From IMG/VR virus record IMGVR_UViG_3300029951_000012: a DNA stretch of 27,825 nucleotides, one strand, 5' to 3'. Made by a program: the position numbers and the translations under genes. Positions 1-27,825 of the stretch are shown here, piece by piece. Within the stretch, counting starts at the first letter, position 1. Each line of letters begins with the position of its first letter. The notes under the pieces were generated by a model. That model saw only the letters and a list, made by a program, of their open reading frames with translations. It did no database searches and had not been told where the DNA came from. This DNA is from an uncultured virus (IMG/VR IMGVR_UViG_3300029951_000012) (taxonomy: Duplodnaviria; Heunggongvirae; Uroviricota; Caudoviricetes).

Positions 1-361
1 AGATCTTCAACGGAAGAATCATGTCCTGCGGGAGAACCGGGCTTTGCGGCGGCGTCCAGTAGCTCTGCCCATCAAAGAAGTTGCTCCATGTCAGTGCCGT
101 CCATGATGCTGGGTCAAGATTCGCCACAACGGGAAGCGCCGTTAGAAGCAAAGGCTTCTTGAAGCGGCAACTGCCCATGTTGGCGAGATATTCCTGAAAG
201 TTCCGCCACGCCGCAATCACCATCGTCTGCGAAAACGGCTGCTCGTCCGTGAGGATGTCACCCCCAACAGATTCGATTGCGTCCCCCATCCTCACGCGCC
301 CAAGATTCATCACGCTTTCCAGCGAGTCATAGGGCGCGGTCAGTGGCGGCGGCAGCGGCGA
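1..361 (-). CDS. Partial virion head-completion/adaptor-like protein, runs off the window edge; start uncertain
   Basis: Open frame read by hand: SPLPPPLTAPYDSLESVMNLGRVRMGDAIESVGGDILTDEQPF...DMILPLKI. The expected ATG reads ATCG (362-359); first in-frame GTG/ATG at 313/310. Function inferred from position downstream of the capsid gene only. Confidence 0.5.
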
Positions 362-370
362 TTGATTTTC

Positions 371-1162
371 CTACTTTCCTTTCGGCTGTGTTGCGGAACG
401 AATGTTGTCCTGCTCAATCATCCAAGCTGTGTAGAGGTCGGCGTTGATGATGCCTTTGCAGCCCTTGCAGATAGCAACATCGGGGTCATTGACCTCGCCA
501 CAACCCTTGCACTTGGTACGCCCCTGCGGAGCCGCCTGAGTCATCCACGGCGAGTCTACGGCGTTATCGCGGCCAAGAACACGAGCGGCCACAAAATGCA
601 CCTTTGGGCGAACAATCTGCGAGAACGCCTTGCGGTCGGTCTGGTAGATGTCCGCAATCTGCCGCACTACCTGCTCACAGTAAGCCTTGAGCTTCGCGTG
701 AGCTTCTTCCAACTCTTGCGCGGTTGGTTTCTCGCCCTCAGCCACAAACACGCCCTGATGCGTCAGTGCGTTCGACGGAGACTGCCCACGGCCAAGCCCA
801 ATCATCGACTTGGCAAAATCTTTGCCGCGCTCCTGAAGGCGGCGGTACTCATCCTCGGACTGAGGATACAGTTCGTCCATGATGTAGCTGATGGGTGGAA
901 CATCGTTGCCGTGGGCATCGCGCACCAAAAGCTCTACGTAGGGGGTTCCTTCTGGACACGCTGGAATCAGGAATGAGCCAGTCGAGCCAGTGTTAACCAG
1001 CATCGGCCACGGCCCCACGTTGAAGACGTGAACCTTCTTCTTCTTTAACTCCTCAATCTCAGGCAGAACAGGCGGAATAGCACGGCCACGCGCCACAGCC
1101 AACTTGCGCTCGATATGTTCGTCTGCGATGGTTCTCATTCCTGAATGATTAGCGACTGGCAT
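371..1162 (-). CDS. Hypothetical phage protein with C-terminal zinc ribbon (CKGC-x10-CKGC)
   Basis: ORF 371..1270; likely start MPVANHSG at 1162 with GGAGAA SD upstream, overlapping the stop of the previous gene. Confidence 0.75.
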   Translation of the reverse strand: MPVANHSGMRTIADEHIERKLAVARGRAIPPVLPEIEELKKKKVHVFNVGPWPMLVNTGSTGSFLIPACPEGTPYVELLVRDAHGNDVPPISYIMDELYPQSEDEYRRLQERGKDFAKSMIGLGRGQSPSNALTHQGVFVAEGEKPTAQELEEAHAKLKAYCEQVVRQIADIYQTDRKAFSQIVRPKVHFVAARVLGRDNAVDSPWMTQAAPQGRTKCKGCGEVNDPDVAICKGCKGIINADLYTAWMIEQDNIRSATQPKGK

Positions 1163-1835
1163 AGTGAAGTTTCTCCGGGCGAATCTGTGTTGCGCCACGA
1201 ATCGGCAAACCAAGTTCATTCGCCGTCTTCGGGGTTGGTGCTGATTTTGTTGCTTTGGGCCGTCCGCCAATGTTCGCAGCGCGAATCCCAGCGACGGGCA
1301 TTAAATCCTTGATTTTGTCGAAGCGTTTCTGCTGCTGGTCTTTCTCTTCAGCCTCACGTGTTGCGCGGATGGCTCTCGCGTTGGCAATCGGGTCATTCGT
1401 CTTGGCCTTCTTTACCAGAGCGATGATGGTGTCGATTCCACCGTCTCCCGGTTGCGAGAACTCAAACGTGTGGCACTGAAAATAGACACCACGCGAAGGA
1501 TAAGGGCCAGTCAAAAGCAATCCATTGTAAGGGTCGCGGAATTTGAGGTTGTACTCCTCCTCGGTCATCAGCGTATGGTCAAACGCCGAAATCCACTTCT
1601 CCATAATCCATTTGCTGCCGATGTGCCGATAAGCCGGACGCGCTCGATAGCCAATGAATCCATCTGCAAACTCACCCCCGCAAAGCATTTGCACGGAAGG
1701 CGCAAACACGATGCGGAAGAGAGGTTCGTCGTAGGGATTGGAGCCTCCGACCCGTTTCATCGTTTCAGGGGTAGGGTATCCGAGCCAGTGTGTCGGCTCA
1801 GATACCACCCCATCGACTTGAATCAGGCTACTCAA
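1149..1835 (-). CDS. Hypothetical phage protein (virion module)
   Basis: ORF 1149..1976; protein-like sequence starts just after the capsid stop (TTG at 1835, LSSLIQV...). Start approximate. Confidence 0.7.
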   Translation of the reverse strand: MSSLIQVDGVVSEPTHWLGYPTPETMKRVGGSNPYDEPLFRIVFAPSVQMLCGGEFADGFIGYRARPAYRHIGSKWIMEKWISAFDHTLMTEEEYNLKFRDPYNGLLLTGPYPSRGVYFQCHTFEFSQPGDGGIDTIIALVKKAKTNDPIANARAIRATREAEEKDQQQKRFDKIKDLMPVAGIRAANIGGRPKATKSAPTPKTANELGLPIRGATQIRPEKLHYASR

Positions 1836-1839
1836 AGGC

Positions 1840-3114
1840 TTAACTCTGCCCCAGAATTCCGCTCGGAATTGCAATTCCAGAAGCGAAGGCGTTCTCACGA
1901 GTCTGCACCATTCCGAGCTGCATTTCCGTGACCATATAGAAAACGACTGCCGATGCCTGACCGCCGCTTGCGCCAATCACGCCGAACAGAGTCTGACCTG
2001 CGACATCGTAGAAATCGTCAGCTTTGGTCTGAATCTGGAAAGCGTTCTTGAGCGCGAGGAAGTCAATGTATCCGGGCAGCGCACGAGGGTTGGGAAGGAA
2101 TTCCCGACCGCCGATTGTGGAAGGTGTCTTCCGCTTGAGCATGTCCACCGACTCGTCGCCCTTGAGCTGCGCCATGTCGATGTGCTGCACGAGAAGCGCA
2201 TTCTGTTCCCATGCGGCAAGCTCAGACGGGGTAGCGTGAGCCACCAAGTCTTCCTCAGCGGTTTCCATGCCCTTCGAGAACTCCATCTGCGTCTGCAATG
2301 CGCGGACAATCTGAGGGGTCAGAGCGCCGTTCACTGCCACAGAGGGAGTGTTGTACTTTCCGGGCCACGCGGAACGCTGTACGCCCATCCAGTTGCCTGT
2401 GTTCGTGCCAACCTGATAGTAGCGAAGGCCGAACATGCCGGAGTTGGCTTGTCCAGACGAGCCGGAGACGAGCAGCTTCATACCAGCGGTGATAACGCCA
2501 GTCGTAACGCCGTTCGCAAGCCAGATGGTATTGGAGAGGATGTCCGAGTCCTGCACGGTGATGGTGGCAACGAACGTGCCGCCAACCGCCGTCCAAACGT
2601 CGATATCTTGGTCATCGAGGAAGAAGTTGGCGTTGTTGACGACGATGCCAACCGTGTTGCCACCCTCTGCGACGAGCGAAACGACGGTGTCGAGCGTGTT
2701 GGAGCCGTCGCCCTGAAGGGTGATGTCGAGGAAGTCGGCAAACAGCTTTGGAGCAATCGAGCGGGTGAGCGTGGCGAAGTTCTCAATCGCCTTCTCGTCC
2801 GAATCGGTTGCGTATTCAGCCTGACGGGTGTAGCTGAAAGCGTGGATAAAGCAGGTCGTGGTTAGCTGACCGGGAACCTGAGTCGGGCCAGAACCGATGC
2901 CCATGTCCTGGCCGTTCATGTTACCTACACGCGGCTTACCACCACGGGAAGGCATCGTCGGGATACGGCACGGACGGTCAGAGACAGGCTTGACGGATGT
3001 GTTTTTCTGGATGCGCTTGCGGAGAACGGATGCGGAAAGCGAAAGGTCTTCGAGTTCCGGGCGGACGTACTCTTGCTCGGAAGCGAGAGCTTGCATGGAG
3101 TTAGCGATGCCCAT
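1840..3114 (-). CDS. Major capsid protein (probable, HK97 fold)
   Basis: 424 aa, strong codon bias, GAGG SD, canonical position after portal and scaffold-like gene, preceded by a long leader. Confidence 0.75.
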   Translation of the reverse strand: MGIANSMQALASEQEYVRPELEDLSLSASVLRKRIQKNTSVKPVSDRPCRIPTMPSRGGKPRVGNMNGQDMGIGSGPTQVPGQLTTTCFIHAFSYTRQAEYATDSDEKAIENFATLTRSIAPKLFADFLDITLQGDGSNTLDTVVSLVAEGGNTVGIVVNNANFFLDDQDIDVWTAVGGTFVATITVQDSDILSNTIWLANGVTTGVITAGMKLLVSGSSGQANSGMFGLRYYQVGTNTGNWMGVQRSAWPGKYNTPSVAVNGALTPQIVRALQTQMEFSKGMETAEEDLVAHATPSELAAWEQNALLVQHIDMAQLKGDESVDMLKRKTPSTIGGREFLPNPRALPGYIDFLALKNAFQIQTKADDFYDVAGQTLFGVIGASGGQASAVVFYMVTEMQLGMVQTRENAFASGIAIPSGILGQS

Positions 3115-3267
3115 AAGGAAACCTCAAATTCAAGATTCATCCTCATGGCGTACCCTTCTGGGGTTTAGTCATGCAAGAAGCACTGCGGCGAATTGTGGCT
3201 TACTCCGTCAATCTTTAGGAACTGACTTCAGCCGTTCGCTTTGCAACTGTTACCGAATACATTACCA
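3115..3267 (-). promoter_or_regulatory. Extended -10 promoter and structured 5' leader of the capsid gene
   Basis: TGgTAATGT on the minus strand (3267-3259), followed by nested stems GCGAA/UUCGC, GGCU/AGCC and GUCAGUU/GAUUGAC. Confidence 0.5.
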
Positions 3268-3272
3268 CACTG

Positions 3273-4535
3273 CTACTTTTGACCCCACTGGACGGGGTTC
3301 TTGCGCCCGACAATGTATGCCTGGCGCTTCACAAGCATATGCTGTGGAGTCCGCGCAAGATCAACTTTCAGTCCCTGTGTCTGCGGTGCGCCAGCGATGC
3401 GCTCGTACTTGATTGCGCCCTCTACGGCTGGCCTGGCGGTCACAGCGGGTTTTTCCGCGACTGCCGCTGGCCTGCCCTTCCGCGCCGCCAGAACATCGCC
3501 CACAATCCGCTTGGCCGCGCCCTGAATAATCTTCTTATGTTCGGAATTGACGCGCATAACCCAAGATTTCTGGTTATTCGACTTGAGGTAAGCCTTGAGG
3601 TCGCGCTGGTAGGCGGAATTGATACTTACTCGCGCATTGATTTCTTCGCGCATGGCCGTCTCAATTCTTTTGTCTTCACCGGGCAGCAATTTTCCATTGC
3701 CGATAACTTTTTGCGTTTCGGAAATCATCAGATTTCGGGAAGTTGGAGCAATTGCATCGTTCCACTGCCTATCCCGCAGTTCCATCGCAGCATCTTCCTG
3801 ATTTGGCTGGGTCTGGGTGGCCTCTGGCTTCTTTGCCTCTGGCGAAACAATGGGCTTCCGCGCCATTGCAAAAATCTCCCCAAAAGCTCCTTTGATAGCC
3901 TTATAGCCTTCGATAAGTTGCTGCACGGAAGGGTCATCGCTCTGTTGCGGGATGATGCGGTCAAGCAACTTGAATTGCAGCGGCAAATCTCGTTCTGCAA
4001 AGTAGCCTTCCACAGCCTTTGCAACGAGGGTGGAATAGCCATCTGGGTTCACTTCCCAAAATTTATTAAATGCAGCCTGAACAAGTGCCGGAAATGCTGC
4101 GGGGAAGGTTTCAGCGATATGGCTGACAACATCGGGGTCGCCAGCCTCAATCTTATGGTCGAAATCACGATAAAACTGACGTTCACTGAGTGTATCTTCG
4201 ATGACCTGCTCAATCGGCACGGCATCGGGCGTCTCGGAGTCGGCAGAGAGCCGCTTTACTGACTCCAAAACAGCGTCAATGCCCTTCAGCCCTTCAGGAT
4301 GGCGCTTGCTCACCTCCGTGGAGTCATAGATGGCTTTACGAACTTGCGCTACGGTCTTAGGGTCTTTGCCCTGAAAGCTGTCTTTGATGGATTTCCATAA
4401 GGGGGCGCCAGAAAGAGCCTCGCCGCCGGCAGTTTCAGTTCCTTCGATGGGTTCAGCGCCCTCAACAGGCTCAGCGCCTTCTACTGGCTCAATTGCTTCT
4501 TCAATGGGGGCGTCTACGATTGCTTCTTCTGGCAT
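3273..4535 (-). CDS. Capsid scaffolding/assembly-like protein
   Basis: 420 aa with acidic N-terminus containing EPVEGA repeats, helical body and basic C-terminus; lies between portal and capsid genes. Confidence 0.6.
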   Translation of the reverse strand: MPEEAIVDAPIEEAIEPVEGAEPVEGAEPIEGTETAGGEALSGAPLWKSIKDSFQGKDPKTVAQVRKAIYDSTEVSKRHPEGLKGIDAVLESVKRLSADSETPDAVPIEQVIEDTLSERQFYRDFDHKIEAGDPDVVSHIAETFPAAFPALVQAAFNKFWEVNPDGYSTLVAKAVEGYFAERDLPLQFKLLDRIIPQQSDDPSVQQLIEGYKAIKGAFGEIFAMARKPIVSPEAKKPEATQTQPNQEDAAMELRDRQWNDAIAPTSRNLMISETQKVIGNGKLLPGEDKRIETAMREEINARVSINSAYQRDLKAYLKSNNQKSWVMRVNSEHKKIIQGAAKRIVGDVLAARKGRPAAVAEKPAVTARPAVEGAIKYERIAGAPQTQGLKVDLARTPQHMLVKRQAYIVGRKNPVQWGQK

Positions 4536-4654
4536 TGTTTTTCCTCACTCTTTAGGAGTTCGAGATAGTCGGTCATCATGTAAACGATTACGGGCCGGTC
4601 AAAGGCTATGTGACCGTTCGGTAGAGTAACCAATTTTGCATTTTCATATTTCAT
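4514..4654 (-). CDS. Small hypothetical protein (46 aa, MKYENAKLVTLPNGHIAFDRP...)
   Basis: Hand-translated; ATGA overlap with the portal stop; fills the portal-scaffold gap. Confidence 0.45.
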   Translation of the reverse strand: MKYENAKLVTLPNGHIAFDRPVIVYMMTDYLELLKSEEKQCQKKQS

Positions 4655-7032
4655 ACTGTTCCCGTTCCCGGCGTACCGGGTGCTGCTGCGTTCTTTGCTA
4701 CTCCGGGCTGCGCTTCTGGCGCGGCTTCGATAATTCCAGCTTGCTTGTTCATTTGCTGTCTAGCGGCTGGGTCTTCATCCTTGAAGTTAATGCTCTCACT
4801 CGGCGGCTTCATCTGCTGCATCGCCGCTGCTTTGGCTGCTGCCTGCTGTGCAAGGAATTGGTCATGCACGCCTTTGTGGAGTCTAACATTCTGCACGCCC
4901 AATTTAGCTTGCTCGATTTCCGCAACCTCACCAATGTTCTGCCGAATCCAGCAATCCTCACTCGACAAATACTCCTGGCACTTCGCTGATTCCCATTGGT
5001 GATAGTCGTCCGCTTCCGGCATGAGCGAAGGTAGCGAGGGTGGCGGTGGTTGATATGGAGGGTCAGGCAGTCCTTGAGCGCGTGACAATAACGCCTGCGC
5101 CTGATGTTGTTGGTTGTACTGATCGAAGGCGGGATTTGGAGTGGGCGGCTCACGCAATAGAATCTCCAACTCTCGCGTTTGCTTTTTATATGCAATTGCA
5201 GGAGTCAGCACCAAATCCGGGTTGCCGTTCAACTGCAAGAACTCCTGCCAATTATCGGGCGACTCGAACAGTGTTTGACCTAGTGGAGACTTCGACGCCA
5301 TTCCGATAATGGTTTGCAGATTTGCACGCTTCGATGCCGTTGTCTCTGGGAAACTAGATTCCGAAATATGCGCGTGGAACTTACCCTTTTTCAAACGCTC
5401 TAGCTTCAGCGTGACATTCTTGCCGTCGCCCGAAGTAACGACGATTTCTTGTCCGTGGTCGGGATTCTCAGACGCAAGCAATGCCGCCTTTGTGTAGATT
5501 CCGCCAAACATCCGCTGAAGCGATGCCCATGCCGGGCCCAGCATCCCCATTGCCTGACTTCTATCCATTGCCTGACCGCTTGCCGTCTGGTCGGGCTTAG
5601 ATTGCCCTTCGAGAGCAGGGAGAGCGCCTACAAGCTCCTGCGAAAGCATCCGAAGTTCGGTAATAGCTTCATCAAATCCTGCGGGAGATTCCGTCTGCGG
5701 TTCGCGGTAGAAACTTTCCTCAATTGGATGGCCAGGGTCTGCCGACTTCAACAGAACGCAATTACCGGGCTTACTCCGCTGGTCAACAATCGCGTCGTAA
5801 TCCTCAGCATCGCCACGGAAGTAAGTAAAACTCCAGCCCTTCTCGTAATTCTCGCGCTTGGCGTTCATGTAATCGTTGAACGCATCCTGCACAACCTTGT
5901 CCGGCTCCATCAGAGCGCCGCCGCTCATCCCATCGCGCTCAACCGGAAACCCAACGTCCAGCGCATCATCAGGGCACTCGTTCCAAGCCTCTGAGTACGT
6001 CTTGCCGATGTATTTGACATGCGCCCCATCAGGGAACAGCATCTCCATCATTTCCTGAATGGTTTTCGTGCCGTCCGACATCTCGCCATTCGGAAGTTCT
6101 CCGGTGTATGGCTCATCCATCGACTTGTCGGTAAACCCATCAGGTCGGAGAAAGCAGTTCATCTCCGTTGTGAGGTACGACAGCGCCATTCCTGTTAGGT
6201 AATACGATTTCTTCGCTTGCCTTGCACCGATGCGGGCGTAGCGTTCCCAATCGGACTCGCCTAAACCAGCCTCACCCGGAGCGATCTTATCCTCAATCCA
6301 ATCGTTCTGCGCCTTCGCCGTGAGAGCGTCTAAATCGTCATACAGAAAGCAGTACAGCGCATCGCAAAACTCATCGCAGACAATCGGAACCTTTGACTCT
6401 AGCGTTCCGTAGATGCGCGTTGTTTCCATTGAGCGCGGCGAACCATCAGCGTTACTACCAAACTTAGCTCTCGACTTTAGGGTTGATGTCCAAGCCACGC
6501 ATCTTCCAGAAAGCTCGAACATCCTAGCGATGTCCTGCTGGATTTTCTTGATATCGTTGTTCTGGTCGAAGAGATGCCGGAAACCCTCCGCAGTCTCGGC
6601 CGCTTCGATATCCTCACTCTGTCCCGGTCGGTCAGGCGTGAAGTCCACTGCAGGCTCATTCTGAGTAAGCACCGCGTCAAGCGATCTGCGGCGGATGCGG
6701 AAGATGTTGTACGCACCCATAAACTCAGGACATTCAATCGATTGACCGTTGCCGATGTTGACATACCCACCTGCCGTTCCAACCTGATACACGCCCGTTC
6801 CCCAATTTGGGTAAACGTGCTGCACCCCATCATCGTAGAAGCGCAGGATTCTATCCATCAGAACTTCGATACGACGGTCGTACACATCCCGCGCTTGATA
6901 CTTCTTCACGAGGCGGTCAAACGCATCTTTCAGAATTTCAGGAAGGTCGCGGTTATTCTGCCCGTAGGTTGGCGGGTCATCGCTTTGCGGCACGGAAACG
7001 GGAGCGGCTTCGTCGGCAAGCTGCTCCTCCAT
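4651..7032 (-). CDS. Portal protein (P22-like, long form)
   Basis: 793 aa; FYDDGVQH N-terminal motif, EDIEAAE helix, GQ...TASG clip-region motif, Q/P-rich C-terminal extension; position downstream of terL. Confidence 0.85.
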   Translation of the reverse strand: MEEQLADEAAPVSVPQSDDPPTYGQNNRDLPEILKDAFDRLVKKYQARDVYDRRIEVLMDRILRFYDDGVQHVYPNWGTGVYQVGTAGGYVNIGNGQSIECPEFMGAYNIFRIRRRSLDAVLTQNEPAVDFTPDRPGQSEDIEAAETAEGFRHLFDQNNDIKKIQQDIARMFELSGRCVAWTSTLKSRAKFGSNADGSPRSMETTRIYGTLESKVPIVCDEFCDALYCFLYDDLDALTAKAQNDWIEDKIAPGEAGLGESDWERYARIGARQAKKSYYLTGMALSYLTTEMNCFLRPDGFTDKSMDEPYTGELPNGEMSDGTKTIQEMMEMLFPDGAHVKYIGKTYSEAWNECPDDALDVGFPVERDGMSGGALMEPDKVVQDAFNDYMNAKRENYEKGWSFTYFRGDAEDYDAIVDQRSKPGNCVLLKSADPGHPIEESFYREPQTESPAGFDEAITELRMLSQELVGALPALEGQSKPDQTASGQAMDRSQAMGMLGPAWASLQRMFGGIYTKAALLASENPDHGQEIVVTSGDGKNVTLKLERLKKGKFHAHISESSFPETTASKRANLQTIIGMASKSPLGQTLFESPDNWQEFLQLNGNPDLVLTPAIAYKKQTRELEILLREPPTPNPAFDQYNQQHQAQALLSRAQGLPDPPYQPPPPSLPSLMPEADDYHQWESAKCQEYLSSEDCWIRQNIGEVAEIEQAKLGVQNVRLHKGVHDQFLAQQAAAKAAAMQQMKPPSESINFKDEDPAARQQMNKQAGIIEAAPEAQPGVAKNAAAPGTPGTGTV

Positions 7033-7054
7033 TTTTGATTCATCGACAATGGCG

Positions 7055-7357
7055 CTAGTGTCTGTAACGCGAACCTCCGCTCAGTTCGTGAATCCGTTTA
7101 GCTTTGTCGAGTCTATCAACAACTTCCTGCGCCTCAAGAATGGCTGCAACCGCTCTTTCCAGCGTTCCACAACACACCTTCGCGCCCACCGGGACAACCG
7201 ATAGGCAATAGGGACAACTTAGCTCTTTCTCCATGTTGTCGGCCCACATCGAGGCCATCTGCTCGCGAACAAACGCGATTTTCTCCACCCCCGCCTGATA
7301 CTCAGGGTCGGCGGCGTTGGCATCATTCACTACTTGATTGAGAGCGTCGTCGTTCAT
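7055..7357 (-). CDS. Hypothetical protein with zinc-ribbon-like CPYC...CC
   Basis: 100-aa ORF overlapping the upstream gene's stop. Confidence 0.7.
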   Translation of the reverse strand: MNDDALNQVVNDANAADPEYQAGVEKIAFVREQMASMWADNMEKELSCPYCLSVVPVGAKVCCGTLERAVAAILEAQEVVDRLDKAKRIHELSGGSRYRH

Positions 7358-7569
7358 TTACGCATTCCGGCATAGCCCTTCGCCGCACGAGCATCGCGCC
7401 TAGTCTGCGGGTCTTTTGAATCCAGCGCAGAGTTTATACGCTTGGCTCCCAATTTCTCGCCCTGCGGAACGCCTAACTCAGCGTGAAGACGCCCCGGATG
7501 CGAAGTCCATGAACCCTTCGCTCCGAGGTCTACCGTCTTCGTTTTCTTCTTGTCGTAGAGGCCAGCCAT
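7354..7569 (-). CDS. Small basic phage protein (HPGRLHAELGVPQGEK motif)
   Basis: 71 aa, GGAGG SD; motif resembles small basic proteins seen in phage head modules. Confidence 0.75.
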   Translation of the reverse strand: MAGLYDKKKTKTVDLGAKGSWTSHPGRLHAELGVPQGEKLGAKRINSALDSKDPQTRRDARAAKGYAGMRK

Positions 7570-7581
7570 ACCGCCTCCGCC

Positions 7582-8157
7582 CTAGTACAGAACGTGCGTG
7601 GTCGAAGCGTAGGCAGACCCCGGCGTGGCATTGTTGTACGACAGCGCACCCGGAATCCCAAGCCAGTTCAAAATGGTCACGTTGGCTGAGAGGCTGTTGT
7701 AGCCCGTAACAAATGTGGTGAAATTGGCGTTGGTCGCAATGCCCGCTGCTTGGCAGAACTTCGCATCACAAACAACAAGACCGCCGCCGTAGGCAGTTGC
7801 CGCTGTTGCTGCTTCCTGCAAGCCAAAGTCGCCAGAGCGAACTAGGTCGCCCTGACCGTGACCGAAGCCGAAGGCCGCAGTGATAATACAGGTTCCATAA
7901 ATCGTCGGCGTGGGATTCGATACGCTGGTAGGCGTCACCGTCTCAATCGACGTTCCGCTGCCAATCGTAATCGGGATGCCAGCAACAGGCGACACAGCGC
8001 GACCATCAGGCGTGTACACCACACCCAGCGCCAGCGTGATCGCATAGGTTCCCGATGTCGGGTTTCCAGCAATAACCTGAAACGCAGGGGTTTCCGGGTT
8101 TACGCCGTAGGCATAGTTGTATGCGTTGAATTCAGCGGAATACTTCGTGAGTGCCAT
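7582..8157 (-). CDS. Probable virion structural/decoration protein (T/A/G-rich, beta-rich)
   Basis: 191 aa, AGGAG SD; LQEA...GGGLV motif recalls N-terminal parts of tailspike-like proteins. Confidence 0.6.
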   Translation of the reverse strand: MALTKYSAEFNAYNYAYGVNPETPAFQVIAGNPTSGTYAITLALGVVYTPDGRAVSPVAGIPITIGSGTSIETVTPTSVSNPTPTIYGTCIITAAFGFGHGQGDLVRSGDFGLQEAATAATAYGGGLVVCDAKFCQAAGIATNANFTTFVTGYNSLSANVTILNWLGIPGALSYNNATPGSAYASTTHVLY

Positions 8158-8169
8158 GTTTTCTCCTAT

Positions 8170-8619
8170 TTACTGCATTCCGCCCATAGGCGTTGACTCT
8201 TCTGCGTGCTGCGGTTTGTCTTCCGAACCCTCTTCGCCGCCCATAAACGCTTTCAGCCCGTCGCCCATCTCTTCAGGTGAGTCGTGCTCCTGCGTCTCTT
8301 CGTGCGTGCCGTCTTCATGGATGCCGTGCGTGTGGCCGGTAAAGCCATCGTGCTTAGCATGGTGATGCTTCGATTCCGGCTCGTGCTCGTGTGCGATGTG
8401 GGTGGTCATGTGGAGTAGGTCGGGATGCTGCTCTTCCTGGCCGTCCTTCATGGTGTGGTAAGTGCCGTCGCCATGGTCGTGAATCTCCATCGGAGAACCG
8501 GCCTCTTCATGTTCGCCCTCAGGCTTGGCTTCAGCGGGTTGGCGCATCTTCGACATCCCATCCTGCATCGACTTCATGCCGCCGCCCGGATTCATCAGCT
8601 TGTTCAGTCCCATAGCCAT
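8170..8619 (-). CDS. His/Met/Glu-rich hypothetical protein
   Basis: 149 aa with about 19 His and 14 Met; TAATG coupling to the upstream gene. Confidence 0.8.
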   Translation of the reverse strand: MAMGLNKLMNPGGGMKSMQDGMSKMRQPAEAKPEGEHEEAGSPMEIHDHGDGTYHTMKDGQEEQHPDLLHMTTHIAHEHEPESKHHHAKHDGFTGHTHGIHEDGTHEETQEHDSPEEMGDGLKAFMGGEEGSEDKPQHAEESTPMGGMQ

Positions 8620-9092
8620 TAGTGGGCCTCCGCAATCTTCAAAGCAGCATCCGCGTCCTCGCGGGTGCGGTAAGTGCCAAGTTCAATGTCGCCCTTACGC
8701 AACTCAAAGCCGTCAGCGACTTCCACAATCGCATACTCGGAAGTGATGGGCGCGGAATCAGGAACAGAAGCATCCTGCGGAGGTATGATGGCAGGAATCG
8801 GCAAGCCACCTGAAATTGGTGTGCCGTCGTGAGTTCCTATGCCCATCGCAAACTTAGCAGCATCGGGATTGGCCGACTGGCTCACATATTCCGCACCAAT
8901 GCCGTAGGGGTCACCTTCACCAGCAAAGCCAGTGTCCCAAAATTCGTTGTAGGATGAGCCGCCGTCGCAATGCTGCGGAGCGCCGCGCAGATGGTCAGGC
9001 GTGGCTTCTGTGTCGGGCAATCCCAAACACTTGCGTTCCGCGTGCCCGTCAGTCTTCACAGACCCCGGATTCATCTCTTCAAAGGTTGCCAT
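8619..9092 (-). CDS. Hypothetical acidic protein
   Basis: 157 aa; TGATG coupling and AGGAG SD. Confidence 0.7.
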   Translation of the reverse strand: MATFEEMNPGSVKTDGHAERKCLGLPDTEATPDHLRGAPQHCDGGSSYNEFWDTGFAGEGDPYGIGAEYVSQSANPDAAKFAMGIGTHDGTPISGGLPIPAIIPPQDASVPDSAPITSEYAIVEVADGFELRKGDIELGTYRTREDADAALKIAEAH

Positions 9093-9421
9093 CAGTTCTC
9101 CTGTTGCTTCTCGCGCTTCATCTGTTCCGCATTAACCTGCTGCTCGAAGAGTCTCCGCACGTCGCCAGAGTTCTTTGCGTGAATAATACCATCATCCGGC
9201 TTTGCGGCTTGCAAACGGAGTTTTTCAACAAGATTTTCGTAGCGGTTCTGCCATTTGTTGGAATCTTGGAGATAGCCCTGCGCTTGGATGTTCATCTCAG
9301 CTAGTTTTGTGGCCCTGTCAGCCAACTCAGCCTGAGCATCGCGTAGATTCAGAGCAATCACAACGCGGCTCCAGCCCAGAAGCCCAGCGAGTACCGCAAG
9401 AATTACTGCCGCCCAGACCAT
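9092..9421 (-). CDS. Membrane-anchored coiled-coil protein
   Basis: N-terminal hydrophobic helix MVWAAVILAVLAGLLGW followed by a heptad-rich segment. Confidence 0.7.
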   Translation of the reverse strand: MVWAAVILAVLAGLLGWSRVVIALNLRDAQAELADRATKLAEMNIQAQGYLQDSNKWQNRYENLVEKLRLQAAKPDDGIIHAKNSGDVRRLFEQQVNAEQMKREKQQEN

Positions 9422-11052
9422 GCGCTTCCCCTCCGCCGCTTATTCTCTGCCTCGAACTTTAGCATCGCCATGCCCTTCGTATGCATCGGCTTGTCGCCAA
9501 GGCTATCATAGAACTCATGCGCCCTCACCGACAAAGGTGCTTGAAGGTTTGCCGTGTGCATCGAGTATGCCCAATAGCGCAGGAAATCACCTACGTCATC
9601 CGCCTTTGTGGGCTGCTTCCAAACATCCTCAGCGCGGCCCGGATGCTTCGTATCTCGAATAAGCATCGGAACTGCTTCAATCGTGTCCGTGCAGCGAGAA
9701 GAAATAAATATCAGCGGGGTCTTCAAAGAGTAACCCCCTGCTTCCTTATCAAAGTCGTCGTCCAGCCGCGTCGGGGCCATCTTTCCCGCCAGCACATCAG
9801 CCGTTTTCTTCATCATCGCGTACAAAAAGCGCCAACCGCCGATACGCCCGTTAGCCGCTTGTTCTGCCCACGGCAACCCCGCCAGCCGCAACTCTTGATT
9901 GATCGTATCCGCCGTACTGTGGCCTTTGGAGTCCTTTTCCCACGCGTCCACAGACAGAAAATAACGCTTCATCTGCTTGCGCTCGTTCTCGTCCATCATG
10001 CCGACCAACTGTCGGATTAACTCGCCTTGTTCTGTCTCCTGCACTACATGGTCGCGCGTGAGCACCCAAACTTCCACAGGCTCGTCAATCACAACCCCAA
10101 AAACTTCATGGAACAGCTTAGGCGCAACCTTCCCTCCAGTCCCCCAGCCGCACGCCGCATGATGAACGAAACCGTCGTCATGACCTGCCCATCTGGGCCA
10201 CCACGGTTGCACAAGTTTGGCCTCTTGCTGCGCCGTAAGTATCAGCTTCGATTCGTCCCAAACCCCGGCGAAATACTGCCCAGCGAAGCTATCGAACGAG
10301 CCGAGAAGATGGCCGGCGCGGAGACTCTGTGGCAGCGCATTAAGTTTGCGGCCTTCAGCCGTCCTATCTACGAATAGCTCGAATCGTTCTTCGCTGCTCA
10401 TCGCGTAGAACTGCTTTGCGGTCAATCCCAACCCACTGAACCATACGAAATTGTCCCACCCAAACATGTGCACAAACTCATAGTCGGTTGGTCGTTCTCC
10501 GCCATGAAAGCGCCGCTGTGCGAATACCCTTCTCAGGAACTCAGTACCCACACCGCCAGGATTGAAGAATAGCGCCGTTTTGCACTCACCCAAAGCTGTA
10601 TCCGGCCAGCGGTTGCAGGTGTGCATAATCTGCAATTCGTACTCGCTGAACTGCTCGGCTTGGTCTACAAAAAGGTCGTAATACTGCACACCCCAGAACT
10701 TACGATCCACTTCCTGCTGATTCTCGGCATAGGCAAACACGATGCGAGAGCCGTTGGGCAATCTAAATTCATGGTCGCCAGCTCGCCAGTAGTCGCGCAA
10801 CTCAGGCCACTCGCGCATGAATTCGTCCACATGGTTGCGCTTGACCTCATCCCACACACGCCGAACAATGCACCCATCCGTGCCGGGTCGGTTCTGGCGG
10901 CGGTCGAGCATGATGCGACGGATAGCAGCGCTCTTACCACCCGCACGACTTCCGCCTCCGCCAATCCACGTCGCAGCATCAGGCCCGGTGCGGTAAATGA
11001 GTTTTCCGAGTTCTAGTTGCTTCGGTTGGAGAGAGAGTGTGATTGGAGCCAT
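9403..11052 (-). CDS. terL: Terminase large subunit
   Basis: Walker A GGSRAGGKS, Walker B-like LFVDQAE, NPGG motif, RNase H-like nuclease residues (GHDDG, DDVGDFLRY). Confidence 0.92.
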   Translation of the reverse strand: MAPITLSLQPKQLELGKLIYRTGPDAATWIGGGGSRAGGKSAAIRRIMLDRRQNRPGTDGCIVRRVWDEVKRNHVDEFMREWPELRDYWRAGDHEFRLPNGSRIVFAYAENQQEVDRKFWGVQYYDLFVDQAEQFSEYELQIMHTCNRWPDTALGECKTALFFNPGGVGTEFLRRVFAQRRFHGGERPTDYEFVHMFGWDNFVWFSGLGLTAKQFYAMSSEERFELFVDRTAEGRKLNALPQSLRAGHLLGSFDSFAGQYFAGVWDESKLILTAQQEAKLVQPWWPRWAGHDDGFVHHAACGWGTGGKVAPKLFHEVFGVVIDEPVEVWVLTRDHVVQETEQGELIRQLVGMMDENERKQMKRYFLSVDAWEKDSKGHSTADTINQELRLAGLPWAEQAANGRIGGWRFLYAMMKKTADVLAGKMAPTRLDDDFDKEAGGYSLKTPLIFISSRCTDTIEAVPMLIRDTKHPGRAEDVWKQPTKADDVGDFLRYWAYSMHTANLQAPLSVRAHEFYDSLGDKPMHTKGMAMLKFEAENKRRRGSAWSGRQ

Positions 11053-11255
11053 TTACCCGCCAACTGGACAGTCTTCGCCTAATCCGCATCCGCAATCATG
11101 GCTAGCTATTTCCGCGCGGTACATATCCAGCAGTGCGTCGAAGTCAGACGCAACACCCAGCCAGAACCATTGCCAGCCAACACCTCCCATTTCGAATGAT
11201 TGTCTAGGAATTGTCGCTCTACCTTCTCAGGGTCGAACTCAAGGGGTGCGCTCAT
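11053..11255 (-). pseudogene. Small gene with an apparent 1-nt frameshift
   Basis: ATG at 11255 (ATGA-coupled) to TAA at 11053 (abutting the terL ATG) spans 203 nt. Adding one base near 11151 gives ...GSGWVLASDFDALLDMYRAE...CPVGG. Confidence 0.35.
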
Positions 11256-11527
11256 CTTGCCTCCAAAGTCAGTTGCGTGTTGGTCATGTCGTAGATGCGG
11301 TATTCAGGGTCAAGCGGCCAACCTAAAACGCGATAAACCCACTTGAAAATTACGCGGTCTCCATCCTGCCAGATGCGCCAGAAGAACCAATCAGGATGCG
11401 GATAACCTTTAGAGATTACGACCCAACCGCCAAGCGAAAACGGTGCAGTATTTGTGAGTGTAATCGTTGATGTGAATTTGTCAGCCAATCCAATCGTCAT
11501 TTTGACGCCAACCCATGCCGTACTCAT
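11252..11527 (-). CDS. Hypothetical Trp-rich protein, moron-like (own promoter)
   Basis: 91 aa; TGTACT-17-TATACT lies 7 nt upstream of the ATG; no SD. Confidence 0.6.
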   Translation of the reverse strand: MSTAWVGVKMTIGLADKFTSTITLTNTAPFSLGGWVVISKGYPHPDWFFWRIWQDGDRVIFKWVYRVLGWPLDPEYRIYDMTNTQLTLEAR

Positions 11528-11568
11528 TGGGTACAGTATACCCGTTTTGGGTGGTCAAGTACACCCAA

Positions 11569-11925
11569 CTAGCTCACATGAGCAATGACTGAACCGGGCC
11601 CTGCGCCACTCGCAACCGCCCAGTAATAAGCATAGCCCAGCGTGTCCTGATAGCTTGTGCCAGCCGTAGGAGTGCCCACAGAAACACCATTTTGCGGCGC
11701 TCCACCTGAACCACCCGTAGGCGGCGTGTTGCTGCCGTAGATCGTTGCCCCAATGCCCACACACTGAAACGTGATGCTCCGCCGCGCAACCGCACCCGAA
11801 TCCAGCGGCGCAATTACGCGCGAAATCGACCCCATAGCAATTGTGTCCGTCGCTGAAAACAAAGGCGTTGTCGTGCCTGAAGAGACTTGAATCGTGAGCG
11901 GCCCGTAAGGGTTGAAGAGTGGCAT
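11569..11925 (-). CDS. Hypothetical small beta-rich protein (possibly virion-associated)
   Basis: 118 aa, G/S/T-rich, GGAGG SD, starts directly after the terS stop. Confidence 0.7.
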   Translation of the reverse strand: MPLFNPYGPLTIQVSSGTTTPLFSATDTIAMGSISRVIAPLDSGAVARRSITFQCVGIGATIYGSNTPPTGGSGGAPQNGVSVGTPTAGTSYQDTLGYAYYWAVASGAGPGSVIAHVS

Positions 11926-12399
11926 CTATTCCTCCAGAATCGACTTCGTAACGAATTGTATAGGAGCGCCGTCCTTGCCGGTGTGCTCATTCAAAACCTT
12001 GTCCCCGTACTTGCGTGGGTTTAGTTGCCCGATATGCCTGGAGATGGTCTGCACAATCAGCGTAGATCGCGCCACATTATCCCCTGTACGCGTCTCGCGA
12101 CCATTCTTATCGCTTTCGGTTACAACTTCACCAAGTAATGGGGTTAGCGCATATTCGGTGCGCTCATCCGCAAGCATATCGGCTCGCATCTCACGCGCAC
12201 GCGCGGACTGTGCCATAAACTCTGGATTCTCTTCCATCCACTTGTAAATGGTTCCAGTGCAAGGGATTGTCTTGTTTGGGAATTCGTTTGCTAAGTCCTT
12301 GAGAATAGATCTCATACCTTTAACTTCAGAAGACCAACGGAAGCAAAGTTCATCCGCTATCTCTTGGTCGAAAGGAGTTTGAGGTCTACCGCCAGCCAT
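11926..12399 (-). CDS. terS: Terminase small subunit (Sf6/P22-like)
   Basis: MAGGRP..F...IADELC, IP..GTIYKW, ARARE..AD..ADE, LNPRKYGDK, EHTGKDGAPI motifs; upstream of terL. Confidence 0.9.
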   Translation of the reverse strand: MAGGRPQTPFDQEIADELCFRWSSEVKGMRSILKDLANEFPNKTIPCTGTIYKWMEENPEFMAQSARAREMRADMLADERTEYALTPLLGEVVTESDKNGRETRTGDNVARSTLIVQTISRHIGQLNPRKYGDKVLNEHTGKDGAPIQFVTKSILEE

Positions 12400-12480
12400 A
12401 GGGGCTAAGGATATCAGACAGCCACGAGAAAATAAATGCCATTTATCCCTTGACTCGCAGATAATTGATGGCTTATATTC
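12400..12480. promoter_or_regulatory. Divergent promoter region with palindromic operator-like site
   Basis: Rightward TTGACT-18-TATATT (12450-12479); leftward TTTATT-17-TATCCT with TGn, just before the terS ATG; perfect palindrome ATAAATG-C-CATTTAT at 12432-12446. Confidence 0.55.
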
Positions 12481-12500
12481 ACCACATGGAGGAAACAAAC

Positions 12501-12752
12501 ATGACACTCGATGAGCAGATTATAAAGGCAGGAAAGGCCACCGCACAGGCATTACGCGCTGTTCGTGATGCACGCAACGCTTCCCAACTTCAACATGGTG
12601 GGGCTAACTTCAGCAAGACTACAGACGCGCTCAATACGGTTGCTGACCAAATGGCAGAGCTTTATGAGAGGTTGGAACTTGAGATTGCAGCTTCCAATCG
12701 TAGCGAGGTTCAGGCGCACTCGAACAAGATGGAATCTCTCACATGCGCATAA
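12501..12752 (+). CDS. Hypothetical helical protein
   Basis: GGAGG SD then MTLDEQIIKAG..., 83 aa. Confidence 0.7.
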   Translation: MTLDEQIIKAGKATAQALRAVRDARNASQLQHGGANFSKTTDALNTVADQMAELYERLELEIAASNRSEVQAHSNKMESLTCA

Positions 12753-12946
12753 CTCACTATCTTGCTAAGTTCGCGGTGGTGCTTCGGCTGCTAGATCGCC
12801 ACCGCGATTGCAAAACATGTGGTGGTTGTATCTGGTCTGGGATGCAGGCCACCTTGTTACTCAGTAATGGCAAAGAACTTGGAATTTTCTGCTGTCGAGA
12901 ATGCTTGGATGAGTATTATGTCGGTGCCCCTGTGGAGGCCAAATGA
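12743..12946 (+). CDS. Small zinc-finger protein (CxxC...CCxxC)
   Basis: 67-aa ORF overlapping both neighbours. Confidence 0.6.
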   Translation: MRITHYLAKFAVVLRLLDRHRDCKTCGGCIWSGMQATLLLSNGKELGIFCCRECLDEYYVGAPVEAK

Positions 12947-13053
12947 AACCATCACCCAAGCCCGTAGGCCGTCCCCCAAAACTATACCAGTGCCTCACTT
13001 GCGAGAAAATCATGGGCGCGGCAGCAGTGCGTATCCATAAGTGTGAGTCATAG
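12943..13053 (+). CDS. 36-aa AT-hook-like plus zinc-finger micro-protein
   Basis: Hand-translated MKPSPKPVGRPPKLYQCLTCEKIMGAAAVRIHKCES; GGAGG SD and ATGA overlap. Confidence 0.6.
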   Translation: MKPSPKPVGRPPKLYQCLTCEKIMGAAAVRIHKCES

Positions 13054-13141
13054 GGGTAAGTAAGCAAAAGGGTTAGCGCGAGGTTCTGGCGAGTTCTTCG
13101 CGACCCTGACTGCATCAAACGTCTTAGAAATGTGAGGTCAC

Positions 13142-13300
13142 ATGATTATCATCATCCTGCTCGTGCTCGTGATTATGAACGGCGTAGGCTTTGGCAATGC
13201 GGCTCCCGGTGGCTGGCGCTATGGGTACGGCGGTTTGGGCCTCATCCTCTTCGTCCTGCTCATCCTAGGCGTGCTGGGCATCATTCCTGGAGTCAAGTAG
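13142..13300 (+). CDS. DUF3309-like small two-helix membrane protein
   Basis: Hand-translated MIIIILLVLVIM...GGWRYGYGGLGLILFVLLILGVLG; GAGGT SD; pattern resembles DUF3309. Confidence 0.6.
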   Translation: MIIIILLVLVIMNGVGFGNAAPGGWRYGYGGLGLILFVLLILGVLGIIPGVK

Positions 13301-13321
13301 GCTGAAGGCCATCCTCGCTAG

Positions 13322-13564
13322 TCAAAATACAGGGAAGACTCGCACGCCATTAGCTACCGCAACCAAGTCCAGATTCAACTCTTCGCAGCGCTTCTCTAAC
13401 TCCGCAATCCTATCCAGCAGCTTGATTACGGCTTCTGGGGATGCCGCTGCTCGGAAGTCACTGAATGCTGCAAACTGCGGGTCAGGGTGGGGCACGAGAT
13501 TGACGCGAATAGGACTATCAATTTCTGCCTGTGCCAGCGCTCTCAGTTCATCATTGGGGGTCAT
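13322..13564 (-). CDS. Ead/Ea22-like protein
   Basis: ELRALA...AAASPEAVIKLLDRIAELE matches the Ead/Ea22-like AAAxP.xVLxLLD pattern; GGAG SD. Confidence 0.7.
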   Translation of the reverse strand: MTPNDELRALAQAEIDSPIRVNLVPHPDPQFAAFSDFRAAASPEAVIKLLDRIAELEKRCEELNLDLVAVANGVRVFPVF

Positions 13565-13700
13565 AAATTCTCCGTTTCTTAGGAGCATAAGGGCATCCCT
13601 GCGCGTGGTCGTATTCGTTGGGGAGCTTCTTCACACCTTTGGGCTTCATTGGTTGCGCGCAATGGCGGCATAACTTGTAAACCGGAGCATCATTGGTCAT
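13551..13700 (-). CDS. Small zinc-binding protein (49 aa, CRHC...H...C)
   Basis: Hand-translated MTNDAPVYKLCRHCAQPM...; GAGG SD. Confidence 0.5.
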   Translation of the reverse strand: MTNDAPVYKLCRHCAQPMKPKGVKKLPNEYDHAQGCPYAPKKRRIYDPQ

Positions 13701-13799
13701 TGGGTTTCCTCTCGGCTGCTACAAGTTGGTCAATGCGCTGGAGAAAGTTAAGGTAATTATATACTTGACACACAGGGAGGTTCGGAGTAGCGTAGGTAC

Positions 13800-14237
13800 A
13801 TGGACGCTCCGAACACACTCCAGCAAGCAATAGTCTACTTCTCTGACCCCGACCGGGCCTTCCAATACGCGCTGAATCTGCGCTGGCCGGATGGTCTGGT
13901 AACTTGCCCGCGCTGCGGCTCCGATAAGCACTCATTCGTGAAGACCCGCCGACTCTGGCACTGCAAGGGCTGTAAAAAGCAGTTCACCCTCAAAGTCGGC
14001 ACAGTGTTCGAGGATAGCCCGCTGGGACTCGACAAATGGATGTGTGCGTTTTGGATGCTCTGTAATTGCAGGAATGGAGTCAGTTCGTGTGAGGTCGCCC
14101 GCGCTCTGGATATCACGCAAAAATCGGCTTGGTTCTTGCTTCATAGAATCCGCGAGGCCATGACCGATAAGACTGGAACGAAGCTCGGCAATGTTGGCCC
14201 TGTCGAAGTATTCGTGTTTCATAATGGCCTCACCTAA
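13800..14237 (+). pseudogene. Truncated IS1595 transposase (zinc ribbon + HTH, no DDE domain)
   Basis: RWPDG..CPRCG...W.CKGC.KQFT..VGTVFEDS.L.L.KW...GVSS....R.L.ITQKSAWF..HRIR. Similarity ends at GPVEV, immediately before the catalytic D of the usual VEVDE motif. Confidence 0.9.
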
Positions 14238-14248
14238 GAGGATAGACC

Positions 14249-15415
14249 ATGCCGTTAGAAGGCGACGATCATAAAGATAATGCCAGCGATACTGCCCACC
14301 AGATAGCCTCCAACCAAGGCGGCGAATCCGGCTCCGGCTTGCCGCCCGCTGCTGGCCCTGCGAATCCGCCACCACCCCCACCCAGCGAGAATCATGCCGC
14401 CAACGGCTCCAATCAGTGGCGCGAGAATACCAAACTTGGCCTTGAGATAGGCGGCTTGTTTATCTTGCTTATTTACACTGTGTTCTCCGCGCTCCAATGG
14501 GCGCAGATTCGCTGGACCAATCGCCTGACTAGAGAAGCTCTGGACGGGAACAACTCGGCTCTCCAGCAGACTCTTGGAAGAATGGATTGGCAGGCGCAGG
14601 AAACTCACGAAATAGCTAAACAAACTCTCACGCAACAACTCCAGACCACCAAAATTGCGAATGAGACGCATGACCTCGCCATTGCCACCAGAAGCGAGGC
14701 CGGAGCCGCTGAGAGCGCGGCTGGTACTGCTGCTGCCGAACTCACTATGTCGAATCGTCCGTGGGTATCCGTTGAGGTAGAAATTGTCGGGCCGCTCACT
14801 CATGTGATGTGGCCGGGAACGGGCGGAGAGTTCCTTCAATTGCCTTTGAAGTTTCACTACAAAAACACGGGAAGAACGCCGGCCTTGGCTGTAACTTCCG
14901 ATGCGCGGATTATCCAGACCAGATTCGGATATTCTCCAGGACTCAAGGACGATGCCACCCTGAGCGATTCCAGGAGTTTTGCTAGGGGTGGAAAGTCTAT
15001 CCCGGGAACAAATTCCGGTGCCGAACTGCGAGATGTTTGCAAATCGGGGATTAGTCCCACCAAAGTACGTCAGATGGATGGGCTCAACTGGGGAAGATTG
15101 TTGGCTGGCGACGGAGGCTCCTACGATGACTTCATCAACATTCAAACCCCGCTGACCCAATTTGATCGCGCTGGTCTTACTCTGAAGGGACGCGTGTCCG
15201 ATGTTCCCATGCCTCTTACCGTAGTGGTCTGCACCTCCTACAGAGCTACCTTCAACGATGACACTCATCAAGTCGGAGGGGTCTACATATTGGGACGAAG
15301 GGATCCTGCAAGTCCGGGTGGGATGGATGGCATTAACCCCTTCGACAAGACTCCAATCCTTCCCAAGGATTTGGGTTGGATGCGGAGCGTAGCCAATGCG
15401 GGATTTTCTAACTAA
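14249..15415 (+). CDS. IS passenger gene: single-pass membrane protein with coiled coil and beta-rich C-terminal domain
   Basis: 388 aa, GAGG SD, TM segment IGGLFILLIYTVFSAL, RPWVSV...KNTGRTPA motif; lies entirely inside the TIRs. Confidence 0.75.
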   Translation: MPLEGDDHKDNASDTAHQIASNQGGESGSGLPPAAGPANPPPPPPSENHAANGSNQWRENTKLGLEIGGLFILLIYTVFSALQWAQIRWTNRLTREALDGNNSALQQTLGRMDWQAQETHEIAKQTLTQQLQTTKIANETHDLAIATRSEAGAAESAAGTAAAELTMSNRPWVSVEVEIVGPLTHVMWPGTGGEFLQLPLKFHYKNTGRTPALAVTSDARIIQTRFGYSPGLKDDATLSDSRSFARGGKSIPGTNSGAELRDVCKSGISPTKVRQMDGLNWGRLLAGDGGSYDDFINIQTPLTQFDRAGLTLKGRVSDVPMPLTVVVCTSYRATFNDDTHQVGGVYILGRRDPASPGGMDGINPFDKTPILPKDLGWMRSVANAGFSN

Positions 15416-15781
15416 TCCTGCAAGCGCAACCCCAATAAGCACACACAGCAAAAGCACTAGCCCTGTCACGGCAAACCCAGCATGACCTAAAGAGGCTTGT
15501 GCGTCAAGTATATGTTTACCAAAGTTAAGCCGCGCAGTCGGGCGTCCTTCAACTTTTCCGCCTAAACGAGCCACGGCCATATTCAGCACGCCATCACGCA
15601 TCGCAAGCTCCGATTCAAGCGGCCCTAGAACCTTCTCGGATTGGGCAAGAATATGCTCGTAAATGCGGTTGTACTGATGAACCGTGAGATCGAGCGACAG
15701 ATTTACTTCGTGCATGATGCTTTCAGTAAGTCTTCCTGCGGTCGTGTTTGGCGTTTCCATTTTCTACTCCATTCTCCGCGT

Positions 15782-15976
15782 CTATCGTGGTTTGGTTTCC
15801 AGCTTTAGCAGGGCAACTCGCACTACACGCAGCTTGCGTCGAATCTTCACGCCGCGCAGAACTTCCTCTGCACGCTCGCGGTTCTTGAATATCGCAAACT
15901 GCCCATCAAAGGCTAGGTAATCGCCGTTCTTGTCTACGATGCCATGCGGCTCTATTTTCTCGCTGCTCATACCCAT
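15782..15976 (-). CDS. Small hypothetical protein
   Basis: 64 aa, AAGGAG SD. Confidence 0.65.
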   Translation of the reverse strand: MGMSSEKIEPHGIVDKNGDYLAFDGQFAIFKNRERAEEVLRGVKIRRKLRVVRVALLKLETKPR

Positions 15977-15987
15977 TACTCCTTGCC

Positions 15988-16440
15988 TCAGCTACAGTCC
16001 ACATTCAACCAAACCTCGATAGCGCTCCATCGCGTGGTTACGATATCTGCCATCTTCACCATGAGGTCAGGTTCTCGCGTTCCCGGAATGTATGCTGCGA
16101 CGAGCCGGCCTGCACCTACCGCATACCCCATTTCCATGCTTGCACTTGGGCCGCACGGCATGACCATGATGCAGCAATCCGCACGCTTCAACGCATCCAT
16201 ATCTCGGTTGAACCCTTCGATGGCTAACGGATGCGAGAGTGCCGCGACATACTCTGCTGGCGTCCAGTTCTGCCAGTTGGGGTCGATGAACCTCCACCCA
16301 AAGCCACCCTCTCCCTCTGCCGCGCTCCAACCATCCCCACCAGCCTTGAAGTCATAAACCTCATGTCCTAAACCACGAAGCTTTGCCACGACCTCTTGCT
16401 GGAATGTGTTGCGCCACGAACTAGCAACGTAAATCTTCAT
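15988..16440 (-). CDS. Nucleoside 2-deoxyribosyltransferase-like (NDT) protein
   Basis: KIYVAS...HEVYDF...F.RDM.AL..AD.....PCG.SA.ME.GYA.G.G pattern typical of the NDT-like fold. Confidence 0.75.
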   Translation of the reverse strand: MKIYVASSWRNTFQQEVVAKLRGLGHEVYDFKAGGDGWSAAEGEGGFGWRFIDPNWQNWTPAEYVAALSHPLAIEGFNRDMDALKRADCCIMVMPCGPSASMEMGYAVGAGRLVAAYIPGTREPDLMVKMADIVTTRWSAIEVWLNVDCS

Positions 16441-16471
16441 TCGTCTCCTGCTTTCTGGCTCTCGCCCTTGC

Positions 16472-16633
16472 TCACTTTACCTTTATGCCGAGTTTGTCTA
16501 CCGTGCGCTTTGTTGCCCAGCCGCCCGCTAGGAGGTTGTAGAGCGTTTGTCGGGATACGCGCCGTTTCTTAGCAAGCGTCCGCAGACCACCTGCTTCCTT
16601 GATGAGTCGTTTTACCTGCGCTGATACTTCCAT
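16472..16633 (-). CDS. Cro-like helix-turn-helix regulator (53 aa)
   Basis: GGLRTLAKKRRVSRQTLYNLLAG HTH; first gene of the leftward operon. Confidence 0.8.
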   Translation of the reverse strand: MEVSAQVKRLIKEAGGLRTLAKKRRVSRQTLYNLLAGGWATKRTVDKLGIKVK

Positions 16634-16640
16634 GAGCACA

Positions 16641-16705
16641 ACTGTAATTATTTTAGAGAAAGATGTCAAGGGGGTATTGACATGTCCAATCACATCGGCT
16701 AAATT
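16641..16705. promoter_or_regulatory. Back-to-back sigma70 promoters
   Basis: Rightward TTGACA(16677-82)-17-TAAATT(16700-05); leftward TTGACA(16669-64)-17-TACAGT(16646-41). Confidence 0.85.
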
Positions 16706-16745
16706 GGGTACACGCTCAAGAACGACAGAGCACAGGAGATGACAC

Positions 16746-16991
16746 ATGGCACAAGAGTTGGATACTACCTATAAAGTCGTTAGGCGCGAGGGATGGTGGT
16801 CGGTATACCGTTTTCTTGGTGTCGAGCGTCAGACGCAAATGTATTCAACCATGAACAAGATAAAGGCCGTTGCCGTCGCCGAATACCTGGCCGAGCGGGA
16901 ATCTATCTGCTCATATTGCCACGGCAATGCTTACTTGGAGCGCACTCCATGCCCTAAATGCGGAAGAAACAAACTGGTAGTTGCGGCCTAA
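16746..16991 (+). CDS. Hypothetical protein with C-terminal CxxCxG...CxxCG zinc motif
   Basis: 81 aa, AGGAG SD, first gene after the rightward promoter. Confidence 0.75.
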   Translation: MAQELDTTYKVVRREGWWSVYRFLGVERQTQMYSTMNKIKAVAVAEYLAERESICSYCHGNAYLERTPCPKCGRNKLVVAA

Positions 16992-17051
16992 GCTGATTCA
17001 CCCCCACCACTCAACCGTCTAGCGGAGTTGCTAGAAGAAAAAGGTCTTACG

Positions 17052-17195
17052 ATGAAGCACGGATATACATGCTCATGCGGATGGCAGTTGAAGCGGGTTG
17101 GCACGCGGCGCGGCTATGCTCAGGCTAAAGAACAGCACGCGAACTCCTGCGCCTTTCTGAAAAAGGAACTTGAGCGCTCAGGCAAGCGGGCATGA
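17052..17195 (+). CDS. Small zinc-finger-like protein (47 aa, CSCG...H...C)
   Basis: Hand-translated MKHGYTCSCGWQLKRVG...; coupled to the next ORF. Confidence 0.5.
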   Translation: MKHGYTCSCGWQLKRVGTRRGYAQAKEQHANSCAFLKKELERSGKRA

Positions 17196-17326
17196 CCTAC
17201 GACGCTACCGCGCTCCTCGCCATCTACGTTTTCCTAGCCATACCTGCGTTCCTTGCGGCAATAGGTATTACTCACTGGCTGGTTGAGTTTGTAATGTTTG
17301 CAGCACACCTTTGGAGGACACGATAA
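17192..17326 (+). CDS. Small membrane peptide (44 aa)
   Basis: Hand-translated MTYDATALLAIYVFLAIPAFLAAIGITHWL...; ATGA and TAATG overlaps. Confidence 0.55.
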   Translation: MTYDATALLAIYVFLAIPAFLAAIGITHWLVEFVMFAAHLWRTR

Positions 17327-17886
17327 TGCCAAGAGTTACTAATCACATCAGTCAGGGACGCGCCGCAGGGGTAGTAAAGTGCTGCCGTTGCGCTAATCCC
17401 ATCGTCAAGGGTGAGCGGTACTACCAGTGGGCTATCAAGGCCCAGCGCGGCGGTACGGTCTATCGCCAGCACGAAAGCCACGGTCGCCCAAAGCAGAGCC
17501 AGTTGACCCACTCGAAGATGTCAGGCGTATATGCAGCCATCGAAGGCGCGGAGGAAGCTATTCAAGCGGCGGGTTGCTGCGCGGATGTAGCGGAAGCTCT
17601 GCGGTCGGCGGCAAATGATATCGAGAGCGTCCGCGACGAGTATCAGGAATCGCTCGACAATATGCCCGAAGGCTTGCAGCAAGGCGATACGGGCCAGCAA
17701 ATTGAAGAGCGCGTTTCCAACCTTGACGATTTTGTTAGCACCCTCAATGATGCTGCCGACGAGTGCGAAGGCATGGAAGAGGAACCAGAAGAGCCAGCGG
17801 AAGGCGAAGAGGCCGAAGAATCTGACGGCGGTCTGGAAGCTGCTCAGGAACGCGCAAACGAAGCTCTCGGCGAAATGAACGCCTAA
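17326..17886 (+). CDS. Hypothetical protein: N-terminal Cys motif and very acidic helical C-terminus
   Basis: GGAGG SD, MPRVT..., CCRC...KGERYY.W, E/D-rich tail. Confidence 0.8.
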   Translation: MPRVTNHISQGRAAGVVKCCRCANPIVKGERYYQWAIKAQRGGTVYRQHESHGRPKQSQLTHSKMSGVYAAIEGAEEAIQAAGCCADVAEALRSAANDIESVRDEYQESLDNMPEGLQQGDTGQQIEERVSNLDDFVSTLNDAADECEGMEEEPEEPAEGEEAEESDGGLEAAQERANEALGEMNA

Positions 17887-17977
17887 CCCTCCACCCTCTA
17901 CCAAGGAGCAATACAGTGCCAGAAAACACGCAAATTGAGCGCGCAGCAACCACGCCGATGGACAAGGAGAAATCAAT

Positions 17978-18760
17978 ATGAGCCTCAGTAATCCGCATGA
18001 AAATGGTCAGCCCAACCCTGCTACTCGCTGGTTTGAATGGAACGGTGAGCATGGCGCAATCAGCTACTACGACAAGGACGCGAAGAAGAGCATTGAGGTT
18101 CCGATGCCGTTCACGTTCATCCTGCTTGACGAGCTTGGGAGTGTGCGCGGATGGCACGATGCAAGCTCATCCGGCATCTACTCCAACGAAGTCAAGGACA
18201 CCCGCCAGGACACTTTGGTTGTCAAAGCCTTCAAGGGTGGAACTCTCGTGGAAGGTCTGTACCGGGATATCAAAGACCGCATCAACACGCTCGGCGGATC
18301 GTTTCACGCCAACTGCTACATCGCGTTCAAGAGCCAGGCCGGCGAACTTCTGATTGGTGCGATTCGCTTCAAGGGTGCGACCCTCGGCGCATGGATGGAT
18401 TTCCGCAAAGACAACCGCAAAGACTTCTACAAAAAAGCTATCAAGATGGATGGCTTTGTCGAGGGAAAGAAGGGCCGGATCGTGTATCGTGTCCCGAAGT
18501 TCTCGATGCTTGATATTTCCCCAGAATCAATCGCTCTGGCCATCGAACTGGACAAGACCTTGCAGGAGTTTCTGAGCGGCTATCTTTCCCGAAACAAGCA
18601 AGACCAAGCAGAGCAGGTTGCCCCGAAGCATGAAGGCTCTCACGCTGATTCCGACCAGTCACCCGACGATGCCTACGAAGAAGAGCAATCACAAGAGCAG
18701 CCGCCCGTTGATTCTTACGACAACCAGACTCTCATCACAGACGACGACATCCCCTTCTAA
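17978..18760 (+). CDS. Putative single-stranded DNA-binding protein
   Basis: 260 aa with aromatic beta-rich core, disordered acidic linker and C-terminal DDDIPF tail typical of SSBs; adjacent to an exonuclease. Confidence 0.6.
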   Translation: MSLSNPHENGQPNPATRWFEWNGEHGAISYYDKDAKKSIEVPMPFTFILLDELGSVRGWHDASSSGIYSNEVKDTRQDTLVVKAFKGGTLVEGLYRDIKDRINTLGGSFHANCYIAFKSQAGELLIGAIRFKGATLGAWMDFRKDNRKDFYKKAIKMDGFVEGKKGRIVYRVPKFSMLDISPESIALAIELDKTLQEFLSGYLSRNKQDQAEQVAPKHEGSHADSDQSPDDAYEEEQSQEQPPVDSYDNQTLITDDDIPF

Positions 18761-19461
18761 TGCTTATTCCTCACACATTCTCGCGCCAAGGACACGCTTA
18801 CCGCGTCAAGGGTAATTATGTTCTGTCTACGTCGGACATCCTCTCACTCAACGCCTTGTGCTTGTTTGAGGGGGTTCCGGCAGAGATTCTGGAAGCCGCT
18901 GCAAAGCGTGGGCAGATGGTGCATGAAACTATCCAGTGCATTGAGGAAGGTGTTTCACTTCCCCCGCGCACAAAAGAAGCGCAGGAAAGGGTTGTCTCCT
19001 ACCTGCGATGGAAAGAGAAGACTGGGTTTCAAGTATGCGGGCCTATCGAACGAAGCGTAGTTTATGACCACCTTGGCAGTGGAACTTTGGTAGGTGGAAC
19101 GCCCGACCTGATTGGCAGAATCGGTAACGATATCTGGGTTGTCGATCTAAAGACGTGTGCAAGGCAGTCAGGCAAAGCAAGGCAAATGAAGATGCTCGAA
19201 TGGCGACTGCAAACACAGAGCTACTTTGAAGCATTGCAGGAAGACGAACCGCTCTGGAAATCACTGGGCAAGGATGCGAAGCAGATGCGCCGCGCAATTT
19301 TGCACCTGCACCCTCAGTGTGGAATCGAGAAGCGCGGCGAAAAGAGATTGGGCTACGAGTGGAATCCTTTCGAGGTTGACGACTCACACAATTGGGATGC
19401 TGCGGTAAAGATGGCAGCTCTAAAACTTTCAAACGGTCACAAGACACCTGATAGGAGATAA
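18760..19461 (+). CDS. PD-(D/E)XK exonuclease (phage recombination type)
   Basis: RG..VH..I, GTPDL, VVDLKT and QxxxY (QTQSY) motifs. Confidence 0.85.
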   Translation: MLIPHTFSRQGHAYRVKGNYVLSTSDILSLNALCLFEGVPAEILEAAAKRGQMVHETIQCIEEGVSLPPRTKEAQERVVSYLRWKEKTGFQVCGPIERSVVYDHLGSGTLVGGTPDLIGRIGNDIWVVDLKTCARQSGKARQMKMLEWRLQTQSYFEALQEDEPLWKSLGKDAKQMRRAILHLHPQCGIEKRGEKRLGYEWNPFEVDDSHNWDAAVKMAALKLSNGHKTPDRR

Positions 19462-19529
19462 GTATGCCAGGGAAAAGTCGAGATAATTGACCGCATTTTT
19501 TGAAATTCAACCAAAGAGGAGATAAGACG

Positions 19530-20621
19530 ATGGAGCAGGAAACAGGACTAGCGATTATTCAGAGCATCACCGCAGTTGAGCTTTTCAAGCCCGGCGCCGC
19601 CGATGACATTTTGGCCCGCATTGAAGCTGAGGTTCGCGCTACCCCGAAAGACATCAGCACCGAAAAGGGCCGTGATGCTATCAAGAAGCTATGCACTAAA
19701 ATCACAAGCTCTAAGGGGTTTGTGGAAGAACAGCGCGTCGGCCTTGTTTCGGAAGAGAAGAAGAAACTAGCTTTGGTTGACGCGGAAGGCAAGAAGTACC
19801 GCGACCGCTTCGATGCACTCAAGCAAGAAGCGCGTAAGCCTCTCACGGACTGGGAGAACGCCGAGAAAGACCGTGTGGCTAACCATGAAGCGAACATCAC
19901 TGCGATGGAGACTGCCGGCACTCTGGACTTCGGTGCAACCATTGCCGAGATTCAGGAGCGTATCCGCATTGTCTCCCTTGTAGACCTAACCACTTTTCAG
20001 GAATTCACCGAGCGCGGTACGTCCACCAAAGCGAGCGTTCTATCTGCCCTCGAAACTAAGCTGAAGATTGCTGAGAAGCAAGAGGCTGACCGTATCGAGA
20101 TGGAAGCGATGCGGGCTGAGAAGGAAGCGCGGGAAAAGAAAGACCGCGAGGAACAGATTGCACGAGAGGCGCGAGAGAAGGCCCAACGCGAGGCAGAAGT
20201 AGAGCGCCAGCGTGTAGAGCAGGAGAAGTTCCAGGCTGAAGCCCGCGTAAAGCAGGTAGAGGCAGAGAAGGCCGCTGCCATTGAAAAGGCCAAGAAGGAT
20301 GCTGAGGAAGCCGAGAAGCGCCATGCTGAGGCTACCAAGGCCGCTCAGGAGCGTGCAGAGCGTGAGGCCAAGGAAGCAGCCGAGCGTGCCGAGAAAGCCC
20401 GCTTACAGGCCATTGCGGACGAGCAGAAGCGCATTGCTGACCAGAAAGCAAGGGAAGCGGCTGAAACGAAGGCGCGAGAGAAGGACAAAGAGCATAAAAA
20501 GACCATCAACAATGCTGCTGTGGCCGCTCTTGTTGAAGCCGGACTCACAGAAGCACAGGCCAAGGTTGCTATTTCTGCAATCGCAAAGGGAAACATTCCC
20601 GCTGTAAAAATCTCGTATTAG
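19530..20621 (+). CDS. Long coiled-coil phage protein (family often mis-annotated TolA-like)
   Basis: D.ST.KGR.AI N-terminus, R.PLT.WE.AE, E/K/A/R-rich coiled coil, IAKGNIPAVKISY C-terminus; GAGGAG SD. Confidence 0.8.
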   Translation: MEQETGLAIIQSITAVELFKPGAADDILARIEAEVRATPKDISTEKGRDAIKKLCTKITSSKGFVEEQRVGLVSEEKKKLALVDAEGKKYRDRFDALKQEARKPLTDWENAEKDRVANHEANITAMETAGTLDFGATIAEIQERIRIVSLVDLTTFQEFTERGTSTKASVLSALETKLKIAEKQEADRIEMEAMRAEKEAREKKDREEQIAREAREKAQREAEVERQRVEQEKFQAEARVKQVEAEKAAAIEKAKKDAEEAEKRHAEATKAAQERAEREAKEAAERAEKARLQAIADEQKRIADQKAREAAETKAREKDKEHKKTINNAAVAALVEAGLTEAQAKVAISAIAKGNIPAVKISY

Positions 20622-20629
20622 GAGCGATC

Positions 20630-21045
20630 ATGCTGGACTATCTTGATTGGTTGGAAGCAAGCGGATTTTATGAAGATGAGTGGAGCGAACCGTAATGGAC
20701 ATGCTGCTCAGTATCCCTTGGTGGGACATAGGAGTCTCGCTCATCATCATCGTGTGCGGTTGGTGGTATGACCGCGAACCTCGTAGAGACGAAGACTAAG
20801 GAGATTTATGTATCTCTTTCGCAAGGAAGTATGTACTGAGCCGATGGTTGGAATTGTCCACCACTGCGCAATCATGGCCGCGCTCACGAATGGCTGGCCC
20901 TACACGTTTATCTCGGAGGCCAGCAATGAACCTTCCTGACAATCCCGCAAACGACCCAGAAGACCCAATGTACGACGATGCCGAGCGCGAGATTCAAGAG
21001 CGCGAAGACCAGGAACTCAACCGCAGCAATCCCGAATACGAATAG
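20630..21045 (+). other. Cluster of four micro-ORFs (21-43 aa)
   Basis: MLDYLDW... (20630-20695), MDMLLSIPWW... (20695-20799), MYLFRKEVC... (from 20808), MNLPDNPAND... (20926-21045); each has a GGAG/GGAGG SD. Confidence 0.5.
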
Positions 21046-21053
21046 AGGACACC

Positions 21054-21431
21054 ATGCCAGCCAAGTCACAAGCGCCCCAGAATGAATCGGATAGCAGTTC
21101 CGACACCAGCAATACGAGTTTTCGCATGACTGGAATGATGTTTTTCCTCGTCGCCTGGATCTCGACTCTTGTCTTGAGTGCCAATCGCTCCTATGTTTAT
21201 CACTCGCCGTCCCGCAAGTTTTTCTATGAGAACAGTCTTGCTTATCACGAAACCATATTCCTCAAAGACGCTACTTGGCCCTGCGGGGACATAAGGAAGT
21301 GGAAGCCTTATCACTACGAGGTAAGCGATTACACGGTAACTTTGGAGGATGGCATATCGGATAATGAAGCGCCGCATTTCCAGAGCCTATCCGCAGCAGA
21401 GCAGTTTCTCGCGCAACACGGATGCAAGTAA
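21054..21431 (+). CDS. Hypothetical membrane-anchored/secreted protein
   Basis: 125 aa, hydrophobic MMFFLVAWISTLVL segment, GAGGA SD. Confidence 0.65.
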   Translation: MPAKSQAPQNESDSSSDTSNTSFRMTGMMFFLVAWISTLVLSANRSYVYHSPSRKFFYENSLAYHETIFLKDATWPCGDIRKWKPYHYEVSDYTVTLEDGISDNEAPHFQSLSAAEQFLAQHGCK

Positions 21432-21459
21432 GGCTGTACCCCAAAAGGAGCAAAAGTAG

Positions 21460-22083
21460 ATGAGCAACCAAAATGTCAAGCTCATGAGGATTGACGGCCC
21501 CGGCCCATATTGCATGGACGGTGGGGTTTGTCATCACAAGTTGGTATTAGACCACCTTTGCGGAGTTAGGCACTGCGCTCACGATACCCAATGGGACATC
21601 GTCGGGCCGGACGGTGCGGCGCTAGGACAAAGCTGGGGCGACCATGCCTTCGTATCCGACCTCTGCGACGAATTGAACGATGCCTACGCAAAGGGGCGTG
21701 CCTCTCTAGTAGGAGGCCCGCAGGATGAGTTGCCGCCTTTGGATGAAAATACGATGCGCGGCCCTGCATGGCAGGCGTTGTATGACCGCTTCAACGAGTT
21801 GCCCGTTCCGCAAGAGCGCGTGTGGGAAATTCAGGCAGATTTGACCAGCGCCCTATCCCAACTCCGTCAGCGAGCCGCCCACGAAGCGCTGTACATGGCA
21901 CGGTGTAAGAAAGCTGAGTCAGCTCTAGCAGCCGCAAGGGATGAGATTGCCATTGTGCGCAAAACAAATATGAGTGTCCAGCGAGAATCCATTCGCAACT
22001 TTGAGCGAGCGGAAAGGGGCGATGCTGAGATTCAAGAACTGCGCACGGCCCTGCGGGTTCAGGAGAAGGATGGAAAACAGTGA
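21460..22083 (+). CDS. Hypothetical protein (Cys/His N-terminus, coiled-coil C-terminus)
   Basis: 207 aa, AGGAG SD. Confidence 0.7.
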   Translation: MSNQNVKLMRIDGPGPYCMDGGVCHHKLVLDHLCGVRHCAHDTQWDIVGPDGAALGQSWGDHAFVSDLCDELNDAYAKGRASLVGGPQDELPPLDENTMRGPAWQALYDRFNELPVPQERVWEIQADLTSALSQLRQRAAHEALYMARCKKAESALAAARDEIAIVRKTNMSVQRESIRNFERAERGDAEIQELRTALRVQEKDGKQ

Positions 22084-22262
22084 AGCGCAAAGTTCTTTCG
22101 ATGAGGTTTTATCGGGTTAGGTGTAAGCCGGGTTATGGGTCGGTGATGATGGAGTTGGAGTGCGGCCACACGCTCGGACGCAAGCAGAGCGAGGCTAAGA
22201 ATGTCGTGCCTGGCGTTTCGATGGTCACTTGCAGGCAATGCGAACCACAGGAGAAGCGATGA
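22080..22262 (+). CDS. Small zinc-ribbon protein (LECGH...CRQC)
   Basis: 60 aa, GTGA overlap. Confidence 0.65.
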   Translation: MKRKVLSMRFYRVRCKPGYGSVMMELECGHTLGRKQSEAKNVVPGVSMVTCRQCEPQEKR

Positions 22263-22621
22263 GCGAGCCTACACCTCAGCACTCAAAATGGGTACGCATG
22301 ACCGAACCAGAATTACGCACACTCGTCGAGCAATTGGAAGAACTCGTTGCCGCCGCTAACCTGCGAGCAGACCAAGCAGAAGAACATGCTGACAGGTTAG
22401 GCGCGCGCGTCGATCAACTGCAAGCGGAAGTCGATACGCTCAACTTCAAAGCGAAGGCAGCTTCCCCAGCCCTATGCTTCCAAAGGGCGCTTGAGGCGGT
22501 GTGTGCGCTTGACCGTGAGGACAATCGCTTCAAGCAATCGCTCTATGCGGATTGCGAGCAAGCTATCCAGCGTTTGATTGACAGCACCAAGCCAGCAGAT
22601 ACTTTGCTCTGCTCGGATTGA
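22259..22621 (+). CDS. Hypothetical coiled-coil protein
   Basis: MSEPTPQ..., ATGA overlap, AGGAG SD. Confidence 0.65.
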   Translation: MSEPTPQHSKWVRMTEPELRTLVEQLEELVAAANLRADQAEEHADRLGARVDQLQAEVDTLNFKAKAASPALCFQRALEAVCALDREDNRFKQSLYADCEQAIQRLIDSTKPADTLLCSD

Positions 22622-22633
22622 TAGAGGAGCGAA

Positions 22634-22891
22634 ATGAGTAAGCTTTACAAATTAGCGCCGCACGTTACCGCTCAGTGGGACGTTCATTCTGGAGCGCCAT
22701 GCATACAGGGAAGGCGTATATCTACGGCTCACATCGCAGGACAGTTTGCATCGGGACGAGAGATACAAGAATTGGCAGATGACTTTCGCTCTCCCGTGGA
22801 GCATATCGAGGCCGCTATCCGTTATGAGTTCAACCGCAGAGTGAAGCGTAAGCCAGAATTTCGCGCCAATAAGCCGGACGGTAGCAAGTGA
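22634..22891 (+). CDS. DUF433 (VapB45-like antitoxin domain) protein
   Basis: SGAPCIQGRRI...IAG.F.SG..I.ELADDF......IEAAIRYE fits the DUF433 pattern. Confidence 0.85.
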   Translation: MSKLYKLAPHVTAQWDVHSGAPCIQGRRISTAHIAGQFASGREIQELADDFRSPVEHIEAAIRYEFNRRVKRKPEFRANKPDGSK

Positions 22892-22913
22892 TGCTTACAG
22901 AGGAGCAAAGAAA

Positions 22914-23087
22914 ATGATTAACTGGATATACGTTCGCTATCGCACAGTCTGTTTCTTTTTCAGCATCGTGTTTCGCAGGTGGACTCCTGAAACTGCTCGT
23001 TTCATGCCGCGCGAGACATGGGATCTTGGCTGGGATTTATGGAAGGACTGGGACAGCACTCGCTATCGCAGGACATGGAAACCATGA
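22914..23087 (+). CDS. Small aromatic-rich protein (57 aa)
   Basis: Hand-translated MINWIYVRYRTVCFFFSIVFRRW...; GAGGAG SD. Confidence 0.6.
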   Translation: MINWIYVRYRTVCFFFSIVFRRWTPETARFMPRETWDLGWDLWKDWDSTRYRRTWKP

Positions 23088-23305
23088 TGCTTCCCGAACT
23101 CAGCAAGCCGCTCTGGATTCCGCCCGCGCCCGGGAAGTCATCCAAGCACTGCAACAGCGTAGCGAACGCAGGCACAGGGAAGCGTCTTATTTACGCCTAC
23201 TGCACCAAACCACGCGGGCATGAGGATGAGACTGAGCACTATGATGGCGTGCGTAATTTTAGATGGTCAGCACCGCTTTTGTTCTGGAGTGATTTTATGC
23301 CATGA
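23084..23305 (+). CDS. Small C...C....GH....H metal-binding protein
   Basis: MMLPELSKP..., ATGA overlap. Confidence 0.55.
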   Translation: MMLPELSKPLWIPPAPGKSSKHCNSVANAGTGKRLIYAYCTKPRGHEDETEHYDGVRNFRWSAPLLFWSDFMP

Positions 23306-23419
23306 TTTTGGACGCAAGAAAAGCCGCCAGTTTTGACGGCATGTTTCCTGCAAAGAAATAGGTGAGGAAAGTTCCCCTCACCTGAAGTAGAAGTACAAAT
23401 CTCACACTAAGGATAACTA

Positions 23420-23716
23420 ATGGCAACCAAGAAAAACAAATACGTGATCGTTCGCACTTACTCTGCGGGCGTATTCGCTGGCAATCTCGAATCCCGCGCA
23501 GGGCAAGAGGTTGTTCTGACCGATGCACGCCGTCTGTGGTATTGGACTGGCGCTGCATCTCTCTCGCAACTCGCTGTATCGGGAACTTCTTCCCCAAAAA
23601 CCTGCAAGTTTCCTACTCCTGTTCCGCGCGTTGAATTGCTCCAGGCAATTGAAATCCTCGACGTAACGCCGGACGCCGAGAAATCCATCAAGGAAGTGCC
23701 AGAGTGGAAGCAGTAG
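23420..23716 (+). CDS. DUF6948-like phage protein
   Basis: YVIVRTYSAGVFAG...V.L.DARRLWYW.GA.SLSQLA..G signature, recalled from the family. Confidence 0.8.
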   Translation: MATKKNKYVIVRTYSAGVFAGNLESRAGQEVVLTDARRLWYWTGAASLSQLAVSGTSSPKTCKFPTPVPRVELLQAIEILDVTPDAEKSIKEVPEWKQ

Positions 23717-24033
23717 ACCAAAAAGTGGGCTCCGGCTCCGGCTCCGGCTCCGGCTACGGCGACGGCTACGGCGACGGCTACGGCGACGGCTACGGCTCCG
23801 GCTCCGGCTCCGGCGACGGCTACGGCTCCGGCTCCGGCGACGGCTACGGCTCCGGCTCCGGCTCCGGCTACGGCTCCGGCTACGGCTCCGGCTACGGCTA
23901 CGGCTACGGCTACGGCGACGGCTCCGGCTACGGCTCCGGCTACGGCGACGGCGACGGCTCCGGCTACGGCTACGGCGACGGCTCCGGCTACGGCTCCGGC
24001 TACGGCGACGGCGACGGCTCCGGCAGGGGTTAA
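23704..24033 (+). CDS. Glycine-rich (GS/GY/GD)n repeat protein
   Basis: GTG start with AGGA SD, overlaps the DUF6948 stop, followed by a terminator. Confidence 0.7.
   Translation: MEAVDQKVGSGSGSGSGYGDGYGDGYGDGYGSGSGSGDGYGSGSGDGYGSGSGSGYGSGYGSGYGYGYGYGDGSGYGSGYGDGDGSGYGYGDGSGYGSGYGDGDGSGRG
23728..24021 (+). repeat. Tandem hexamer array GGC(TC/TA/GA)C x49
   Basis: Only three units (GGCTCC, GGCTAC, GGCGAC) over 294 bp. Confidence 0.97.
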
Positions 24034-24072
24034 ACAACAGCCGCCCCAAAGTACGGGGCGGCGTTTTACTTT
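24034..24072. terminator. Intrinsic terminator, probably bidirectional
   Basis: GCCGCCCC(24040-47)-aaagtac-GGGGCGGC(24055-62); GTTTTACTTT tail on plus and TGTTGTTT tail on minus. Confidence 0.8.
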
Positions 24073-24141
24073 GAATTGTGCGGGTCTGCCGGTTCAGCAC
24101 GCCGGAAGATTGCTAAGGTCTATCGGGGAAGACAAACCCGC
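24035..24141 (-). ncRNA. Candidate ~105-nt antisense-type small RNA
   Basis: Minus-strand promoter TTGACA-17-CAAGAT; 11-bp closing stem GCGGGUUUGUC/GGCAGACCCGC that pairs fully (2 G-U) only on minus; ends in the terminator. Confidence 0.55.
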
Positions 24142-24147
24142 AGAATT

Positions 24148-24179
24148 ATCTTGACAGAGTATCGGCTATATGTCAATCT
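24148..24179. promoter_or_regulatory. Symmetric overlapping bidirectional promoter
   Basis: Plus: TTGACA(24151-56)-17-CAATCT(24174-79) with TGn. Minus: TTGACA(24176-71)-17-CAAGAT(24153-48) with TGn. Both -10 boxes are imperfect. Confidence 0.6.
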
Positions 24180-24185
24180 GTCGTT

Positions 24186-24492
24186 GCTAAGGTGTATCGG
24201 AATCACAAAACAACGTGACGGTTTGGTTCGCAAGACTCCTACCTCCGAAACATAAAAACAACGGCTTGCTTTTGCAGTAAGGTCTACTGGAAATAGGCAC
24301 CAGATGTTCGTAACAAGCGCATAACCGTGGCTCCGGGCTGGTAGTGAATCCAGCGATACCCCTACGTCCACGTCCTATGGCACAGCCGCAAGGCTAATAA
24401 ATGCGCCCCTGTTGCGAACAAGAGACTAGCCGATGCACCGAGTAAGACTCACCCACAGCACACTACTAAGTGCCGAGGGATGGGGTTTGTCT
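24186..24492 (+). ncRNA. Candidate ~300-nt multi-stem structured RNA or leader
   Basis: Nested long-range stems 24191-200/24430-39, 24305-15/24410-20, 24317-22/24401-06, 24326-30/24368-72; GNRA hairpin AGCC-GCAA-GGCT; G-U pairs favour the plus strand; no credible ORF. Confidence 0.6.
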
Positions 24493-24515
24493 AAATCTTG
24501 TTTTGGAGGAATGTA

Positions 24516-24785
24516 ATGAGCATGAGCGATTACAGAAGGCCAGCCGATTACCAAATCACCAAGCATTACCGTTGCGGTGGGTGCGGCAGAGAAATCGAGG
24601 TCGAGTCTTGCTACTCGCCCGCACTGTGTTGCGGAATGGAACCGCAATCAACTGGTGAATCATATCCCGCTAACTCCGATGATTGGCACGAGGAGCGCGA
24701 TAACGTCAACGATGAATTCAGGAACAGGCGGAGGCGAAATGAAAACTATCTGTTGGAATTGCGGAAACTATATCGTCAAGACTAA
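24516..24785 (+). CDS. Zinc-ribbon protein (YRCGGCG...CCG)
   Basis: GGAGGA SD, MSMSDY... Confidence 0.7.
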   Translation: MSMSDYRRPADYQITKHYRCGGCGREIEVESCYSPALCCGMEPQSTGESYPANSDDWHEERDNVNDEFRNRRRRNENYLLELRKLYRQD

Positions 24786-24897
24786 GGATGATGATTATCG
24801 GGATTGGCGGCACCAGGAAAGCGGCTCAATTTACTGCCCAAAGGTGCGTGGAAAGAAGCAGACCTCAGCCATACCCAAATCGGAGGTGGCAAAATGA
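24739..24897 (+). CDS. Small CxxC...WxH...C protein
   Basis: GGAGG SD, MKTICWNCG... Confidence 0.65.
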   Translation: MKTICWNCGNYIVKTKDDDYRDWRHQESGSIYCPKVRGKKQTSAIPKSEVAK

Positions 24898-25040
24898 AAA
24901 GATTCAAGGCCACAATCCGCGCGGTATGGTTCTTCTTTCGCGTCCTCTGGCGCAGAGAGTATATTGGGCGCGTTGGTATTGGCGAATCGCTTCATTGTTC
25001 GGGCGTTATCTTTGACTTGTGGATGGGACGCTTCAAATGA
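24894..25040 (+). CDS. Small aromatic-rich protein (48 aa)
   Basis: GGAGGT SD, ATGA overlaps on both sides. Confidence 0.6.
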   Translation: MKRFKATIRAVWFFFRVLWRREYIGRVGIGESLHCSGVIFDLWMGRFK

Positions 25041-25399
25041 CCCCTCTGGACATCTACAAAGCCTACCCTCGCCAGATAGCTCGCCTTGACGCGCTGAAGG
25101 CCATAGAAAAGGCCGTGGTGCGATTGATGGGAGGGGAGCGAGACGGAACCACCCTCACGCGTTCCTACGCGCTGGCAACGCTAATGAAGGCCGTAGCCGA
25201 ATATGCCCGCTCCACCTGCGGTAAGGAAAGAGAATTTATACCCTATCCCGCGACATGGTTCAATCGCGGCCAGTATCTTGACGAACCAGAGATTCCAGCC
25301 GCCACTGAGGCATCGCTAGGAATGTATCGCGGGCCTGATTGCAACACTCCCGAAGAGTGGGAGCAGATTCGCCAAAAGGTAAACAGACGCACCAACTGA
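25037..25399 (+). CDS. Phage replication-initiator-like protein, C-terminal domain only
   Basis: IYKAYPR....DA.KAI...FIPYPATWFN...Y.DE matches the YPRK...P.P.TWLN..RW.DE C-terminal domain of phage replication proteins; no N-terminal HTH. Confidence 0.7.
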   Translation: MTPLDIYKAYPRQIARLDALKAIEKAVVRLMGGERDGTTLTRSYALATLMKAVAEYARSTCGKEREFIPYPATWFNRGQYLDEPEIPAATEASLGMYRGPDCNTPEEWEQIRQKVNRRTN

Positions 25400-25407
25400 G
25401 GTCAGCG

Positions 25408-25578
25408 ATGAACGAAGAGATGTGCGAGTGTGGTCATGGGAAGTCTAAGCATTGCAAGGGCGGCGTGTTTCATGGATTCTGGCGCGGTCATGGCGGGGAC
25501 TATTGCCACACAAGCCACTGTGATGCGCCAGTTTGTGAGTGCACGAAGTTTCGCAAAGCAGTAATGGAGGCAAAATGA
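25408..25578 (+). CDS. Small Cys/His-rich protein (CECGH...H...C...CEC..F)
   Basis: GAGGT SD; motif visible. Confidence 0.7.
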   Translation: MNEEMCECGHGKSKHCKGGVFHGFWRGHGGDYCHTSHCDAPVCECTKFRKAVMEAK

Positions 25579-25967
25579 CACCTGAAATGGCTTGCATGAA
25601 CTATGCCTATGCGGTTTTAGCAGTGCGGACGCAGACGCGCATCATGAGAGAAAATCCGTGCGAGATTACTTCCAGTATCGAAGCGGAATATCGGGCCGCT
25701 TTAGAGAGCCGTCCTTCGAACGCGGGAATCCTTGTGCATCCAGAGGGTCAGCGCGAGGACTGCATAGCCCTTCACTGGCAAGTTGATACAGGCCCAGCAC
25801 TGAACTTCGTAGAAACGCCTCACATGGCTTTCGAGGATATGTGCGCATCCTGCATGGTTCGCTATCAGGCCATCATGCAGCGCAAGGAAGCCCGTAAGCG
25901 TCTCGGTGCGGCCAAGCGGAGCATAGAGGTTGTCGGGAAAAGACTAATCACCCCGGAGGCCCGATGA
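25575..25967 (+). CDS. Hypothetical protein
   Basis: MTPEMAC..., GGAGG SD, ATGA overlap. Confidence 0.7.
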   Translation: MTPEMACMNYAYAVLAVRTQTRIMRENPCEITSSIEAEYRAALESRPSNAGILVHPEGQREDCIALHWQVDTGPALNFVETPHMAFEDMCASCMVRYQAIMQRKEARKRLGAAKRSIEVVGKRLITPEAR

Positions 25968-26043
25968 GCCACCTTGAATTAGCAAGGCTACTCGCTGAGG
26001 GATACGGCTGCAAAGCGTTCAGATCGCCCATAGGAGCGTCCGC

Positions 26044-26292
26044 ATGATTGCACCAAGGGAAACCATCAGGAAGCGCGGCGCGGGCCGTAAAATGACCACT
26101 GCGGGCCGCTACGCCCTACGCCTTGGAGTCAGGAAGCGCGAGATCGAGTGCTTGGGCGGATTTGAATATTTGCGGAGCCTCGCGCCCTATGTGCGGAAGA
26201 CGCTGCTGCGGAGAATGAAGAACCAGAAACCGCTAAGTAAGTTGAAGGATGAAGCGACAAGTAGAAAATCAGCACTGGAGGCGAAGCCATGA
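26044..26292 (+). CDS. Small basic hypothetical protein
   Basis: 82 aa, AGGAG SD. Confidence 0.6.
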   Translation: MIAPRETIRKRGAGRKMTTAGRYALRLGVRKREIECLGGFEYLRSLAPYVRKTLLRRMKNQKPLSKLKDEATSRKSALEAKP

Positions 26293-26456
26293 TTATTGCG
26301 GACGATGAGTTTTGTGTGGATTGCGGAGAGAGCGCCACCTGTATGCGTTGGGGAGTGCTTCTCTGCGAAAGTTGCGCGAGAGATGACATTGACGATGTAA
26401 ACGAGTTTGAAGATGACCGCGAAGCCGATGCCAGAGCGGGAAGTTTTAGAGGCTAA
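26289..26456 (+). CDS. Small acidic zinc-finger protein (55 aa, CVDC...CESC)
   Basis: Hand-translated; GGAGG SD, ATGA overlap. Confidence 0.6.
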   Translation: MIIADDEFCVDCGESATCMRWGVLLCESCARDDIDDVNEFEDDREADARAGSFRG

Positions 26457-26487
26457 AGCAGCAGCAAGGAAGAAGGAGATTCAAGCA

Positions 26488-26649
26488 TGAGCAAGTGGAC
26501 ATGGATGGTCAGCGCGGAAGATCGAATATGCTTCGACTGCGAACACATGGAAGGCGAAGGCTGGACAGTAGTTTCGATAGTTCTAACCAATCCCGCATCG
26601 CCAAACCCGTACTACAAGGTATTTATGCGAATGGAAGTGCCCGCATGAT
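26488..26649 (+). CDS. Small hypothetical protein (53 aa)
   Basis: Hand-translated MSKWTWMVSAEDRICFDC...; AAGGAG SD. Confidence 0.55.
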
Positions 26650-26673
26650 ATTCACTCCCTCTGAGAGGCAGCT

Positions 26674-26886
26674 ATGAGCGCATTGAGCAACACCTACCGC
26701 ACGCCAGTCCACTTCGATTCCTCCTCAGATACGCCCTGCGGGATACCAGTTTGTCGCGCATCCTGTGTGGCTGATACCGCTGACAAGGTGACATGCGGGA
26801 AGTGCCGGCGCAAACTCGGACTCCCGCCGCTACGCCCAATGTGGGGTAAGGCTCCAATCGCAGCGGACTTTAGGGAGACGGCATGA
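26674..26886 (+). CDS. Small zinc-binding protein (H...CG...VTCGKC)
   Basis: 70 aa, GAGG SD. Confidence 0.65.
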   Translation: MSALSNTYRTPVHFDSSSDTPCGIPVCRASCVADTADKVTCGKCRRKLGLPPLRPMWGKAPIAADFRETA

Positions 26887-27224
26887 GCGTTCCTAAGCCC
26901 CTAAGCGCCGGGGAAGAGATGTTTGCGCTGCATTGCAAAGCCGAGAAGATAGCCCTCGCACGCGAGTACCAGTTCGATCTTGACCGCAAATGGCGCTTCG
27001 ACTTCATCATCCTGCCTGAGAATCTGTCCGAGCGCCCTTCTCTGGCCGTCGAGATTGAGGGCGGCGTTTGGAATGGTGGTCGCCACACAACAGGCAAAGG
27101 CTTTGAGTCTGACTGCCGCAAGTACAACCGCGCCGCGATTCTTGGATGGCGTGTTCTGAGGTTTTCAACGGGAATGGTTGAGAGCGGCGTGGCAATCGAC
27201 ACGGTTTTGGAGGCTTTGAAATGA
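26883..27224 (+). CDS. PD-(D/E)XK / DUF559-like endonuclease (possible resolvase)
   Basis: REYQF...RKWRFDF...AVEIEGG.W..GRH..G.GF..D..KYN.A...GWRVLRF. Confidence 0.85.
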   Translation: MSVPKPLSAGEEMFALHCKAEKIALAREYQFDLDRKWRFDFIILPENLSERPSLAVEIEGGVWNGGRHTTGKGFESDCRKYNRAAILGWRVLRFSTGMVESGVAIDTVLEALK

Positions 27225-27412
27225 ACTGCTTCTGCGGAAAGACCGCGCTCTACCAGACGGGACACTGCAAAGACCATCGTGCGGAAGCTGAAGCTGCTAT
27301 GAAGGCTCTTGGAAGCAAGAAAACTGGCAACGGGCCAACCTGCGGAGGGTTCATAGAACCTGCTTATGGAAGGCGCATGGGGCCAATCCCGATGCGGAGC
27401 GGTAGACGATGA
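27221..27412 (+). CDS. Small hypothetical protein (CFCG...C..H)
   Basis: 63 aa, GGAGG SD, ATGA overlaps. Confidence 0.6.
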   Translation: MNCFCGKTALYQTGHCKDHRAEAEAAMKALGSKKTGNGPTCGGFIEPAYGRRMGPIPMRSGRR

Positions 27413-27708
27413 TTCGCAGCCGCAGGACTAAGCCTAGACTGGGAAGGCTCAAGGGTGAGGCGATGGAAGCCCTGCGAAGGGAGTGCTTCGAGCGTGATGG
27501 CTATCAATGTCAACATATGCTCGTGATCGGTGTGGACTGGAAGTTGGGTAAACTTTACAGAAAGTGCGGCGCGTCAGTGACGTGGGAGAGTGGGCATATG
27601 GCGCACACCCGGAACAAGCGCATGTGGGGGGATTGTTTAGCGCAGGTAACAACCAAATGCGCCGCGTGTCACATCGGCATAGAGCACAGCTATGGGCCGA
27701 GCGGGTAG
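27409..27708 (+). CDS. HNH-type nuclease-like protein, C-terminus probably cut by an IS
   Basis: LR...FERDGYQCQ...CG...HMAH...CAACH; the stop TAG lies inside the putative IS end GGTAG. Confidence 0.7.
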   Translation: MIRSRRTKPRLGRLKGEAMEALRRECFERDGYQCQHMLVIGVDWKLGKLYRKCGASVTWESGHMAHTRNKRMWGDCLAQVTTKCAACHIGIEHSYGPSG

Positions 27709-27825
27709 TGCCTCAGTTTGAAATAGTGCGGTATTGCTTCCGTTTGACCGCTCAAGCATCATAGATACATGAGCCGAGACCTGAACCAACTTGCTGCCCA
27801 CATCGTAGACATAGCCACTGGCGAA
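27704..27825 (+). mobile_element. Left end of a probable IS1-family-related element (partial)
   Basis: Terminal sequence GGTAGTGCCTCAGTTTGAAAT, palindrome TTGA-CCGC-TCAA, and start of ORF MSRDLNQLAAHIVDIATGE. From memory, this small protein family precedes IS1-like DDE transposases. The other end is outside the window. Confidence 0.65.
27769..27825 (+). CDS. Partial small IS-associated protein (RDxNQLA..IVDIATGE family)
   Basis: Hand translation of the last 57 nt. Confidence 0.65.
   Translation, partial: MSRDLNQLAAHIVDIATGE

What the first reader, a model, noticed from the sequence alone, without database searches (positions are those of the whole stretch)
24035..24515. Candidate two-RNA antisense switch driven by one symmetric bidirectional promoter, upstream of the replication genes
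Seen in sequence: (1) a 32-bp symmetric element gives TTGACA-17-CAATCT on plus and TTGACA-17-CAAGAT on minus, both with TGn. (2) The leftward start would fall at ~24141, exactly where an 11-bp stem begins; that stem pairs fully only on the minus strand, and the transcript would end at a GC-rich terminator (~105 nt). (3) The rightward start would fall at ~24186 and open a multi-stem RNA whose G-U pairs favour the plus strand. (4) A 17-nt direct repeat, TTGCTAAGGT(C/G)TATCGG (24110-26 and 24184-200), makes the small RNA (CCGAUAGACCUUAGC) complementary at 14/15 nt to the very 5' end of the long RNA. The match covers a single-stranded GCUAA toehold plus the 5' strand of the closing stem. A second 9-nt target, TAAGGTCTA (24278-86), sits in a hairpin loop. 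Established analogies: ColE1 RNAI/RNAII and P1 C4 / P4 CI antisense control, though here the two RNAs are divergent and do not overlap. Inference: an RNA-only control of replication, copy number or immunity in a phage where no CI is visible in this window.
Basis: partly seen in the sequence, partly recalled or inferred. Interest (0 to 1): 0.85.

Follow-up and report, generated by a model that had tools for sequence, protein, structure and literature searches.

The report
Phage promoter spacer with possible small RNA
A 480-base gene-free gap in an uncultured peat phage holds a terminator, two overlapping back-to-front promoter-like sites and a repeat that could let a small RNA pair with the start of the neighbouring messenger, but no related sequence or RNA data exist to show that it does.

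Summary
The gap 24034-24515 has no credible ORF, no Rfam match and no tRNA. It is the most inverted-repeat-rich 452 nt of the window. The 17-nt repeat (16 of 17 identical) exceeds every shuffle.

The two TTGACA-17-(TG)nAnnnT sites are the only sigma-70-like candidates in the gap. A second divergent TTGACA pair at 16641-16705 suggests this phage uses such promoters.

A leftward RNA of about 105 nt would end at a two-way terminator. Its predicted apical loop is complementary to the first 15 nt of the rightward leader. That leader also carries an 11-nt anti-Shine-Dalgarno segment.

Three things weaken the case:
- No homologue of the gap was found anywhere searched, so covariation cannot be tested.
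- Relatives of both flanking genes have no such gap.
- Fold z-scores are modest, strand preference in folding energy is not significant, and the co-folding gain is only marginally better than controls.

The divergent, non-overlapping sRNA/5'UTR layout is already known from type I toxin-antitoxin loci.

Verdict: a plausible but unproven riboregulatory spacer, with moderate interest.

The parts
23420..23716 (+). DUF6948 gene with a predicted Sm-like fold (context, last-but-one gene of the left operon)
   Evidence: Pfam PF22253 at E 6.6e-33. AlphaFold model with pLDDT 92.9. The listed PDB fold matches are nearly all Sm/LSm chains, E 1e-3 to 7e-3, TM 0.4-0.7.
23704..24033 (+). Gly-Ser/Tyr/Asp repeat protein gene (context)
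   Evidence: ORF and translation. The same kind of gene follows DUF6948 in 21 of 22 related loci looked at.
24040..24062 (.). GC-rich hairpin that is terminator-like on both strands
   Evidence: Plus strand: 8 GC pairs, tail GTTTTACTTT. Minus strand: 9 pairs, tail TGTTGTTTAA.
24036..24141 (-). Predicted small RNA of about 105 nt: 5' stem-loop, A/U-rich linker, terminator
   Evidence: Inferred from the minus promoter-like site and the terminator. Fold -44.5 kcal/mol, z -3.96, against z -1.6 on the plus strand. The stem-loop alone gives z -1.89.
24110..24126 (+). Repeat copy 1 (TTGCTAAGGTCTATCGG); read from the minus strand it gives the proposed seed
   Evidence: In the minus-strand fold, 9 nt (CCUUAGCAA) form the apical loop.
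24148..24179 (.). Overlapping divergent promoter-like pair; TTGACA-N14-TGTCAA palindrome
   Evidence: Predicted starts are near 24141 (-) and 24186 (+), 45 bp apart.
24184..24200 (+). Repeat copy 2 (TTGCTAAGGTGTATCGG), at the predicted 5' end of the rightward RNA
   Evidence: It is the best non-self duplex target of the seed among 2222 tiles, at -28.4 kcal/mol.
24186..24515 (+). Predicted 330-nt 5' leader of the right operon
   Evidence: No ORF with a credible start or family match. Fold z -2.37.
24242..24252 (+). Anti-Shine-Dalgarno segment CCTCCGAAACA
   Evidence: It pairs with 24499-24509 over 11 bp, one of them a G.U that forms only on the plus strand. Pairing probability with the SD is 0.23 in the free leader and 1.0 when the 5' end is blocked.
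24278..24292 (+). Third, partial repeat copy (TAAGGTCTACTGGAA)
   Evidence: family D1.
24305..24420 (+). Central multi-branch domain closed by an 11-bp helix (24305-15 / 24410-20)
   Evidence: z -2.81 on plus and -2.00 on minus.
24430..24439 (+). CCGATGCACC, the intramolecular partner of leader nt 24191-24200
24499..24509 (+). Shine-Dalgarno region (GGAGG at 24505-09) of the first gene of the right operon
24516..24785 (+). 89-aa zinc-ribbon protein gene, a conserved small family
   Evidence: 14 relatives at 61-75% identity with invariant Cys pairs. Weak match to zinc-ribbon RNA polymerase subunit P.
24739..24897 (+). 52-aa zinc-ribbon-like gene
   Evidence: Zn_ribbon_3, E 0.003, below the family cut-off.
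25019..25399 (+). 126-aa protein with weak likeness to the C-terminal parts of phage replication-initiation proteins
   Evidence: PHROG 270 at E 7e-9 and PHROG 9474 at E 6e-8.

Best explanation
The gap is the control spacer between two early operons of an uncultured peat phage. The left operon ends with the Sm-like DUF6948 gene and its Gly-X repeat partner, and stops at a two-way intrinsic terminator (24040-62).

An overlapping pair of sigma-70-type promoters (24148-79) fires in both directions. The -35 of each lies over the extended -10 of the other, so only one polymerase can sit there at a time.

Rightward transcription from about 24186 gives a 330-nt leader in front of the zinc-ribbon gene and the genes after it. 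The leader's first 15 nt close a long-range helix with 24430-39. An internal anti-SD (24242-52) can sequester the ribosome-binding site.

Leftward transcription from about 24141 gives a small RNA of about 105 nt that ends at the same terminator. Its apical loop and adjoining strand (CCGAUAGACCUUAGC) match the leader's first 15 nt at 14 positions. Pairing would pull the leader's 5' strand out of its helix and shift the fold to the anti-SD-sequestered form, lowering translation of the right operon.

What is shown: the sequence elements, their statistics, and the folding predictions. What is inferred: both transcripts, the pairing, and the direction of the effect.
For: - The gap is non-coding: no Rfam family or tRNA; no family match for its ORFs; no small ORF with a good start. 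The 83-aa minus-strand ORF hits only two internally repetitive proteins, with single stretches of 26-33 bits.
- A strong terminator precedes the gap, so the right operon needs a promoter.
- A second divergent TTGACA-17-TAAATT / TACAGT pair (10 of 12 matches each) sits at the left end of the early region.
- The repeat and the inverted-repeat load exceed shuffles and all other windows of the phage.
- The seed's best non-self target in 27.8 kb is the leader's 5' end.
- In the minus-strand fold, 9 seed nt lie in the apical loop.
- Blocking 24186-24200 shifts SD pairing to the anti-SD from 0.23 to 1.0. The co-fold MFE shows the same pairing.
- Four long-range helices carry a G.U that forms only on the plus strand.
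- The stem of the small RNA has two G.U that form only on the minus strand.
Against: - No homologue of the gap was found in INPHARED phages, PLSDB plasmids, or 50 IMG/VR records with the same upstream gene.
- Among all fetched loci, only copies of the same contig match.
- Two further records and 401 Pseudomonadota genomes gave nothing, or only 20-31-nt matches.
- Relatives of the upstream cassette (22 loci) and of the downstream gene (18 of 18 loci) have genes abutting and no such gap. Conservation and covariation therefore cannot be tested.
- Both -10 hexamers are poor.
- Fold z-scores are modest.
- Strand asymmetry of folding energy is not significant.
- The co-fold gain is -14.8 kcal/mol against -9.3 +/- 3.5 for shuffled small RNAs, and 4 of 40 controls do as well.
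- A second window tile scores almost as well for the seed: -28.0 at 16526-75.
- The single difference between the repeat copies makes a G.G mismatch in the proposed duplex.
Confidence: 0.4

Rival explanations
1. The repeats are DNA sites for a phage or host regulator. A protein bound at 24110-26 and 24184-200 would flank the promoter pair. The sites are 74 bp apart, about 7 helical turns. Copy 2 covers -2 to +15 of the rightward promoter. The protein would repress by occlusion or looping. Further partial copies in both orientations (24157-65, 24278-92, 24354-63, 24430-39) would be auxiliary sites.
For: - The repeat is significant, and partial copies occur in both orientations.
- The variable position in the repeat is a mismatch in the RNA duplex but harmless for a protein site.
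- Energy tests give no clear RNA signal.
- An HTH-like gene exists in the window.
Against: - The 17-mer is not palindromic, as most operators of dimeric repressors are (read directly).
- No copy occurs anywhere else in the window, including the other promoter region at 16641-16705.
- Spacing from the second to the third copy is 90 bp, which is off helical phase.
Confidence: 0.25
2. There is only a cis-acting leader. The rightward promoter and a long self-folding 5' UTR with an anti-SD tune translation of the right operon. The leftward transcript is a by-product of promoter symmetry, or is not made at all. The repeat copy at 24110-26 has no role in trans.
For: - The anti-SD and long-range helices with plus-only G.U pairs.
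- Divergent non-coding RNAs from symmetric promoters are common (PMC10268837, passages read).
- The co-fold gain is barely above controls.
Against: - It leaves the 16-of-17 repeat, which sits exactly at the predicted 5' end, unexplained.
- It also leaves unexplained the minus-only G.U stem followed by a terminator that works on the minus strand.
Confidence: 0.2
3. The gap is a functionless mosaic junction: a lineage-specific leftover between two exchanged gene modules, whose promoter-like and repeat features are accidental.
For: - The gap is absent from all relatives of either flank.
- No homologue was found anywhere searched.
Against: - The phage is otherwise tightly packed; even 20622-21053 is filled with small ORFs.
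- The right operon needs a promoter after a strong terminator.
- The repeat and palindrome load exceeds all shuffles and all other windows.
Confidence: 0.12
4. The gap is a replication origin, attachment site or packaging site.
For: Repeats in both orientations lie next to a gene with weak likeness to replication initiators.
Against: - There are only two full repeat copies, 74 bp apart, not a tandem iteron array.
- GC content is not low: 0.51 for 24001-25000.
- No integrase was seen in the window.
- The terminase genes lie 12 kb away.
Confidence: 0.03

Closest known systems
Divergent type I toxin-antitoxin loci of E. coli (tisB/istR-1, zorO/orzO, shoB/ohsC, dinQ/agrB)
   Same: The small RNA is encoded divergently from, and does not overlap, its target. 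It is complementary to a short stretch of a long, structured 5' UTR away from the start codon (PMC4147584, passages read; PMC5397157, abstract seen).
   Different: The target's first gene is an 89-aa zinc-ribbon protein, not a small hydrophobic toxin, and the leader holds no such ORF. Pairing is at the very 5' end. The two promoters overlap. The setting is a phage early region.
Phage P4 CI RNA with seqA/seqC, and P1/P7 C4 RNA (Rfam C4 family); recalled from memory, not read here
   Same: A phage uses a short RNA, complementary to repeated short sequences in an early leader, to hold down early, replication or immunity genes without a protein repressor.
   Different: Those RNAs are cut out of the same-strand leader transcript. 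No Rfam model, C4 included, matches here even at E up to 10.
par locus of plasmid pAD1 (RNA I / RNA II, direct repeats DRa and DRb)
   Same: Complementarity arises because direct DNA repeats are read in opposite directions, and a shared terminator serves both strands (PMC4147584, passage read).
   Different: The par RNAs converge and overlap at their 3' ends. Here the RNAs diverge, each carries one repeat copy, and the terminator is shared with the upstream protein gene.
Bacterial bidirectional promoters based on -10 element symmetry
   Same: One near-symmetric stretch could bind polymerase in either orientation and give divergent transcripts, one of them non-coding (PMC10268837, passages read).
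   Different: That class has start sites 7-25 bp apart, mostly 18, with shared -10 positions. Here the predicted starts are 45 bp apart, and the symmetry is TTGACA/TGTCAA, with each -35 lying over the other's extended -10. From memory only: the E. coli ilvY/ilvC divergent overlapping promoters have a similar spacing.
ColE1 RNA I / RNA II
   Same: A small structured antisense RNA whose loop contacts a longer RNA and changes its fold (recalled).
   Different: ColE1 RNAs are fully overlapping cis-antisense transcripts that control primer formation. Here there is no overlap, and the predicted effect is on a ribosome-binding site.

Membership tests
Rfam C4 antisense RNA / any Rfam family | Match to the family covariance model | tested here: not met
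   0 matches at gathering score over the whole window. At E up to 10 on 23950-24600, only two low-complexity hits in the Gly-repeat DNA.
Type I toxin-antitoxin locus (divergent class) | Small (<60 aa) hydrophobic toxin ORF behind the long 5' UTR | tested here: not met
   No such ORF in 24034-24560. The first gene is an 89-aa acidic, Cys-bearing zinc-ribbon protein.
Type I toxin-antitoxin locus (divergent class) | Divergent sRNA gene with roughly 15-20 nt complementarity to the target's 5' UTR | tested here: met
   16 of 17 repeat, 14 of 15 from the predicted +1. This holds in sequence only; neither RNA has been shown.
Type I toxin-antitoxin locus (divergent class) | Toxicity of the protein, relieved by the sRNA | not testable with these tools
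   Needs expression experiments.
Bidirectional promoter (-10 symmetry class) | Divergent start sites 7-25 bp apart with reciprocal -7/-11 positions | tested here: not met
   Predicted starts at 24141 and 24186 are 45 bp apart. Definition taken from PMC10268837.
Sigma-70-type promoter | -35 and -10 hexamers 16-18 bp apart | tested here: inconclusive
   Both have a perfect -35, a 17-bp spacer and TGn, but the -10 hexamers match only 2/6 and 3/6. They were not listed by the standard scan. The host is unknown.
Intrinsic (Rho-independent) terminator, two-way | GC-rich hairpin followed by a U-run on each strand | tested here: met
   Listed on both strands at 24040-62.
Hfq-type trans-acting sRNA | Seed region, A/U-rich stretch, terminator hairpin with U tail; binding to an Sm-like chaperone | tested here: inconclusive
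   The layout can be read from the minus-strand sequence and fold. Binding cannot be tested. The neighbouring gene has an Sm-like predicted fold, but other phages with that gene lack the gap.
Sm/LSm fold (for the upstream DUF6948 protein) | Small bent five-stranded barrel resembling solved Sm/LSm chains | tested here: met
   Model pLDDT 92.9. The top PDB matches are almost all Sm/LSm chains, with E 1e-3 to 7e-3 and TM 0.41-0.72. Ring assembly and RNA binding were not tested.

The most novel reading that the evidence does not exclude
The phage carries a self-contained riboregulation unit. An Sm-like (Hfq-like) protein gene with its Gly-Tyr repeat partner sits directly beside a phage small RNA that shares its terminator. 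That small RNA, perhaps helped by the phage's own Sm-like protein, switches the leader of the zinc-ribbon/replication operon into a ribosome-blocked fold. Both RNAs would be issued from one symmetric promoter that can face only one way at a time.
Probability: 0.08. Interest if true: 0.75.

Novelty: new variant of a known kind. Interest (0 to 1): 0.38.

Why it matters
If real, this would be a compact phage timing or copy-control switch built only from RNA and promoter geometry. It would take the divergent sRNA/5'UTR layout, known so far from chromosomal type I toxin-antitoxin loci, and apply it to an early operon. It would also sit beside a widespread but unstudied phage Sm-like gene cassette, which could give that cassette its first candidate RNA client. 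As things stand it is one sequence from an uncultured phage with no relatives, so its value is as a testable design rather than a finding.

Tried and rejected
- **Sequencing runs.** No RNA holder is listed. Of four peat DNA runs laid on 24035-25400, three gave short, low-depth contig pieces and one gave none. The pieces on the gap are identical to the window, with uncovered parts in between. The only variant seen is G>T at 24959, in the coding part. This says nothing on expression or variation.
- **Nearest held record.** G001 is identical to window 1635-24664, so it offers no variation.
- **Motif scan of IMG/VR.** This gave 6 single matches besides the source contig. The best, L117, lies inside a long polyprotein ORF and is a chance match.
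- **Promoter-plus-repeat pattern.** It found only the source contig.
- **The 83-aa minus-strand ORF (24120-24371).** It has two library hits, both to internally repetitive proteins with six stretches each. Single stretches score 26-33 bits, so I judged them spurious.
- **Shared motifs elsewhere in the window.** 12-mers with at most 1 mismatch between the gap and the rest of the window occur at about my rough estimate of the chance number, and none lies in the other promoter region.
- **Full-length duplex scan.** A scan with the 62-nt domain was uninformative and was replaced by a seed scan.
- **Possible second gap at 20622-21053.** It is filled with small ORFs.
- **Earlier notes of this scan.** None for this place or this sequence.
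- **Literature.** No paper holds the term DUF6948.

Full report
**Setting.** The window is part of an uncultured phage found in peat metagenomes.
- Terminase small and large subunit genes (11926-12507 and 9403-11052) and the genes after them lie on the minus strand.
- A run of plus-strand early genes starts at 16746 and continues to the end of the window.
- Just left of the finding are a DUF6948 gene (23420-23716; Pfam E 6.6e-33) and a Gly-Ser/Tyr/Asp repeat gene (23704-24033).
- Just right of it are an 89-aa zinc-ribbon gene (24516-24785), a 52-aa zinc-ribbon-like gene, and a 126-aa protein with weak likeness to replication-initiation proteins (PHROG 270, E 7e-9).
- The 89-aa protein belongs to a real small family: 14 relatives at 61-75% identity, all starting at the same Met. 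This fixes the right edge of the gap.

**Is the gap non-coding?**
- Rfam gives nothing at gathering score for the whole window. At E up to 10 it gives only two low-complexity hits in the Gly-repeat DNA. There is no tRNA or tmRNA.
- The ORFs inside the gap have no PHROG or Pfam match.
- No small ORF has both an ATG and a good ribosome site, apart from a 14-codon one.
- The 83-aa minus-strand ORF hits only two internally repetitive library proteins. Their scores come from six near-identical stretches of 26-33 bits each, and I do not accept them as homologues.
- The phage is otherwise tightly packed. The other apparent gap, 20622-21053, is full of small ORFs.

**The observation.** All four items are in the sequence at the stated places.
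- *Promoter pair.* TTGACA 24151-56 and TGTCAA 24171-76 form a 6-bp palindrome with 14 bp between the arms. On each strand this reads as a perfect -35, a 17-bp spacer, TGn, and a weak -10 (CAATCT or CAAGAT) that keeps A2 and T6. No other candidate in 24030-24530 reaches 8 of 12 matches with A2/T6.
- *A second pair.* TTGACA is not enriched in the window (11 against 14.2 expected). However, a second divergent pair with good -10s (10 of 12 matches each) sits at 16641-16705, where the early region begins. This makes sigma-70-type recognition plausible for this phage.
- *Terminator.* The hairpin 24040-62 is terminator-like on both strands.
- *Stem.* The 11-bp stem 24080-90 / 24131-41 has two G.U pairs on the minus strand, which are C.A mismatches on the plus strand.
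- *Repeat.* The 17-nt repeat is 16 of 17 identical and has no further copy in the window at up to 3 mismatches.

**Is it more than chance?**
- In 300 dinucleotide shuffles of 24064-24515, the longest direct repeat with at most one mismatch never exceeded 14 nt; the observed value is 17.
- Pairs of 10-mers with at most one mismatch number 13 direct and 17 inverted, against 2.5 and 2.7 expected. None of the 300 shuffles reaches either.
- Against real sequence, 17 inverted pairs is the highest of all 452-nt windows of the phage; the maximum among the 174 others is 12. The direct count is matched by 11 of the 174.

- An anti-Shine-Dalgarno segment, CCTCCGAAACA (24242-52), pairs with TGTTTTGGAGG (24499-509).
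- 24191-200 pairs with 24430-39.
- 24305-15 pairs with 24410-20.
- 24159-68 pairs with 24427-36.
- A perfect 10-mer, 24130-39, pairs with 24483-92.
- Four of the six single-mismatch pairs carry a G.U that forms only on the plus strand.

**Folding tests are weaker than the repeat statistics.**
- Leader 24184-24515: z -2.37 on plus, -1.84 on minus.
- Whole gap: z -2.64 on plus, -1.36 on minus.
- Central domain: z -2.81 on plus, -2.00 on minus; the other sub-domains are near -1.
- Small hairpin alone: z -1.89 on minus, -0.38 on plus. With the terminator included: -3.96 on minus, -1.6 on plus.
- The plus-minus MFE difference, compared with shuffles, gives z -0.16 (leader), -1.24 (whole gap) and +1.4 (hairpin). 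None is significant.

**The proposed pairing.**
- In the minus-strand fold, 9 nt of the seed (CCUUAGCAA) lie in the apical loop.
- A 24-nt seed scanned over 2222 tiles of both strands finds the leader's 5' end as the best non-self target, at -28.4 kcal/mol against a mean of -10.3 (sd 3.6). A tile at 16526-75 reaches -28.0.
- In the free leader, the Shine-Dalgarno pairs mostly in a weak local hairpin (probability 0.66) and with the anti-SD at 0.23. With nt 24186-24200 held unpaired, it pairs with the anti-SD at 1.0.
- Co-folding gives the same picture: 14 intermolecular pairs at 24186-24200, with the SD on the anti-SD.
- The net co-folding gain is -14.8 kcal/mol. Small RNAs with a shuffled 5' domain give -9.3 +/- 3.5, and 4 of 40 do as well.

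**Relatives.** No homologue of the gap was found.
- INPHARED phages: none. PLSDB plasmids: none.
- 0 of 50 IMG/VR records that carry a DUF6948 relative.
- Only copies of the same contig among all fetched loci.
- 0 of 2 further records.
- In 401 Pseudomonadota genomes, 12 have matches, all only 20-31 nt long.
- In 22 loci with the DUF6948 cassette, the next ORF generally follows the repeat gene closely.
- In 18 of 18 loci with a relative of the zinc-ribbon gene, a plus-strand ORF ends within about 50 nt of its start.
- The gap is therefore specific to this phage lineage as sampled, and covariation cannot be tested.
- The nearest record is identical to the window over 23,030 nt.

**Context that may matter.**
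- Earlier notes of this scan call DUF6948 an Sm-like barrel that always precedes a Gly-X repeat gene.
- I tested both points. The repeat gene follows in 21 of 22 loci, with L033 unclear.
- A model built from 30 sequences (pLDDT 92.9) matches Sm/LSm chains almost exclusively (E 1e-3 to 7e-3, TM 0.41-0.72).
- A predicted small RNA with an A/U-rich linker and a terminator, directly beside an Sm-like gene, is suggestive. The other phages with the cassette lack the gap, so the link may be accidental.

**Comparison with known systems.**
- The layout works like the divergent type I toxin-antitoxin loci. There, the antitoxin RNA is complementary to a long 5' UTR without overlapping the start codon (PMC4147584, passages read).
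- It is not a member of that class, because no small hydrophobic toxin ORF is present.
- It shares with par of pAD1 the device of direct repeats read in opposite directions, plus a shared terminator.
- It is not a member of the C4/CI family.
- It does not fit the -10-symmetry class of bidirectional promoters, whose starts are 7-25 bp apart (PMC10268837, passages read). Here the predicted spacing is 45 bp.

**Verdict.** The two-RNA switch is the best single reading, at about 0.4. Protein operator sites (0.25), a cis-only leader (0.2) and a functionless junction (0.12) remain open. If true, it is a new variant of a known kind.

Noticed in passing
window 23420-24033; loci L004-L036: A DUF6948 gene (predicted Sm-like fold) is followed by a strictly alternating Gly-X (X = Ser, Tyr, Asp) repeat gene in 21 of 22 diverse phage loci looked at. 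Many IMG/VR contigs end 100-470 nt after DUF6948, probably because assemblies break in the repeat DNA.
   Followed up: partly
window 16472-16745: Back-to-back TTGACA promoter-like pair: plus 16677-16705 and minus 16669-16641, 10 of 12 matches each. The minus one would start at or next to the ATG (16633) of a 53-aa HTH-like protein, giving a leaderless message like lambda cI. Family matches are weak and below cut-off (YdaS/Cro-like E 0.006, HTH_7 E 0.013).
   Followed up: partly
window 24130-24139 and 24483-24492: A perfect 10-nt inverted match, AGACAAACCC / GGGTTTGTCT. The left arm lies upstream of the predicted rightward start, so it would pair within one RNA only in read-through transcripts. 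Read the other way, the 5' arm of the small RNA is identical to the segment 13 nt upstream of the Shine-Dalgarno, so the small RNA's 3' arm could also pair there.
   Followed up: no
window 24516-24785; alignment A1; loci L124-L151: An 89-aa zinc-ribbon protein belongs to a small conserved phage family with motifs YRRPADYQ, CxxC...CxCG and GESYPANSDDWHEERD. It has no Pfam, PHROG or NCBIfam model.
   Followed up: partly
window 20622-21053: What looks like a 430-nt gap holds at least four abutting small ORFs (about 21-43 codons). One has a hydrophobic stretch.
   Followed up: no
window 23323-23383: Two terminator-like hairpins on the minus strand, inside a region where only plus-strand genes are evident.
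   Followed up: no
window 24207-24215 and 24255-24263: An exact 9-nt direct repeat, AAAACAACG, 48 nt apart, in C/A-rich and G-poor parts of the leader that flank the anti-SD segment.
   Followed up: no

Follow-up and report, generated by a model that had tools for sequence, protein, structure and literature searches.

A gene-free 450-nt region ahead of an early operon of an uncultured tailed phage, tentatively read as a promoter and folded leader

Introduction

Structured 5′ leaders and other cis-acting control RNAs of phage early operons are exemplified by the lambda N leader with nutL and by the put RNAs of HK022. Folded transcripts of some hundred nucleotides also act as R-loop primers upstream of replication functions, as in ColE1 RNA II and T4 oriF-oriG. 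The origins of lambda and of plasmids carry closely spaced iterons. Three ori types are described for c2 (Ceduovirus), with a promoter-flanked, ORF-free ori and a non-coding PE1-T transcript (PMC7150918). The c2 ori region lies between the divergent early and late blocks, is flanked by two mapped promoters and supports plasmid replication (PMC7150918).

Here, we analysed a gene-free region located in a 27,825-nt stretch of DNA (hereafter, the window; IMG/VR record IMGVR_UViG_3300029951_000012) from an uncultured tailed phage. An initial annotation proposed that positions 24186–24492 encode a multi-branched structured RNA of unrecognised type, possibly a replication primer or R-loop-forming RNA, a ribozyme or a riboswitch-like leader. 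Like the lambda and HK022 leaders, the region is predicted to yield a promoter-proximal, untranslated, folded sense RNA ahead of the gene that opens an early operon.

Results

Genomic setting of the gap

The large and small terminase genes of the phage were located on the − strand (9403–11052 and 11926–12507), and a + strand run of early genes, including a PD-(D/E)XK exonuclease and several PHROGs without known function, extended from ~17.3 kb. The terminase shared 22–27% identity with those of the nearest named phages (4 records), which are therefore very distant. The leftward and rightward gene blocks meet at 16641–16705, where we observed back-to-back promoter-like sites, each scoring 10/12 (TTGACA/17/TAAATT on the + strand and TTGACA/17/TACAGT on the − strand). 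This is probably the main switch region of the phage.

Positions 24066–24515 (450 nt) contained no credible gene and separated two early operons. The lowest G+C content of the neighbourhood, 0.455, was found inside this gap, at 24100–24299, and two AAAACAACG tracts were also present. The main features of the gap and its borders are as follows:

24040–24062, + strand: intrinsic terminator, 8 G-C pairs followed by GTTTTACTTT; hairpin energy −19.3 kcal/mol
24110–24126, + strand: repeat copy 1, 17 nt, TTGCTAAGGTSTATCGG
24130–24139 / 24483–24492, + strand: perfect 10-nt inverted repeat with AGACAAACCC as the 5′ arm; pairing probability 0.24–0.99, depending on context
24151–24179, + strand: promoter-like site, TTGACA (24151–24156), a 17-nt spacer ending in TGT (24171–24173) and CAATCT (24174–24179)
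24184–24200, + strand: repeat copy 2, 17 nt, TTGCTAAGGTSTATCGG, which shares positions with both the 5′ arm of the outer helix (24191–24200) and the predicted start of the RNA
24186–24492, + strand: candidate RNA of the initial annotation, a leader domain plus a 3′ hairpin
24272–24290, + strand: repeat copy 3, degenerate, TTGCAGTAAGGTCTACTGG, containing the CAGUA/UACUG hairpin
24448–24492, + strand: interrupted 12-bp hairpin (24448–24484, −14.6 kcal/mol) followed by GUUUGUCU
24505–24518, + strand: GGAGG (24505–24509) followed by the start codon (ATG, 24516) of the downstream gene nearest to the gap, which encodes an 89-aa four-cysteine zinc-ribbon protein

The terminator at 24040–24062, which scored on the − strand too, ends the upstream operon. 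Upstream of it lie a DUF6948 gene (23420–23716) and a Gly-X ORF (23704–24033) built of GGC-NNC hexamers that encode Gly-Ser/Tyr/Asp repeats; the ORF overlaps the end of the DUF6948 gene. The two form a conserved phage cassette, as the Gly-X repeat follows the DUF6948 gene in 64 of 77 other loci. In the window, L004 and L005, the repeat ORF starts inside the last DUF6948 codons and has a similar short N-terminus (VEAV, MEAV, MARV). In 22 of the 77 loci the contig ends at most 600 nt past the DUF6948 gene; breaks of the assembly within the repeat are the probable cause. A literature search for DUF6948 by name found no paper.

On the other side of the gap, GGAGG lies 6 nt before the ATG at 24516, on the same strand as the gap element. 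The product of this gene has four invariant cysteines and 14 homologues with 61–75% identity. Members of the family (24516–24785, alignment A1) are 72–89 residues long, with the four invariant Cys residues and the signature YRRPADYQ ... ESYPANSDDWHEERDNVND, and the family had no Pfam or PHROG match. In other phages, relatives of the gene occur in early recombination/replication modules, with ERF and Gp157 upstream. In one relative locus (L106), a full ISXO2-like transposase (3236–4306) directly follows the homologue. Elsewhere in the window, a 145-aa protein (13800–14237) contains only the zinc-ribbon domain of an IS1595-type transposase (E 8e-16). Further downstream of the gap, a 120-aa protein (25037–25399) matched the replication-initiator PHROGs phrog_270 (E 7e-9) and phrog_9474 (E 6e-8). 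The gap is thereby placed ~500 nt upstream of an initiator-like gene.

Coding potential and expression

The two longer ORFs of the gap, of 59 aa (+, 24076–24255) and 83 aa (−, 24120–24371), start at TTG and GTG with no ribosome-binding site before them, and neither had a Pfam match. The 83-aa ORF had no homologue in the protein collection. Neither was present among ~15 billion called proteins, where the neighbouring 24516 gene was found on 7 contigs, the longest of 89,825 nt. With no Pfam match to either ORF and neither ever called as a gene, the assignment of 24066–24515 as non-coding was upheld. We also observed a 27-codon ORF (24433–24516) with no clear ribosome-binding site before its start; its TAA stop and the start codon of the 24516 gene overlap as TAATG (24514–24518).

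Public RNA runs were uninformative on transcription of the gap. All 24 runs listed contained 0.11–0.12 of the sampled words, and the shared words probably derive from the tandem repeat at 23722–24030. When contigs of four runs (X1, X4, X18 and X14) were mapped with this repeat skipped, nothing was placed on 23300–25232; the sole piece placed was a 38-letter part of an X14 contig at 25233–25270, in coding sequence.

Promoter-like site and direct repeats

In the site at 24151–24179, the −35 hexamer is perfect and the −10 element, though TG-extended, is poor. The site scores 8/12, below the 9/12 threshold of the promoter scan, which therefore did not list it. The RNA start predicted from this site, ~24186, coincides with the start of the candidate RNA. 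TGTCAA (24171–24176) and the −35 hexamer together form a 6-nt palindrome. Other TTGACA-based sites of the phage scored 10/12, at 16677 (+) and 16669 (−), and a sigma-70-type host is therefore plausible.

The first two repeat copies are 74 nt apart and the third lies 90 nt further, with 13–17 nt alike. The core TAAGGTSTA, a motif defined after it had been seen, occurs three times in the whole window, always in the gap and on the + strand; the expected number was 0.07, and none of 100 shuffles reached this count. The 17-nt motif gave six single-copy matches in IMG/VR, all in unrelated sequence and close to the chance estimate for 16 fixed bases, and an nhmmer search with the repeat motif recovered nothing past the seeded motif (best E 0.039). 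Readings of the motif as a sigma-54 promoter, a CRISPR-like repeat, a tetraloop-receptor, a DnaA-box or an integron attC were judged by eye and dropped because the spacing or key bases do not fit. The copies were also considered as equivalent hairpins with AGGUS loops; this was rejected, as copy 3 forms five pairs and copies 1 and 2 form 4/5. No covariation can be seen among these hairpins because copies 1 and 2 are identical to each other.

Predicted fold

Every helix string named in the initial annotation was found at the expected position, and most of the helices were present in the RNAfold minimum-energy structure. The elements are listed below:

24191–24200 / 24430–24439, + strand: outer helix, GGUGUAUCGG (24191) with CCGAUGCACC (24430)
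24203–24218, + strand: hairpin UCAC (24203) with GUGA (24215), loop AAAACAAC; pairing probability 0.64–0.96
24207 and 24255, + strand: the two occurrences of AAAACAAC
24275–24289, + strand: hairpin CAGUA (24275) with UACUG (24285); pairing probability 0.75–0.96
24305–24315 / 24410–24420, + strand: UGUUCGUAACA (24305) with UGUUGCGAACA (24410)
24317–24322 / 24401–24406, + strand: GCGCAU (24317) with AUGCGC (24401)
24326 / 24368, + strand: CGUGG with CCACG
24337 / 24350, + strand: GCUGG with CCAGC
24384–24395, + strand: hairpin with a GCAA loop (24388)
24305–24420, + strand: best-supported domain, an 11-bp and a 6-bp stem closing a multi-branch loop; pairing probability 0.98
24458 / 24470, + strand: GCAC with GUGC
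24475, + strand: G-rich run GAGGGATGGGG

Pairing probabilities were computed in four sequence contexts. The multi-branch loop of the 24305–24420 domain holds the hairpins 24337–24354 and 24384–24395, and high values were obtained in all four contexts for 24305/24420 (0.98), 24317/24406 (0.98), 24337/24354 (0.85) and 24384/24395 (0.86). The pair 24458/24473 reached 0.99–1.0 in the three contexts that contain it. The CGUGG/CCACG helix did not exceed 0.38.

The outer helix 24191/24439 had a probability of 0.66–1.0 only with an RNA start near 24186, and of 0.00 once upstream sequence was added. With that addition, the 5′ half refolds completely: GUAUCGGCUA (24159–24168) pairs with UAGCCGAUGC (24427–24436), which overlaps the 3′ arm of the outer helix and replaces that helix. 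The inverted repeat 24130–24139/24483–24492 would form the outermost helix if the RNA start lies upstream of 24130, and it is present in the minimum-energy fold of 24126–24496. At the 3′ end, the hairpin and U-run of 24448–24492 are a candidate weak terminator or attenuator, which the terminator scan omits. The GGAGG before 24516 is partly paired, and alternative pairings exist, none of them tied to any ligand.

Folding statistics

The candidate RNA (24186–24492) gave a z-score of −1.90 on the + strand, where 4 of 100 shuffles folded equally well; the − strand gave −1.88. Among 79 background windows of 300 nt from the same phage (20 shuffles per window; scan up to 11.7 kb), the mean was −0.22 with a standard deviation of 1.17; five windows were at or below −2.0, and the minimum was −3.58. 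The interval is thus slightly better folded than its shuffles and ordinary for its genome, where 5 of 79 windows were as low. The view that its structure goes far past the needs of a plain leader was not borne out. In terms of a structured RNA of unrecognised type, the helices are present as sequence, but unusual structure (z −1.90, ordinary for the genome) was not established.

Other intervals gave a mixed picture. The inner domain (24303–24422) reached −2.81 on the + strand (3/200 shuffles as good) and −2.00 on the − strand (9/200), the whole gap (24064–24516) reached −3.21, and the 5′ half alone (24066–24302) was unremarkable at −1.38. The interval 24126–24496, picked post hoc after its terminal inverted repeat had been seen, scored −4.05 on the + strand and −3.15 on the − strand, with 0/100 shuffles as good on each. 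On a fixed grid of 56 sense-strand windows of 371 nt (17–27.8 kb, 15 shuffles), the two windows covering the gap scored −1.5 and −1.59. The grid minimum of −3.13 fell at 24600–24970, in coding sequence shortly past the gap, where small zinc-ribbon ORFs overlap one another. Uninterrupted helices of at least 11 bp formed within 130 nt numbered 40 on the + strand and 55 on the − strand of the whole window. The longest local helix in the window, of 18 uninterrupted base pairs (G-U allowed), was located at 22395–22514, inside the ORF 22229–22621.

The excess of nested self-complementarity in the gap is real and has a slight sense-strand preference, but it is too weak to stand without comparative support.

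Comparison with other genomes

Searching 50,697 phage records and 72,556 plasmids with blastn set for distant matches gave no match to the gap. IMG/VR contained only one record with the sequence (G001), which is 100% identical to window positions 1635–24664 and is therefore the same assembly; an exact 28-mer from the gap retrieved only this same record. An independent metagenome contig of 1,164 nt (L082) corresponds to window positions 24131–25294 with one substitution, at 24959, outside the gap. It begins at 24131, the second base of the left arm (24130–24139) of the inverted repeat; this may be a low-coverage coincidence or a strain-variable junction.

The comparison covered 77 other loci with a DUF6948 gene, 26 zinc-ribbon relatives (22 from metagenomes and 4 from IMG/VR) and one genome locus. 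Two contigs that are copies of the same phage (L082 and L105) were left out of the 26. Searches of the relative loci with blastn and nhmmer returned self copies only, and tblastx against 110 loci (496 kb) detected no translated similarity (best E 0.34). A covariance model built from the annotated helices (R1; 260 positions, 45 pairs) matched only the phage itself over 99 loci (481 kb, the set without L106–L117), the best non-self E being 5.9. Locus searches in IMG/VR with the 24516 and 25037 proteins gave self matches or none.

The arrangement of the flanking genes differed as well. Upstream sequence could be mapped in 18 loci, and in each of them another ORF stands before the zinc-ribbon gene with no long gap. 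After the DUF6948/Gly-X cassette, the next ORF (at least 70 aa) begins at a median distance of 48 nt, and 300 nt or more were found in 3/42 loci. Each flanking gene is a shuffled cassette, which in other phages sits among unrelated neighbours. By sequence comparison, the gap is an orphan, represented by same-phage copies only in the collections searched and in ~110 flanking-gene loci.

Known RNA classes and element types

With Rfam 15 at gathering thresholds, the whole window gave no match to riboswitches, ribozymes, RNase P RNA, 6S RNA, Y RNA or pRNA, nor to C4, CRISPR-DR, group I/II introns or large phage-borne RNAs. At E ≤ 10 over 23900–24700, two junk matches appeared, both outside 24186–24492. 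ARAGORN predicted no gene in the window. The candidate RNA is accordingly not a tRNA or tmRNA, nor an RNase P RNA, in line with the initial annotation, which did not recognise it as any of these. The suggestion of a ribozyme or riboswitch fared poorly: no Rfam match was obtained at E ≤ 10, and the downstream genes encode small zinc-ribbon proteins and not metabolic enzymes. A riboswitch found no further backing, with no Rfam aptamer and none of the 26 relative loci of the downstream gene matching the gap.

Several DNA elements were also considered. The three repeats, 74 and 90 nt apart with a minimum G+C content of 0.455, do not resemble an iteron-type origin. A CRISPR mini-array would have near-identical repeats of 28–37 nt with a regular period of 60–75 nt, and belong to a known repeat family; here, 17 nt are common to two copies, the third copy is degenerate and 90 nt away, and no CRISPR-DR match was found at E ≤ 10. 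The inverted repeat matches at 10/10 positions (24130–24139 and 24483–24492) and bounds a 363-bp unit, as the terminal inverted repeats of a MITE do. By chance, a 450-nt stretch should contain about 0.1 such 10-nt pairs (estimated as 4⁻¹⁰ × ~10⁵ position pairs). No target-site duplication is present at 24129/24493, where the flanks GGGGA and AAATC differ, and no related MITE-like copy was found in IMG/VR, phage records or plasmids. A search for the 10-nt ends with 328–358 nt between them gave two other places in IMG/VR, one of them coding and the other an iteron field, both unrelated to the gap, and a MITE-like insertion was rejected. The iteron field (positions 1–961 of the 83,304-nt IMG/VR contig L121) has dense TTAGACAAACC-type repeats flanking an AT-rich centre, with direct orientation in one flank and inverted orientation in the opposite flank. 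It has the textbook look of an origin or partition site and belongs to an unrelated phage, reached as a chance match through the 10-mer AGACAAACCC.

Discussion

As the fold is modestly above chance and no relative was found, a promoter with a long untranslated leader is the most likely explanation of the gap, and not a proven new RNA class. We tentatively favour, with confidence that falls somewhat short of even, a promoter/operator region followed by a folded leader of ~330 nt that belongs to the next early/replication operon. The upstream operon would stop at the terminator 24040–24062, and a host sigma-70-type promoter (TTGACA at 24151, TGn-CAATCT at 24174) would start a + strand RNA at ~24186. 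If the RNA folds in vivo as predicted, its first ~255 nt would close through GGUGUAUCGG/CCGAUGCACC around the stable 24305–24420 domain. The weak hairpin and the U-rich run of 24448–24492 may govern what fraction of transcription or translation gets as far as the zinc-ribbon gene. The three TAAGGTSTA copies, at about −76, +1 and +87 relative to the start, would be candidate sites for a phage regulator acting on DNA or RNA.

This reading of the gap as a control region and leader is consistent with the terminator directly upstream, the next gene on the same strand with its GGAGG, and the absence of a credible gene in between. The perfect −35 hexamer and TG-extended −10 element at 17-nt spacing point in the same direction, as do the outer helix, probable (0.66–1.0) only with an RNA start at 24186, the slightly better folding of the sense strand (−2.81 vs −2.00 and −4.05 vs −3.15) and the TAAGGTSTA enrichment. 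Against it stand the 8/12 score of the promoter-like site, a fold at 24186–24492 that is ordinary for the genome and alike on both strands, the refolding of the 5′ half with upstream sequence, and a motif defined after being seen. Moreover, none of the 18 relatives of the downstream gene has such a leader, and the gene therefore does not need one.

It is also conceivable, though rather less probable, that the gap has no dedicated function and that an exchange of gene cassettes left it behind as a spacer or mosaic junction, its helices and repeats being chance or the residue of local duplication. Both flanks are shuffled cassettes, only 3/42 loci have at least 300 nt after DUF6948/Gly-X, and the gap is missing from every relative examined. 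A z-score of −1.9 on both strands, equal or lower values in coding sequence and the frequency of helices of at least 11 bp fit a spacer too. However, phage genomes leave little room between genes, and an operon that begins anew past a strong terminator needs a promoter somewhere in the gap. Chance also accounts poorly for three nested long-range helices (24130/24492; 24159/24436 or 24191/24439; 24305/24420) with z −4.05 and 0/100 shuffles as good, and for the strong motif enrichment.

We consider it unlikely, but worth weighing, that the gap is a transcription-activated phage ori, the main functional alternative, in which the folded non-coding transcript of an internal promoter opens or primes the DNA and the direct repeats serve as initiator sites. 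This corresponds to the replication primer or R-loop idea of the initial annotation. The gap lies ~500 nt upstream of the replication-initiator-like protein (phrog_270, phrog_9474), zinc-ribbon relatives are found in recombination/replication modules with ERF and Gp157 upstream, and the orphan status fits. The direct repeats, the two AAAACAACG tracts, the locally lowest G+C content of 0.455 and the G-rich GAGGGATGGGG at 24475 are compatible with an origin as well. A precedent is the c2 ori of Ceduovirus, which is ORF-free, promoter-flanked and transcribed and differs in sequence between related phages (PMC7150918). On the other hand, there are only three repeats, 74 and 90 nt apart, unlike closely spaced iterons, and no marked AT-rich unwinding stretch. 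The 120-aa initiator-like fragment is the sole replication gene identified in the window, and the promoter-like site of the candidate transcript scores 8/12, below the scan threshold. Both the leader and the origin are reasonable readings of an element that lies on the sense strand upstream of a replication-initiator-like gene, the origin less firmly.

A bolder proposal, which we regard as improbable, is that 24130/24186–24492 is a self-contained phage non-coding RNA of ~300–360 nt and of an undescribed class. It would have its own promoter and 5′/3′ pairing around a stable four-way core, and would prime or open a lineage-specific origin or act in trans via three UAAGGUSUA elements. The lack of relatives would follow from the lineage specificity of origin-type elements. 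Less probable still is a stand-alone small RNA of ~300 nt, from ~24186 to ~24492, acting in trans, for instance against a defence system or on targets in the host or a rival phage. The promoter-like site and the −14.6 kcal/mol hairpin with GUUUGUCU bound a unit that matches the annotated coordinates, and the architecture is closed at the 5′/3′ ends with pairing probabilities of up to 1.0. Yet the terminator scan did not pick up the interrupted hairpin at the 3′ end, the downstream operon would be left without its own promoter, and neither a family resemblance nor a second copy was found in Rfam, phages, plasmids, IMG/VR or the relative loci. Finally, it is very improbable that the gap encodes small proteins (59 aa on +, 83 aa on −, or the 27-aa upstream ORF 24433–24516): open frames exist and the TAATG overlap at 24514–24518 resembles translational coupling, but the longer ORFs start at TTG/GTG and have no ribosome-binding site, Pfam match or database record, the 83-aa ORF has no homologue, and no translated similarity was seen in relatives.

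If the fold is real, a large structured RNA lies just before phage replication genes, and a set of such cases could suggest that phages have a general and under-annotated means of starting or gating the expression of replication modules. The element alone, an orphan from one uncultured phage whose folding statistics are borderline, cannot carry a general claim. We must also note that the case is a caution, since hand-found helices in 300 nt are expected by chance.

In terms of known systems, the 363-bp unit with perfect 10-bp inverted-repeat ends, missing from relatives, is like a MITE; unlike MITEs, it has no visible target-site duplication and no second related copy in IMG/VR. The G-rich run near the 3′ part of the folded transcript is shared with the ColE1 and T4 primers, but the gap has no C-run/G-run pair, RNase H site, antisense partner of the RNA I kind or Rfam match. 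With the lambda and HK022 leaders it shares, in addition to its position, a hairpin and U-run just before the coding region; it differs from them in having no identified boxA/boxB or put-like two-stem motif and no antiterminator gene, and its predicted leader of ~330 nt is longer than those elements. Like the gap, the c2 ori lies next to early genes and comprises a few hundred bases free of ORFs, with an internal promoter, a sequence unshared even by related phages and a proposed folded non-coding transcript (PMC7150918). Unlike the c2 ori, the gap has flanks that run the same way and one weak promoter-like site.
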